Shown here piece by piece: positions 1 through 64,000 of a DNA stretch of 64,000 nt. Under the pieces are notes generated by a model that saw nothing but the letters and a program-made list of their open reading frames with translations, had not been told where the DNA came from and made no database searches. Location: NCBI GenBank assembly GCA_964355645.1, contig CAYHDI010000002.1:11452-75451 (forward strand). Direction: 5' to 3'. The DNA is from an uncultured Candidatus Saccharibacteria bacterium. Its GTDB lineage: Bacteria; Patescibacteriota; Minisyncoccia; Phycocordibacterales; Zambryskibacteraceae. Each line of letters opens with the position of its first letter. Positions within the stretch are counted from its first letter, which is position 1. The position numbers and the translations under genes are program-made.

Positions 1-478
1 AAGAAACAACATGAAGAAGCGAAGCCCCGATGAATCGAAATCCACCCGCAGAAATAGCCGAAGGGATGATAGCTTCTTTTTGAAGCAAAGGATTGAGTAA
101 TGGACTGGCAATGAAAAGTGCATTTTCGAGAGCAGCAAATCCCAGGGCGACAGTAATCATATAGATGACAGAGTCTATAGGTTCATCATCATCTCTGGTG
201 TGAATGGCAATGAAATAAGCCCCAGCGAATTTTAATCCTTCTTCAACCAAGGCCCAAAGCGAGAAAGTCAGTGGACTCATGCCCGGGAAAAAATCATTAA
301 TGATTTTTTCTAATGGAAGGACAAGTATCACTGCACCCATACCGGCCAAAAAAGTTTTAGTAATAAGAAACGGAGATTCAGGATGCTTTGAATCTTCTTT
401 TAACCAAAACAAAAGCCAAATCACAGCCGGCAGGATTCCTCCCAAGAGCGCATAGAAGATTGTGTTGAAAGTAATCAT
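1..478 (-). CDS. PrsW-family intramembrane protease, partial (C-terminus lies beyond the window edge)
   Basis: The reverse-strand ORF starts at an ATG at 478-476 and overlaps the valS stop by 4 bp (ATGA). The translation MITFNTIFYALLGGILPAVIWLLFWL...EEGLKFAGAYF...FAALENALF carries the EEGLKF and FAxLEN motifs of the PrsW/YhfC protease family. Confidence 0.5.
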   Translation of the reverse strand, partial: MITFNTIFYALLGGILPAVIWLLFWLKEDSKHPESPFLITKTFLAGMGAVILVLPLEKIINDFFPGMSPLTFSLWALVEEGLKFAGAYFIAIHTRDDDEPIDSVIYMITVALGFAALENALFIASPLLNPLLQKEAIIPSAISAGGFRFIGASLLHVVS

Positions 479-2565
479 TGTTTTGTCGGCCAGGGTTCAA
501 TCATGAGTAAATTCTTTTTGTTCATGGACTGCCAGATTTCTTCGGTGATGAACGGCATGAAAGGATGAAGGAGTTTGAGTGAATTCTCAAGGATATAAAA
601 CAAAGTTTCTCCATAACCTTCTTTGTTTTTGCTTTCCTCCAAAATTTCATCAGCAAATCGATGCCAAACATAAGCATAAATCTTCTCAGCGGCAATATAA
701 AAACGAAAACTTTCCATATCACGCGTTATATCCTTAGCCAGATTATCAAACTCTTCAATCAAATCTTTTTTTAATTCGCCTCCGTCAGCCGGCGGATTTT
801 CTTGAGAAAGAACGTAGCGCGCGATGTTCCAAATTTTGTTCGCAAAGTTTTTGTAGGCTTTAATTTTGTCTCTGGACATTTTCATATCAGTACCGACCGT
901 ATTTCCAACCACCAACGCCATGCGCCCAGCGTCCATTCCAAAATCCTTAGCCACATCCAAAGGGTCTATTCCATTGTTCAAACTTTTGCTCATCTTTCGA
1001 CCCTTATCATCCCTGACGGTACCGTGGAGATAAACAGTATGAAAAGGAATATCCTCTAAACAAAATCCAGTCATCATAATCATTCGGGCTACCCAGAAGA
1101 AAAGTATCTCATAACCAGTTTCAAGCACGTTTGTTGGATGATAAATTTTTAAATCAGGTGTATTTTCGGGCCAGCCGAGAGTTGAAAAGGTCCAAAGGGC
1201 AGAAGAAAACCATGTGTCGAGGGTATCGGAATCTTGTTCCCAGCCATCTCCTTTCGGAGCTTCTATATCACAAGAAATCTCATCGTTTCTATACCAAACT
1301 GGAATTCTATGCCCATACCAAATTTGTCTTGAAATGCACCAATCTCGCAGGTTGTCTATCCAATGAAAATAGGTTTTATTGAAATAATCTGGGATGATTT
1401 TTATCTTGCCTGACTCGACTGTCTCACGCATCATTTCTTTCAGAGTGTGTCCTTTCCATTCTTTGTTCACATTTACAAACCATTGAGTCATGATTTGCGG
1501 TTCAACAAATCCACCCGTTCTTTCGGCTGTGGCAATATTGTGAACATAGTTTTCATCCACTTTTTCTACTAACCCTTTCTTTTGAAGTTTTTCTATAATT
1601 TTTTCTCTGGCATCCTTTATTTTTATTCCGGCCAATTCTCCAGCAATAGGTAAAAGCTTGCCGAATGGATCGATAATTTTCTCTTTGTCCAAGGAATGTG
1701 TTTCTGCAATTTCGAAGTCCACCACAGAATGTGCCGGAGTGATGGTCATCACTCCCGTGCCGAATTCCGGGTCAATGCGTTTGTCTTTGATGATAGTGGC
1801 TTCGATAGGACCATTAATCCATTCAACTACAAGCTTGTCTCTATGTTTATAATCTTTGTACCTCGTATCATCCGGGTGCATTACTACATACTTGTCTCCG
1901 AACTTCGTTTCGGGCCTGGCAGTGGCAATAGTGAATGGTCCGTATTTCAAATAATAAAATTTTGTTTTCTCTTCAACATAAACAATCTCATCATCAGCGA
2001 TAGTCGTTTGACCCTTGGGGTCCCAATTCACAATTCTTTCTCCTCTATAAATCAATCCAGCGTCGAACATTTTTTTAAATGCGGTTCTCGTAGCCAGAGT
2101 TCTTTTTTTATCCAAAGTGAAAGCTTCACGACTCCAATCGCAAGATGCTCCGAGGACTTTGATTTGGGAAACAATCGTATCGTGACTTTCTCCAGCAAAT
2201 TTTTCAACGCGAGAAATAAACTCATCTCGACCGAGATCGTGTCTGGATTTCCCTTCTGTTTTGTGAATATCTTTCTCTACTCTGGATTGAGTGGCAATAG
2301 CTGCATGGTCTGTACCTGGAAGCCACAAAGTTTTCTTTCCACGCATTCTTTCGAAACGAATCATGATATCTTCAATGGTCAACATTAAGGCATGCCCCAT
2401 ATGCAGGATGCCTGTCACATTCGGAGGAGGCATGATGATGGTGAATGGTTCGATGTGTCTAGAAGGTAAGTTGTCGGGATTAAAAAAGCCACTCTTTTCC
2501 CAAAGAGTGTAAATTTTCTGCTCTGTTTCAACCGAGTTGTAGGGTGTAAGAAACTTCTTATCCAT
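475..2565 (-). CDS. valS: valyl-tRNA synthetase (short form, 696 aa)
   Basis: It carries the class I HIGH-type motif PPPNVTGILHMGHA, which is ValRS-specific, and the KMSKS motif (KMSKSLNNGIDP). It has no C-terminal coiled-coil extension. Confidence 0.85.
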   Translation of the reverse strand: MDKKFLTPYNSVETEQKIYTLWEKSGFFNPDNLPSRHIEPFTIIMPPPNVTGILHMGHALMLTIEDIMIRFERMRGKKTLWLPGTDHAAIATQSRVEKDIHKTEGKSRHDLGRDEFISRVEKFAGESHDTIVSQIKVLGASCDWSREAFTLDKKRTLATRTAFKKMFDAGLIYRGERIVNWDPKGQTTIADDEIVYVEEKTKFYYLKYGPFTIATARPETKFGDKYVVMHPDDTRYKDYKHRDKLVVEWINGPIEATIIKDKRIDPEFGTGVMTITPAHSVVDFEIAETHSLDKEKIIDPFGKLLPIAGELAGIKIKDAREKIIEKLQKKGLVEKVDENYVHNIATAERTGGFVEPQIMTQWFVNVNKEWKGHTLKEMMRETVESGKIKIIPDYFNKTYFHWIDNLRDWCISRQIWYGHRIPVWYRNDEISCDIEAPKGDGWEQDSDTLDTWFSSALWTFSTLGWPENTPDLKIYHPTNVLETGYEILFFWVARMIMMTGFCLEDIPFHTVYLHGTVRDDKGRKMSKSLNNGIDPLDVAKDFGMDAGRMALVVGNTVGTDMKMSRDKIKAYKNFANKIWNIARYVLSQENPPADGGELKKDLIEEFDNLAKDITRDMESFRFYIAAEKIYAYVWHRFADEILEESKNKEGYGETLFYILENSLKLLHPFMPFITEEIWQSMNKKNLLMIEPWPTKQ

Positions 2566-2599
2566 GCGTCTCTTATATTAGCACGGGTTAATTATTGTT

Positions 2600-2780
2600 C
2601 ACACTCTCTATAAAGGACAAAATATACATTGTTGACGTATGAATTCATGAAGCTGGTTTATAGGACATAAAAAAACCAACTAGGACAAGCTGTAGTGAAA
2701 TTAACAAAGTTTTGTATAGGACACTTTATTGATAAAGGACAAATCATGTAAATACGTTGCAAACAAAGGATAAATTTGAA
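2600..2780. repeat. array of 5-6 TAWAGGACA boxes in the valS / surface-protein divergent intergenic region
   Basis: Copies are taaaggacaaaa (2611), tataggacataa (2660), ctaggacaagc (2681), tataggacact (2716), taaaggacaaat (2734) and aaaggataaat (2765). Spacing is irregular at 17-49 bp. Confidence 0.45.
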
Positions 2781-2800
2781 ATCACTATTTTTTCCTCGCC

Positions 2801-2829
2801 TTGACAGGTTCCACTAGGAAACGTAGTGT
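2801..2829 (+). promoter_or_regulatory. sigma70-like promoter candidate (TTGACA-17-TAGTGT) upstream of the surface-protein gene
   Basis: TTGACA lies at 2801-2806 with a 17-nt spacer; the -10 is weak. Confidence 0.3.
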
Positions 2830-2841
2830 AAGAATATCTTC

Positions 2842-4773
2842 ATGTCGAAAGCCATTTCTCATAAATTTTTAGTTAAATTTTTGACCATATACACCATGGT
2901 CTGTATTCTCTTGGTAAATTTCCCTTTGTCTGCTCTCGCTGCCGGAGTTTCAGTCAGTGTCACGGCAAATGGTCTTAGTGCTCTTACTCTTTCTAGCTCA
3001 ACGGATACCTTCACGATTGACGTTTCCTCTACAAACGCCACAGCATGTCAAACGACTTCACCATCTGCTTCTGGTATTGCCACCTCAGTCAGCATGAGTA
3101 TTGGACCCGGAAATCCTTTTTATCCATCGGTTGGTGGAAATTCGACTTTCACTGTTACTTGTACCGATGGTGTGGATAATGCCACTGGGAGTGTTATCGT
3201 ATCTTTGCCCGCAACCCCTCCGGTCACTCTTTCTGTGGACATCAAAGCCAACAGTTCAGATGGTCCAGTGAATTTAAATACAGGTGATACTTATACATAT
3301 TCTTGGACTTCAACCAATGCGACAGCATGTCAACTCACTTCACCTGCAGTTTCCGGTATTTCAACATCGGGAACAAGTGCCACGATTGATTCTGGTAATC
3401 CATTTTATCCGTCAGCGGGCGGTTCTGTGACCCTAACTATTACCTGTACTGATGGAGCAACTAACGTCACGGATTCAGTCATGGTAAATCTCGCGGCCCC
3501 ACCTCCACCAAGCGGAGGAGGTTCGTGTACCCTCCCAACCATAAATAGCCCACTCACTGCTTCGGGGACTGTAAACACAACTTTTTCATATACAACTACG
3601 ACCACCAGTACTTCTACTCCAAGCTTTTCAATTGGCGCCTCAGTCCTTCCAACAGGTTTGTCCTTTAGCCCTACAACAGGAGTTATTTCTGGTACTCCCA
3701 CCCAATCAGGAACATTTAATATAATTATCACTCCAACAAATCCTTGCGGAACAGACACTCAAACACTTGTTTTGACCATAGCTCCTGAAGTCATTCCTCC
3801 TGCAGGTGGTGGGGGTGGGGGAGCCGGTGGAGGTGTAGGCAGTATCCCAATAAACAACACTGTTCTTCCTGGAGGTCATAGACATGGCGGAATAGTATTG
3901 GGAGCAGAAACATCTGATTTGGAGTGTTTTTACCTCCATGATTATATGAGAATTGATTTTCAGAATGACCCCATTCAGGTTATGAGACTTCAAGCCTTCC
4001 TCAAATCTTTCGAGGGATATGATTATGTGACGGTAAATGGTGTCTTTGATCAAGCAACCTTTGATGCTGTTTCTGCTTTTCAAATGAAGTATAAGGATGA
4101 CATCCTTACTCCATGGGGGCATACCGCTCCTACTGGCTATGTCTATATTTTGACTCTCAAAAAAATAAATGAATTATATTGTCAACACACCTTCCCAATA
4201 AACGAGGCACAGGCCCGCGAAATAGTGGCTTTCAGAGCACTTTTGGAAAGCCTAAGAAATAAGGGCATACAAATTAACTTCACTCCTGAAGGCACGATAG
4301 TGATACCGGAAGGAACATCTACTCCGGCCGAACTACCAATCGTGGGTGAAGCAAGTCCGCCTAAAGGACAAAATCTAAATAACCTCGCGACTGCTATCTT
4401 TGCGGGGCCACCATCATTAGCCAGCGCGCTAGGGTGTTTATATCAATTTCTGATTATCTTAATTGTCCTTTATATTATTGCTAGTATATTGACTGATGTC
4501 CTTTATAATAAGGAACAAAATGTCCTTAAGAAAAGATTGACCAAATGGATTATATTCTCCCTTGAATTAATCATCGCCCTAATCATTGCCTATATTCTAA
4601 AAGAATGGTGTCTTATTCTTCCACTTTTCATTGCCTTGATTTGTTCAATAATCTGGATTGTTTTCTACAAGAAACATGATTCAATTAAAGCTTCTTTCAA
4701 ATCATGGTCTATGGTAATCGATGCTCGTATTAAAAGTATTCTAAAAAGAAACAATCTTCCTTCTAATAAGTAA
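2842..4773 (+). CDS. cell-surface protein
   Basis: It has a signal peptide (MVCILLVNFPLSALAAG) and two roughly 90-aa repeats (TACQxTSPxxSGIxTS...GNPFYPSxGG..T.TCTDG). An Ig-like domain follows (LPTGLSFSPTTGVISGTPTQSGTF), then a poly-Gly linker and a peptidoglycan-binding-like segment (YDYVTVNGVFDQATFDAVSAFQ). The C-terminus carries TM helices. Confidence 0.5.
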   Translation: MSKAISHKFLVKFLTIYTMVCILLVNFPLSALAAGVSVSVTANGLSALTLSSSTDTFTIDVSSTNATACQTTSPSASGIATSVSMSIGPGNPFYPSVGGNSTFTVTCTDGVDNATGSVIVSLPATPPVTLSVDIKANSSDGPVNLNTGDTYTYSWTSTNATACQLTSPAVSGISTSGTSATIDSGNPFYPSAGGSVTLTITCTDGATNVTDSVMVNLAAPPPPSGGGSCTLPTINSPLTASGTVNTTFSYTTTTTSTSTPSFSIGASVLPTGLSFSPTTGVISGTPTQSGTFNIIITPTNPCGTDTQTLVLTIAPEVIPPAGGGGGGAGGGVGSIPINNTVLPGGHRHGGIVLGAETSDLECFYLHDYMRIDFQNDPIQVMRLQAFLKSFEGYDYVTVNGVFDQATFDAVSAFQMKYKDDILTPWGHTAPTGYVYILTLKKINELYCQHTFPINEAQAREIVAFRALLESLRNKGIQINFTPEGTIVIPEGTSTPAELPIVGEASPPKGQNLNNLATAIFAGPPSLASALGCLYQFLIILIVLYIIASILTDVLYNKEQNVLKKRLTKWIIFSLELIIALIIAYILKEWCLILPLFIALICSIIWIVFYKKHDSIKASFKSWSMVIDARIKSILKRNNLPSNK

Positions 4774-5842
4774 GATTTCCTCGAGCCTTTAACTTTTCTT
4801 TTTTTGTTTTATACCCCGTTTTGATTTTTATGTATCCGGCTACGGCTATCATGACCGCGTTGTCTGTTGTCAAAGATGGTTCTGGTGTTCTTAATATGAG
4901 TTCATGAAATTTTAGAGAGAATTTTTCCAATTCTCGGCGCAGATGTGTGTTGAGCGAAACCCCACCGGCCACGATAAGAGTTTTCGGATAAAACTCGTCC
5001 AATGCCTTCTTCGTTTTCTCCACGAGAACACCGATAGCCGAATCTTCAAAAGCTCGAGCCGCTTCGTTTCTTTGTTCCTCGGTTAATTCTCTCCCTCTTA
5101 GTTTATACAAAACAGAAGTTTTCAATCCAGAAAAAGAAAAATCTAAATCCTTCGAATGAATCATTGGTCTAGGAAATTCGTATGATGGGGATAGTCCTTC
5201 TTTTCGGTGTTGTTCGGCTAGAATAGAAATTTTTGGCCCTCCCGGGTAAGACAAACCGAGAAGTCGAGCAACTTTGTCGAAGGCTTCACCCACGGCATCA
5301 TCCTTTGTCCGCCCAACAATTTTATAAGAACCAAAATCATCAATATAAACAAGTTCAGTATGCCCGCCTGAAACGAGAAGAGCTAGGGCAGGGAATTGAA
5401 TTTGTTGACACTCGGTGTCAACATCATTATATAAAACAGAATAAATATGTCCTTCCATATGATTGACTGGGACAATTGGAACATTCCAGTTCTCACCCAA
5501 CTTTTCGGCGAAGAGAATTCCTTCCCAAAGAGCAGGCTCAAGTCCGGGTCCTTCTGTGACAGCGATGTAGTCAATGTTTTTTGGATTTTCTCCAGTCTCC
5601 TTTATTACCTTCTCAAGTAGAATTGGCAAATTTTTTTGATGTTCACGTTTGGCGAGCATGGGGTAAACCCCGCCGTATTTCTCGTGAATATCAATCTGAG
5701 AAATAAGGGCATTCCCAAGGAGTTTAAATTTTAATGGTTCCCACCCCGCTTCGCCAAGGCTACGCGGGGTAAGTGTTCCCTTACATTCAAGCAGGGCAAT
5801 AGCCGTCTCGTCGCAACTCGTTTCTATGGCCAAGATTTTCAT
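4763..5842 (-). CDS. tsaD: tRNA N6-adenosine threonylcarbamoyltransferase TsaD (Kae1/YgjD family)
   Basis: The N-terminus MKILAIETSCDETAIALLE is the hallmark of this family, and the 359-aa length fits. Confidence 0.85.
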   Translation of the reverse strand: MKILAIETSCDETAIALLECKGTLTPRSLGEAGWEPLKFKLLGNALISQIDIHEKYGGVYPMLAKREHQKNLPILLEKVIKETGENPKNIDYIAVTEGPGLEPALWEGILFAEKLGENWNVPIVPVNHMEGHIYSVLYNDVDTECQQIQFPALALLVSGGHTELVYIDDFGSYKIVGRTKDDAVGEAFDKVARLLGLSYPGGPKISILAEQHRKEGLSPSYEFPRPMIHSKDLDFSFSGLKTSVLYKLRGRELTEEQRNEAARAFEDSAIGVLVEKTKKALDEFYPKTLIVAGGVSLNTHLRRELEKFSLKFHELILRTPEPSLTTDNAVMIAVAGYIKIKTGYKTKKEKLKARGNLTY

Positions 5843-5880
5843 TATATTGGTGATTATCAGTATATCGGACTATAAACTAA

Positions 5881-8223
5881 GTGTATAATAAGGCAATGAT
5901 TAAGGATTATGTACGGGCAGCCAATTATTTGAGTGCCATACAGATTTATTTGTGGAGTAATTTTTTGTTAGAAAAACCTCTTAGTAGTGATGATATCAAA
6001 TCAAGACTTTTGGGTCATTGGGGCACTTGTCCGGGAATTAACTTTGTTTATGCACATTTAAACGACCTCATCATTAGGCACAAACTCGATATGATGTTCG
6101 TGCTCGGTCCGGGGCATGGTTTCCCAGCTCTCCAAGCCAATTTATTCTTAGAGAAAACTCTCGGCCAATATTATCCCGAAGCCACTCAAACAGAAAACGG
6201 TATTGCCTACATGGCGAAAAATTTCAGCTGGCCATACGGATTCCCGAGCCATTCGAATCCTGGAGCGCCCGGAGTGATTCTTGAGGGTGGAGAACTCGGG
6301 TATTCGCTCTCAACGGCCTGGGGTACGGTTTTAGACAATCCGAATCTCATCACAACATGTCTAGTTGGAGACGGTGAAGCTGAGACCGGACCTCTGGCCA
6401 CTTCATGGCATTTAAATAAATTTATCAATCCGAAAACCGATGGAGCCGTTCTTCCTATTCTTCATTTGAATGGCTACAAGATTTCTGGTCCCACGATTTT
6501 CGGTCGAATGAATAATGAAGAGTTGAAAAGTTTGTTCTATGGGTACGGCTATGAACCAATCATAGTAGAGGGGAATGATGATGAACTTTATGAACGCATG
6601 CCAATCGCTTTGGAAACTTGCTTAGGGCAAATTAAAAAACTTCAACAAGAAGGCAAGGCAGAGAAAGATTCCTTCGCTCGGTTCCCAATGATTATTCTTC
6701 ATACGAAGAAAGGTTGGACCGGAGTGAAAGAATCGAGAGGTCGAAAAATCGAAGATAACTGTCTTTCTCATCAAGTTGTGTGTTCACATGTGAAGTCTGA
6801 TGCCGAAGAATTGAAATCCGTTGAAGCTTGGTTTCGTTCATACAAATTCGAAGAATTGTTTGATAAAGAAAAAGGCTTTTCCAAGGACATTACCGACCTC
6901 ATTCCTCCACTAGAACTGGCGATGGGGAACAACAAGCATGCTTTCGGTTTGAAATATTTGGGCCAACCTCTCGAGCTTCCTTCGGCCGAAAGTTTGATGG
7001 AAGACGCTTCCATTCCGGGCACCATAGGTTCAAGCAGTATGATTCGCATGGCCCTTTTCCTCAAGGAAGTGTTTCAAAAAAACCAAGCAAACAAAAATTT
7101 CCGCCTAATGTCTCCGGACGAAACTTATTCAAACAAACTTCAGGAAGTATTCAAAGAAACTGCTCGAGCATTCGACGGTCCTACAGAGGCTTGGGATATG
7201 GATTTGTCCCCAGACGGGCGAGTGATGGAAATGCTTTCTGAACATTCGCTTCAAGGTTTGGCCCAAGGTTATATTTTGACTGGGCGACATGCTGTCTTCG
7301 CTTCTTATGAAGCTTTCGTGCAAGTAGTCTCAAGCATGGCTGATCAATATGCGAAGTTCCTGCGCGTCGCTCGCGAAACTCCTTGGAGAGGCGACATTCC
7401 TTCTTTCAATTATATTTTAACTTCGTCGGGTTGGAGGCAAGAACACAATGGCTTCTCTCATCAAAACCCAGGGTTCATTGATACCATGCTTCAGAAACAT
7501 GGATGCTTCGTGCGAGTATTTTTCCCACCAGACGGCAATACCGCGCTTTCTGTACTCAAACAATGTTTAGAATCCAAGAACGAAATAAATTTGATTGTGG
7601 CTGGGAAAACTCTCGAACCACGTTGGCTTACACCAGAATTGGTGAAAAAAGAATTAGAAACAGGAATTATGATTTGGGGCTTCGCGAGCGACGAGAATCC
7701 AGATTTGATTTTCTCTGCAGCTGGTGAATATCTGACCAAGGAAGCACTCGCAGCCATGATGATTGTTCGGAAACATTTACCGAAAATTAAATTGCGCTTT
7801 GTGAGTATTTTGGAAATTTCGGCCATCGGTCTCGGCAATTCTGCTTGCAAAATTCCTCTTCAAACTTTCAATGATTATTTCGAGAAAGACAAACCGGTCA
7901 TATTCAATTTTCACGGCTATCCGGAAACTCTCAAACAAGTTCTATTTGACGAACAAGACGGAACGAGTCGTTTCTATGTCCACGGCTACACGGAGAACGG
8001 TTCGACCACCACACCATTCGATCTTCATCTAAGGAACAAAACCAGTCGCTACGACCTCGCCATGGAGGCTTTCAAAATCCTGTCTGAGAAAAATCTTATT
8101 TCTACAGAAGAAGCTCAACAATTAACCGAAGAATATCAAAAGAAAATCTCCGAGCATCATGAATATATAATTCTGCACGGTGTTGACCCAGAAGAAATTA
8201 CCAATTGGCAATGGTCGAGATAA
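5881..8223 (+). CDS. xfp: xylulose-5-phosphate/fructose-6-phosphate phosphoketolase
   Basis: At 780 aa it carries the motifs HWGTCPGINFVYAHLN, LGPGHG and GYSLS, which are typical of phosphoketolase. Confidence 0.85.
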   Translation: MYNKAMIKDYVRAANYLSAIQIYLWSNFLLEKPLSSDDIKSRLLGHWGTCPGINFVYAHLNDLIIRHKLDMMFVLGPGHGFPALQANLFLEKTLGQYYPEATQTENGIAYMAKNFSWPYGFPSHSNPGAPGVILEGGELGYSLSTAWGTVLDNPNLITTCLVGDGEAETGPLATSWHLNKFINPKTDGAVLPILHLNGYKISGPTIFGRMNNEELKSLFYGYGYEPIIVEGNDDELYERMPIALETCLGQIKKLQQEGKAEKDSFARFPMIILHTKKGWTGVKESRGRKIEDNCLSHQVVCSHVKSDAEELKSVEAWFRSYKFEELFDKEKGFSKDITDLIPPLELAMGNNKHAFGLKYLGQPLELPSAESLMEDASIPGTIGSSSMIRMALFLKEVFQKNQANKNFRLMSPDETYSNKLQEVFKETARAFDGPTEAWDMDLSPDGRVMEMLSEHSLQGLAQGYILTGRHAVFASYEAFVQVVSSMADQYAKFLRVARETPWRGDIPSFNYILTSSGWRQEHNGFSHQNPGFIDTMLQKHGCFVRVFFPPDGNTALSVLKQCLESKNEINLIVAGKTLEPRWLTPELVKKELETGIMIWGFASDENPDLIFSAAGEYLTKEALAAMMIVRKHLPKIKLRFVSILEISAIGLGNSACKIPLQTFNDYFEKDKPVIFNFHGYPETLKQVLFDEQDGTSRFYVHGYTENGSTTTPFDLHLRNKTSRYDLAMEAFKILSEKNLISTEEAQQLTEEYQKKISEHHEYIILHGVDPEEITNWQWSR

Positions 8224-8227
8224 ATAT

Positions 8228-9211
8228 ATGAAAATTTTAACTGTTAATGTAGGAAGTGAATCGAAGAAATACGCTCTGTTTGGAGACGACAAGGAAATTT
8301 GGAATGTGCATATTGAAGAACGAGAGGGGGGTTTAGAAGAAGGCAAACTGTCCGAGCAATTTGATTCAATTGTTTTTAGAATTGTTGCCCCGGGAACGTA
8401 TTTCAGACAACACAGAGTCATAGACGCAGAATTTTTGAATCAATTAAATTTGGCTCGACCGAAGGCCCCACTTCATATAGATAGAACTTTGGCAGAGATT
8501 AAACTCTTCCAAACGAAATTTCCAAATACCAAGATGGTTGGGATTTCTGATTCAGCATATCACTCCACCCTTCCGGATTATGCCCGACTTTATGCTTTGC
8601 CTACGGAGGATGCGAAAACTTTGGACATAGAACATTTCGGCTATCACGGCATTGCTCTTTCTTCAGTGGTGGAAAAGCTAAAAGCCCAAAACAATTTGCC
8701 CGAAAATATTATTATTTGTCACCTCGGCGGAGGTTCGAGCATTACTGCAGTGAAAAACGGCGCAAGCATTGATACTTCAATGGGCTTCACTCCGCTTTCT
8801 GGTTTGACCATGGCCACGAGGGTAGGGGAAATTGATCCGGGAGCTCTCGTTTATCTTTCTGAAGTGAAAAATTTGCATGGGGAAAAATTCGAAGAATATT
8901 TGGCCAATCAATGTGGTTTCCTCGGCTTCGCTGGCACTCCAAGTATGAAGCAACTCCTGGCCCAAGAAGCCACAGATGAAAAGTCGGCCATGGTCATAAA
9001 GATGTTTGTCTATCAAGTTCAAAAATATATTGGAGCTTATACAGTTGCTCTCGGCGGTCTCGATTTACTTGTTTTCTCTGGAGGAATCGGCGAACCATCA
9101 GAACCCATTCGTACAAAAATTCTCGCAGGTCTTGGCATGTTAGCCAAAAATATCTTGGTTGTGCCTGCAGATGAAGCCAAGGAGCTGGTGAGGCTGTCAA
9201 AAAATTTATAA
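8228..9211 (+). CDS. ackA: acetate kinase (short)
   Basis: It begins MKILTVNVGSESKKY and continues ...GYHGIA...HLGGGSSITAVKNGASIDTSMGFTPLSGLTMATRVGEIDPGAL, with the acetate/propionate kinase motifs. The start was chosen at the ATG at 8228 rather than the upstream in-frame M, which overlaps xfp. Confidence 0.75.
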   Translation: MKILTVNVGSESKKYALFGDDKEIWNVHIEEREGGLEEGKLSEQFDSIVFRIVAPGTYFRQHRVIDAEFLNQLNLARPKAPLHIDRTLAEIKLFQTKFPNTKMVGISDSAYHSTLPDYARLYALPTEDAKTLDIEHFGYHGIALSSVVEKLKAQNNLPENIIICHLGGGSSITAVKNGASIDTSMGFTPLSGLTMATRVGEIDPGALVYLSEVKNLHGEKFEEYLANQCGFLGFAGTPSMKQLLAQEATDEKSAMVIKMFVYQVQKYIGAYTVALGGLDLLVFSGGIGEPSEPIRTKILAGLGMLAKNILVVPADEAKELVRLSKNL

Positions 9212-9213
9212 AA

Positions 9214-9240
9214 CCTAGCAAGAACGGTTCTTGCTAGGTA
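9214..9240. terminator. perfect 13-bp-arm palindrome acctagcaagaac-g-gttcttgctaggt, copy 1 of a 3-copy motif family
   Basis: It lies 3 bp after the ackA stop. There is no U-tract after it. Confidence 0.45.
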
Positions 9241-9309
9241 TATATCATTCCAACATTCTATAGAACATTGGAATGTATATTCTAGGATTTTGCAAAAGAC
9301 TTAATTTGT

Positions 9310-9382
9310 GCGCGATGCAGGACTTGAACCTACAACATCCTCAACGTCAATGAGGCGCTCTACCAATTGAGCTAATCGCGCA
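9310..9382 (-). tRNA. tRNA-Val (anticodon GAC)
   Basis: The reverse complement folds as a cloverleaf with anticodon loop ttGACgt. Confidence 0.75.
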
Positions 9383-9411
9383 ATAAATCTACTTTATACT
9401 AAAATTTAAAT

Positions 9412-9502
9412 TGGCGGAAGCGGTGAGATTTGAACTCACGAGACCCTTTCGAGCCTGCCAGTTTTCGAAACTGGTGCCTTCAACCACTCAGCCACGCTTC
9501 CG
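9412..9502 (-). tRNA. tRNA-Ser (anticodon CGA), CCA encoded
   Basis: The reverse complement is cggaagcgtggctgagtggttgaagg...ttCGAaa... with a long variable arm; the T-arm is gttcaaatc. Confidence 0.75.
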
Positions 9503-9554
9503 TAGGGCGAACTATAGCATTTTTCTTAAAAAATGTTAATATAAGCTTTGTTTT

Positions 9555-9640
9555 AAGGCCTCCCGACCCCGATTTTAATCGAGGGTCGAGGATCCTCGAT
9601 TCACGACTCGAAAGAGTCGGAATCGGGACTATCGTCTGCA
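9555..9640 (+). repeat. left direct repeat of the GIY-YIG cassette (hairpin-rich; ends with a partial copy of the tRNA-Glu 5' end)
   Basis: Its sequence tcccgaccccgattttaatcgagggtcgaggatcctcgatt...aatcgggactatcgtctg is about 80% identical to 9906-9992. Confidence 0.55.
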
Positions 9641-9653
9641 CAATACTTTCTGA

Positions 9654-9896
9654 ATGTTTTATATTTATATTCTCCAATCACTAACAGATAACTCCTACTA
9701 TGTGGGTTGTACAGAAAATACATCCAGAAGAATTTCTGAACACAATTCAGGAAAAGTGAGAAGCACAAAGACACGCCAACCATGGTCATTGCGATATACA
9801 GAGAAATATAATACATTATCAGAAGCTCGAAGCCGTGAAAATCAGATTAAACGCTGGAAAAGTCGAGCTGCTATTGAAAGATTGTTAAATAAGTAA
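9654..9896 (+). CDS. GIY-YIG nuclease family protein (80 aa, UPF0213-like)
   Basis: YIYILQSLTDNSYYVGCTENTSRRISEHNSGK...RENQIKRWKSR carries the GIY-YIG motifs, including the conserved Arg and the Glu. Confidence 0.75.
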   Translation: MFYIYILQSLTDNSYYVGCTENTSRRISEHNSGKVRSTKTRQPWSLRYTEKYNTLSEARSRENQIKRWKSRAAIERLLNK

Positions 9897-9905
9897 TAAC
9901 ATCAC

Positions 9906-9992
9906 GTAAGGTCCCGACCTCGACTTCAGTCGGGTCGAGGACCCGCGATTTTGTAACAACTTCGTTTAACAAAATCGGGGCCCTATCGTCTA
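9906..9992 (+). repeat. right direct repeat of the GIY-YIG cassette, running into the authentic tRNA-Glu 5' end
   Basis: Its sequence gtcccgacctcgacttcagtcgggtcgaggacccgcgatt...aatcggggccctatcgtcta matches the left repeat in the same orientation. Confidence 0.55.
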
Positions 9993-10050
9993 TCGGTTAG
10001 GACACATCCTTTTCAAGGATGGAAGCAGAGTTCGACTCTCTGTAGGGTCA
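9979..10050 (+). tRNA. tRNA-Glu (anticodon TTC)
   Basis: ggccctatcgtctatcggttaggacacatccttTTCaaggatg...gttcgactctctgtagggtca has a 7-bp acceptor stem with one G-U pair. Confidence 0.75.
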
Positions 10051-10056
10051 CAAATT

Positions 10057-10314
10057 ATGAGTTTATTCAAAGAAAGAGTTTTAAAAGTGGTCAGGGGGAT
10101 ACCAAGGGGTCGAACACTTTCATACGGAGATGTGGCTAAACTTGCCGGAAACCCTGGTGCAAGTAGGGCAGTAGGAACAATTATGAAAAACAATCACGAC
10201 AAGTCAGTTCCGTGCCATAGAGTTATAAAATCAAATGGGGAAGTCGGAGAATACAATAACGGAGGACCAAAGATGAAACGGGCTCTACTCAAAAAAGAGG
10301 GCGTAGATATATAA
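10057..10314 (+). CDS. methylated-DNA-protein-cysteine methyltransferase DNA-binding-domain protein (MGMT/Ogt C-terminal domain only, 85 aa)
   Basis: ...GRTLSYGDVAKLAGNPGASRAVGTIMKNNHDKSVPCHRVIKSNGEVG... carries the PCHRV active-site motif. Confidence 0.7.
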   Translation: MSLFKERVLKVVRGIPRGRTLSYGDVAKLAGNPGASRAVGTIMKNNHDKSVPCHRVIKSNGEVGEYNNGGPKMKRALLKKEGVDI

Positions 10315-11108
10315 TGTTCTACACAATGTTCAGAAAACTTTTCTCAACTTTATTCTTTGTACTACTTCTCGCGGGAGCGGGGGTTTATTTTTATAATCAG
10401 CAACCTTGCGTTCAACCGATTGGATTTAGGATTGGGACCCTCGACAGTCGGTTTGGATTGAGTCAGGTGGAGTTTAAGCAGATTGCTATTCAAGCCGAAG
10501 AAATTTGGAGCAAAGATTTGGGTAAACCATTATTCAAATACGATCCAAATGGGTCGCTGGCGGTGAATTTGATTTATGATTCAAGGCAGGCAACCGCGGA
10601 CAAGAATGCGAATATCATCTCAGACATAAATCAAACGACCGAATCCGCTGATGCGGTTCGTACCCAATTTCTCGCCCTTGAATTAAATTACAAAGAAAGT
10701 CTTGCAGATTACAACGCGCTTCTTTCAGAGCGAAAGGATTTTCAGGCGATTGAAGAGAAAAGATTGGAAGTCAACGCTTTGGCCGAGCAAATCAATGCGT
10801 TGGTAAAAAAATATAATTATTTGGTTAGTGCGGTGAACACAAATATAAATACGGTGAACCAGTCGGCGGGCAAAGAATTCGAAGAAGGGGAGTATGTTTA
10901 TGATTCGAACGGCAAGAGAATAAATATTTATGAATTTAAAACTCGATCGGAACTTATTCGAGTGCTAGCTCACGAATTTGGCCATGCGCTCAATATGAAT
11001 CACAACAATAATCCAAAATCGATTATGTATTATTTGAATCAGAGCTCAAATGAAGTCCCAACCGCAGAAGATACGAACGCCTTGAAAACAATTTGTAGAG
11101 TGAAATAA
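10314..11108 (+). CDS. membrane-anchored zinc metalloprotease (HExxHxxxxxH, matrixin-like)
   Basis: It has an N-terminal TM segment and the C-terminal motif LAHEFGHALNMNHNNN. Confidence 0.55.
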   Translation: MFYTMFRKLFSTLFFVLLLAGAGVYFYNQQPCVQPIGFRIGTLDSRFGLSQVEFKQIAIQAEEIWSKDLGKPLFKYDPNGSLAVNLIYDSRQATADKNANIISDINQTTESADAVRTQFLALELNYKESLADYNALLSERKDFQAIEEKRLEVNALAEQINALVKKYNYLVSAVNTNINTVNQSAGKEFEEGEYVYDSNGKRINIYEFKTRSELIRVLAHEFGHALNMNHNNNPKSIMYYLNQSSNEVPTAEDTNALKTICRVK

Positions 11109-11222
11109 AACCCTTGCTCCATCGGCATACAAGTGGACAAAGGCAGTGTTTTGTGCTAAGGTGCCCTCAGATCATGATGTACGCGGATTCCCCGCACAAA
11201 CCTGCTCCCGAGGTACCAACTC

Positions 11223-11801
11223 ATGCGCTCCTTTACCCTCGTTGTACTCCTGGCTATCCTGCTGGCCCCGTTGGGCCTGATTCAGGCCCAGAACACGTGC
11301 GGTATCTGTCCGCCCAAGGACACCACTGCCCTAGCCCTCAACGCCTTCAAGGCGAAGATGGACAAGACGGACAGGAGTCAGAATGCTCGCATCGCGAGCC
11401 TCCAGGTCTCCCGTGTCCAGATGCAGAAGAGCATCGAAGTCCTGTCCGGCAAGGTCCTCGACCTCAACGCGAGGCCTACGACCGATACGTCGGTCATGAA
11501 CCAGCTTACTTGGAATTCGGCCGAACTCGCTCGGCAGAAGGTCGAACTCTCCAAGGTCGAGAACGAGATCTCTGGGCTCGGGCGTCAGCTAGCCGAAGCA
11601 AGGGCAAAGGCTCTTGAACAGGCGAACAAGGATACCAAGAAGAAGACAAGCGGTCTGTCGACGGGCGACAAGTGGCTAATCGGCGGCTCAGCCGTCGTCG
11701 TGACTGGAGGACTGGTGTATCTCGCTGTCCAGAAATTGGGCAGGTCGGAGACTCACACCAGCTCCTCCAGCTCCTCCTGCTCCGGCAGCAATTGCCGATA
11801 G
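11223..11801 (+). CDS. secreted coiled-coil protein with C-terminal TM and Ser-rich tail, encoded in a roughly 60% GC block (likely foreign)
   Basis: It has a signal peptide (MRSFTLVVLLAILLAPLGLIQAQ). GC content jumps sharply relative to both flanks. A GC-rich terminator hairpin follows directly. Confidence 0.35.
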   Translation: MRSFTLVVLLAILLAPLGLIQAQNTCGICPPKDTTALALNAFKAKMDKTDRSQNARIASLQVSRVQMQKSIEVLSGKVLDLNARPTTDTSVMNQLTWNSAELARQKVELSKVENEISGLGRQLAEARAKALEQANKDTKKKTSGLSTGDKWLIGGSAVVVTGGLVYLAVQKLGRSETHTSSSSSSCSGSNCR

Positions 11802-11806
11802 CGCAC

Positions 11807-11840
11807 CCGGGCCTCGCAGAACATGCGAGGCCCTTTTGTT
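11807..11840 (+). terminator. rho-independent terminator
   Basis: The hairpin gcctcgcagaacatgcgaggc is followed by ccttttgttttt. Confidence 0.55.
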
Positions 11841-11867
11841 TTTATTATTTATAGTGAGCCTGTCGAA

Positions 11868-12827
11868 CTATTTTCCAGCGTGCAAGTACAAATAAATATC
11901 TTCGAGAGCCTTCACCGCGTCGCCGGCAGCGATGTTGTTTTGATGATAAAGTCCATCTGTGCAATCTCCAGCAGCCCAGAGACCTTCGACTTCAGATACT
12001 TGAGTTTTCGGATTAACCGGGATTTGTTTGTATTCGTTTAATTTAATTAAATTTTCTACAAATGAAGTGGATGGGATAAGTCCAATTTCAACAAATATGC
12101 CGGTGACGGGCAATTCAACTTTTTCTTTTTTTTCATTCTCATAAACAATAGATGAGACAAAGTTTGTTCCTTTAATTTCTACAGGCGTAGCATTCTTTGT
12201 AAGCTTCATATTCGGATGAGAGAGGACTTTTTCTACTGTGGATGGATCGGCCTTAACTACCTCACTTCTGTTGAGTAGGGTTACAGATCTTGCATAAGCC
12301 AAGAGTTGGGCGGCAGATTCGAATCCTGCATTTCCGCTTCCTATGACCACGACATCTTGTCCGGCGAAGAGAGGGCCGTCGCATGAGGCACAATATGTGA
12401 TACCTTTGTTTTCAAATTCTTTGGCTCCAGGGATGTCTAGTTTTCTACGAGTGCTCCCAGTGGCCACAAACACAGTTTTGGTTTCGTATCTTCCTTCTTT
12501 GGTAGTGACAGAGAAATTGTCACTGTTCTTTTCGATTTTCTGTACCCATTCGTTTAAATGAATATCTACCACATCGCTCGCCACGGCTCGAAGATGATTT
12601 TCTAAAGCTTTGCCCAGATCTGCTCCAGAAATATTCAAAGTGCCAACCCAGTTTTCTACCCCCATGGATTCTACTGATTGCCCCCCAATAGATTCTGCGA
12701 TGAATAGGGTTTTCAATCTTTTGCGCGCAGCATATATACCAGCAGAAACCCCGGCTGGGCCCCCTCCGATGATAGTCAAGTCGTATTGCATAAAGCACAG
12801 AATACCAGAAAATTTTTTTATATACAA
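11868..12827 (-). CDS. trxB: thioredoxin-disulfide reductase-like FAD/NAD(P) oxidoreductase
   Basis: It has the GGGPAG dinucleotide motif, a redox CxxC (CASCDG), and a second Rossmann motif GSGNAG. The likely start is the internal Met at 12788. Confidence 0.7.
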   Translation of the reverse strand: MYIKKFSGILCFMQYDLTIIGGGPAGVSAGIYAARKRLKTLFIAESIGGQSVESMGVENWVGTLNISGADLGKALENHLRAVASDVVDIHLNEWVQKIEKNSDNFSVTTKEGRYETKTVFVATGSTRRKLDIPGAKEFENKGITYCASCDGPLFAGQDVVVIGSGNAGFESAAQLLAYARSVTLLNRSEVVKADPSTVEKVLSHPNMKLTKNATPVEIKGTNFVSSIVYENEKKEKVELPVTGIFVEIGLIPSTSFVENLIKLNEYKQIPVNPKTQVSEVEGLWAAGDCTDGLYHQNNIAAGDAVKALEDIYLYLHAGK

Positions 12828-12849
12828 AAAAGCCCCGCTCCGATTTCAC

Positions 12850-12890
12850 ATCGGAAGTACAAAAAAGTTCCCCCACTATAATTTCCGACC
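12850..12890 (-). terminator. terminator for the ftsZ operon (reverse strand)
   Basis: On the minus strand the hairpin cttccgatgtgaaatcggag is followed by cggggcttttttgtat. Confidence 0.4.
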
Positions 12891-12939
12891 GCGAAAAATA
12901 GTGTATTATTGTTTCGATATATCGATACAAAAACCGAAA

Positions 12940-12980
12940 CCCCTCTCCTTAATAAGGAGAGGGGCAGGGGTGAGGTGTAT
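12940..12980. repeat. GC-rich palindromic element, copy A (inner hairpin plus right outer arm)
   Basis: cccctctccttaataaggagaggggcaggggtgaggtgtat abuts the ftsZ stop codon. Confidence 0.6.
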
Positions 12981-14140
12981 TACTTCAATTTTGAACGACG
13001 GAGGAAAGCAGGCACGGCGCCCCAATCATCTTCGTTGTCATTCGCCGAAGGAGCAGGAGTGACTTCAGGCTTCTTTGTTTCCTCAACTTTTTCGCCCGGC
13101 TTTGTGAAGGAGTTGAAAATCTTGCCTTTGTCCCCATCATTTGAAGGAGTACCCCCGAACAAGGAAGTCGCTTTCTTCTGCATGTGCTCAGGGAAACTTG
13201 AAGCGATGACCGTAATCTTGAGTTCACCTTTTTTGAGTTTGTCATCCTTGACTGTCCCGAAAATAATCTTGGCATTCGGATCGACTGATTCGGTGATAAC
13301 CTTGGCTGCGTCTTGGATTTCAAACATAGTGAGGTCGTCTCCACCGGCGATAGAGAAGAGTACGCCCTTGGCCCCATTAATTGAGATTTCAAGAAGTGGA
13401 GAAGAGATGGCCATACGAGCCGCTTCCTCGGCGCGTTTCTCACCCGAAGCCCGTCCGATACCCATAAGTGCAGCACCTGCATTCTCCATGACCGCGCGAA
13501 TATCAGCGAAGTCAATGTTGATGATGCCCGGTGTAGTGATGAGGTCCGAGATTCCTTCAACGGCTTGTTTAAGAATGTTGTCGCAAGTGGCGAACGCATC
13601 CTTGGCTGTAGTGTCCTTGTCTATGGTTTGAAGAAGTCGGTCATTCGGAATGATGATGAGAGCGTCAACGGCTTGTTTGAGTTCATCTATAGCCACATCA
13701 GCAATTTTCATGCGTTGAATACCTTCGAAGAAGAAAGGCTTGGTAACTACAGCGACGGTGAGACAGCCAGCTTCCTTGGCTGTTCTCGCAATGACTGGAG
13801 CAGCCCCGGAAGCTGTCCCTCCTCCCATTCCGCAAGCAATGAAGACCATGTCTGCACCCTTGATGGCTTCTTGAATTTCTTCCTTCGTTTCTTCGACCGC
13901 GCGTTTACCCAAATCAGGATTCATCCCTGTACCCAAACCTCGAGTGAGGTTTTTCCCAATATGAATTTTCTTCTTGGCCAATGAGTGATGCAAATCTTGG
14001 GCATCTGTATTGACTGAAATGAAATCTACCCCCTTGACCTTCGAATTGATCATGTGGTTGATCGCGTTTTTCCCCGAACCTCCTACCCCGACGACCTTTA
14101 TCCTAGCGAAAGCTTCTACTTCTGGTTTGATTTGTGGCAT
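12980..14140 (-). CDS. ftsZ: cell division protein FtsZ
   Basis: It carries [13 protein letters not shown], a variant of the tubulin signature, and N-terminal [15 protein letters not shown]. Confidence 0.9.
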
Positions 14141-14261
14141 GTTTTTCTTATAAGTTTCTTGCGCCTTATACTACCTAAGCCCAGTCTAAAAGAAAAGGAG
14201 TTGACATTTTCTTTAAATGGTTTGTGAAAAAGAGTAATTTTTGAATTATTTTTATAAAAAG

Positions 14262-14302
14262 CGAAACCCCCTCTCCAACCGAAGTTGAATTGGGGGTTTT
14301 TG
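14262..14302 (-). terminator. terminator downstream of the acidic mini-protein gene
   Basis: On the minus strand the stem aaaccccc...gggggttt is followed by a T-run. Confidence 0.4.
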
Positions 14303-14303
14303 T

Positions 14304-14516
14304 TTAGACTGGTTCGCTGTCGTCTTCCGGCCAATCATACTTACATCTTGGGCAGAGTGGGGTCGAATCCGTGGGGTCCAGTTTGCTGACTGGAAACGGA
14401 TTTCCACATTCACCACAAATGGCCGGTCCTTCTAGTTCGAACTTGAAGTCTACTGCGCAGTCGTCTGCCGTTCCTTCTTCGAGATAATCAGGGGATTCTT
14501 CATAGTCGTCCGACAT
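14304..14516 (-). CDS. highly acidic zinc-ribbon mini-protein (70 aa)
   Basis: MSDDYEESPDYLEEGTADD...ICGECGNPF...LCPRCKYDWPEDDSEPV has two CxxC pairs. There is a strong RBS (aaggagatacaaATG). A long, roughly 150-200-nt structured leader lies downstream of a TTGACT-17-TAGTAT promoter at about 14700. Confidence 0.4.
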   Translation of the reverse strand: MSDDYEESPDYLEEGTADDCAVDFKFELEGPAICGECGNPFPVSKLDPTDSTPLCPRCKYDWPEDDSEPV

Positions 14517-14679
14517 TTGTATCTCCTTTGAAGGTTTAACTTTAAAGGAGTTATCGCATCCGCTTATTCCTGAGGGAAGGGTGAAGGAAGCGAAACCTTA
14601 CTGGCCAATGTGTCTTGATTACCCGTACAGACACTTTGGTGACTTTCGTCGTTCAGGTTGCTCTAGACTTATACTAGCA

Positions 14680-14712
14680 CGGTTCAATATGAAAGTCAAG
14701 CATTTTATCCAC
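14680..14712 (-). promoter_or_regulatory. promoter candidate (reverse strand: TTGACTttcatattgaaccgtgcTAGTAT) driving a long leader and the zinc-ribbon gene
   Basis: Read on the reverse complement of 14680-14712. Confidence 0.35.
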
Positions 14713-14792
14713 TTGTAAGAAAAGGCAGATATGTTAGTATACAGGGTATATACGGCTTCGGCCCTCCCCGCAAGGGGTTAATATACAAAAGC

Positions 14793-15182
14793 TCAAGCAA
14801 TCAAAAGCTTGATCTTTTGTTTTATCTCCACATAATCTTTTATGTCTAAAACCCCGATTTTATATTGTAAGCGTTTGGAATCTATCATTCTCAGTTGTGA
14901 AAGTATCACTGTATTAGAACCTCTATTCTCTAGACTAAAAGTAAAGTAGTATTCACCTTTTTTAGTTTTCTTTGTAAGTGGAATGGCCCAAAAACTTTCA
15001 TTATTAAATTTTCTTAACACAAGTACCGGACGACGGAACTCCTTACCCCTACCGTCTTCTTCAAATCCGATGTTGGCTCCGAGCGAGGCAAACCAAATTT
15101 CTCGTTCATGGAAGAAAGGCCTTTGTCTATCCTCGTGAATATCGCTTTTTTCTTTGTGCCATTCAGAAAAATCTTTTTTCAT
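14793..15182 (-). CDS. MazF/PemK-family mRNA interferase toxin-like protein
   Basis: ...EREIWFASLG...RRPVLVL...WAIPLT...TVILSQLRMIDSKRL..KIGVLD parallels MazF/NdoA in Bacillus (...RPVLVIQ...VILLEQIRTIDKQRLTDKI). It lies 16 bp downstream of ftsA. No upstream antitoxin gene is present. Confidence 0.6.
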   Translation of the reverse strand: MKKDFSEWHKEKSDIHEDRQRPFFHEREIWFASLGANIGFEEDGRGKEFRRPVLVLRKFNNESFWAIPLTKKTKKGEYYFTFSLENRGSNTVILSQLRMIDSKRLQYKIGVLDIKDYVEIKQKIKLLIA

Positions 15183-15198
15183 TTTTCCAAATGTTTAT

Positions 15199-16410
15199 TT
15201 AAGGCAGGAATTGGGAGAACCAATCGGAAACTTGGCGCAAACCTTTTTTCCCAGACTCAGCCATTTTTTCTACATTTCCGAGACCAATTGAGCGTTGTTC
15301 GTTTTCAGCATTGAACCCGAGGACGGCGAGTCCGTAGGCGACCGACCAAGTTAAATCTTTTTGTTTTTTGTTTGATTCAGAATTTTCTTCTCCAAAATGA
15401 ATCTCAGCAATTCTTGAGGGAAGTTTCAAAGTACTTTCGGCCAATTCTTTAATCATCGAGAGCTTGGCTCCACCTCCAGTGATGACTATGCCGGCAGGCA
15501 AGAGAGCGTTGCGACCAATTTTCTTCAAATGTGTTTCAATCAGTTCAAACATATCTTCGAGCCGAGCAGAAATTATTTCATCCAGCTTTTTCTTAGAATA
15601 ATTTGAATTAGTGATAGAGCCTAGCTTGATTGATTCAGCTTCTTCGAGTGAAATTTTCAATCCGAGAGCTATGTCGTTCGTGATGTCTGTCCCGCCGATA
15701 GGGAAAACTTCGAGCGAAATGGGATTGCTGTTTTCAAAAACAATCATAGAAAGTGTTTCCGCTCCAACATTGACCAAGACCACCCCTGCTTTCTTTTGTT
15801 TCTTGTTTAAATTGACGAAGCTTGAAGCAATGGGCGAAGCGACGACGTCTATGACTTCAATATCTATTTCTTCTACTGCTTTGATTAAATTTTGAATATG
15901 ACTCTCGAGACACATAATGAAGAAAGTTTTCACATCGAGCTTCTCGGCTTTCAAACCCAGAGCCTGTCCCCACACGGTCTTCCCATCAATCTTGTATTCA
16001 ATCGGGATGGTGTTGATAATCTTTTTGTTCAAAGAAACCGAGTGGGGAATGGTCGCTTCAGCCGTTTCAAGAGCTTTGTTCACATCAAGGGCTGTGATTT
16101 CAAGGTCGGCCCTAGAAATGACTGTGGAACCGTTCGTGGTGATACCTGAAAGCCCGATGCCTCCGATAGAAACAAACGCTCGTTTAATTTTATAATTCGA
16201 TGACTTTTCTGCTTGGGCGACAGCCAGAGCGATAGCTTCTGAAGCCTCAGAAGTATTGGTGATGAAGCCGTGATGCAGGCCCTTTGATTCACTCGAACCA
16301 CTACCTATTATTTTTGAAAAAATTTTTCCTTCAGCGTGCAACTCTTCAGCTACTACAACTTTGATTTCGTGAGTGCCTATATCAATGCCTGTTGCTATTT
16401 GACGTGCCAT
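15199..16410 (-). CDS. ftsA: cell division protein FtsA
   Basis: It has the actin/Hsp70-fold N-terminus IATGIDIGTHEIKVVVAE... and the 3' end is ...ITGGGAKL. The start was trimmed to the second Met at 16410. Confidence 0.85.
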   Translation of the reverse strand: MARQIATGIDIGTHEIKVVVAEELHAEGKIFSKIIGSGSSESKGLHHGFITNTSEASEAIALAVAQAEKSSNYKIKRAFVSIGGIGLSGITTNGSTVISRADLEITALDVNKALETAEATIPHSVSLNKKIINTIPIEYKIDGKTVWGQALGLKAEKLDVKTFFIMCLESHIQNLIKAVEEIDIEVIDVVASPIASSFVNLNKKQKKAGVVLVNVGAETLSMIVFENSNPISLEVFPIGGTDITNDIALGLKISLEEAESIKLGSITNSNYSKKKLDEIISARLEDMFELIETHLKKIGRNALLPAGIVITGGGAKLSMIKELAESTLKLPSRIAEIHFGEENSESNKKQKDLTWSVAYGLAVLGFNAENEQRSIGLGNVEKMAESGKKGLRQVSDWFSQFLP

Positions 16411-16798
16411 GAATTTTAAATGTTTGGCGTAGTTTGGATTCCGCTTTCTCCATTGTACTGCCATGTCTCATTCCCTTCAAATGGCACAAACCGTGGACAA
16501 AGAGAAAACCGACGAAATTTTGAAAAGTTTGATTGAAAATAGGAGCCTCCTTCTTAGCTAGTTCGAGGTTTATGAAAATTTCTCCGGTTCCGCCAGTTGG
16601 CGGATTCGAGAGAGGAAACGAGAGAATGTTCGTCGGTTTGTTTTTCTGCCGATAAGTTTTGTTTAGTTGTTTAGAAAGTTTGTTGTTTATGAAAACCAGT
16701 GAAAGTGCGTAGGTCCGACCTAAGCAAGTGTTTTTGATTAATTCAAAATGAATTTTTGGAACAACCCTCCTTGTTTTTTTGGAAATTGAAAATGGCAA
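16382..16798 (-). CDS. ybeY: rRNA maturation RNase YbeY
   Basis: It carries the HGLCHLKGMRH (HxxxHxxGxxH) zinc motif at 138 aa. It overlaps the annotated ftsA start. Confidence 0.75.
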   Translation of the reverse strand: MPFSISKKTRRVVPKIHFELIKNTCLGRTYALSLVFINNKLSKQLNKTYRQKNKPTNILSFPLSNPPTGGTGEIFINLELAKKEAPIFNQTFQNFVGFLFVHGLCHLKGMRHGSTMEKAESKLRQTFKIHGTSNSNRH

Positions 16799-16817
16799 AT
16801 TGAAAATTTTCTGGCTC

Positions 16818-17069
16818 CTAGCGTTTGCGTTTGGTGAACTTGGTTACTTCAGCAATCTTGCCGAGCTTCACAAGTTCTGCGGTTTCCCCTTTCTTCTTTA
16901 GATAAGCGAGGGTCTTGGCTTTCCTGACATTTTCAGATTTGGTTCGCTCTGTATAGCGTTTGCTTCGAACACGATTCAAGACACCGGCTCCTTGAACACG
17001 TTTTTGGAAACGTCGAAGTACGGAGAGGTTGTTCTCACTGGCGCCCTTGATTACTTCAATATTTATCAT
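16818..17069 (-). CDS. rpsU: 30S ribosomal protein S21
   Basis: MINIEVIKGASENNLSVLRRFQKRVQGAGVLNRVRSKRYTERTKSENVRKAK matches the S21 pattern (LRRFKR..EKAGVL.E.RRR.FYEKP). Confidence 0.7.
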   Translation of the reverse strand: MINIEVIKGASENNLSVLRRFQKRVQGAGVLNRVRSKRYTERTKSENVRKAKTLAYLKKKGETAELVKLGKIAEVTKFTKRKR

Positions 17070-17097
17070 TGTGAGGGTCACTTTAGCACAAACTTAT

Positions 17098-18237
17098 CTA
17101 CAAGGCAATATGTTTTAGAAATTGAGGCAAATCGGCAATTTTCACTGTTTCTTGAGCGCGGGTGGAAACATTACGTACAGTGACAGTTTCTTCCAGAGCC
17201 TCTTTTTGACCAATGATTAAAAGATAAGGCACCCGCAAACTTTCAGCGTTCATTAATTGAGGAACGATTTTGTCCTTGCCGAGGAAATGATAGATGGCTA
17301 TATGGTTCTCTCGTAGAAGTTCGATGATAGGCAAGGCCTTTAATTTCGCTTTTTGACCAAGTTGAATTAAATAGAATTTTGGTCGAGGCAATTCCTTGCA
17401 TATTTTTTCATTATTTCCATTTGGGTTTTTTTTGTGCAAATCGAAAATGGTGGCAGAGACCGCGGGCATTTCTTTCTTTAATCCGAACCGTTTGGTCAAT
17501 CGAGTGTAGCGGAAACCTTCGCTGAGCAAATTTTCATTATCTGTGTCACGTATGGCAAACGCGGTGTGAGAGTTGAAATGTCTATTTCCAATCAATTTGT
17601 GGGCCAAACGAAATTCTACTCCTAGGGCTTCCAAATATTCGAGCATCTCTTTGAAATGTTCTCGACTTTGAATAGAAAGAGAGGCGATGGAAGGAGGGAT
17701 ATGATCATGAAGATTTTCAGCCAAGTCTAATTTTAATAATTTAAAGATGTCATCTTTCAATTTTTTCTTATGTTCGGGCGTAAGTTCGTGCGCCATCTTC
17801 CTCGCACACTGATGAAGCTCTCGTTCATAAGCGACGATAGAATCCTTGTCCCCGATAGAATTTATTTCTACTACCAAATGTTCGAACCCTCTTTCAAGAA
17901 GAATAGAAAGTGTGGCTCGAATCAAAATGGCCTCGGCCAGGGCGGAATGAAGACCGAGAATATGCAGAGCATGGGTGAAGCTTCGTTTGCCCACGTCTCT
18001 TTTTTTGTAAGAAATAGTCAGGGGGTGAGGAAGATTGGCCATCCCTCTTTCAACATATGAACGGAGAAAAGCGGATTTGTCATAAGCTTCCGGTCCGCAA
18101 TCTTTGACCGCCTCCATGTCTTTCTCTGAAACATGCGGAGCTTCAACAGGAACAAAACCGAAGTATGAAGCAGAGAAAAGAGATTTGTCGAATTCGTGGA
18201 GAATGTAAGCTGGACGTGAATTAGTTAGTTTGGACAT
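17098..18237 (-). CDS. hisS: class II aminoacyl-tRNA synthetase, HisRS-like (divergent, 379 aa)
   Basis: Its N-terminal motif GFVPVEAP resembles HisRS motif 1. The C-terminal anticodon-binding-like segment is YLLIIGQKEALEETVTVRN. Confidence 0.45.
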   Translation of the reverse strand: MSKLTNSRPAYILHEFDKSLFSASYFGFVPVEAPHVSEKDMEAVKDCGPEAYDKSAFLRSYVERGMANLPHPLTISYKKRDVGKRSFTHALHILGLHSALAEAILIRATLSILLERGFEHLVVEINSIGDKDSIVAYERELHQCARKMAHELTPEHKKKLKDDIFKLLKLDLAENLHDHIPPSIASLSIQSREHFKEMLEYLEALGVEFRLAHKLIGNRHFNSHTAFAIRDTDNENLLSEGFRYTRLTKRFGLKKEMPAVSATIFDLHKKNPNGNNEKICKELPRPKFYLIQLGQKAKLKALPIIELLRENHIAIYHFLGKDKIVPQLMNAESLRVPYLLIIGQKEALEETVTVRNVSTRAQETVKIADLPQFLKHIAL

Positions 18238-27063: not shown

Positions 27064-28359
27064 ATGTCAAAGTTTCAGCTCATTCTTCTCGTTTCATTCG
27101 GAGCCTTCATTATCATTGCTGTTCTCTTGTTCTCTTTCTATAGAAGCTCCGGAGGAACTCAAACAGCGAATATTGTGATTTGGGGAGATATTTCTGCCGA
27201 AGATTTCAATACACTTTCAAACAATGTCGGATTCGCGAATGACCGTACTCTCGTTCTTCAGTATTCCTTTAAAGATCCATCCACTTTCGACACTACTTTC
27301 ACCGAAGCTCTCGCTCTCGGCAGTGGACCGGACCTCGTGTTCCTTTCTCAAGACAAAATTTATAGAGAAAGAAACAAAATTCTCGTCATTCCTTCGTCTT
27401 CAGTTAGTCAGAAAGACTTCTCAAATACATTCATAGATGAAAGTGATTTGTTTCTAACTTCAAACGGAGTCTATGCCCTGCCTCTTTCTGTTGACCCACT
27501 TGTCCTCTACTACAACCGTGATTTACTTTCGAAAGCTTCCCTTGCTTTCCCGCCTGCGTTTTGGGATCAAATGTATAGCTACGCGAACAAGCTAACAACG
27601 AAGGACGGAGCAGGGAACATCACGAAGTCCGTCTTGGCTCTCGGCGAGGCGAAGAATATTCCAAATTCGAAAAACATCCTTTCTCTCCTGATGCTTCAAG
27701 CGGGCACACCTATCACCGATATCCCAAGCGATACTCAGACACCAAAACTACAAGCCGAGTTGACTAACAATTTCAATCTACCGCTTAATCCAGCGAATTC
27801 AGCTTTGGATTTTTATACTCAGTTCGCGAATCCAGCGAAGCCGTTTTATTCGTGGAATAGATCTCTCCGCAATGCGAATGTGAATTTTGTTTCTGGCGAC
27901 AGCGCGCTCTATATTGGATTTGCCAGTGAATTGCGCGAACTGCGAGCCAAGTCCCCAACTCTAAATATCGGAATCGCTCTCGTTCCTCAATCAAGGGTTT
28001 CAGGCAAATCGATGACGTACGGAACTCTACGAGGAGTGGCCATTTCGAAGGGCTCGAAGAATCCGAGCGCGGCTCTTCGAGCCGCGCTCCTCCTGTCCTC
28101 CGCGAACACGAGCCTCGCGTTGTCCAAAATCCTCCAACTTCCTCCTCCTCGTCGAGATTTGCTTTCGAACAAACCGACGGATACGGCCAGCGGTGTTTTC
28201 TATGACTCAGCCATTCAATCTCGCGGTTGGCTTGATCCAGATGATGCGGAGACGGCTTCGATTTTCACCAACATGATTGAATCAGTCACTTCCGGCCGAG
28301 CACGAGTGGATGAAGCTATAAGTACTGCGCAGGATCAAATTAATACTTTAATCAAATAA
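27064..28359 (+). CDS. membrane-anchored extracellular solute-binding-protein-like (SBP family 1-like)
   Basis: It has an N-terminal TM anchor and resembles periplasmic-binding proteins in its middle region (...YALPLSVDPLVLYYNRDLL...). Confidence 0.4.
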   Translation: MSKFQLILLVSFGAFIIIAVLLFSFYRSSGGTQTANIVIWGDISAEDFNTLSNNVGFANDRTLVLQYSFKDPSTFDTTFTEALALGSGPDLVFLSQDKIYRERNKILVIPSSSVSQKDFSNTFIDESDLFLTSNGVYALPLSVDPLVLYYNRDLLSKASLAFPPAFWDQMYSYANKLTTKDGAGNITKSVLALGEAKNIPNSKNILSLLMLQAGTPITDIPSDTQTPKLQAELTNNFNLPLNPANSALDFYTQFANPAKPFYSWNRSLRNANVNFVSGDSALYIGFASELRELRAKSPTLNIGIALVPQSRVSGKSMTYGTLRGVAISKGSKNPSAALRAALLLSSANTSLALSKILQLPPPRRDLLSNKPTDTASGVFYDSAIQSRGWLDPDDAETASIFTNMIESVTSGRARVDEAISTAQDQINTLIK

Positions 28360-28363
28360 ATTT

Positions 28364-28696
28364 ATGCCTGGATGGGAACCACTTATTGTTTGTAGCAATC
28401 CACCAGATTTTCCTAAAGCTTGTGATTTTAATGCCTTGATTCTGCTCGTGAATCACCTCATTACTGATTTGATTCTTCTTTCGACTCTATTTGCTACAGC
28501 GGGGTTTGTTTATGTCGGTATCAAGCTCCTCACAGCCGGAGGGGATGAAGGGGCGATGAAGTCGGCCAAGAGTTCTGCGTGGGCAATTCTCAAAGGATTC
28601 TTGTGGATACTTGTAGCTTGGGTTTTGGTTTATACTATTACCAATGTCTTATTAAGTTCATCAGGTTATTCACTTCTAGGCGCCCCAACAAAATAA
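28364..28696 (+). CDS. TrbC/VirB2-like small two-TM protein, paralog 1 of 6
   Basis: Its architecture is TM helix, then AGGDEGAMKSAK loop, then TM helix. Confidence 0.35.
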   Translation: MPGWEPLIVCSNPPDFPKACDFNALILLVNHLITDLILLSTLFATAGFVYVGIKLLTAGGDEGAMKSAKSSAWAILKGFLWILVAWVLVYTITNVLLSSSGYSLLGAPTK

Positions 28697-29104
28697 ATGA
28701 AAAAACATCTTCCATTTCTGCTTGTCCTCGTTCTTCTCTTGAGTTTTTCAACGATGATTGTTCACGCACAACAAGCCGCAGGTCAACCAGGAGGGTCTCA
28801 AGCAACAGGTAATACCCAAAAAATAAACACGGGCATAGAAAATCCATTTGGTCCAAATGGGCCCACGAATCTCAAAGACCTTTTCACCCTTTTGATTAAC
28901 AATTTGCTCATCCCAATCGGCGGAGTGGCCGCGGTGCTCGCGTTTATTTATTCGGGCTTTCTATATGTGATGGCTCAAGGTGATGAGACGAAGATTAAAA
29001 CTGCTCATCGGGCGCTTCTCTATACTTCTATAGGCACAGCCGTGCTCCTCGGCGCGTGGGTTATCTCAAATGTGATTAGTGCTACTATCAATCAACTCAA
29101 ATGA
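28697..29104 (+). CDS. TrbC/VirB2-like small two-TM protein, paralog 2 (with signal peptide)
   Basis: It has a signal peptide, then a TM helix, then the loop AQGDETKIKTAHR, then a second TM helix. Confidence 0.4.
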   Translation: MKKHLPFLLVLVLLLSFSTMIVHAQQAAGQPGGSQATGNTQKINTGIENPFGPNGPTNLKDLFTLLINNLLIPIGGVAAVLAFIYSGFLYVMAQGDETKIKTAHRALLYTSIGTAVLLGAWVISNVISATINQLK

Positions 29105-29502
29105 GCGCTCCAACAGATTTCAAAAGTTTAGTAGGAATATTCATTGATCTCATCAACACAGCTCTTCCTGTCCTCGCCGGAGTCGGTTTGCTTGTTTTCT
29201 TTTGGGGTCTAGCGAAATTTATTCGAAATGCGGGCGATGCGAAGAATCATCAGGAGGGGAAAGATTTAATGATATGGGGAATAGTGGGTTTGTTTGTGTT
29301 GTTTTCAGTTTGGGGAATTGTGGGGTTTGTTCAATCGAGTTTTGGTATCAGAAGTATGCCTTTCGGAATTCCTTATCTTCCATCAAGCAATAATTCACAA
29401 ACGGGATTTTGTACCTATCCTAACGGCACCGTTGTCTCGGGCTATAGCCCGGCACAGTGTTTATCGGCCAAGGGTGGATGGAGCCCTGCCAGCAATATTT
29501 AG
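29101..29502 (+). CDS. TrbC/VirB2-like small two-TM protein, paralog 3
   Basis: It has the FFWGLAKFIRNAGDAKNHQEGKDLMIWGIVGLFVLFSVWGIVGF core. Confidence 0.4.
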   Translation: MSAPTDFKSLVGIFIDLINTALPVLAGVGLLVFFWGLAKFIRNAGDAKNHQEGKDLMIWGIVGLFVLFSVWGIVGFVQSSFGIRSMPFGIPYLPSSNNSQTGFCTYPNGTVVSGYSPAQCLSAKGGWSPASNI

Positions 29503-29519
29503 GACAAAATTAAATAATT

Positions 29520-29765
29520 ATGAAAGCTTTGATTCAAGCCACTGGAGGTATCATAAATCAGCTGATTATTATTGTGGCTGGATTGGCCTTAATCTATTTC
29601 TTTTGGGGGTTAGCGAAATTTATTTTTCACGCTGGTGATGTTGAGAAGCACGAAGAAGGCAGAAACATCATGATTTGGGGCGTCGTCGCTCTATTCGTGA
29701 TGGTGTCTGTCTGGGGGTTATTGAATTTTATTAGCTCTGCTCTCAATATCTGGAGCACTGTTTGA
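29520..29765 (+). CDS. TrbC/VirB2-like small two-TM protein, paralog 4
   Basis: It has the FFWGLAKFIFHAGDVEKHEEGRNIMIWGVVALFVMVSVWGL core. Confidence 0.4.
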   Translation: MKALIQATGGIINQLIIIVAGLALIYFFWGLAKFIFHAGDVEKHEEGRNIMIWGVVALFVMVSVWGLLNFISSALNIWSTV

Positions 29766-29876
29766 TCTTTCGGTGCTTGTTTATAAGTGAATAACGGGGC
29801 TAGTATTCTGTCCATCCTCGGCGTATGATTAAAGCATACCGCATTCGGGTATATTAAAAGATAAATATATTTGTAA

Positions 29877-30224
29877 ATGAAAAGAATTATTCCGTTTCTT
29901 GTTCTGACGCCATTCCTTGCTTCGGCTCAGACGCTTGGTACTATTCCAACTTTGCTCAAGTCTGTAGGAAGCCTTATCAACACAGCCCTACCTATCGTGG
30001 TTGGACTGGCTCTTCTTGGGTTCTTCTGGGGATTGGCCATGTTCATTTTTGGCGCAAATGATGAAGAAAAACGCAAAGAGGGTCGTTCAATTATGATTTG
30101 GGGCGTCGTCGCTCTATTCGTGATGGTGGCTGTCTGGGGATTGGTAAACTTCATTGGAAGTGCTGTGGGTGTTGTTCCAGGAGCTGCTGGTATTCCGACA
30201 ATTCCGACCGTTCCAGCTAGATAA
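29877..30224 (+). CDS. TrbC/VirB2-like small two-TM protein, paralog 5 (with signal peptide)
   Basis: It has the FFWGLAMFIFGANDEEKRKEGRSIMIWGVVALFVMVAVWGL core. It shares a 48-bp DNA segment with paralog 4 with one mismatch. Confidence 0.4.
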   Translation: MKRIIPFLVLTPFLASAQTLGTIPTLLKSVGSLINTALPIVVGLALLGFFWGLAMFIFGANDEEKRKEGRSIMIWGVVALFVMVAVWGLVNFIGSAVGVVPGAAGIPTIPTVPAR

Positions 30225-30233
30225 TATTTCTGC

Positions 30234-30509
30234 TTGATGTCGATTGCCACGTTTCTAAACAAGATTAATGCAGCGATTCTTAATCCGCTCATAGGTTTGG
30301 TTTTCGCTGTGGCCACTATTGTGTTCATCTACGGTCTTGTTGAGTTCATTCGTTCAGAAACAGCGGACAAGGCCCGCGAAGCGGGCAAGAAGAAAATTCT
30401 CTATGGTCTCCTCGGAATGTTCATCATGTTCAGCGCTTACGGATTGATTCATCTGATTCTCGGAACATTCGGCATCCCGAATCCTCCGGGTGCTTACATT
30501 AGTTTCTAA
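30234..30509 (+). CDS. TrbC/VirB2-like small two-TM protein, paralog 6
   Basis: It has the same architecture with a diverged loop, ETADKAREAGKKKILYG. Confidence 0.35.
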   Translation: MMSIATFLNKINAAILNPLIGLVFAVATIVFIYGLVEFIRSETADKAREAGKKKILYGLLGMFIMFSAYGLIHLILGTFGIPNPPGAYISF

Positions 30510-30526
30510 GAAAATACAGAAATGAA

Positions 30527-30570
30527 TAAGCCCCGTCCCGCAAAGTCGCATGTGCGACCGCGGGGCGGGG
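30527..30570. terminator. GC-rich bidirectional terminator at the boundary of a GC-rich island
   Basis: The stems are agccccgtcccgc...gcggggcggggct. Confidence 0.5.
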
Positions 30571-30582
30571 CTTTGTGTTCCC

Positions 30583-31230
30583 CTACTTGTAGAATCGTAC
30601 GCCGATTCGGAGACTCGAATCACCGAGCGATTTGAACGCGATGGTTCTCACCATTCCGAATTGCACAGTTTCCATCTCCGGACGAATGGTGAATTTTCCA
30701 GCTTGAGTTGCCACGACGTACGGGACGTCGAGCTCCTCGGCATTCACTTCCATCGTGTAGCCTTTCCGCACTTCTCGGGGAAGCGTCCATGACTTGCCGA
30801 ATGTATTCGGCTGAGCTGTGAACCAAAATGTGGTATCGCTTGGGAACTGTGGATGCGTCTTCAAGTATTCGGCCTGAGCCTGAGCTTTGGCCATTTCCGC
30901 CTTCTGGTACTTCCCGTTGACCCACGGCCACACGATGAAGATGACGACGAGAGCGAAAATGGTCCAGCCCGCGAACTTCTGGAACCACTTGTGCGTGATA
31001 ACCGTGCCAGCTTTTGTTCGGCGATTCTCGTCCCAGGCAATCCAGGAGATGAGAGCGAGTAAAGCAAGCACTACCGCGGTGATCCACGTCCAGTGCCAGA
31101 CTCTTGACCAATCCACCGAACCGATGAAAAGGCTAAGAATCATAACCGCAACGATGAGCCCGATGACTGCACCGCCGGCTTGGAGCCTCTGTTTTCTGTT
31201 CATATCCCCTCCACGGGGAAATAGGTTCAA
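30583..31230 (-). CDS. membrane protein with C-terminal soluble domain (possible NfeD-like partner of the SPFH protein); GC-rich
   Basis: It has four predicted TM helices and a C-terminal domain of roughly 90 aa. It shares an operon and GC content with the SPFH gene. Confidence 0.35.
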   Translation of the reverse strand: MNLFPRGGDMNRKQRLQAGGAVIGLIVAVMILSLFIGSVDWSRVWHWTWITAVVLALLALISWIAWDENRRTKAGTVITHKWFQKFAGWTIFALVVIFIVWPWVNGKYQKAEMAKAQAQAEYLKTHPQFPSDTTFWFTAQPNTFGKSWTLPREVRKGYTMEVNAEELDVPYVVATQAGKFTIRPEMETVQFGMVRTIAFKSLGDSSLRIGVRFYK

Positions 31231-31314
31231 CTTCGTCTTTGCCCATTATACGCCCAAATTATATTTTGTCAAGTATGAAAAAGACTGGGAGATTTTTTGC
31301 CCAGTCTATGCACA

Positions 31315-32445
31315 TTACTTCGACCCAACGAGTTGGGCTGTCTTGCCTCCAACCACGAGAGTAGTAAGAGTTTTGTTCTCTCCGATTGCCTCGGCGAAAC
31401 GAATCCCCGCAGCGTTCGGAATTGCTCCGAGCGGAATGAGTACTCGAGTGACGCGATCAGCATCAGCGGTGTTCACAACCTTCTGTGCCTCGGCTTTTCC
31501 CTCACCGGCGAGGATGACAAGTTTCTTATCCTTCTCGGCTCGAGCGATGGCTGCCTTGTTCTCGCGCTCCGTGGTTTCTTGGAGTTCGAGAAGCGTACGT
31601 GTCTTCTCGTCCACATCGATGCCAAGAAGATTCGTAGTTCTGACCGTGATTCCAATCTTTTCTTCTATTTCTCCCTGCTTATCCATCACAGCCTTGACGA
31701 GGTCGTGTTTGTTGGAGACATCACCTTGGATGAAGTACTCAGGTTCTTGATTTCCCGTCGTGTTGTTTACGGCTTCCATCACCATCGCTGTGAGCACGGC
31801 GTTGGGGTCGGCCATTCCCAAAACGGCATGAACCGGATATTTCATCGCGTACAACAAGTTGAATTGCAAATCGAGCTCGTATGAGCCCATGGTTTCCGCA
31901 CCACGCACATCCACAGCTTGCTCGCGCGAGTAGTAGATGAACTTGGTGGAGAAATCCTTGCCTACGATTGAGTACACGTCGCGGTCTCCATCCTTGCCCT
32001 TCTTGAATCTGATTTCATGAACCTGATTTAGACGGAGAGAACGACCCCAGCCAATCCAGTGGATGCCGAAGAGGTAGTGAAGGAGTCCATATTCCTTTTC
32101 ACCATCCTCGAAGCACCACTTGAATGGATCTGGGTCATCGTCATTCAAGCGTTGGCCTGGAACGCCGTGGATAACTTTGTCGAGCTCACCATCAATGAGA
32201 TTGGATGCATCGGTTGAATCACTTGACGACCCCCAAGTGACAAGTGCGAAAGTATTCGCCGGAATGAAGCACCACCAGATCTCGTTGTAAGCGAGAATCC
32301 AGATGGTTCCAAGCACTAGTGTTACTAGTGCAAGGACGATGAGAAGGGAAATGAAAAGCGCTATCATTCTGTGCTCCCTGTGGCCATAGCCACGGAGTAA
32401 TGTGAAATGTGCATGAATCTTGCCTGTCGCGATTTTATCATACAA
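31315..32445 (-). CDS. SPFH/Band-7 (stomatin/prohibitin/flotillin) domain protein; GC-rich
   Basis: It has an N-terminal TM helix, a band-7 core and a C-terminal ...ILAGEGKAEAQK... Ala/Glu-rich coiled coil, typical of flotillin-like proteins. Confidence 0.65.
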   Translation of the reverse strand: MYDKIATGKIHAHFTLLRGYGHREHRMIALFISLLIVLALVTLVLGTIWILAYNEIWWCFIPANTFALVTWGSSSDSTDASNLIDGELDKVIHGVPGQRLNDDDPDPFKWCFEDGEKEYGLLHYLFGIHWIGWGRSLRLNQVHEIRFKKGKDGDRDVYSIVGKDFSTKFIYYSREQAVDVRGAETMGSYELDLQFNLLYAMKYPVHAVLGMADPNAVLTAMVMEAVNNTTGNQEPEYFIQGDVSNKHDLVKAVMDKQGEIEEKIGITVRTTNLLGIDVDEKTRTLLELQETTERENKAAIARAEKDKKLVILAGEGKAEAQKVVNTADADRVTRVLIPLGAIPNAAGIRFAEAIGENKTLTTLVVGGKTAQLVGSK

Positions 32446-32501
32446 AATCTACGAAGTCAAATAAAAAATACCAAACAAAAGTCTGGAATTTTTTGCATTG
32501 T

Positions 32502-32581
32502 GCCGAGGAGAGGACTTGAACCCCCACCCCTTGCGGGACCAGTTCCTAAAACTGGCGTGTCTACCATTTCACCACCTCGGC
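32502..32581 (-). tRNA. tRNA-Leu (anticodon TAG)
   Basis: The reverse complement is gccgaggtggtgaaatggtagacacgccagtttTAGgaactgg... with a long variable arm; the T-arm is ggttcaagtcc. Confidence 0.75.
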
Positions 32582-32585
32582 AGGG

Positions 32586-32658
32586 TGCGCCCAGTAGGAG
32601 TCGAACCTACGACCATCTCCTTAAGAGGGAGCTGCTCTACCAACTGAGCTATGGGCGC
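32586..32658 (-). tRNA. tRNA-Lys (anticodon CTT)
   Basis: The reverse complement is gcgcccatagctcagttggtagagcagctccctCTTaaggag...ggttcgactcc. Confidence 0.7.
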
Positions 32659-32729
32659 AAAACTTTTGTAACTTACAAACAATACCTAAAAAACAATTCT
32701 TTTTCAATTATGATAATGTATTAAAGAGT

Positions 32730-32801
32730 GGCCTAGTCGCCAAGTGGTAAGGCAAAGCTCTGCAAAAGCTTTATACGGCGGTTCGATTCCGCCCTAGGCC
32801 T
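32730..32801 (+). tRNA. tRNA-Cys (anticodon GCA)
   Basis: ggcctagtcgccaagtggtaaggcaaagctctGCAaaagcttt...ggttcgattccgccctaggcct. Confidence 0.75.
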
Positions 32802-32837
32802 CCTGTTCAAGAAAGTTTTGTTGTGTAGAATTAGATA

Positions 32838-33551
32838 ATGATTGATCGTGAAAAAATTAAACCTCAACATCTCTGGTATTTTATAGGATTGATTGTAACC
32901 GATGGAAATCTAAGTAAAAGTGGACGACATATTATTCTGACTTCTAAAGATAGAGAGCATCTATATTTAATTAAGAAGATTCTAGGGCTTACAAATGTTA
33001 TTGGCAGAAAGACTAGGGCTAGTTCAGAAGATAGATTATATTCTACCCTTCAGTTTGGAGATATTCGTTTTTATAAATACTTACAGAGCATAGGCATAAC
33101 CCAGAAAAAATCTCTTACTCTTGGAAAGATTGCAATAGACAAAAAATATTTCTGCGATTTTTTGAGAGGGGTAATTGATGGTGATGGCTATATTACTAGA
33201 TGGAAACATAAAAATAATGGGTTAAATCAGTGGGCTTTGGGCATTGTCTCTGCGGCTCCCGTATTTATTTGTTGGTTAAAAAATGAAATAGAGATACAGT
33301 TTAAAGTAAGGGGAAGGTTACACATTTATCTACCAAAAGGAAAGAAAAACCCTATAAACACATTAAAATTTGGGAAACTTGCTGGTAAGGTGATTATAAA
33401 AAATGTTTATTATAAGAATTCTTTTTGTCTGGAAAGAAAAAGACTCAAATGTGAAGAGTGTTTACTAGATAGGAATCGAATGGTAAATTATGGGGGTGTC
33501 ATTCGCCCGGGTGCTGAAATCGGTAGACAGCCTCGACTTAAAATCGAGTGA
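32838..33551 (+). CDS. LAGLIDADG homing endonuclease (double-motif)
   Basis: Two LAGLIDADG motifs are present: YFIGLIVTDGNL and DFLRGVIDGDGYI. The gene is AT-rich. Its last roughly 45 nt read into the 5' half of tRNA-Leu(TAA). Confidence 0.75.
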   Translation: MIDREKIKPQHLWYFIGLIVTDGNLSKSGRHIILTSKDREHLYLIKKILGLTNVIGRKTRASSEDRLYSTLQFGDIRFYKYLQSIGITQKKSLTLGKIAIDKKYFCDFLRGVIDGDGYITRWKHKNNGLNQWALGIVSAAPVFICWLKNEIEIQFKVRGRLHIYLPKGKKNPINTLKFGKLAGKVIIKNVYYKNSFCLERKRLKCEECLLDRNRMVNYGGVIRPGAEIGRQPRLKIE

Positions 33552-33588
33552 GGGAAACCTTGTGTGGGTTCGAGTCCCACCCCGGGCA
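33505..33588 (+). tRNA. tRNA-Leu (anticodon TAA)
   Basis: gcccgggtgctgaaatcggtagacagcctcgactTAAaatcgag... has a long variable arm; the T-arm is gggttcgagtccc. Confidence 0.75.
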
Positions 33589-33592
33589 CATT

Positions 33593-33663
33593 GCGGGTAT
33601 GGTTTAGTGGTAGAATGCGACCTTCCCAAGGTTGAGACCCGAGTTCGATTCTCGGTACCCGCA
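33593..33663 (+). tRNA. tRNA-Gly (anticodon CCC)
   Basis: gcgggtatggtttagtggtagaatgcgaccttCCCaaggttg...gagttcgattctcggtacccgca. Confidence 0.7.
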
Positions 33664-33717
33664 CACTTCTGCAAGCTCAGTGTAAACTATTATTTTATTT
33701 CATTCGTAATCTCGTCC

Positions 33718-33756
33718 AATCTCTGACGGTTGCGTTCACCATAATCAATTTTCCAA
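33718..33756 (+). repeat. 39-bp perfect direct repeat, copy 1 (aatctctgacggttgcgttcaccataatcaattttccaa)
   Basis: It is identical to 34804-34842, which lies inside the rbfA 3' coding end. Confidence 0.85.
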
Positions 33757-33801
33757 GCCCTATGGAACTCTCTTGCATTAACAGGAACACAAGGAAGGAG
33801 A

Positions 33802-34716
33802 TTATTCAGTTTTTAGATTTTCTGTAAGACCAGAATTTGCAATAATTATTTGAATAATCTTAAGTAAATTCTCAAGTATAGGTACAATTCTTCTGTTTTC
33901 TTCCGCGATATCTTCCTCAGAAGGCAGTTTTCTAGTTCTCAAATATTTGTCACGGTTAGTGGAAAGATACTCAAAACAATAATTAGCTTCGTCAATTATT
34001 TTATTAAATTCCTTTTGTTGTTGTGGGGTTAAAGATGACTCATCTCGTATGTCGAACGAAGGGTCACGCACCATTCGTTCCAAAAGATTTAGGCTAAGAC
34101 TTTTGATATATTGAGCATATTCGATTGCTTTTGTGAGAGTTTGTTGAGAGACAGCAATTCTTTTTGCAAGGATTGTTATCCTATCTTCCTCACTTGCTTT
34201 AGGAAGTTCACTTCCAAGAAATTGTCCGGTGTAGCACCCGTATGAGAGCTTGTTTGTTATATCTCCCCCTATCTCGATTATTTGCTCCAAGAACGTCATA
34301 GGGTTTTGCTCTTTTGTGGTTTCATCTTTGATACGACTCATCTGATACGAACGGAGAATTTTAATATCTGTTCCCACTATCATCTTAAGTGTTACGTCTA
34401 CGTTAGCTCCATGCCCAAGGCGATCTGTAATAGTTCGGACCAAACCTTCAGTATCTATAGGATTGGTTACGACAGGATGTTTATCAGCGCCCTTTATCTG
34501 ATCTAATAATCTATCAACATACCCCTCTTGGATGGCCTTAAGCAACATTGGATTAATTGTTGCCTGTTCCATCTGTTCATGACGATGAGCAGCAGTTTCC
34601 AGAGTAAATTTGGGATCACGAAAATCTTCTTCTCTTAATGCCAGATACCGTGCTAATATCCTTGGCTCAATTTCAGGTACGGGTTCTTCAAGTTTTTCTT
34701 CATTCATATAACGCAT
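33802..34716 (-). CDS. hypothetical protein (304 aa), cargo of the direct-repeat-flanked insertion; no recognisable domain
   Basis: The complete ORF is AT-rich and co-oriented with infB-rbfA. Confidence 0.4.
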   Translation of the reverse strand: MRYMNEEKLEEPVPEIEPRILARYLALREEDFRDPKFTLETAAHRHEQMEQATINPMLLKAIQEGYVDRLLDQIKGADKHPVVTNPIDTEGLVRTITDRLGHGANVDVTLKMIVGTDIKILRSYQMSRIKDETTKEQNPMTFLEQIIEIGGDITNKLSYGCYTGQFLGSELPKASEEDRITILAKRIAVSQQTLTKAIEYAQYIKSLSLNLLERMVRDPSFDIRDESSLTPQQQKEFNKIIDEANYCFEYLSTNRDKYLRTRKLPSEEDIAEENRRIVPILENLLKIIQIIIANSGLTENLKTE

Positions 34717-34784
34717 TATAACATTATGATAAATAGTACACTACACGTAGAAATTTCTAGCAAGAAATTATCTGTGACCACAAA

Positions 34785-35105
34785 TCAAACCGAAAGTTTA
34801 TCTAATCTCTGACGGTTGCGTTCACCATAATCAATTTTCCAACGGAGATGGGGGATAATACCGATTTTGGATTTGTCGCGGACGAAATGCATAAACTCGC
34901 TTCCTTTTCTTTCTAAAAATTTCAACGCGGTGTCTTCCTGACTGTCGGGTAGGGTAGTGAAGTATAGGTCGGCCACTTTCCCAGAAGGATTAAGTTCTAC
35001 TCGAGTGATGGTGATGAGGGATGCGGGAGTAGATTCTCGGAGGACGAAGTCTGCAGCGAGTTGACGAATGATTTCAGCTGTTTTGTCTTTCTTGATTTGT
35101 TTCAT
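34785..35105 (-). CDS. rbfA: ribosome-binding factor A
   Basis: Its 106 aa read ...ITITRVELNPSGKVADLYFTTL... It lies downstream of infB. The 3' end contains direct-repeat copy 2. Confidence 0.75.
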   Translation of the reverse strand: MKQIKKDKTAEIIRQLAADFVLRESTPASLITITRVELNPSGKVADLYFTTLPDSQEDTALKFLERKGSEFMHFVRDKSKIGIIPHLRWKIDYGERNRQRLDKLSV

Positions 35106-35124
35106 TTATAGTGAGTTTACCGAA

Positions 35125-36672
35125 CTATTTGGTCACCTTGATTATCTCTTCAAACATATCGCCTGGAGCAATTTCAATTTTCGATTCAATCATCGCGCCG
35201 AATTCACTACCTTCGGATACTTTGTCTACATCAACTTTATTTATCTGAAGCTCCTTCACTACTCCCTTACTTATTTCTTCTTCTCGTCTAGAAATTCTCA
35301 CTTGACCTCCAACCTTGATTGTCCCCGAGAGGACTCGGGCTCCCAACACTTGCTTGTCTTTGGTGGCACTAAAAATTTTTAAAACTTTCGCACTTCCACT
35401 AACTTCTTCGACCTCGATTCGAGGTTCGTGTTCGTTCAAAAGTTCTGTGATTCGCTCGGTCAATTTATAAATCACGTCGAATGATTCGATGTTTACACCC
35501 GAGCGTTCGGCGAGCGCGCGAGCCTGCGCATCAATTTTTGTGTGGAAAGCGAAGATGATGGTGCCGGGCATAGTCATAGCTGAATGGATATCATTTTCTC
35601 CGACAGTTCCTACCGCTTCGAGGATGATTTGAGGCACGATGCGCTCCTTCGAAAGTTTTTTAATCTCATAAACAATTGCTTCTAGACTTCCGGACACATC
35701 GGCTTTTATAATGATTGGTAGGGTAGACATATCTTCATCAATCTTCTGATTCTTTTTGCACTTGGCATTCTTGTTCGCTTCGCTTAGGGCATAAAATTCA
35801 GCTGCTTTTTTGTTTTCGAAAGTCTCGAAGACTGCTCCGACTGGGGGCATGAAATTCCAGCCAACAATTTGTACTGGGCTTGAGAACGAAAGTGATTCTT
35901 GTTCATTTCCATTTGAATCCAAAATAAATCGAATAGGAGCGATGGCTCCCACTGAAGCAGCGACCATGCCTTTCTTCACTGTTCCATCCTTAATTATTCC
36001 GACCGTAGTGATGCCTCTTTTTGAATCGAGGTGACTTTCGACGATAATGCCCATACCCCATCTTTCGCTGTGGCCCACGAATCGCTCAATGTCTGCGACG
36101 AGAAGTATCATGTCTAGAAGTTCTCTAATCCCTTCACCGGTTTTGGCCGAAGTTAGGACAATAGGAACATCACCGCCGTAGCCTTCCACATAAATTCCGT
36201 TCTCAGCGAGAGACTGCTTGACCATTTCAACATTCGCGCTCGGCTTATCAATCTTGGTAACCGCAATAATGAAAGGGAGTTCGGCTTCTTTGATTTTTGA
36301 ATAAGCCTCGAGAGTTTGATGTTTGACTGCGTCTTCGGCCGAGACCACGAGCACCGCAATATCTGCCACGTTCGCTCCGCGTGCCCGAATTCCTTTGAAA
36401 GCTTCGTGTCCGGGAGTATCGAGGAAAGTAATCTTCGCTTTCACACCATTTTCTCTTGAATGTTCTACTTCATATACACTGACGTGTTGGGTAATCCCGC
36501 CGGCTTCGCCTTCGACCACCTTTGTCTTTCGAATAAAGTCTAGGAGAGTCGACTTTCCATGATCAATATGACCCATGACGGCGACCACAGGGGCTCGTGT
36601 TTCATCATCGTTTGTATGAATAGAATCAATCATAGGTGGCCATACCTTATCATATTTTAGTTGCAAAAACAC
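35125..36672 (-). CDS. infB: translation initiation factor IF-2 (short form lacking the N-terminal domains)
   Basis: The G-domain is [17 protein letters not shown]...DTPGHEAF... The protein is 515 aa. Confidence 0.9.
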
Positions 36673-36694
36673 GGCTTAACACTAGAATGTGGTG

Positions 36695-37831
36695 ATGAAT
36701 CTTTTTTCTAAAAAACGAATCAATCTTGACTATGCGTCAGGGGGAGAGAATCCTTCGGCGATTTATAAGGAAGGGGTTGAGGTGAAGAGAAAATTAGAAA
36801 CCGCGCGAACAAAAATCGCTCGAGTCTTGGGCGTGCAATCAAGAGACATCATTTTCACTTCGGGCGGGACAGAATCAAACAACCTTGCTCTGCTTGGAGT
36901 TTTCAATGCGGTTAAAACACCGAGTGTTTGGAATCCCTTAACACTCGGTGTTGAAAGACCACATTTTATTATTTCTTCTCTTGAACATTCAGCCATTACA
37001 GAATGTGCTGAAGAGATTGTCCGTCGAGGTGGTGATGTGACCATTGTTTCCGCAGATGAAACAGGTCGAGTGAATCCTCAAGAAGTTTTAAAAAATATCA
37101 AACCGAATACCGTTCTCGTTTCTATTGTTTATGCGAGCAATGAAATAGGCACTATTCAACCAATTCACAAAATCTCACGTTTAATAAACGAATACAAAAA
37201 AGAACACGAAACGAACTTTCCTTATTTTCATACGGATGCCAGTCAAGCAGGGAAATATCTATCACTTCAAATTTCTTCACTCGGTGTAGACCTTATGACT
37301 CTCGATGCTTCGAAAGTTGAGGGGCCAAAAGGTTCCGGGCTTCTCGTTGTTCGCCCGAATGTAAATGTGGCACCAATAATTTTTGGTGGGGGACAAGAAA
37401 GAGGTTTGAGATCCGGAACTGAAAATGTCGAAGCCATTGTTCAATTCGCCGAAGCTCTCGAATCAGCTCAAAACAATCGAACGAAAGAATCCGAACGACT
37501 TTTTAAACTTCGAGATTATTTTATTGAGGAAATTTCAAAAAACTTTCCGAGAGCAACAATAAATGGAGGGGCAGCCACCGCCTCTCGCGGGGTCCCGCCT
37601 TCGGCGGTGAAAGAAACCTTGCCGAATATTGTGAGTATCACTTTTCCTAAACAACTGGCTGAATTTATGGCTATAAAGCTCGATCAAAACGGAATAATGG
37701 TTTCAGTTGGAAGTTCTTGCGATTCGAACAAAAGAGAATTAGAGAAGGAAGCCATTCGGTTTTCGTTCGGAGAGAAAACCACTCCCAAGGATCTTGAAAA
37801 AACAATTTATATTTTGAAGAAAATGTGCTAG
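36695..37831 (+). CDS. cysteine desulfurase (class V aminotransferase, IscS/NifS-like)
   Basis: It carries FTSGGTESNN and C-terminal ...SVGSSCDS. The ATG at 36695 lies 6 nt after TAGAAT. Confidence 0.75.
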   Translation: MNLFSKKRINLDYASGGENPSAIYKEGVEVKRKLETARTKIARVLGVQSRDIIFTSGGTESNNLALLGVFNAVKTPSVWNPLTLGVERPHFIISSLEHSAITECAEEIVRRGGDVTIVSADETGRVNPQEVLKNIKPNTVLVSIVYASNEIGTIQPIHKISRLINEYKKEHETNFPYFHTDASQAGKYLSLQISSLGVDLMTLDASKVEGPKGSGLLVVRPNVNVAPIIFGGGQERGLRSGTENVEAIVQFAEALESAQNNRTKESERLFKLRDYFIEEISKNFPRATINGGAATASRGVPPSAVKETLPNIVSITFPKQLAEFMAIKLDQNGIMVSVGSSCDSNKRELEKEAIRFSFGEKTTPKDLEKTIYILKKMC

Positions 37832-37840
37832 GATAGCGCC

Positions 37841-38668
37841 ATGACAACCATGGAAGACCTAACGAAGACACAGATTATTCTCCTCACGCTTCTTATAAGC
37901 TTTGTGACTTCAATTGCCACAGGGATTATCACCACCTCACTTCTCGCAGAAGCTCCGGCCGGCGTGACTCAAACTATCAACCGCGTAGTTGAACGCACTA
38001 TAGAGAAAGTGAGTCCTTCTGCAAACGGGGGCTCTTCGACCAAGGAAGTCACTATCATAAACGAAGATGATGCTATCACCTCGGCTATAACCAAAGCCTT
38101 GCCCGCAGTGGTTCGTATTTCTGCACCGGTAGTCGCAGACGGTTCAAGAGAATTTTATGGATTGGGAATTGTAGTTTCTAAATCAGGTCTTGTTTTGAGT
38201 GATAAACATTCTCTAGTCTTAAATACGATTTATAGTATTACTCTTCCTGATGGGACTACCTTGCCTGCCACCATTGTTCATATCAATGATGTGGATAATA
38301 TCGTCACTTTCCAAATTCAGCCGGACTCTACGCACAACAATAATTTTTCTTCTATAACCATTGCCCAAAACAACCTTAAACTCGGCCAAACAGTCATCGG
38401 CATAGAAGGTAGAAACAAAAATTCAGTTCAAGTCGGCAGAGCTACCAGTCTCAATACTCGTTCCGCTCAAGATTCTAAGGGCAAAGATATTACCACGATT
38501 TATTCTGTAGAAACCGACATCCGAGGTTCGACCGAAGTTTCCGGGGCACCACTTCTCAATCTTTCTGGGGAATTGGTCGGTATCAAAGGTTCTCAAGTTG
38601 ACGCGACCCTTCTTTCTGGTGTATATATAACCCTTTCGCCGATTATTGATCTAATAAATTCGAAGTAG
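37841..38668 (+). CDS. membrane-anchored trypsin-like (S1/HtrA-like) serine protease without PDZ domain
   Basis: It has an N-terminal TM helix. A chymotrypsin-fold-like core ends in ...GSTEVSGAPLLNLSGELVGI, a degenerate GDSGGP-type motif. Confidence 0.4.
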   Translation: MTTMEDLTKTQIILLTLLISFVTSIATGIITTSLLAEAPAGVTQTINRVVERTIEKVSPSANGGSSTKEVTIINEDDAITSAITKALPAVVRISAPVVADGSREFYGLGIVVSKSGLVLSDKHSLVLNTIYSITLPDGTTLPATIVHINDVDNIVTFQIQPDSTHNNNFSSITIAQNNLKLGQTVIGIEGRNKNSVQVGRATSLNTRSAQDSKGKDITTIYSVETDIRGSTEVSGAPLLNLSGELVGIKGSQVDATLLSGVYITLSPIIDLINSK

Positions 38669-38671
38669 TCT

Positions 38672-41353
38672 ATGCCACCACTTCAACGCCTTACAACTAA
38701 AGCCAAAGAGGCCATAAGGAAAGCTCACGAATTGGCCATAGAACGTGGTCAAAACCACGTGAATCCGATGCATCTTTTGGCCGCGCTTCTTATTCAGGAT
38801 GAAAGCATGGTGGTTTCTGTGTTGGACAAAATGGAGGTGGACACAATTCTCCTCACTGATTCGGTTTTGGATTTTATTGAAAATCCCGAAACTTCGCAAA
38901 CACTTGCCCAAACATATCAAATCTATCTGACTCCAGAGTTGGCGCACATTATGGAATCAAGTGTGAAGGTGGCTGAATCAATCGGAGATGAGTTTGTGTC
39001 TACTGAGCATCTTTTCCTTTCAGTGCTTGATGTGCCGGGTGAAGCGCGAGATTTGCTTTTGAAATTTAAAATTGCTCACGAGAAAGTGGTGAAGGTAATA
39101 GAAGAACTTCGCAAATCAAATTCAACGGAACCGAAAACAGACAAAAAATTTAAATCGCTTTTGAAATATACCCGCAGTTTGACCAAGCTAGCCAAGGCGA
39201 ACAAACTCGACCCAGTCATTGGCCGAGATGAAGAAATCTCTCGTATTATTCAAATCCTTTCACGTCGTACGAAGAACAATCCGATTCTCATCGGAGAAGC
39301 CGGAGTGGGGAAGACGGCCATCGCCGAAGGCTTGGCTATTCTCATGGCGAACGGCAACGTACCCGAATCTTTAAAGGACAAAGAGCTTGTGTCTTTAGAC
39401 ATCGGACTTTTAATCGCGGGCACAAAGTACCGTGGGGAATTCGAAGAACGTTTAAAAAACATTATTAAGGAAATAGAAAAGTCTGAGGGCAAAATCATTT
39501 TGTTTATTGATGAGATACATACTATTGTTGGTGCGGGGGCAGGAGATGGGGGTTCACTTGATGCGTCGAATATGCTTAAGCCGTCGCTCGCTCGTGGAGA
39601 TTTGAGAGCTATCGGTGCCACGACTCTCAGAGAATATCAGAAACACATAGAAAAGGATCCGGCCCTTACCCGTCGTTTCCAACCGGTGTATGTGAACGAG
39701 CCTTCGATTGAGGATGCCATGACTATTCTCCGCGGTCTCAAGGAGCGCTACGAACTTTATCATGGGGTACGCATTACTGATGATGCCATCCGTTCAGCCG
39801 TTATTCTTTCTTCACGCTACATTACCGATCGATTTCTTCCAGACAAGGCCGTTGATCTCATAGACGAAGCTGCATCATTTTTGAAAATTTCTCTTGAGAA
39901 CATGCCCCCAGTTCTTCAAGATGCTCATTCGAAAATCATGAAGTTTGAAATAGAGAAAGAAGCGCTCAAGAAAGAAACAAAAAATATAAAATCCAAAGCA
40001 CGTATAAAAATTATAGACAAGGAAATCGCCGATCTGCGAGAGAAAACTTCAGAGCTAGAATTAAAATGGAAAAACGAGAAGGAAACAGTCAATCAAATAA
40101 AAGAAATCAAAAAATCTCTCGAGAGTCTGCGTCTTGAGGCTGAATCGGCTGAGGCGAAGTCCGATCTCGCTCTGGCTGCTGAACTTCGCTACGGCAAGAT
40201 TCCAACTTTAGAAAAAGATTTAGAAACAAAAAGCAAGAGATTGAAAAAGCTTCAGAGCTCACGTCGAATTTTGAAAGAAGAAATTACAGAATCTGATATT
40301 GCCGATGTAGTCAGTCGTTGGACTTCGATTCCTGTCTCGAGAATGCTCGAAGAAGAGGCCGAGAAGCTCTCGCGCATGGAAGAATATTTGCACAAACGAA
40401 TCGTGGGTCAGGATGAAGCGGTCAAGAAAATCTCCGAGACCATCAAGAGAAGTCGGGCAGGAATTTCTGATCCGAATCGTCCGATTGGTTCGTTCATGTT
40501 CCTTGGTCCAACTGGTGTAGGCAAGACCGAATTGACTAAAGCACTCGCCGAATTTATGTTTGATGATGAGAAATCTCTCATTCGGGTTGATATGTCTGAA
40601 TACATGGAGAAGCATTCGGTTTCCAAACTTATTGGTGCGCCTCCGGGCTACGTAGGATTTGATGAGGGAGGTACTTTCACTGAGATAGTTCGACACAGAC
40701 CGTATTCGGTTATTCTTTTTGATGAAATAGAGAAAGCTCATCCGGAAGTTTTTAATATCCTTCTGCAAGTTTTGGACAATGGGCGTTTGACTGACACCAA
40801 AGGTCGAGTAGTGAATTTCAAAAACACAGTCATCATCATGACCTCAAATATTGGAGCAGAATATATAGACAAGATGCAATCCATCGGATTTTCTAAAGGT
40901 GGAGACAAAGAGGATTATGAAAATGTGAAGGACAAAGTTACAGGGGCTTTAAAGAATTATTTCAGACCAGAATTCTTGAATCGTTTGGACGACACCATCA
41001 TCTTCGATGTACTTTCGAAGGAAGTGATTAAAACCATTGTGGAAATTCAGATTGAACAAATTAAAAAACGTTTGGAAGATAAAGAAATTGTCCTTGAAGT
41101 GACAGAAAAGGTGATAGAAGTGTTGGCCAAGGAAGGCTACAATCCGCAATACGGCGCGCGACCTTTGAAACGTTTGATTCAAACCAAGATTCTTAACCCT
41201 GTAGCTAATCTGATGATTGATCGCAAGGTTCTCATCGGCGGAACGGTCATTGTTGATTTCAAAGGCACTGAATTTTTGTTCGAAGTGATTAAGGGAAAAA
41301 AGACCAAGAGCCTCGGCCACAAATTGACGATACCCGAAAAACAGTTGAATTAA
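38672..41353 (+). CDS. clpB: ATP-dependent chaperone ClpB
   Basis: It has a Clp N-domain, two AAA+ modules (GEAGVGKTAIAEGLA; GPTGVGKTELTKALA) and a long middle coiled-coil M-domain. The protein is 893 aa. Confidence 0.9.
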   Translation: MPPLQRLTTKAKEAIRKAHELAIERGQNHVNPMHLLAALLIQDESMVVSVLDKMEVDTILLTDSVLDFIENPETSQTLAQTYQIYLTPELAHIMESSVKVAESIGDEFVSTEHLFLSVLDVPGEARDLLLKFKIAHEKVVKVIEELRKSNSTEPKTDKKFKSLLKYTRSLTKLAKANKLDPVIGRDEEISRIIQILSRRTKNNPILIGEAGVGKTAIAEGLAILMANGNVPESLKDKELVSLDIGLLIAGTKYRGEFEERLKNIIKEIEKSEGKIILFIDEIHTIVGAGAGDGGSLDASNMLKPSLARGDLRAIGATTLREYQKHIEKDPALTRRFQPVYVNEPSIEDAMTILRGLKERYELYHGVRITDDAIRSAVILSSRYITDRFLPDKAVDLIDEAASFLKISLENMPPVLQDAHSKIMKFEIEKEALKKETKNIKSKARIKIIDKEIADLREKTSELELKWKNEKETVNQIKEIKKSLESLRLEAESAEAKSDLALAAELRYGKIPTLEKDLETKSKRLKKLQSSRRILKEEITESDIADVVSRWTSIPVSRMLEEEAEKLSRMEEYLHKRIVGQDEAVKKISETIKRSRAGISDPNRPIGSFMFLGPTGVGKTELTKALAEFMFDDEKSLIRVDMSEYMEKHSVSKLIGAPPGYVGFDEGGTFTEIVRHRPYSVILFDEIEKAHPEVFNILLQVLDNGRLTDTKGRVVNFKNTVIIMTSNIGAEYIDKMQSIGFSKGGDKEDYENVKDKVTGALKNYFRPEFLNRLDDTIIFDVLSKEVIKTIVEIQIEQIKKRLEDKEIVLEVTEKVIEVLAKEGYNPQYGARPLKRLIQTKILNPVANLMIDRKVLIGGTVIVDFKGTEFLFEVIKGKKTKSLGHKLTIPEKQLN

Positions 41354-41439
41354 TGGTGCGCCGGGCAGGATTCGAACCTGCGTAGCCCGAAGGCGCCTGA
41401 TTTACAGTCAGGTACGATTGACCACTCCGTCACCGACGC
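41354..41439 (-). tRNA. tRNA-Tyr (anticodon GTA), CCA encoded
   Basis: The reverse complement is gcgtcggtgacggagtggtcaatcgtacctgactGTAaatcagg... with a long variable arm; the T-arm is ggttcgaatcc. Confidence 0.7.
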
Positions 41440-41504
41440 ATGTTGGACATATTAGTCCATTTTTCATATACTTGCAAAACCTTAATATAATAAATTCTAA
41501 ATTT

Positions 41505-41807
41505 ATGGACAAAGAACCAAAATTTAATTTTAACGAGGAATTACTTCAAGAATATAAAGGCAAACTGTGGACCCTGGTCGATAAGTTTGTTTCTGATGGC
41601 AGAGCAGATGAAATAGCTGTTTTACTCGCAAACAAAGGAAAAGAATTAAAAAACCTATACCCTCATGTCGAGAATTACGTTTTTTGGCATGTTCTAGCCG
41701 GTAGTACTATTTTTGATAATGCCATGATACATACTGAAGATTTTCCTGGAAATGATTCTGTGGCTTTGTTTATAGATGAACTTGCAAATTCTGAAGGTCT
41801 AGGGTAA
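41505..41807 (+). CDS. hypothetical protein (100 aa)
   Basis: The ORF starts at the internal ATG at 41505, because the upstream in-frame extension overlaps tRNA-Tyr. Confidence 0.3.
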   Translation: MDKEPKFNFNEELLQEYKGKLWTLVDKFVSDGRADEIAVLLANKGKELKNLYPHVENYVFWHVLAGSTIFDNAMIHTEDFPGNDSVALFIDELANSEGLG

Positions 41808-41818
41808 TCTTACAATCT

Positions 41819-41992
41819 ATGTCGCAGAACCATCTTATTAAATTGGTTTCAGTGGGAGATTCGAAAGGAGTAGGCAAAGGCCACACCTATTTTTCTCGCA
41901 AGAACAAGAAGTCCGTTGAAAGGAAAATCGAAGTGAAGAAATATAATCCGATAGCTCGAAAACATACGGTTTATAAGGAAAAGAAAGCCTAG
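41819..41992 (+). CDS. rpmG: 50S ribosomal protein L33 (57 aa; below the ORF-track cutoff)
   Basis: MSQNHLIKLVSVGDSKGVGKGHTYFSRKNKKSVERKIEVKKYNPIARKHTVYKEKKA matches the L33 pattern (IKL.S..GTG.FYTT.KNKR...KLE.KKYDP..RKHV.YKE). Confidence 0.75.
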   Translation: MSQNHLIKLVSVGDSKGVGKGHTYFSRKNKKSVERKIEVKKYNPIARKHTVYKEKKA

Positions 41993-42038
41993 ATAAAGAT
42001 TCGCTCTCGGGCGAGTTTTTTGTTAATATGGCTTCACT

Positions 42039-42112
42039 GGGCGATTAGTATAGTGGTAGTACAAGGCACTCCAAACGCCTTAGTGAGGGTTCGATTCCTT
42101 CATCGCCCGCCA
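42039..42112 (+). tRNA. tRNA-Trp (anticodon CCA), CCA encoded
   Basis: gggcgattagtatagtggtagtacaaggcactCCAaacgcct...gagggttcgattccttcatcgcccgcca. This is the classic rpmG-tRNA-Trp synteny. Confidence 0.65.
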
Positions 42113-42996
42113 AGTTTGGTTTGTGAATATTTTTCTATCTTTTTATATTCATTCGGAGCAAACCATTTAATCTTTTTGTTGCGTTTAAACCATGTCATCT
42201 GTCGTTTGGAATAATCCTTAATCGCAGAATAAAGTTGTTCCACGAATTCTTGTTTAGTGATTTTCTTTTGCAGTAGTCGAGCGAGATAACGATATTCAAG
42301 TCCGAGTGCTTCCATGCGTTTAAAACTCAAACCCTGCTTGTGCAAACGTTTGGCTTCACGAATCATTCCATCCAAACGCTTCAAAATTCTTTTGTAAATT
42401 CTTTTTTCTAAATCCCGCTTATTTGGTCTGATACCAATGAAAATGTATTCGTATTCTGCTTTCGACTTTATGACTTTAGGGACTTGGCCAAGGGTTTCCA
42501 CTATCTCCAACGCTCTAATAATCCTCACCTTATTTCTCGAATCAATCTCTTTAGCCCTTCTTGGATCTTTTTTCAAAAGCATGGTAAAGAGTTTTTCCTT
42601 GCTTAACTTATTCAACTTTCTCCTTAACCACTTATTGGGTGGCACCTCAGGCAAATTTATTTTTCCAATTAAAGTATCAATATAAAATCCAGTACCCCCA
42701 ACAATGATAGGGAGTTTCTTATTGTATACGATATATGATATATATTCTTCTGCGAGTTTTTTATAATCAGAGACAGAAAAATACTTTTTTGGATTAACCA
42801 CATCGAGCATGTAATGGGGGACGCCACGCATTTCTTTTTTAGTAATTTTCCCCGTGCCAATGTTTAATCCACGATAAACTTGTCTCGAATCAGCGGAGAT
42901 AATTTCTCCGTTGAATTTCTGTGCGAGCCGAATAGCCAAGTCGCTTTTCCCCGAAGCTGTGGGTCCGAGAATAACTAAAACCTTTTGCTTTTTCAT
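42100..42996 (-). CDS. miaA: tRNA dimethylallyltransferase
   Basis: It has the P-loop LVILGPTASGKSDLAI and ...ISADSRQVYRGLNIGTGK. Its last four codons overlap the tRNA-Trp 3' end on the opposite strand. Confidence 0.85.
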   Translation of the reverse strand: MKKQKVLVILGPTASGKSDLAIRLAQKFNGEIISADSRQVYRGLNIGTGKITKKEMRGVPHYMLDVVNPKKYFSVSDYKKLAEEYISYIVYNKKLPIIVGGTGFYIDTLIGKINLPEVPPNKWLRRKLNKLSKEKLFTMLLKKDPRRAKEIDSRNKVRIIRALEIVETLGQVPKVIKSKAEYEYIFIGIRPNKRDLEKRIYKRILKRLDGMIREAKRLHKQGLSFKRMEALGLEYRYLARLLQKKITKQEFVEQLYSAIKDYSKRQMTWFKRNKKIKWFAPNEYKKIEKYSQTKLGGR

Positions 42997-43569
42997 TTCT
43001 TTTCTAATCCAATTTCTTTTATAAAACTCAATGCGTTTTTATGAATACGAAATGTAAATTTCAATCTCTGTTTGTCCAGATTTAATTTTTGTTCTGAAAA
43101 TTTATAATTTAAATTTTTAAGCATTGTTTCTACACTATTTGCCAGACTTGGAATTTGAGTTACAAAATTCGCGGTTAGATACCCTCTATCCTTATATAGA
43201 ACCATCTGTCTCAAAAAGCCCGCATAGACAATGTTTACTTAGTTTTTTATTTATTAAAATCCATTTTGGCACTCGTACTGATTGTTTTAATTTTGGGCCA
43301 CCTTTTGCTTTCCATCCCAGTACTTTTTCCCAGTCGTTTGAATAGCAATAAATATCCATGGCCGTATCTTGGCGATTAATTCTGCCCACTTTGTTGTTTG
43401 GAGCAACTATATGTAATGCGCTCTCTATTTTTCTGATTAGATGTGGATATTTTGTGTCACAAGTTATACGTAATCTAACCGCTCTACCGTTGGGATTGCT
43501 CAGATTTCCGTCTCCAAGTGCTACACCAATAATGTAAGCGAGCTTGGGTTTATTGGAAGTATTTAGCAT
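42993..43569 (-). pseudogene. LAGLIDADG homing endonuclease, frameshifted into two ORFs (43192-43569 and 42993-43214)
   Basis: The N-terminal ORF has YIIGVALGDGNL ... GLFETDGSI, then a stop. The +1 frame continues with a C-terminal part homologous to the intact LAGLIDADG protein at 32838. The gene starts 2 nt after the tRNA-Leu(CAA) 3' end. Confidence 0.6.
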
Positions 43570-43571
43570 TG

Positions 43572-43654
43572 TGCCGGGGGGGAGACTTGAACTCCCATGA
43601 GCTTGCGCTCACAGCATTTTGAGTGCTGCATGTCTACCATTTCATCACCCCGGC
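43572..43654 (-). tRNA. tRNA-Leu (anticodon CAA)
   Basis: The reverse complement is gccggggtgatgaaatggtagacatgcagcactCAAaatgctg... with a long variable arm; the T-arm is gagttcaagtctc. Confidence 0.75.
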
Positions 43655-43709
43655 GTCTACCAACATATTAACAAGAATTTGATTTTAAACAATATGCTAC
43701 AATATTTAT

Positions 43710-44690
43710 ATGTCGCAATTCATCAATGATGCAATTTTCTGGATTGAGGTAGACAAAATACACCCAAACCCGTATCAACCTCGCCGAGAATTCGATCAAG
43801 TCCAGCTTCAATCTCTGGCTGATTCGATTCGACAATACGGAGTGCTCCAAGCCCTTACGGTGACGAGGAACGAGACGGAGAAACCCGAAGGAGGTGGATT
43901 GGCTGTTGAATACGAATTAATTTCCGGTGAACGACGTTTGCGCGCTGCGAAGCTCGCTGGATTGAAGCAAGTTCCCGCGATGATTCGCAGTGGAGAAGAG
44001 ACCGATCTCATGAAGCTTGAGCTTGCGATTATTGAGAATATTCAGCGCGAAGATTTGAATTCAGTGGACAGGGCGAGAGCCTTTGACCGATTGGCGAAAG
44101 AATTTGGTTTCAAACATGTGGAGATTGGGAAGAAGGTGGGGAAGAGTCGAGAGTATGTTTCAAATACTTTGCGTTTGTTGATGCTTCCTGCCCACATTCT
44201 TGATGCGCTTTCAGAAGGCAAAATTACCGAGGGTCATGCTCGACCTCTTATGATGCTTGTGGACAAACCAGAAGAACAAGATACTTTATTCAAAGAAATA
44301 ATGTTCAAGAAATTAAACGTGCGTGATGCCGAGGGTATCGCCCGACGGATTGCATTTGAGAAGGCTCGCAAGCAGATGGATCCGGAGCTTGTGGATCTCG
44401 AAGAGAAGCTGAAAGAATCACTCGGCACACGTGTAAGGATTGAGAAGCGAGATGAAGGAGGCAAAATTACGATCGATTTCTTTAATGCTGATGATTTGCA
44501 AACTTTGTTTGATATTTTGATGAAGAAAAAATCCGATGAAGCAGAAAATATTCAAAATTTAAATGCGTCTGATGCACCAGTGCTGACCGAAGAAGAGAAA
44601 ATAGAAATGAATGAAGGTAGTGAAGATGCGATGGAAAAACCTCTCGACGAAGACGAAGGCTTGTATTCGGTGACAAACTTTACAGTTTAA
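43710..44690 (+). CDS. parB: ParB/Spo0J-family partition protein
   Basis: The ParB N-domain reads LTVTRNE...YELISGERRLRAAKLAGLKQVPAMI. The ATG lies 6 nt after TACAAT. Confidence 0.8.
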   Translation: MSQFINDAIFWIEVDKIHPNPYQPRREFDQVQLQSLADSIRQYGVLQALTVTRNETEKPEGGGLAVEYELISGERRLRAAKLAGLKQVPAMIRSGEETDLMKLELAIIENIQREDLNSVDRARAFDRLAKEFGFKHVEIGKKVGKSREYVSNTLRLLMLPAHILDALSEGKITEGHARPLMMLVDKPEEQDTLFKEIMFKKLNVRDAEGIARRIAFEKARKQMDPELVDLEEKLKESLGTRVRIEKRDEGGKITIDFFNADDLQTLFDILMKKKSDEAENIQNLNASDAPVLTEEEKIEMNEGSEDAMEKPLDEDEGLYSVTNFTV

Positions 44691-46871
44691 TTATTTCTTC
44701 TCGATTTTATGCGGATTGTGATTTAAACATTTCTTGTCGCTACATCTCTCTGGTATGGTCTTCGTGCCCTCCATCATCAAACTTCCACAGATTTTACAAA
44801 TGCTTCCAGTCGGCTTCGCCTTAATTGCATATTTGCAATCCGGATAATTTGAACAACTATAAAAAACCCCGAAACGACCCCGACGTTCAGTCATATGTCC
44901 AGTTTTGCAGGTAGGGCAGAGGATGCCGGTTGAATTGGCCTTCTCTTGTTCGGGATCTTTCTTCACAAATTTGCACTTTGGAAATCTTGAGCAGGCAGTG
45001 AACATACCGAATTTGCCCTCACGAGTGACGAGATTGCCCTTTCCGCACTTCGGACAAAGTTCACCCGTGTCCTTCGGACCTTCGAGAGCCTTGCCGTCTA
45101 TAGTCCGTGCGCCGTTGCATTCAGGAAATTTATCACACGAAAGGAATTTTCCACTCTTGCCGAGTTTAATAATCATTCCCGAACTGCAGACTGGGCATTT
45201 CTCTCCGTTCGGAGCGATGCCCATGTTCGTCACCTTGGCCACCTTTTCCTTCGCTTTCACATCTTTCAAAAATGGTTTATAAAAGTCTGAAAGAGTTTTC
45301 AAATAAGTTCTCTTGCCATTCGCAATCTCATCCAATTCATCTTCCATCTCGGCAGTGAACGAATCACTAATATAATTCGCGAAGTTTTCTTCGAGGAACG
45401 AACTCACAACTTCTCCTGTGTCTGTCGGATTTAAAGCTTTCTGAATTTTCTCCACATAGCCTCGGTCAACAATGGTTTTAATAATCGAAGCATAGGTTGA
45501 AGGACGACCGATGCCTCTCTTTTCTAATTCTTTAATCAAACCGGCTTCCGAGTAGCGAGCCGGCGGTTCAGTTTGCTTTTGTTCAGAACCAATATTCAAT
45601 AATTTCAAATCATCTCCAACCGTGAGTTGAGGGAGGATAACATCTTCACCTTGAGCATCAGGATCGGCCTTGGTCCAACCATCAAAAAGTATTCGTGAAC
45701 CGTTCAACCAAAAATCTGGAAACGCTGACTCATGAATCCGCGCTGTTATCTTTGTTCGCATCACTTGTGCGTCTTTCATCTGGCTAGAAACAGTCCTTTG
45801 CCAGATTAATCTATAAAGTTTTTTCTGTTCGTCATTCGCTCCGAGAATTTCATCATGCATGTGAGTTGGACGAATGGCTTCGTGCGCCTCCTGGGCATTC
45901 TTTGATTTTTTGGTGTAAACATGTTCCTCGTAATATTCGGAACCAAACTTGCTATTAATGATATTTTTAATATCAAGTTTGGCTTGCGCGCCGAGATTCG
46001 TCGAGTCTGTGCGCATGTAGGTGATGTGTCCAGCTTCATACAATCTCTGAGCCACTTGCATTGTGCGTGAAGGAGCGAAGCCGAGCCGACTCGAGGCGGT
46101 TTGTTGAAGAGTCGAAGTGATGAACGGTGCACGCGGGGTACGAGCGACTTTTGTTTCTTTAATATCTGTAATGGACCATGAACCTTTTTCTCCAGCTTCA
46201 ATAATTTTCTCGACTTCTTTCTTCTCCGTTGGTTCAACCGAACACACAAAATTTAAATCCTCCGGGGCTTGCCCTGCGGAGCCTTGGCGGAGCAGGGCGT
46301 TGATGGTCCAGAAAATCACAGGATTGAACGCTCGAATTTCGCGCTCACGCTCCATAATTATTCGAAGAGCGGGGGATTGGACTCGACCCGCAGAAAGGCC
46401 GTATCTTACTTTCTTCCAAATCAAACCCGACAAATCATAGCCCACGAGCCTATCTAGCACCCTGCGGGCTTCTTGGGCCTCCTTGAGGTCTATATCTATA
46501 GAACGGGGGTGCTTCAAGGCTTCCTCGACCGCTTCTTTGGTAATTTCATGAAAGACTATGCGTTCAGGATTTTTTAATCCAACTGATTCAGCGATATGCC
46601 ACGCTATGGCTTCGCCCTCACGGTCTGGGTCTGTAGCCAGGATGACTTCGTCAGCTTTCTTCGCGAGAATTTTAATATCTTTAATCACATGTTCCTTTCC
46701 ACTTGAAATTTCATAATGCGGAACGAAGCCGGCTTCAATATCAATCGCCACTTTGTTTGATTTAGGCAAATCGCGCACATGACCTACACTTGCGATGACG
46801 CGAAAATCCTTCCCGAGATATTTCTCGATGGTTTTTGCTTTCGATGGTGACTCTACGATGAGTAGCTTCAT
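44691..46871 (-). CDS. topA: DNA topoisomerase I with C-terminal zinc ribbons
   Basis: It has a TOPRIM N-terminus (MKLLIVESPSKAKTIEKYLG), the catalytic region ...GHITYMRTDS, and multiple CPxCG zinc-ribbon repeats. Confidence 0.9.
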   Translation of the reverse strand: MKLLIVESPSKAKTIEKYLGKDFRVIASVGHVRDLPKSNKVAIDIEAGFVPHYEISSGKEHVIKDIKILAKKADEVILATDPDREGEAIAWHIAESVGLKNPERIVFHEITKEAVEEALKHPRSIDIDLKEAQEARRVLDRLVGYDLSGLIWKKVRYGLSAGRVQSPALRIIMEREREIRAFNPVIFWTINALLRQGSAGQAPEDLNFVCSVEPTEKKEVEKIIEAGEKGSWSITDIKETKVARTPRAPFITSTLQQTASSRLGFAPSRTMQVAQRLYEAGHITYMRTDSTNLGAQAKLDIKNIINSKFGSEYYEEHVYTKKSKNAQEAHEAIRPTHMHDEILGANDEQKKLYRLIWQRTVSSQMKDAQVMRTKITARIHESAFPDFWLNGSRILFDGWTKADPDAQGEDVILPQLTVGDDLKLLNIGSEQKQTEPPARYSEAGLIKELEKRGIGRPSTYASIIKTIVDRGYVEKIQKALNPTDTGEVVSSFLEENFANYISDSFTAEMEDELDEIANGKRTYLKTLSDFYKPFLKDVKAKEKVAKVTNMGIAPNGEKCPVCSSGMIIKLGKSGKFLSCDKFPECNGARTIDGKALEGPKDTGELCPKCGKGNLVTREGKFGMFTACSRFPKCKFVKKDPEQEKANSTGILCPTCKTGHMTERRGRFGVFYSCSNYPDCKYAIKAKPTGSICKICGSLMMEGTKTIPERCSDKKCLNHNPHKIEKK

Positions 46872-46917
46872 TGCATAACAAATACTATAGAAAGATTTTT
46901 AATGCAAATTTTGAAAC

Positions 46918-47781
46918 CTAGAAAGTCTTTCTCACCTCGCCCAATTCTTCACAAATCAACCCCTTAATTTCAAGGAGTGAAAGGATGGCGTTCGCTTTTG
47001 AAGTATCAAATTTACTCTTGCGGATAAGTTCATCGCGTGAGGCGGGGGATTTCAAAATTTCAATAAAAACTTTTTCTTCATTGGTCAGGTCATTCATATC
47101 AAAAAGGGTTTTGTCTTCATCCCTTGATTTTAATCCGAGAAGTTCTAAAACATCTTTCGAATCTCGAATGAGTGCCGCACCGAGGCGAATAAGCATATGC
47201 GGACCATCGGATGATGGGGAATTAATCGGACCCGGCACACAACCAACTTCTCGATTGTATTCTGTGGCCAGGCGACTCGTGATTAAGGTGCCGGATTTCA
47301 TCGTGGCTTCTATCACAATAGTTGCGTGGCACATGCCGGCCATGATTCTGTTCCTTTTTGGAAAGCTCCACAACGTAGCCTTCATTTCATCCGGATATTC
47401 AGAAATTAATCCACCTCCGTTTTCAATAATTTCTCTGGCCAATTCCACATGAGCTCTTGGATGAATAGCCGAGTCTGAAATCCCCGAACCGGGTATGGCT
47501 ATTGTTTGTAATCCATTTTTCAAAGCAGCACGATGAGCAATAGAATCTATTCCAAGAGCAAGCCCAGAGATAATAGTGACAGGGTAGCCGGACAATCCAG
47601 CAATAATCGATTCACACATTTCTCTTCCATATCCGCTGTATTTGCGGGTACCAACGATGGCCAATAGTTTGTTACCCTCCTTCGGTAATTCACCTCGAAG
47701 ACGAAGCTTTTTCGGTGGGTCGTTTATTTCTTTGAGCAATTCAGGGAAATTTTCAAAGTTCAAATCGTGGATTTCATTCAT
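46918..47781 (-). CDS. dprA: DNA processing protein DprA (Smf)
   Basis: The Rossmann-like core reads LLAIVGTRKYSGYGREMCE...VTIISGLALGIDSIAHRAAL..GLQTIAIPGSGI. Confidence 0.8.
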   Translation of the reverse strand: MNEIHDLNFENFPELLKEINDPPKKLRLRGELPKEGNKLLAIVGTRKYSGYGREMCESIIAGLSGYPVTIISGLALGIDSIAHRAALKNGLQTIAIPGSGISDSAIHPRAHVELAREIIENGGGLISEYPDEMKATLWSFPKRNRIMAGMCHATIVIEATMKSGTLITSRLATEYNREVGCVPGPINSPSSDGPHMLIRLGAALIRDSKDVLELLGLKSRDEDKTLFDMNDLTNEEKVFIEILKSPASRDELIRKSKFDTSKANAILSLLEIKGLICEELGEVRKTF

Positions 47782-47886
47782 TTTTGTTTATGATATTATA
47801 ATGCAAGAATCAAAAACATTCTCCCGCTTTACCCACGTCTACGCGTGGGGCCTACACGGATAGAATTTTTTTGATTCTTCATTTCT

Positions 47887-49152
47887 ATGCTAGATATTAA
47901 ATTCATCAGAGAAAACAAGGACCTCATTGCTCTTGGGGCGAAGAAAAAACACATTGAATTTGATGTGGAAAAACTTCTTGAAGTGGATGATAGGCGCCGA
48001 GAACTCCAGAAAACTTTTGAAGACAAACGCTCTGAACAAAACACAGCGAGCGGAGAAATCGTGCGAGTGAGTGATTCAAAGAAAACAAACATCTTAGAGA
48101 AAATGAAATTTCTCAAACAGGAAATTTCTGATATAGAGGAGAAATTAAAAACAATCATGCCCGAGTGGCAAAGTCTGATGCTTCAAGTACCGAACGTACC
48201 GGATATTTCTGTGCCCGATGGAGACAGCGATATAGATAATATGGAAGTGAAAAAATGGGGCGAACTTCCAAAATTTAATTTTGAACCCAAGAGCCATATT
48301 GAAATTATGAACACTCTCGGAATGGTTGATTTTGAGCGAGGAACAAAAGTCGCTGGTTTTAGAGGATACTTCCTCAAAGCTGATGCAGTTTCCCTTTCCT
48401 TTGCTATTTGGAATTATGCGATGGACTTTTTCGGCAAAAGAAATTTTACTCCAATGATTGTTCCTTCTCTTGTTCGCAAAGCTCCGCTCATCGGGACAGG
48501 GATGCTTCCACAAAGCGAAGAAGATTTATACAAAACTCAAGATGGAGATTATCTGGCTGGTACAGCCGAAGTGGCCACGATGGGTTATCATCAAGATGAA
48601 ATTTTGGACAAGAAGGACTTACCCATCAAGTATCTTTCTTTCTCTCCGTGTTTTCGTAGAGAAGCGGGGAGTTATTCGAAGGACGTGAAAGGTCTCATTC
48701 GGGTACACGAATTTTTTAAGGTTGAACAGGTGGTGCTCTGCGAAGCGAGCCATGAGGAATCGGTGAAGTATCACGAAACAATCAACAGAAACACCGAAGA
48801 ATTTATAGAATCACTCAATATTCCATATCGGACTGTGGTGAATTGCGGAGCGGATCTCGGGTTAGGACAAGTGAAGAAACTAGACATAGAACTTTGGGTC
48901 CCTCTTGAGAATACTTATAGGGAAATTTCTTCAGCTTCGTATTTCCATGATTTTCAGACAAGACGATTGAACATTAGATACAAAGATGATGATGGAAAAA
49001 CCAAATATGTCCACTCGCTGAATTCCACAGCTATTCCGACGCCTCGTATTCTCGTTTCTCTCATCGAAAATTTTCAACAAGCTGATGGTTCAATTAAAAT
49101 CCCTGAAGTTCTCGTGCCTTATATGAATGGGAAGACGGAAATTAGAAAATAA
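47887..49152 (+). CDS. serS: seryl-tRNA synthetase
   Basis: It has an N-terminal coiled-coil arm and class II motifs (...FRREAGS...; ...GLGQ... ending NGKTEIRK). Confidence 0.9.
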   Translation: MLDIKFIRENKDLIALGAKKKHIEFDVEKLLEVDDRRRELQKTFEDKRSEQNTASGEIVRVSDSKKTNILEKMKFLKQEISDIEEKLKTIMPEWQSLMLQVPNVPDISVPDGDSDIDNMEVKKWGELPKFNFEPKSHIEIMNTLGMVDFERGTKVAGFRGYFLKADAVSLSFAIWNYAMDFFGKRNFTPMIVPSLVRKAPLIGTGMLPQSEEDLYKTQDGDYLAGTAEVATMGYHQDEILDKKDLPIKYLSFSPCFRREAGSYSKDVKGLIRVHEFFKVEQVVLCEASHEESVKYHETINRNTEEFIESLNIPYRTVVNCGADLGLGQVKKLDIELWVPLENTYREISSASYFHDFQTRRLNIRYKDDDGKTKYVHSLNSTAIPTPRILVSLIENFQQADGSIKIPEVLVPYMNGKTEIRK

Positions 49153-49164
49153 TATAAAATTGAG

Positions 49165-50016
49165 ATGAAAATTGTCTCAAGCGGAAAGGGGATACATTCC
49201 CTTGAATTTCACCAGAAGAAAAGGAGGGAAAGGAATATTCGCATTGCAGTGGTCGTTCTTTTCGTTATTGTTTTCATAGCTATCCCGACTTATCTTTTGA
49301 AGACCAAACGTTTTCTCATTTCCTCTGTGGAAGTTAAGGGCAATAGCGTGACCAGAACCGAAGAGATTGAACAAATTGTTTCAGGCAAAATCAGTGGGAA
49401 CTATCTTTGGCTTTTCCCCAAGTCGAATGATGTGCTTTATCCGAAAAGCACGATTAAAAATGTTCTTCTTCAAGATATTCCGCGTTTGAGTTCAGTGACT
49501 ATCTCTCTTTCGAATCCAAATTTGCTTTCTATTTCTGTAGTTGAACGACAACCCTTTGCTTTGTATTGCATAGATATTTCTCCACCAACTAGTGATTCAA
49601 ACAATTCGAACGGATGTTTTTTCCTTGATAAGACTGGATACGTTTTCTCCGAGGCACCCTCGTTCTCCGGCGGAGTGTACTTCGTCTATACGAGCGAACC
49701 CGTGTTTGATGCTCCACTCCGCCAATCTTTTTTAAATCCGGTCAGGTTTGGAGAACTCGCACCGTTTGTTTCAAGCCTAGGTAACATAGGGCTTTATCCA
49801 AAAATTTTTGTAGACAAAGGAAATGAATACAACCTTGAGCTTTCGAATGGTGGTAAGATTGTGATTCGGTCTGATTCTGATTTAGAGCGAATCGTTGGTG
49901 ATTTGGAAGCTTTTCTTAATAGTCCTAAAATTGAAGCCGAAAGAGATTTCATAAAAAGAATTGTTTCATTGGACTTGCGTTTCGGGAATCAAATTAGATG
50001 GACGTTGAAAGATTAA
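49165..50016 (+). CDS. ftsQ: FtsQ/DivIB-like cell-division protein (TM plus POTRA)
   Basis: It has an N-terminal TM helix and a POTRA-like segment ...LISSVEVKGNSVTRTEEIEQIV... Confidence 0.5.
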   Translation: MKIVSSGKGIHSLEFHQKKRRERNIRIAVVVLFVIVFIAIPTYLLKTKRFLISSVEVKGNSVTRTEEIEQIVSGKISGNYLWLFPKSNDVLYPKSTIKNVLLQDIPRLSSVTISLSNPNLLSISVVERQPFALYCIDISPPTSDSNNSNGCFFLDKTGYVFSEAPSFSGGVYFVYTSEPVFDAPLRQSFLNPVRFGELAPFVSSLGNIGLYPKIFVDKGNEYNLELSNGGKIVIRSDSDLERIVGDLEAFLNSPKIEAERDFIKRIVSLDLRFGNQIRWTLKD

Positions 50017-50037
50017 CTCCATACAAAATTTAAAACA

Positions 50038-51087
50038 ATGAATTTTTGGAAAAAGCTCAAGAAACCATTTTTCTGCCTTGCACCTATGTCGGACGTGACC
50101 GACGTGGCTTTTCGATTTATGTTGGCCAAATACAGCAAGAACAGAGAAAACAAAGACCAAGTTGTTTTTTGGACAGAGTTTGTGTCTGCTGATGGCCTGT
50201 CGAACAAGCTGGCCAAAAAGAAATTAGCTCATATGTTGAAATTTTCTGAACGCGAGAGACCGATTGTGGCTCAAGTTTTCGGCGCTAACCCAGAGAATAT
50301 GAAGAAAGCTTGCCAATATATCGCGAGCCTTGGCTTTGATGGAATAGACATAAACATGGGTTGCCCGGACAAATCGGTCGTTAGTCAAGGGGCCGGAGCG
50401 GGATTAATTAAAACTCCCGAGCTCGCGAGGAAAATTATACAGTCGGCTCATGCAGGGATAGAATCTGCCGGTTTGCATATTCCTGTGTCGGTCAAAACAC
50501 GAATTGGTTTCAACAAAGAAGAAATAGATCAGTGGATTGGGGAATTATTAAAGGAGGATATTTCGGCTCTGACGATTCACTTACGAACGGCCAAAGAATT
50601 ATCTCTCGTTCCGGCGAATTGGGATTATATGAAAAAAATCAAGGAACTAATTACTAAAAGTGGCAAGGAGGTCTTGCTCATCGGCAACGGAGATATTAAG
50701 GATATGAAGGATGCGAAAAGCAAAGCCCAAGAATACAGTTGCGATGGAGTGATGATAGGTCGTGGAGTTTTTGGTAAGCCGTGGTTCTTCGCGGATCTTC
50801 ATTCACCTCACCCCATCTGCTCGCCCAGCAGTCGCCCCTCTCCTTGTCAAGGAGAGGGGAAGGGGGTGAGGTGTATTGAGGAGCAACTCAATATTCTTGT
50901 TGAACATACACAACTTTTTGAGAAGGAACTTTCCATATCAAAACACAAGAGTTTCGCCGTGATGAAAAAGCATTTCAAGGCTTATGTGAACGGATTCAAC
51001 GGGGCAGGGAAACTGCGCACAAAGCTTATGGAGACAAACAACTCACAGGAGGTGGAGAAAATAGTGAAGGATTTCCTAATCAAATAA
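50038..51087 (+). CDS. dus: tRNA-dihydrouridine synthase with an in-frame 27-aa insertion encoded by a palindromic element
   Basis: The N-terminus reads FCLAPMSDVTDVAFRFM...VFGANPENM.., a Dus TIM barrel. The inserted peptide HSPHPICSPSSRPSPCQGEGKGVRCIE is encoded exactly by repeat copy D. Confidence 0.8.
   Translation: MNFWKKLKKPFFCLAPMSDVTDVAFRFMLAKYSKNRENKDQVVFWTEFVSADGLSNKLAKKKLAHMLKFSERERPIVAQVFGANPENMKKACQYIASLGFDGIDINMGCPDKSVVSQGAGAGLIKTPELARKIIQSAHAGIESAGLHIPVSVKTRIGFNKEEIDQWIGELLKEDISALTIHLRTAKELSLVPANWDYMKKIKELITKSGKEVLLIGNGDIKDMKDAKSKAQEYSCDGVMIGRGVFGKPWFFADLHSPHPICSPSSRPSPCQGEGKGVRCIEEQLNILVEHTQLFEKELSISKHKSFAVMKKHFKAYVNGFNGAGKLRTKLMETNNSQEVEKIVKDFLIK
50802..50876. repeat. GC-rich palindromic element, complete copy D, inside the dus ORF
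   Basis: The sequence is ttcacctcacccc-atctgctcgcccagcagtcg-cccctctccttgtcaaggagagggg-aa-gggggtgaggtgtat. Confidence 0.7.
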
Positions 51088-51182
51088 GGCCGTTAAAATT
51101 GGTTGACATTCATTGTCTTTTATGCTAGGAATAGGACAGACTAACCGCAGTTCCTCGTCTCGGCCCGGGAGGGCCTTCCATC

Positions 51183-52043
51183 ATGCGTTTGAACAAGTTG
51201 TTCCTCGTGTTGTCCGTTTTGACTGCATCAGCCTGTGGCGACAAGATTTATGTCACCGCTACCGCCACTGCCGTGGCGGGCGTGGATACCACGCATCACG
51301 CACCACCGATTGACACGACGAAGAAGGACACGACCACGTCCCCGTCTACCACAACCGTTGCGGTGACTCCGAAGACGCTCGATTTGTTCATCGGGCAGTT
51401 TGGACAACTCACGGCGACTGTCACGGTCTCAAGTGGGACGGCCCCGACGCCGACATGGTCAAAGACAAATTCCTGCATCAGCCTGTCTACGGCCATTGGC
51501 ACCATTACTTCGGTGTCAGCAAATGCTGTGTGCAACACATACGTTGTCGCTTCGGCGAACGGCATTCGTGACTCAGCTCTCGTCAACGTGACGAGCGGAG
51601 CATCGAGTTGCACATGGGCGAACATAGGCGGTTCAGCCGTATACAACGCCTACATTGTGGGTGTGCCCTTCAATGCCTTTGGTGGTTGCGTCTTCCATGG
51701 CGTGGCCCAGCAACCGTATTGGTATTCGAAGGATCCTTCACGGTTCACGGTGTTGGGTGCTCCGTTCGTCTGCATGATTTCGGGCGTCGGATACCCCTGT
51801 GGAACATCGGCGACAATCAAGCCGATTTTCGTGGGGACGGCTGATGTCTGTGTACAGGCAGCTGTCCAAGATCCGAACATGATCTTCTGTCGGACTCTGA
51901 CCTCTGTCGCAGGACTTTCTGCAAGTATGGTCCAAGGCGACATTGCTGAAGGTTACAGTATGGTTTTGCCGACCGCACCTCCGAAGGGAGCCAAGGTCGA
52001 CCGAATCATCCCCTGGGCAGAATGGGTGGCTACACATCGTTAG
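51183..52043 (+). CDS. secreted/lipoprotein-like protein with bacterial Ig-like (Big_2-like) domain; encoded in a roughly 58% GC block
   Basis: The signal peptide MRLNKLFLVLSVLTASAC is lipobox-like and followed by a Thr-rich linker. The strong GC deviation suggests foreign origin. Confidence 0.4.
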   Translation: MRLNKLFLVLSVLTASACGDKIYVTATATAVAGVDTTHHAPPIDTTKKDTTTSPSTTTVAVTPKTLDLFIGQFGQLTATVTVSSGTAPTPTWSKTNSCISLSTAIGTITSVSANAVCNTYVVASANGIRDSALVNVTSGASSCTWANIGGSAVYNAYIVGVPFNAFGGCVFHGVAQQPYWYSKDPSRFTVLGAPFVCMISGVGYPCGTSATIKPIFVGTADVCVQAAVQDPNMIFCRTLTSVAGLSASMVQGDIAEGYSMVLPTAPPKGAKVDRIIPWAEWVATHR

Positions 52044-52064
52044 TTTCTCCAAATCCTCTTCGGA

Positions 52065-52100
52065 GGTCCCTCGTCTACCAAGGCGAGGGCTTTTTCTTTA
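52065..52100 (+). terminator. rho-independent terminator
   Basis: The stem ccctcg...cgaggg is followed by ctttttctttatttt. Confidence 0.55.
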
Positions 52101-52131
52101 TTTTAGTAATGTTGAATTGGTTTGCTATAAT
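52101..52131 (+). promoter_or_regulatory. dnaX promoter: TTAGTA-17-(TGc)TATAAT, extended -10, with TATAAT-N6-ATG leaderless geometry
   Basis: TATAAT lies at 52126-52131 and the ATG at 52138. Confidence 0.45.
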
Positions 52132-52137
52132 ACCCAC

Positions 52138-53157
52138 ATGTCTCTCTACAGAAAATATCGCCCGAAGAATTTTAATGAAGTTATCGGCGAGGACCATATC
52201 ATCAAAGTTCTTTTGGGGGCGATTAAACTTGGAAATATTTCTCATGCTTATCTTTTCTCTGGCTCGAGAGGTACGGGCAAGACGAGTGTGGCAAGAATCT
52301 TCGCAGAAGAAATAGGCACGAGTGCAGATGATTTGTATGAAATGGATGCGGCTTCGACGAACAGCGTGGATGATATTCGAGCCATAAACGAAGCCGTTCA
52401 TACTCTGCCTTTCAAATCAAAATACAAAGTTTATATTGTTGATGAAGCGCATATGCTTTCTAAATCAGCTTGGAATGCTTTTTTGAAAACTCTCGAGGAA
52501 CCGCCGGCTCACGTGGTTTTCATCCTGGCTACCACCGAACTTGAGAAGGTCCCGGAGACAGTTGTCTCAAGGTGCCAGACTTTCGTTTTCAAACAACCGA
52601 ATCAATCAATCTTGAAGGAATTCGCTCAAAATATTGCGAAGAAGGAAGGAGCCACTCTTGAACCCGATGCGGCCGAACTTGTCGCACTTCTCGGAGATGG
52701 TTCATTTAGAGATGCACACGGAATCTTGGAAAAAATAATTTCTTCAAGCAAAAATAAAAAAATAAATCGTGCTGATGTAGAGGCAGTGACTGGGGCACCG
52801 AAAGCTGAATTGGTAAAAAATATTTTGGAATCAATTGTGAAGAAAGATTTAAAGAAGGGGATTGAGGCAATTCACAAGGCGTCGGAAGCAAACGCCGATA
52901 TGAAAATCTTTTCTAAAATGATTCTTGAGCGTTTGCGATTCGTCTTTCTTCTACGTTTGAAAGCCGGGATGGACAAATATATTGAAGAAAATGTTTCTGA
53001 GGATGATTTCAAATTTCTCAAAGAACTTGCCTCGACCGCTGGTCCAGATCTTACGTCCGAAACACTTGTTCGATTTATCACTGCGACCGAAGATGCCGGT
53101 CGAACAAGTCTCCCGGACCTTGCTCTCGAACTCGCGCTGGCTGATACAGTGAAATAA
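52138..53157 (+). CDS. dnaX: DNA polymerase III subunit gamma/tau (short, about 340 aa)
   Basis: MSLYRKYRPKNFNEVIGEDHI...HAYLFSGSRGTGKTSVARIFA...YIVDEAHMLS...SRCQTF. Confidence 0.8.
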   Translation: MSLYRKYRPKNFNEVIGEDHIIKVLLGAIKLGNISHAYLFSGSRGTGKTSVARIFAEEIGTSADDLYEMDAASTNSVDDIRAINEAVHTLPFKSKYKVYIVDEAHMLSKSAWNAFLKTLEEPPAHVVFILATTELEKVPETVVSRCQTFVFKQPNQSILKEFAQNIAKKEGATLEPDAAELVALLGDGSFRDAHGILEKIISSSKNKKINRADVEAVTGAPKAELVKNILESIVKKDLKKGIEAIHKASEANADMKIFSKMILERLRFVFLLRLKAGMDKYIEENVSEDDFKFLKELASTAGPDLTSETLVRFITATEDAGRTSLPDLALELALADTVK

Positions 53158-53194
53158 TGGTTACTGTTTTTCGTTATCCACCTACGTTTGATAT

Positions 53195-53230
53195 ATTACC
53201 TTGATTGTGTATAATGGAGATGTGCCTGTG
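53195..53230 (+). promoter_or_regulatory. promoter TTGATA-16-TATAAT
   Basis: The sequence is tttgatatattaccttgattgtgtataatgg. Confidence 0.4.
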
Positions 53231-53231
53231 G

Positions 53232-53315
53232 GCGTAAGCCCCGTTCAGCTAATAAACTAAGCTGAAGGCAGGCATTCGAAAACTCCCCGTTAATTCGGGG
53301 ATTTTTCGTTACTCA
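53232..53315 (+). ncRNA. candidate small RNA of about 80 nt (promoter, two internal hairpins, terminator)
   Basis: No ORF is present. Hairpins are gcctg...caggc and ttcagct-aataaacta-agctgaa. The terminator tccccg-ttaatt-cgggga followed by ttttt is also positioned to terminate the convergent reverse-strand gene. Confidence 0.3.
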
Positions 53316-53785
53316 TTAGAAATATTTTTGCTTGCTAAGTACAAATATGAGTCGCCGTCTTTTAATTTGATTGTTGGCATTACACTCCAAAATACAATAT
53401 TTCCATTACCAACTCTTCGAAGAATAATTTTAATACGAATTGGTCGTTCTCCTTTTGTAATGGCGATTATTCCCCAATATTCAATTTCCCGCATTTCTCT
53501 GGATCCATCGGAAAACCTTTTTTGACCAATTGGTTCTCGTGTATGCCTATATTCTTGTACGGTACCAGCATTTCTCAGAATTTGAGGGACCGCATTAAGA
53601 AGACTAAATTTTAACATTTGCTCTTGTTTTGAGCGTTCTCTTTCTGCAGAGAATTGAAGATGGTGAAAACCGTCTGAATTAAAAATTATATCGGTAGCAA
53701 AAAAGGGGCACCTAACCCTTTCAATAGTTTTATAGAAAGCCTCTGCCTTATCCTTTTCTTTTTTATGTCGAGATAGAATTCCCAC
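53309..53785 (-). CDS. hypothetical protein (158 aa)
   Basis: The ORF is complete; no recognisable motif was found. Confidence 0.3.
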   Translation of the reverse strand: MGILSRHKKEKDKAEAFYKTIERVRCPFFATDIIFNSDGFHHLQFSAERERSKQEQMLKFSLLNAVPQILRNAGTVQEYRHTREPIGQKRFSDGSREMREIEYWGIIAITKGERPIRIKIILRRVGNGNIVFWSVMPTIKLKDGDSYLYLASKNISNE

Positions 53786-53832
53786 AAGAAAATTCTACCA
53801 CAAAAAATGATTACGAAACAAAAAACAGTTTT

Positions 53833-54225
53833 CTAGAAAAGCCACACTGCGACGAACATTACGAGGAAGTTTATAAAGGAAACCACGCACCATGTACAGA
53901 AAGCTTTCAAGACGAAGCCTTGAACATACATAAAATACAGAGAAAAGAGAAAGCCAAAAGTCACGATGGCTTGAATCGGCCAAAATATAACCGAACCACC
54001 AACGTACATCCAAGTGAGAACGAGGATAATCGCATACATGGCGAATCCCGCATACGAATTAGGAATGCCGAAAGTTTTGCTCTGCGGGCTGTGTTGAACC
54101 TTCTCGCACCATTCTTTCGGAAAGAAAATACAGGCCACGTCTGTACCTCGAACTTTGTGATAAATCAAATAAAACGTATCAATCAAGCCAATAATTCCAA
54201 AAATATACAAAATATTTATTGTCAT
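53833..54225 (-). CDS. vitamin K epoxide reductase (VKOR)-family membrane protein
   Basis: It has four TM helices, CxxC motif CTWC, and a loop Cys pair (ACIFFPKEWC). Confidence 0.6.
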   Translation of the reverse strand: MTINILYIFGIIGLIDTFYLIYHKVRGTDVACIFFPKEWCEKVQHSPQSKTFGIPNSYAGFAMYAIILVLTWMYVGGSVIFWPIQAIVTFGFLFSLYFMYVQGFVLKAFCTWCVVSFINFLVMFVAVWLF

Positions 54226-54247
54226 ATATCAATTGTAGCACTAAATT

Positions 54248-54780
54248 CTATTCAATATTCGAGCCCATCTCCTTCTGCCATTTTTTCAGAAGCGCATCAT
54301 GGTCGATATAATAATTATCATTAAAATTTGGATTATTTTTTATTATATCAATTTCTTCATACGAAGAGTGCAGTTGCGAAAGTTCAACTAGTGACGGGTC
54401 TACTATCTCTTGTGGTTTAAGCCAATAAGTTTTATCTGCCTCTGGCCTAAGCAAATTTTCGTTTCCAGTGTCTAAAGTTGAAACATTAACGACCAGCGTC
54501 TGTATCTCACCATTGCGTGATAGATCCTTCCTTGAGAGATTTGTTTTTAGTATGCGGAATTAAAAATTTAAGAGTGTTCTTTAGTAGAAAAATTTATTTG
54601 ATTAAAAATATTTTCAACCTCATCTTCTTTTAACAAATCGCAGATATATACCGGGATATTTAATTCAGTATTTTTCCTACTCAATCCAATTACTTTTTGA
54701 TTGTTTTCCTGTAATGATTTAATAAAGCACCCACCTAATTTGGCAGATGCTCCTGTCACAATATACAACTCTTTATTCAT
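54248..54780 (-). pseudogene. disrupted short-chain dehydrogenase/reductase (SDR) gene
   Basis: The 70-aa N-terminal ORF carries the TGASAKLG Rossmann motif and then a stop. Translation resumes in another frame for about 106 aa; the central region appears to be missing. Confidence 0.4.
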
Positions 54781-54934
54781 AATTTAATTATACCAATTTT
54801 ACGAGCTGGGGGAGAAGGAATCGGACCTTCATTAGAAGCTTCAAAGGCTCCTGTCCTACCATTAGACGATCCCCCAAAATCTATAAACAATTACTTAATA
54901 GTCTTTAACTTAACAAAAAAAATCAATTTTCGCC

Positions 54935-55105
54935 ATATCAAATTTATTTGACGGGATTCTTTTGAAATGCTAGTTTGCTTTCAGACGTTTCCTGTTGCAT
55001 TCACCCTCTTGTGAGGAGCGTGCCGTGCATGTCAGAGATTTGCCAGCTTCGGTTTCTCGGACCCTCTCAAGCCCCTGCCCGCCCTCCTGTTAGTCAGGAG
55101 CAGGC
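54935..55105 (+). ncRNA. candidate non-coding transcript ending in a strong terminator
   Basis: The region is GC-rich, ORF-free and has hairpins. The terminator at 55066-55100 is followed by tttttc. The next gene is convergent. Confidence 0.25.
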
Positions 55106-55115
55106 GGGTTTTTCT

Positions 55116-55607
55116 TTATTTGTCTGGGTGATGTTCTTCGAAATCTTTTTTTAAGGCTTCTATTTCATTTCCAATTTTGTTTACAGCGTTTTGCATATTC
55201 TTGATTTGAGACTCCTCCACATCCAATTCCTCTTTTGTTTTTTCTGTTGTTTTCTTTTCTCCACGCAAGCCAGTCATAATAAGTCTGCTTCCAACAAAAG
55301 CAGAGACGAAAACCCCAGTCAGAAGAAGAATAATGCTCCCGACCAAGGTTGATACCCAGCTGTTGCTGAGATAGGGAATACTGTCTGCTGAATGCCATAT
55401 TCCACGCCAGAACAATACAATCCCAATCCCTCCTATAAGTGCGTATATAGTAGGATAGCGAGACAAATGGCCACGAACCTTGTCCTCAAGTTTGTCGAAA
55501 AATACAAATATCTTTCTATACATATTCATCATTATACTAAAGAGTCGAATAAAAGATATAATAGAGTCATGATTAAATATGGCTCCTATTTGGTTTGCAA
55601 GGAACAT
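55116..55607 (-). CDS. hypothetical membrane protein with C-terminal coiled coil
   Basis: It has three or four TM helices and a charged helical C-terminus. Confidence 0.3.
   Translation of the reverse strand: MFLANQIGAIFNHDSIISFIRLFSIMMNMYRKIFVFFDKLEDKVRGHLSRYPTIYALIGGIGIVLFWRGIWHSADSIPYLSNSWVSTLVGSIILLLTGVFVSAFVGSRLIMTGLRGEKKTTEKTKEELDVEESQIKNMQNAVNKIGNEIEALKKDFEEHHPDK
55541..55571 (+). promoter_or_regulatory. 30-bp promoter/start cassette agtcgaataaaagaTATAATagagNcATGA, copy 1 (leaderless TATAAT-N6-ATG)
   Basis: It matches 56634-56665 at 29 of 30 positions. Confidence 0.5.
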
Positions 55608-55949
55608 GTTCAGGAAGTCAGAGATTTTCTATGCGATTTTTTTGAAGAAAAGATAGATAAGTACAATCATGATAATTGGGTGACTTTTTTGATACTCGAT
55701 ACAAATTTTCAAGTGAATTTAATGAAAGGAAACGATCAACCGATGACTCAAAACATGACTTTTGAAATATACTGTGATTCAAAGGAGGAGTTAGAAAAAT
55801 ACGCCGAGAAATACAAATGTGAAATTGAAAGTTTTGTGGCCACAGAAACTTCACAACCATATACCTATTATTATATTGAGATTTTGGGACCATATAATAT
55901 TTGTAAAATCGAAATCAATTATTGTGAGGATTTAAAAGGTAGTTCTTGA
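55569..55949 (+). CDS. hypothetical Cys-rich protein (126 aa)
   Basis: The start was reassigned to the ATG at 55569, 6 nt after the TATAAT. Confidence 0.35.
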   Translation: MIKYGSYLVCKEHVQEVRDFLCDFFEEKIDKYNHDNWVTFLILDTNFQVNLMKGNDQPMTQNMTFEIYCDSKEELEKYAEKYKCEIESFVATETSQPYTYYYIEILGPYNICKIEINYCEDLKGSS

Positions 55950-56027
55950 TTTAGAAAGGTATTATAAATAGCTTTGTATTGTATTGACTTTTAAATCCTG
56001 TTTGTCTATACTTAAAGCATCACCAAT

Positions 56028-56070
56028 GGAAAAGATAACCCTATGAGGTTCCGTCCTCATGGGGCCTTTT
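56028..56070. terminator. bidirectional terminator
   Basis: The stems are ccctatgagg...cctcatgggg, flanked by T/A runs. Confidence 0.5.
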
Positions 56071-56074
56071 CTTT

Positions 56075-56572
56075 TTATTTTTTCTTGTATTCGAGTCGGC
56101 CCTTTAGATCGTTCATACATCGAAGATAAGGCTTAACCTCATCACGTTTGAGGAGAGCAGAAAATTTAAGTTCATCTGGGATTATTACAGCTTCCAATTT
56201 TTCCTTATCAATGAGGTGTTTTACCAAGCAATAGAAATCTCCATCACCAGTCACGATAACCGCCTTCTCATAATTTGGATATTCAATCATCGCTTGTAAT
56301 ACAAGCTCAGCATCACAGTTTCCTTTGGTTGTACCGTCTTTGTATTTAAGGGTAGGTTTGAAGATGCAAATAAATCCAGCGTCTTGAAGAGCAGTGTATA
56401 AATCATTATTTCCTTCGATAAATCCAATGAACAGAAAAGCTTTAGCTATTCCATATTTTTCTTTCAAATATATTCGAAATTTACGAAAATCAAGATTCCA
56501 ACCAAGCGAACGGATACTCAAATTAAGGTTCTGACTGTCAATGAAGGCGCAATTTGTTTGAGGTTTCAGCAT
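56075..56572 (-). CDS. NYN-domain (LabA-like) ribonuclease-family protein
   Basis: ..CAFIDSQNL...KGNCDAELVLQAM...AVIVTGDGDFYCLV is the NYN/PIN-like signature. Confidence 0.55.
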   Translation of the reverse strand: MLKPQTNCAFIDSQNLNLSIRSLGWNLDFRKFRIYLKEKYGIAKAFLFIGFIEGNNDLYTALQDAGFICIFKPTLKYKDGTTKGNCDAELVLQAMIEYPNYEKAVIVTGDGDFYCLVKHLIDKEKLEAVIIPDELKFSALLKRDEVKPYLRCMNDLKGRLEYKKK

Positions 56573-56633
56573 GAAAATCATTATACACTTTCTCAGCTTT
56601 TTATCGTAGTAAATAACATACTGTTTGCTATTA

Positions 56634-56665
56634 TTCAGTCGAATAAAAGATATAATAGAGCCATG
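56634..56665 (+). promoter_or_regulatory. 30-bp promoter/start cassette, copy 2
   Basis: TATAAT at 56651-56656 lies 6 nt before the ATG at 56663. Confidence 0.5.
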
Positions 56666-57385
56666 AATCTAATTTTCCTAGATACCGAGACGACGGGGAA
56701 TGATGTGGTCAAAGACCGCTTGGTGCAGGTTTGCTACAAACTAAGGGATGAAAAACCTAAGGTCGAATATTTCAAAGCCCCCTTGCCGATGAGTGTGAAG
56801 GCTATGAGCATTACGCACATCACGGACAAAATGCTTGCAGAAAAAGATTCGTTTGAGACGAGCCAAATGCGCAAGGATTTGGAATTTCTCCTCGCTGGAG
56901 GAGTGCTCGTGGCTCATAATGCGAAATTCGATGTGGCCATGCTCGAGGCCGAAGGAGTGAAAGTTTCTCGTTTCATTTGTACTCTTCGGGTGGCAAGATT
57001 CCTTGATGCGAAAAATTTAATTCCTGAATATAATTTGCAATTCCTTCGCTATTATATGGGTTTGGAAATTGAAGGTAATCCGCATGATGCAGAAGGGGAT
57101 GTGAATGTCCTCGTAGCTGTGTTCGAACGTTTGTATAAAAAAATATTGGAGGTAGAGAATCCGCCAGCTGGCGGAGAAGAGGTTGTCATAAACAAAATGA
57201 TTGAGATTTCGAGCAAGCCATCCCTCTTTACCTTTTTTAATTTTGGGAAATATAAAGACAAGAAGATTGAAGAAGTAGTGAAAACTGACCGAGGTTATCT
57301 CGAATGGCTTTTGAATCAGAAAACTATTGATGGGGGAATGGATGAGGATTGGATTTATACTTTGAAATATTATTTGGGTAAATAA
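56663..57385 (+). CDS. DnaQ-like DEDDh 3'-5' exonuclease with C-terminal extension
   Basis: Exo I is FLDTETTG, Exo II is VAHNAKFDVAML, and Exo III is HDAEGDVNVL. Confidence 0.7.
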   Translation: MNLIFLDTETTGNDVVKDRLVQVCYKLRDEKPKVEYFKAPLPMSVKAMSITHITDKMLAEKDSFETSQMRKDLEFLLAGGVLVAHNAKFDVAMLEAEGVKVSRFICTLRVARFLDAKNLIPEYNLQFLRYYMGLEIEGNPHDAEGDVNVLVAVFERLYKKILEVENPPAGGEEVVINKMIEISSKPSLFTFFNFGKYKDKKIEEVVKTDRGYLEWLLNQKTIDGGMDEDWIYTLKYYLGK

Positions 57386-57386
57386 T

Positions 57387-58481
57387 ATGTTTGGTCTAAC
57401 AACTATCAGAAATTGGTACGGGAAGTTTGAACGGCCGATTTCGTCCTTTTCACTCATAGGTGGATTCGTGTTTGATGCAATTTTCCTCAAACGAGTAGAT
57501 TTGTTCTGGGAAAATTTTTGGATTTTTGTTCACCTCGCCGTGGTAGCCATCTGTATTGTTTTAATTAATCTTCGAAAATATCGAACAGAAGAAGAAACTG
57601 ACCCGAGCAAACTTCACTTCTGGTATGTGAACATCTTACAATTCTTTTTTGGAGGATTGCTTTCAACCTTTCTCGTTTTTTATTTTCGCAGTGCCACCCT
57701 TTCGGCCAGTTGGCCTTTCTTTCTGATTTTAGGATTGGCCTTCGTGGCGAACGAACGACTGAAGAGGCATTTCAGCCGTTTGGAATTTCAAATTAGCCTT
57801 TTGTTTTTGTGTCTTTTTTCTTTTTTGATATTTTATGTGCCGGTTTTGGTGCATAGCATTAATCAATGGACATTTGTTTTGAGCGGATTTTTGAGTTTGG
57901 TCATTATTACAGTTTTTCTTCGTTTGCTGTCCAGATTTTCTAAGGAAAACTTATTTGGACACAAACACAAATTAATCATTTCTATCGCCGGTATTTTCCT
58001 CGTCATGAATGTTTTGTATTTCACTAATATTATTCCACCCTTACCACTTTCTTTAAAAGATTCGGGGATTTATCATGCTGTTCTTCATAATTCAAACGGG
58101 GATTATGTGATTCAAACTGAAAACGAAAGTTGGTGGCAGAAGTATTTTGCACTTTATCCAGATTTTCATTTGGTTTCCGGTGATGTGGTTTACGCCTTTA
58201 GTTCGGTTTTTTCACCCGAATCATTCAATACTTCCATCGTACATGAATGGCAGTATTTTAATCAGAAGACAAATGATTGGACGACGGAAGGCAAGGTTTC
58301 TCTTTCGGTTGCTGGTGGACGGGGCGGGGGATACAGAACTTATTCTGCGAGAGTCGATCTTAACTCAGGACACTGGAGAGTAAATGTTTTGACTTTGTCC
58401 GGTCTCGTTCTTGGACGTCTACGTTTCAATGTTGTTCCTGTTGTAGTCGAGCCAATTTTAAATACAAAAATTAGTCAATAA
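57387..58481 (+). CDS. hypothetical polytopic membrane protein with C-terminal extracytoplasmic domain
   Basis: It has about six TM helices followed by a soluble domain of roughly 150 aa. Confidence 0.3.
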   Translation: MFGLTTIRNWYGKFERPISSFSLIGGFVFDAIFLKRVDLFWENFWIFVHLAVVAICIVLINLRKYRTEEETDPSKLHFWYVNILQFFFGGLLSTFLVFYFRSATLSASWPFFLILGLAFVANERLKRHFSRLEFQISLLFLCLFSFLIFYVPVLVHSINQWTFVLSGFLSLVIITVFLRLLSRFSKENLFGHKHKLIISIAGIFLVMNVLYFTNIIPPLPLSLKDSGIYHAVLHNSNGDYVIQTENESWWQKYFALYPDFHLVSGDVVYAFSSVFSPESFNTSIVHEWQYFNQKTNDWTTEGKVSLSVAGGRGGGYRTYSARVDLNSGHWRVNVLTLSGLVLGRLRFNVVPVVVEPILNTKISQ

Positions 58482-58533
58482 GAAAGAATGATACAATAAA
58501 TCTAGTTTATTAATTAATTTTGTTTTAATAAAA

Positions 58534-59052
58534 ATGTCTGAACACAATACTACTGATTCGTGGCTTTCACAAAAAGTTTTTAATAATCACAAACTTGCTT
58601 GGCTTTGGCTCATTGTCCGAGTTTATGTTGGGTGGCAATGGCTTACGTCCGGGTGGGAGAAAATAATAAATCCGCTCTGGATTGGACCGAACGCTGGTCC
58701 CGCTCTCTTCGGGTTCATCAAAGGCGCACTGGCGAAGGCTGCCGGGGCACACCCTGATGTTCAAAATTGGTACGCTTCATTTCTTCAAAACGCAGTCCTG
58801 CCTCATGTTCACGGGTGGTCGGCCATCGTTGCCTACGGGGAAACTCTTGTTGGACTAGGATTAATTTTGGGGCTTTTCACTGGTTTGGCCGCTTTCTCCG
58901 GAGCCTTTATGAATTGGAATTTCCTCATGGCCGGTACCGTGAGTGTGAATCCGATTCTTATGATTCTTTCAATCTGGATTATACTTGCTCGAAGGGTCGC
59001 AGGACGAATCGGATTAGATAGACTTCTTCATTCTAGATTCAGAAAGTTTTAG
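58534..59052 (+). CDS. DoxX/DoxD-like membrane protein
   Basis: Its hydrophobic profile and W/G-rich helices resemble the DoxD/DoxX family. Confidence 0.3.
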   Translation: MSEHNTTDSWLSQKVFNNHKLAWLWLIVRVYVGWQWLTSGWEKIINPLWIGPNAGPALFGFIKGALAKAAGAHPDVQNWYASFLQNAVLPHVHGWSAIVAYGETLVGLGLILGLFTGLAAFSGAFMNWNFLMAGTVSVNPILMILSIWIILARRVAGRIGLDRLLHSRFRKF

Positions 59053-59876
59053 GACTTCTTGAGAAAAATTCGAATTCCATCCCACCACCCATCTCCGAGG
59101 CTATCGCGTTTGTTCGGATTTGTTTTCACACAATCTTTTGTAGCACCTTGATACGTGCAGGTTTCCACTTCGTCTGGTAGCCCGTCTTGGTCGCTGTCTT
59201 TCACTCGTTCGGTCAGTCGAGCATCCACAGTCGAAGTGGCCATCGGTTGGCTCTTGTCTATGAATATGTAGGTCACTTCATCAGGGAAACTATACGAAAG
59301 TATTTTCGGTGTTCCATTTGAATCCCGAGTGAAATAAATTCTTTTCTGAACGAAGCTTCGAGCGTTGTCTGATTGGTCAGTAATGAAGTTGGTCGAAAGG
59401 ATGATTTGTTTCTGGTCGAACCAAACATTAACGAAATCTTTCTCAACGAATTGAAGACCGACTTTGTAGGCACCGGTCATCAGGTCATTGCATTCTTTGG
59501 TTTTGGCTGGATCGTTGCAAGTGTCAGAGTTTTGATATGAGTAACTTTTGAGTTTGAGGAAGTCATTGTCCTTTGCCGCCGAGAGGTATCCTTGCCACGC
59601 GGTCCAAGCAATTTTCTTGATATAACCTGCGGTTTCAGTCTTTGTGCTCACAGAGGTTGAAGTTCCGACGAGCGGAGTGCCCACCGCCGTTGGCGTGGTC
59701 CCGCTTGCAGCGGTGATTGATGCGTCTGAATTAATAATAGGACCAGTGTTTATAAGAAGAGGGGAGGGTTTCTTGAGTCTAATTCCAAGGAAAATTGCTC
59801 CAATAATGACAATCACTCCGACTAAAATCAAAATTTTGTTTTGCATTAGAGCAGTATAACAAATGCTGAAAATCAA
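59049..59876 (-). CDS. membrane-anchored secreted protein with C-terminal Asp-rich (DxDxDG-like) calcium-binding repeats
   Basis: It has an N-terminal TM helix and a Thr/Ser-rich linker. The repeats are DSDQDGLPDE and DSLGDGWWDG. Confidence 0.3.
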   Translation of the reverse strand: MIFSICYTALMQNKILILVGVIVIIGAIFLGIRLKKPSPLLINTGPIINSDASITAASGTTPTAVGTPLVGTSTSVSTKTETAGYIKKIAWTAWQGYLSAAKDNDFLKLKSYSYQNSDTCNDPAKTKECNDLMTGAYKVGLQFVEKDFVNVWFDQKQIILSTNFITDQSDNARSFVQKRIYFTRDSNGTPKILSYSFPDEVTYIFIDKSQPMATSTVDARLTERVKDSDQDGLPDEVETCTYQGATKDCVKTNPNKRDSLGDGWWDGIRIFLKKS

Positions 59877-59923
59877 AATTCATTGACATTTCTAGTCTAA
59901 CTTGCTATAGTTAAGGTAAGTTT

Positions 59924-61081
59924 ATGTACCAAAAAAGAAAGTTTGCAGTCAGAAGAGCTCCACGAGGTAGATCATTTGCCCAGCATCTAGACATCAAGAA
60001 CTTTATCAACAAGGCGGTTATCGTCGAAGAGGTTGATCATTTCATTCCTGAACACGAATTCAGTGATTTTTTGATTGAAGAAAAGTTGAAGAAAAATATT
60101 GCAGACAAAGGCTACGTGGCTCCCACTTCGATTCAAGATAGAACCATTCCTCATATTTTGAAAGGACAGGATGTGGTGGGGATTGCGAACACAGGTACAG
60201 GCAAGACGGCGGCTTTTCTCATTCCGCTTATTAATAAAGTCATGCGTGACCCGAGCCAATCGGTGCTCATTGTTGTTCCTACGCGCGAATTAGCTTCTCA
60301 AATCAATGATGAATTGAAAGGCTTCGCGCCGGGCACCGGACTTTTCTCTGTAGTTTGTGTGGGGGGGACACCGATGGGACCACAGCTCAAAGAATTAAAA
60401 TACAAAAATCATTTTGTCATTGGTACCCCCGGACGATTGAAGGATTTAATCGAACGTCGAGCTCTCGACCTTTCAAAAACCAGAAGTCTGGTGCTTGATG
60501 AAGCAGACAGAATGCTTGATATGGGATTTATGCCCGACATGAAATTTATTTTGGGCCAGATGCCGAAGGAGAGACATACTTTGTTTTTCTCGGCGACCAT
60601 GTCGAAAGAAATTGAGAAACTGATTCAAGAATTTCTTCATGAGCCGGTTTCCATTTCGGTCAAGACGCAGGACACAGCGAAGAATGTAGATCAAGACATC
60701 GTGCGGATGCGAGCCGGTGAAGACAAACTCCTCGCCCTCGTAGATATTTTGAAGAAAGAAGGTTCGAACAAAGTTCTGATTTTCGGTAGAACTAAACACG
60801 GAGTAGAAAGATTGGCCTCAACTCTTTCGGCTAGGGGATTCAAGGCAGATTCAATTCATGGAGACAAAAGTCAGGGTCAGAGACAACGTTCTCTTGATTC
60901 TTTCAAACAGGACAAGCTTCAAATCTTGGTAGCCACAGACGTCGCCGCCCGTGGTCTCGACATTCCACTCGTCTCGCATGTCATCAACTACGACCTCCCC
61001 GCAACCTACGAAGACTACATTCACCGCATCGGCCGAACCGGCCGCGCCGGAGCCACGGGTAAAGCTTTGACCTTCGTGTAA
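59924..61081 (+). CDS. DEAD-box ATP-dependent RNA helicase
   Basis: The motifs are Q (APTSIQ), I (ANTGTGKT), II (DEAD), III (SAT) and VI (HRIGRTGRAG). Confidence 0.85.
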   Translation: MYQKRKFAVRRAPRGRSFAQHLDIKNFINKAVIVEEVDHFIPEHEFSDFLIEEKLKKNIADKGYVAPTSIQDRTIPHILKGQDVVGIANTGTGKTAAFLIPLINKVMRDPSQSVLIVVPTRELASQINDELKGFAPGTGLFSVVCVGGTPMGPQLKELKYKNHFVIGTPGRLKDLIERRALDLSKTRSLVLDEADRMLDMGFMPDMKFILGQMPKERHTLFFSATMSKEIEKLIQEFLHEPVSISVKTQDTAKNVDQDIVRMRAGEDKLLALVDILKKEGSNKVLIFGRTKHGVERLASTLSARGFKADSIHGDKSQGQRQRSLDSFKQDKLQILVATDVAARGLDIPLVSHVINYDLPATYEDYIHRIGRTGRAGATGKALTFV

Positions 61082-61086
61082 TTTAA

Positions 61087-61110
61087 GCAAGAACCGTTCT
61101 TGCTTAATAC
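61087..61110. terminator. palindrome ttaagcaagaac-c-gttcttgcttaa, copy 3 of the 3-copy motif family
   Basis: It lies immediately after the helicase stop and is followed by a partial tandem half-site. Confidence 0.45.
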
Positions 61111-61239
61111 GGTTCTTACTTAATAGTAGATACTTTTGATACATACGTTAATATGTTGTGGTCGCGAGATTATAGCGTATGGGTATGAATATATATTTTT
61201 TTGTTATAATACAATCCTTAATCTTAATTCATTAAAATC

Positions 61240-61623
61240 ATGCCACTTTTATTTGTCATTGGACGCATTATTTTGGGAGGATATTTCTTGATTAGTGGGT
61301 ATGGCCATTTCAAGAATTTGAGTGGTAGTGCGGGATATGCTGCTTCGAAGGGTGTACCCATGCCCAAGCTGGCTGTCGGATTCTCCGGATTGCTTCTTCT
61401 AGTTGGTGGAGCGACTATTGTTCTTGGTACTTGGACGAACATTGGCATTTATGCCCTTGTTCTCTTCTTCATCCCGGTGACGTTTCAAATGCATGCGTAT
61501 TGGAAAGAAACTGACCCGATGGTCAAAATGAATCAGAAAATCAGCTTTATGAAAAACATGGCTCTTCTTGGAGCTTTGCTCATGCTTCTCTCTCTTCCGA
61601 CACCTTGGATTAATTCTTTCTAA
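61240..61623 (+). CDS. DoxX-family membrane protein
   Basis: RIILGGYFLISGYGHF...HAYWKE...FMKNMALLGALLML fits the DoxX pattern. Confidence 0.55.
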   Translation: MPLLFVIGRIILGGYFLISGYGHFKNLSGSAGYAASKGVPMPKLAVGFSGLLLLVGGATIVLGTWTNIGIYALVLFFIPVTFQMHAYWKETDPMVKMNQKISFMKNMALLGALLMLLSLPTPWINSF

Positions 61624-62324
61624 TTGGCACCCTGTTGGGCATGCATAGATTCGATTATTCTCGTCGGGGTTTTGTGCAGAATGTTTAGAACTTCTCGATG
61701 ATCATCGGTCACCGTGAAAAGTTTTATGTCTTCATCTAGAATCACTCCTCGGCTTAATAGAGTATTACCAATGAAGTTTTGCATAGCATTCCAATAGTCA
61801 CTACCTACACAGATGATTGGGACGTCCTTAATCTTCTTCGTTTGAACAAGAGTTAAGACTTCGAAGAATTCATCGAGGGTCCCGAATCCTCCGGGGAAAA
61901 AGATAAAGGCTTCAGACGAAAATGTGAGGCAGACTTTGCGTACGAAGAAATAATAAAAGTTTACTTGAGCGGTGAGATATTTGTTCACGACTTGTCCGTC
62001 AGGAAGTTTGATAGTTAATCCCAAGGATGATCCACCAGCTTCGCTTGCCCCTCGGTTGACCGCTTCCATGATTCCCGGTCCACCACCAGAAATAATCGCA
62101 TAGCCGAGTTCCTTGGCGATTAAGCCGGCCAGTGTTCGCGCACTTTGATAATAAGGATTATCTTCTTTAAAGGTGGTAGAGCCGAAGAAAGTCACAGACT
62201 GTGGATAGTCCTCAAGCAGTTTGAATCCATCCTTAAATTCCTTGGAAATTTCTGATATTCGTTCTCTCGCCACTTCCTGCATTTCCAAGCGTGTCAGGGT
62301 GGGAATGTTTTTGTCTATATCCAT
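61620..62324 (-). CDS. LOG-family protein (TIGR00730; cytokinin riboside 5'-monophosphate phosphoribohydrolase-like)
   Basis: It has GGGPGIMEAVNRGA and PGGFGTLDEFFE motifs. Confidence 0.75.
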   Translation of the reverse strand: MDIDKNIPTLTRLEMQEVARERISEISKEFKDGFKLLEDYPQSVTFFGSTTFKEDNPYYQSARTLAGLIAKELGYAIISGGGPGIMEAVNRGASEAGGSSLGLTIKLPDGQVVNKYLTAQVNFYYFFVRKVCLTFSSEAFIFFPGGFGTLDEFFEVLTLVQTKKIKDVPIICVGSDYWNAMQNFIGNTLLSRGVILDEDIKLFTVTDDHREVLNILHKTPTRIIESMHAQQGAN

Positions 62325-62375
62325 TTGATTATAATAACATGGTATATTATATGCATAGTAATTTTAAGTAATAAG

Positions 62376-62849
62376 ATGAAACTATCAAGAAATCAATCCA
62401 TCGGAGTTTTCGTGGCCATTGTGGTGACGGGGTTTATCCTCTTTGGAGGACAGTTTTTAAATTTATTCTCATCGAACGATAATTCGAATCAAGCCAATAT
62501 GCAACAAGGAACAACAGGAGTGAAGGTGGAGAACATTATAAATGGTCAAGGTACTATAGCTGAGAAAAGCGACCTTATCACTGTGAACTATATTGGCACT
62601 CTCACAGACGGCAAAGTTTTCGACAGCTCAATTGATCGCAAGCAACCTTTCACTTTTCAACTTGGTGTAAAGCAAGTAATTCAAGGTTGGGATGAAGGAT
62701 TAGTCGGAATGAGAGTTGGTGGAAAGCGTCGATTGACTATTGGTTCTGATTTCGCCTACGGGAATCAAGCTGTGGGTACCATTCCTCCGAATTCTACATT
62801 GGTGTTTGAAGTAGAACTTTTGAAGGTAGAAAAGCCAGCAACCAAGTAA
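62376..62849 (+). CDS. FKBP-type peptidyl-prolyl cis-trans isomerase with N-terminal membrane anchor
   Basis: It carries ...YIGTLTDGKVFDSS..PFTFQLGVKQVIQGWDEGLVGMRVGGKRRLTIGSDFAYG. Confidence 0.75.
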   Translation: MKLSRNQSIGVFVAIVVTGFILFGGQFLNLFSSNDNSNQANMQQGTTGVKVENIINGQGTIAEKSDLITVNYIGTLTDGKVFDSSIDRKQPFTFQLGVKQVIQGWDEGLVGMRVGGKRRLTIGSDFAYGNQAVGTIPPNSTLVFEVELLKVEKPATK

Positions 62850-62859
62850 TTAAAACAAA

Positions 62860-63543
62860 ATGGAGATAGATACAAATAATCTCCACCATGCGTATCTTAT
62901 CCTCGGTCCCAAATCAGAAGGGGAAAATTTGGTCGTGTCTGTTTGTCATGAACTCGGATTAACCGAAGTAGGGAATCCGGATTTTCATGCGTACAGAGTT
63001 AATTCGTTCGACATAGAATCGGCTCGTGATGTTCGCGAACGTTCGCAAGAAAAGCCATTCGGCCTGAAGAAGATATTTTTGATTTCGGCCGAAAGGTTCA
63101 CGCACCAAGCTCAAAACGCTCTTCTGAAAACCCTCGAGGAACCTTCGATGAATGTGCATTTCTTCGTTCTACTTTCGGCCCCGGATTTGCTATTACCGAC
63201 ACTGCTTTCAAGGATGCAGGTAGTACGCTCAAATTCGCAGGAATCTTCTTTCAAGAAATCTTCGGATGTTTCCTCCGGAAAGCATGGCCAGATTTCTCTC
63301 AATAAGATTCCTGCTTCTCCAGAAGAGTTTCTTAGATTATCACTGAAAGACAGATTAAACTTCGCGAAGAAATTCGCAGACGATGAAAGATCACTCCCAA
63401 CATTTCTTGATTCTCTTATGTCCCTAATTCGCGAGAACGGTTCTAACGAAGCATTAAAAAAAATATTTACCGTCCGCCGTTTCGCCGATGACCCTTCGAA
63501 AAGTTCCCGCCTCATCCTCGAGCATTTAGCTTTGATTTTGTAA
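62860..63543 (+). CDS. holB: DNA polymerase III delta-prime-like subunit (AAA+ clamp-loader)
   Basis: It has HAYLILGP, sensor-region NALLKTLEEP and TLLSR motifs. Confidence 0.55.
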   Translation: MEIDTNNLHHAYLILGPKSEGENLVVSVCHELGLTEVGNPDFHAYRVNSFDIESARDVRERSQEKPFGLKKIFLISAERFTHQAQNALLKTLEEPSMNVHFFVLLSAPDLLLPTLLSRMQVVRSNSQESSFKKSSDVSSGKHGQISLNKIPASPEEFLRLSLKDRLNFAKKFADDERSLPTFLDSLMSLIRENGSNEALKKIFTVRRFADDPSKSSRLILEHLALIL

Positions 63544-63592
63544 ATAAAAAAACCATTTGCACTTTAGCAAATGGTTTTTGTGAAGGGTTAAC

Positions 63593-63997
63593 TTAAGCTC
63601 TCCACAAATATGTTTGAAGAATTGGAGCGATTCTCTCTTTCAAACTCAGAGCTTTCAGAAAGAAAAAATCATAACGCTCCGGAACCTCAAGAGGTACCAA
63701 GATGCATTCTCCCATCAATGAATCTTTCTCCGAGAGAAGCTGACCTTCTTTGACCTCGCAAGCAATCTGGAAGAAAACATCCTGTTGAAGTTCTTCACTA
63801 GATTGGGTGAGGCCAGCTTCTTCTCGCGCCCACGCTGAATGACGCTCAATCTCGATTCGAAGAGCTCCTTCAGAAACAAAGTCATAAATGCGAGCAATTA
63901 CTTCAATATCAGGTTTAGAACGAGCCTCAAGGACATCATCCTCCCAATCGAGAAGTATGAGCCAGCCTTCTTCCACAAGCGGTTTAGCTAGGTTCAT
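63593..63997 (-). CDS. hypothetical protein (134 aa)
   Basis: The complete ORF starts at 63997; no recognisable motif was found. Confidence 0.3.
   Translation of the reverse strand: MNLAKPLVEEGWLILLDWEDDVLEARSKPDIEVIARIYDFVSEGALRIEIERHSAWAREEAGLTQSSEELQQDVFFQIACEVKEGQLLSEKDSLMGECILVPLEVPERYDFFFLKALSLKERIAPILQTYLWRA

Positions 63998-64000: not shown

What the first reader, a model, noticed from the sequence alone, without database searches (positions are those of the whole stretch)
55541..56665. Duplicated 30-bp promoter/start-codon cassette driving two different genes, part of a TATAAT-N6-ATG leaderless pattern
The cassette agtcgaataaaagaTATAATagag(t/c)cATGA occurs at 55541 and again at 56634 with one mismatch. 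In both copies the -10 box lies exactly 6 nt before the ATG of unrelated genes: a Cys-rich hypothetical gene and a DnaQ-like exonuclease. The same TATAAT-like box, 6-nt spacer and ATG geometry recurs at the methyltransferase (26539 and 26551), dnaX (52126 and 52138), parB (TACAAT, 43692 and 43704... ATG 43710) and the cysteine desulfurase (TAGAAT 36683, ATG 36695). This implies frequent leaderless mRNAs and a portable promoter-start module.
Basis: seen in the sequence. Interest (0 to 1): 0.5.

Follow-up and report, generated by a model that had tools for sequence, protein, structure and literature searches.

The report
Promoter duplicated by a gene insertion
The 30-base repeat is real: it is the exonuclease gene's own "leaderless" promoter and start codon, copied when a two-gene accessory segment was inserted at that spot in a Parcubacteria (CPR) genome, so it is an insertion scar that feeds both genes and not a roaming promoter module.

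Summary
AGTCGAATAAAAGATATAATAGAG[T/C]CATGA occurs at 55543-55572 and 56637-56666 (29/30 identical; none in 100 shuffles). In each copy TATAAT lies 6 nt before an ATG.

The leaderless geometry is real and clade-wide. TATAAT-like boxes followed by N6 and an ATG that opens a long ORF number 10 in the window, against a background of 1.3. In 79 other Parcubacteria species the count is 78 against 13.4. The peak is specific to ATG. This is the known "group C" leaderless gene organisation, here in a candidate-phyla-radiation bacterium.

The "portable module" reading is only partly right. Five related lineages (73-91% ExoX identity) have a membrane-protein gene, a conserved ~45-nt two-way promoter and exoX, with one copy of the cassette. 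The window lineage has 1,064 bp inserted there: a VOC-fold gene, a terminator and an NYN gene. The insert is flanked by the duplicated -26..+4 of exoX.

Two other cargos occupy the same site in other lineages. Similar 33-44-nt boundary duplications flank small insertions elsewhere, including one at rbfA in this window. No transposase, integrase or shared core was found, so how the duplication arises is unknown. Transcription start sites were not tested.

The parts
55116..55523 (-). Resident 135-aa membrane-protein gene, the divergent neighbour of the cassette. Its ATG at 55523 is preceded by TATAAT-N7.
   Evidence: ORF and public gene call. Orthologue lies next to exoX in relatives. Geometry.
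55531..55536 (-). -10 box (TATAAT on the minus strand) of the membrane-protein gene. It forms the left half of the conserved ~45-nt two-way promoter.
   Evidence: Sequence. ATTATAC is invariant in 8 aligned orthologous regions.
55543..55572 (+). Direct repeat copy 1 (positions -26..+4 relative to the ATG). It keeps the ancestral left flank and now sits in front of the inserted 126-aa gene.
   Evidence: The left flank is collinear with L006, L108, L122 and L008.
55557..55562 (+). -10 box TATAAT of copy 1, 6 nt before ATG 55569.
55569..55949 (+). Cargo gene 1: a 126-aa Cys-rich protein with a VOC (glyoxalase / bleomycin-resistance / FosX) fold. It belongs to a small accessory family found in varied genomic contexts.
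   Evidence: No Pfam match. 39 homologues with a conserved M-x-K-Y start. AlphaFold pLDDT 93.7 and Foldseek hits to VOC proteins. Varied contexts.
55573..56636 (.). Unique part of the inserted segment (1,064 bp), absent from related genomes.
   Evidence: Gap between the membrane gene and exoX is 1139 nt here against 45-67 nt in L006, L108, L122, L008-10 and L123.
56039..56064 (.). G+C-rich hairpin followed by a T-run, lying between the two convergent cargo genes. Probably a two-way terminator.
56075..56572 (-). Cargo gene 2: a 165-aa NYN-domain (LabA-like) protein. It has its own TATAAT (56580-56585, minus strand)-N7-ATG.
   Evidence: Pfam NYN, E = 1.3e-12. Geometry.
56637..56666 (+). Direct repeat copy 2 (-26..+4). 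It keeps the ancestral right flank, the exoX coding sequence.
56651..56656 (+). -10 box TATAAT of copy 2, 6 nt before ATG 56663.
56663..57385 (+). Resident 240-aa DEDD 3'-5' exonuclease (RNase_T + ExoX-like_C), widespread in Parcubacteria.
   Evidence: Pfam. 3,179 homologues. Alignment shows a conserved start and catalytic motifs.
33715..33756 (.). Second example in the window, repeat copy A. A 42-nt direct repeat (41/42 identical) lies within the orphaned ancestral 3' end of rbfA, which reads ...WKIDYGERNRQRLDEITNEIK*.
33802..34707 (-). Second example, cargo: a 301-aa orphan gene with TATAAT-N7-ATG, inserted into the 3' end of rbfA.
   Evidence: Absent from relative L124, where rbfA abuts the tRNA cluster.
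34801..34842 (.). Second example, repeat copy B, inside the intact rbfA gene (34785-35105, minus strand). The RbfA C-terminus is now supplied by insert sequence (...RQRLDKLSV*).

Best explanation
The window comes from a Parcubacteria/Patescibacteria (CPR) genome in which many first genes of operons are arranged as leaderless genes. A -10 box (TATAAT-like) sits 6, sometimes 7, nt upstream of an ATG. RNA polymerase should therefore start at or next to the A of the ATG, and the ribosome would load on a 5'-terminal AUG without a Shine-Dalgarno site.

exoX and its divergent membrane-protein neighbour share an old, conserved ~45-nt two-way promoter of this type. In the lineage of the window, a 1,064-bp accessory segment was inserted at the exoX promoter/start junction. 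It carries a VOC-fold gene, a terminator and an NYN gene with its own leaderless promoter. The 30 nt from -26 to +4 of exoX were duplicated on both sides of the insert.

The left copy now provides the -10 box, spacer and start context for the incoming VOC-fold gene. The right copy keeps exoX attached to a complete promoter. In a leaderless gene the promoter and start codon are one unit, so only insertions that regenerate that unit would leave exoX functional.

Shown: the repeat, the geometry and its enrichment, the empty sites in relatives, and independent cargos at the same site.

Inferred: that transcription starts at the ATG, that both copies are active, and how the duplication arose. My preferred guess for the last is recombination with overlapping joints, or single-crossover integration of a circular DNA that carried the short homology, filtered by selection. 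It is not transposition.
For: Repeat: two copies, 29/30 identical, 0 in 100 shuffles.

Geometry:
- The TA.AAT|TATA.T-Nk-ATG (ORF of 80 codons or more) histogram peaks at k=6. Window: 10 against a background of 1.3, Poisson P about 1e-6. In 79 species loci (626 kb): 78 against 13.4, P about 1e-33.
- There is no such peak for GTG, TTG or CTG.
- About 17 window genes have a near-consensus -10 box at N6/N7, including all four genes at this locus.
- The whole intergenic region left of copy 1 is 45 nt and must hold both promoters.

Empty sites: L006 (91%), L108 (87%), L122 (80%), L008-10 (75%) and L123 (73%) have the membrane gene, 45-67 nt, then exoX, with a single AATAAAAGATATAAT. The identity matrix places empty-site genomes inside both clades that carry insertions.

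Independent cargos at the same site:
- L007/L011 carry a 134-aa gene flanked by AAATAA[A/G]AGATATAAT.
- L118 has a 100% identical membrane protein, but a different gene follows the -10 box. Its homology to the window ends at 55563.

The cargo gene has its own conserved Met start. In another genome it has its own, unrelated TATAAT-N6-ATG. The upstream 26 nt in the window therefore came from exoX.

The same kind of scar occurs elsewhere:
- rbfA in the window: 42-nt repeat, orphaned ancestral C-terminus, empty site in L124.
- L065: 33-nt repeat covering -1..+32 of exoX, around a NERD gene.
- L020: 44-nt repeat of a gene start, around a RelB-family antitoxin gene (Pfam) and a second small ORF I read as a RelE/ParE-type toxin (not scanned).
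- L029: 38-nt repeat of a gene end.

The arrangement is seen in at least 5 independent assemblies. The leaderless -10 box at 6-8 nt is a described genome class (PMC6028130).
Against: - No transcription start site or expression data exist, so leaderless initiation and activity of both copies are inferred from geometry only.
- In one orthologue (L123) the conserved -10 box is 28 nt from the ATG. In L007 copy 1 it is 18 nt from the cargo ATG. The box-to-ATG distance is therefore not invariant.
- The mechanism that produces a 30-nt duplication is unknown.
- Empty sites could in principle arise by precise deletion between the repeats. That would need at least 4 independent losses against 1 gain.
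- The other repeat-flanked insertions come from loci chosen around exoX (ascertainment bias). Only the rbfA case was checked against a relative.
- The single mismatch in each window repeat lies next to the insert-derived side. This fits incoming DNA that already carried the homology at least as well as fill-in duplication.
Confidence: 0.8

Rival explanations
1. Mobile or portable promoter module. Under this reading the 30-nt promoter-plus-start unit moves through the genome and gets placed in front of unrelated genes, as proposed for putative mobile promoters.
For: The same promoter/start sequence precedes two non-homologous genes. Promoter reuse is documented in prokaryotes (PMC3488235).
Against: There are only two copies, adjacent and flanking one insertion. 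There is no third copy in the window at up to 3 mismatches. All other occurrences in 125 fetched loci are orthologous exoX promoters. No other within-locus promoter duplication was found among 352 candidates. At 30 nt it is shorter than the 50-100 nt used to define such promoters. The rest of the source genome was not available.
Confidence: 0.07
2. Shared operator or regulon. Under this reading the 14 nt upstream of the -10 box (AGTCGAATAAAAGA) are a regulator binding site, and selection keeps them identical at both genes so that they are co-regulated.
For: AATAAAAGA directly upstream of TATAAT is invariant or nearly so across orthologues down to 73% protein identity. It is therefore under constraint, as a promoter element or as an operator.
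Against: Identity also covers the 6-nt spacer and runs to +4. It stops abruptly at both ends, as expected of a duplication. Relatives have one copy. The 126-aa gene has an unrelated upstream sequence in other genomes. Co-regulation would be a consequence of the duplication, not its cause.
Confidence: 0.05
3. Site-specific integration of a small non-autonomous element. Under this reading the repeats are attL/attR produced by an integrase acting in trans, as with islands that duplicate the end of their target gene. An integron-like cassette capture at a promoter is a variant of the same idea.
For: The repeat flanks cargo and restores the target gene boundary at exoX and at rbfA. The site carries different cargos in different strains. 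The single mismatches lie beside insert-derived DNA, as expected if the element brought its own copy. The cargo is a VOC-fold protein, a class also seen among integron cassettes (hit 3ghj).
Against: No integrase, transposase or IntI among the precomputed Pfam hits listed for about 3 kb upstream and 10 kb downstream of exoX. No terminal inverted repeats and no attC-like palindrome at the insert ends. The six repeat sequences share no core. The repeat boundaries differ between the three exoX events: -26..+4, about -27..-7, and -1..+32.
Confidence: 0.08

Closest known systems
Leaderless genes of 'group C' bacterial genomes (GeneMarkS-2 classification; Actinobacteria, Deinococcus-Thermus; PMC6028130)
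   Same: A Pribnow box lies 6-8 nt upstream of the start codon of first genes in operons. There is no Shine-Dalgarno site. Roughly a quarter to a third of genes are affected. ATG is strongly preferred.
   Different: The host is a low-G+C (42%) Parcubacteria/CPR genome, not a high-G+C actinobacterium. No paper pairing 'leaderless' with Parcubacteria was found, and the few pairing it with Patescibacteria, candidate phyla radiation or Saccharibacteria did not appear to address it; three were opened and one was left unopened. No transcription start site data exist for this organism.
Putative mobile promoters / promoter reuse (Matus-Garcia, Nijveen and van Passel 2012, PMC3488235)
   Same: Near-identical promoter sequence lies upstream of non-homologous genes within one genome.
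   Different: Those promoters are defined as 50-100 nt at 80% identity or more, and are often dispersed. Here there are 30 nt in two adjacent copies that demonstrably arose as the flanks of one insertion. The unit includes the start codon.
Target-gene-end duplication by integrative elements (att direct repeats, for example islands in tRNA 3' ends; from general knowledge)
   Same: Direct repeats of tens of nt flank acquired DNA and rebuild the interrupted gene boundary. The rbfA case leaves an orphaned ancestral 3' end, exactly as such elements do.
   Different: No integrase is present in the cargo or nearby. The cargo is only 0.4-1.5 kb. At exoX the rebuilt boundary is a promoter plus start codon, not a 3' end.
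Integron Pc/attI cassette expression (from general knowledge)
   Same: The site lies next to a promoter, receives different small cargo genes in different strains and gives them expression.
   Different: No intI and no attC were found. The promoter is duplicated with each insertion and is not shared by an array.

Membership tests
Bacterial leaderless gene/promoter architecture (GeneMarkS-2 group C type) | -10 (Pribnow) box located 6-8 nt upstream of the start codon | tested here: met
   TATAAT-N6-ATG at both copies. N7 at the two divergent genes.
Bacterial leaderless gene/promoter architecture (GeneMarkS-2 group C type) | The geometry is enriched at gene starts across the genome or clade relative to other spacings | tested here: met
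   Window: k=6 gives 10 against a background of 1.3. In 79 related species: 78 against 13.4. Only a 64-kb window of this genome was available.
Bacterial leaderless gene/promoter architecture (GeneMarkS-2 group C type) | AUG start codon preference and no Shine-Dalgarno motif in the short upstream spacer | tested here: met
   No k=6 peak for GTG, TTG or CTG. The spacers AGAGTC and AGAGCC carry no SD motif.
Bacterial leaderless gene/promoter architecture (GeneMarkS-2 group C type) | The mapped transcription start coincides with the start codon | not testable with these tools
   No transcriptome data are accessible. This needs dRNA-seq, 5'-RACE or metatranscriptome mapping.
Putative mobile promoters (PMC3488235) | Homologous upstream region of 50-100 nt at 80% identity or more | tested here: not met
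   Identity spans 30 nt and ends 26 nt upstream of the ATG.
Putative mobile promoters (PMC3488235) | Located upstream of non-homologous genes | tested here: met
   VOC-fold protein and DEDD exonuclease.
Putative mobile promoters (PMC3488235) | Evidence of mobilisation to separate genomic places | tested here: not met
   Only two adjacent copies exist. Other matches are orthologous exoX promoters. The remainder of the genome was not searched.
Transposon / IS target-site duplication | Direct repeat flanks DNA that is absent from the empty site in relatives | tested here: met
Transposon / IS target-site duplication | The element has terminal inverted repeats and/or encodes a transposase, and the duplication is short (about 2-15 bp) | tested here: not met
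   No inverted repeats at the insert ends. The cargo genes encode a VOC-fold protein and an NYN protein. The duplication is 30 nt.
Integrase-mediated integrative element (att repeats) | Tyrosine or serine recombinase in the element or next to it | tested here: not met
   None among the precomputed Pfam hits listed for about 3 kb upstream and 10 kb downstream of exoX. The rest of the genome was not examined.
Integrase-mediated integrative element (att repeats) | A common core sequence shared by integration sites of the same system | tested here: not met
   The repeats at exoX, rbfA, L065, L020 and L029 show no shared motif by inspection.
Integron | intI gene, attI site and attC-bounded cassettes | tested here: not met
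   No integrase nearby. No attC-like imperfect palindrome at the cassette end.

The most novel reading that the evidence does not exclude
Parcubacteria may add accessory genes to their very compact genomes through a recurrent process that needs no element-encoded integrase. That process would duplicate 30-45 nt of a resident gene boundary: a leaderless promoter plus start codon, a 5' coding start, or a 3' end. The resident gene stays intact and the cargo is expressed at once from the duplicated leaderless promoter. The exoX promoter would be a strain-variable hotspot of this process. This would amount to a promoter-copying cassette system specific to leaderless genomes, not a set of unrelated recombination accidents.
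Probability: 0.15. Interest if true: 0.65.

Novelty: new variant of a known kind. Interest (0 to 1): 0.42.

Why it matters
It gives sequence-level evidence that leaderless initiation is a major mode of gene expression in Parcubacteria, a CPR lineage with unusual reduced ribosomes and no cultured models. No paper I found addresses this. Gene callers and start-site annotation for these genomes should take it into account.

The duplication is also a natural experiment. exoX keeps only 26 nt of its native upstream DNA, which suggests that -26..+1 is a sufficient promoter/start unit. That short fragment is a concrete candidate for reporter tests.

It also shows how a genome with ~45-nt intergenic regions can accept new genes without losing old ones, by copying the interrupted boundary. 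Accessory-gene turnover in CPR populations could then be traced from such repeat scars.

Tried and rejected
- **Chance repeat:** rejected (0 of 100 shuffles).
- **Assembly artefact:** rejected; the same structure is in at least 5 independent assemblies.
- **Full sigma-70 promoter with a -35 box:** the consensus scan did not call either copy, and the two copies have different -35 regions. I treat them as promoters that depend mainly on the -10 box.
- **Transposon:** no inverted repeats and no transposase.
- **Integron:** no intI and no attC. A GTTRRRY-like core occurs only in L006 and is not conserved.
- **Defence-system or toxin-antitoxin identity for the cargo pair:** PADLOC gave only a weak NYN hit. 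An NYN gene lies next to a homologue of the 126-aa gene in L093, but it is not detectably related to the window's NYN gene.
- **Whole two-way promoter duplicated:** the membrane gene and the NYN gene share GTATAATGAT, so NYN might use a copy of the leftward half. Only 4 nt beyond the hexamer match, so I left this as a possibility.
- **Metagenome scan with ATTATAC-N9-12-AATAARAGATATAAT:** mostly AT-rich chance hits; only 3 of 22 loci were relevant.
- **Literature:** no paper holds 'leaderless' with Parcubacteria; the few holding it with Patescibacteria, candidate phyla radiation or Saccharibacteria did not appear to address CPR leaderless genes (three opened, one left unopened).
- **L118 cargo:** only 31 residues are on the contig, and they gave no Pfam hit.
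Full report
**1. The observation**

The repeat AGTCGAATAAAAGATATAATAGAG[T/C]CATGA is present at 55543-55572 and 56637-56666. The two copies are 29/30 identical and 1094 nt apart. A search allowing 3 mismatches finds only these two copies in the window and none in 100 shuffles.

TATAAT lies exactly 6 nt before ATG 55569 and ATG 56663. The first ATG opens a 126-aa Cys-rich ORF with no Pfam match. The second opens a 240-aa RNase_T + ExoX-like_C exonuclease.

Both starts are supported in two ways. Public gene calls on independent assemblies of the same locus use them. Homologue N-termini agree: the DEDD motif DTETTG begins at residue 7 of ExoX, and the 126-aa family has a conserved M-x-K-Y-G-S start.

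One slip: the parB box TACAAT is at 43698-43703.

**2. The surroundings**

The two genes that diverge from the cassette copies are built the same way. The 135-aa membrane-protein gene (55116-55523, minus strand) and the 165-aa NYN gene (56075-56572, minus strand) each have TATAAT-N7-ATG. The region between the membrane gene's ATG and ATG 55569 is only 45 nt and holds two back-to-back -10 boxes. A G+C-rich hairpin with a T-run (56039-56064) separates the convergent 126-aa and NYN genes.

**3. Is the leaderless geometry more than chance?**

I used a test that does not depend on annotated starts. It counts every -10-like hexamer followed at spacing k by an ATG that opens at least 80 codons.

| Data set | k=6 | k=7 | Background | Poisson P for k=6 |
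|---|---|---|---|---|
| Window | 10 | 3 | 1.3 | about 1e-6 |
| 79 other Parcubacteria species (626 kb around exoX) | 78 | 38 | 13.4 | about 1e-33 |

The peak is absent for GTG, TTG and CTG, as expected if the ribosome must bind a 5'-terminal AUG.

Exact TATAAT-N6-ATG occurs 6 times in the window against 0.58 expected. About 17 of the roughly 60-65 window genes have a near-consensus box at N6/N7. Only about 6-7 starts have a Shine-Dalgarno-like motif.

Protein names of homologues place the organism in Patescibacteria/Parcubacteria. A -10 box at 6-8 nt from the start of first genes in operons is the described signature of "group C" leaderless genomes (PMC6028130). No paper pairs "leaderless" with Parcubacteria, and the few that pair it with Patescibacteria, candidate phyla radiation or Saccharibacteria did not appear to address it (three opened, one left unopened).

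**4. What the duplication is**

I fetched orthologous loci through ExoX homologues.

| Locus | ExoX identity to window | Arrangement |
|---|---|---|
| L006 | 91% | membrane gene, 45-67 nt, exoX; one cassette copy |
| L108 | 87% | same |
| L122 | 80% | same |
| L008-L010 | 75% | same |
| L123 | 73% | same |

The two-way core ATTATAC...AATAAAAGATATAAT is nearly invariant across these genomes. The promoter is therefore old and resident at this locus.

In the window the gap is 1139 nt. Copy 1 keeps the ancestral left flank and copy 2 keeps the ancestral right flank. The 1,064 bp between them (55573-56636) are absent from all relatives. The repeat is thus a duplication of positions -26..+4 of exoX around an insertion.

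The 126-aa gene's own family starts at the same Met. In another genome (L098) it has an unrelated TATAAT-N6-ATG next to a tRNA. The 26 nt upstream in the window therefore derive from exoX and not from the donor.

The predicted structure of the 126-aa protein is confident (pLDDT 93.7) and matches the VOC fold: glyoxalase, FosX and bleomycin-resistance proteins. It is a typical small accessory protein.

**5. The same site has been hit more than once**

L007/L011 (80% ExoX identity) carry a different gene between the membrane gene and exoX. It encodes 134 aa with a weak nucleotidyltransferase signal, and it is flanked by AAATAA[A/G]AGATATAAT. Their closest relative in this set, L122, has the empty site, as do L006 and L108 for the window. 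These are therefore two independent insertions.

Contig L118 encodes a membrane protein 100% identical to the window's and appears to come from the same groundwater well series as contig L115, which carries the window's arrangement. After the -10 box it has a third gene (MKENVKIVVYVPLTHTD...). Its homology to the window ends at 55563. The site therefore varies between strains.

**6. The same kind of scar occurs elsewhere**

In the window, a 42-nt repeat (41/42 identical; 33715-33756 and 34801-34842) flanks a 301-aa orphan gene inserted into the 3' end of rbfA. The orphaned copy still reads WKIDYGERNRQRLDEITNEIK*, the C-terminus of RbfA in relatives. In L124, rbfA abuts the tRNA cluster with no insert.

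A scan of about 0.87 Mb of fetched loci found three more cases:
- L065: a 33-nt repeat of -1..+32 of exoX around a NERD-domain gene. The remnant mini-ORF MPQLIFLDTETTKK* overlaps the cargo ATG as ATGA.
- L020: a 44-nt repeat of a gene's 5' start around a RelB-family antitoxin gene (Pfam) and a second small ORF that I read as a RelE/ParE-type toxin; that ORF was not scanned.
- L029: a repeat of at least 38 nt covering a gene's 3' end and terminator, around 1.5 kb.

These three were not checked against empty sites, and the loci were all chosen around exoX.

The repeats share no core sequence. No integrase or transposase is among the precomputed Pfam hits listed for about 3 kb upstream and 10 kb downstream of exoX. 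No terminal inverted repeats or attC-like structure bound the insert.

**7. Mechanism**

I take the following as best supported, at about 0.8 for the insertion-and-duplication account. RNA polymerase uses the -10 box, helped by the conserved A-rich stretch just upstream. Neither copy has a recognisable -35 box, and the two -35 regions differ. Transcription should start at the A of the ATG, 7 nt after the box, and the mRNA should be translated without a leader.

The insertion duplicated this compact unit, so the VOC-fold gene acquired it and exoX retained it. Because exoX now has only 26 nt of native upstream DNA, -26..+1 is probably sufficient for its expression.

How the duplication arose is open. 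The options are two recombination joints that overlapped by 30 nt, or single-crossover integration of a circular DNA that already carried the short homology. In both window repeats the single mismatch lies next to insert-derived DNA, which slightly favours the second option. In either case, selection would keep only products that rebuild the gene boundary.

**8. Rivals**

- A truly mobile promoter is unlikely. There are two adjacent copies only, no other duplicated leaderless promoter among 352 candidates, and all other matches are orthologous.
- A shared operator cannot explain identity through the spacer to +4 with sharp ends, nor the single copy in relatives.
- Integrase-mediated or integron-like capture fits the hotspot behaviour but lacks every defining component that could be tested.

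**9. Comparison, novelty and verdict**

The leaderless geometry belongs to a known class and is here extended to a CPR lineage. The duplicated promoter resembles promoter reuse (PMC3488235). It fails that family's operational definition, and it arose in place as an insertion scar.

I rate it a new variant of a known kind, with moderate interest of 0.42. The most novel reading, a recurrent boundary-copying mode of gene gain in CPR genomes, is not excluded but is weakly tested (probability about 0.15).

Noticed in passing
window 33715-33756 and 34801-34842 (with 33802-34707 and 34785-35105): A second repeat-flanked insertion. A 42-nt repeat (41/42 identical) surrounds a 301-aa orphan gene inserted into the 3' end of rbfA. 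The ancestral RbfA C-terminus (..DEITNEIK*) is left orphaned next to tRNA-Gly. Relative L124 has no insert.
   Followed up: yes
window 57161-57174; also 782, 3409, 16590, 18949, 20696, 22110, 24602: The G+C-rich palindrome CCGCCAGCTGGCGG occurs 8 times (up to 2 mismatches) against 0.11 expected. The copy inside exoX coincides with a 4-residue insertion (NPPAGGEE versus KT----DE) relative to the 91% orthologue. This suggests a short in-frame palindromic insertion that spreads within coding sequences.
   Followed up: partly
window 32838-33551: A free-standing LAGLIDADG-domain gene with TAGAAT-N6-ATG lies between tRNA-Cys and tRNA-Leu, and its ORF overlaps the start of the tRNA-Leu gene. In relative L124 these two tRNA genes are only about 30 nt apart, so this is probably another insertion. 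No flanking repeat was detected.
   Followed up: partly
L065 3192-3224 and 3994-4026: In a distant Parcubacteria genome, a 33-nt exact repeat covering -1..+32 of exoX flanks a NERD-domain gene. The remnant 14-codon ORF (MPQLIFLDTETTKK*) ends in an ATGA overlap with the cargo start, which suggests translational coupling.
   Followed up: partly
L020 167-210 and 888-931; L029 925-962 and 2446-2483: Further direct repeats of 38-44 nt that duplicate a gene's 5' start (around a RelB-family antitoxin gene and a second small ORF that looks like a RelE/ParE-type toxin but was not scanned) or a gene's 3' end plus terminator (around 1.5 kb). They were not compared with empty sites.
   Followed up: no
L118 611-960 versus window about 55053/55054: A strain-level indel of about 350 nt lies between tRNA-Gln and the membrane-protein gene. 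L118 carries an extra ORF-like segment that the window lacks, and the flanks are 99-100% identical.
   Followed up: no
window 12938, 20911, 21310, 50833; and 9213, 19393, 61082: Two families of near-identical G+C-rich hairpins (CGCCCCTCTCCTTGTTAAGGAGAGGGG and ACCTAGCAAGAACGGTTCTTGCT) recur after genes. They look like shared terminator palindromes.
   Followed up: no
window 54568-54780 (minus strand): A 70-aa ORF matches only the N-terminal Rossmann part of NAD-dependent epimerases and is preceded by TATAAT-N6-ATG. It is probably a truncated gene remnant beside tRNA-Gln.
   Followed up: no
L123 1824-1892 and L007 3160-3184: The conserved exoX-type -10 box is 28 nt (L123) or 18 nt (L007 cargo gene) from the ATG, with no Shine-Dalgarno motif. 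Some genes in this clade may therefore use short leaders that lack an SD site.
   Followed up: no
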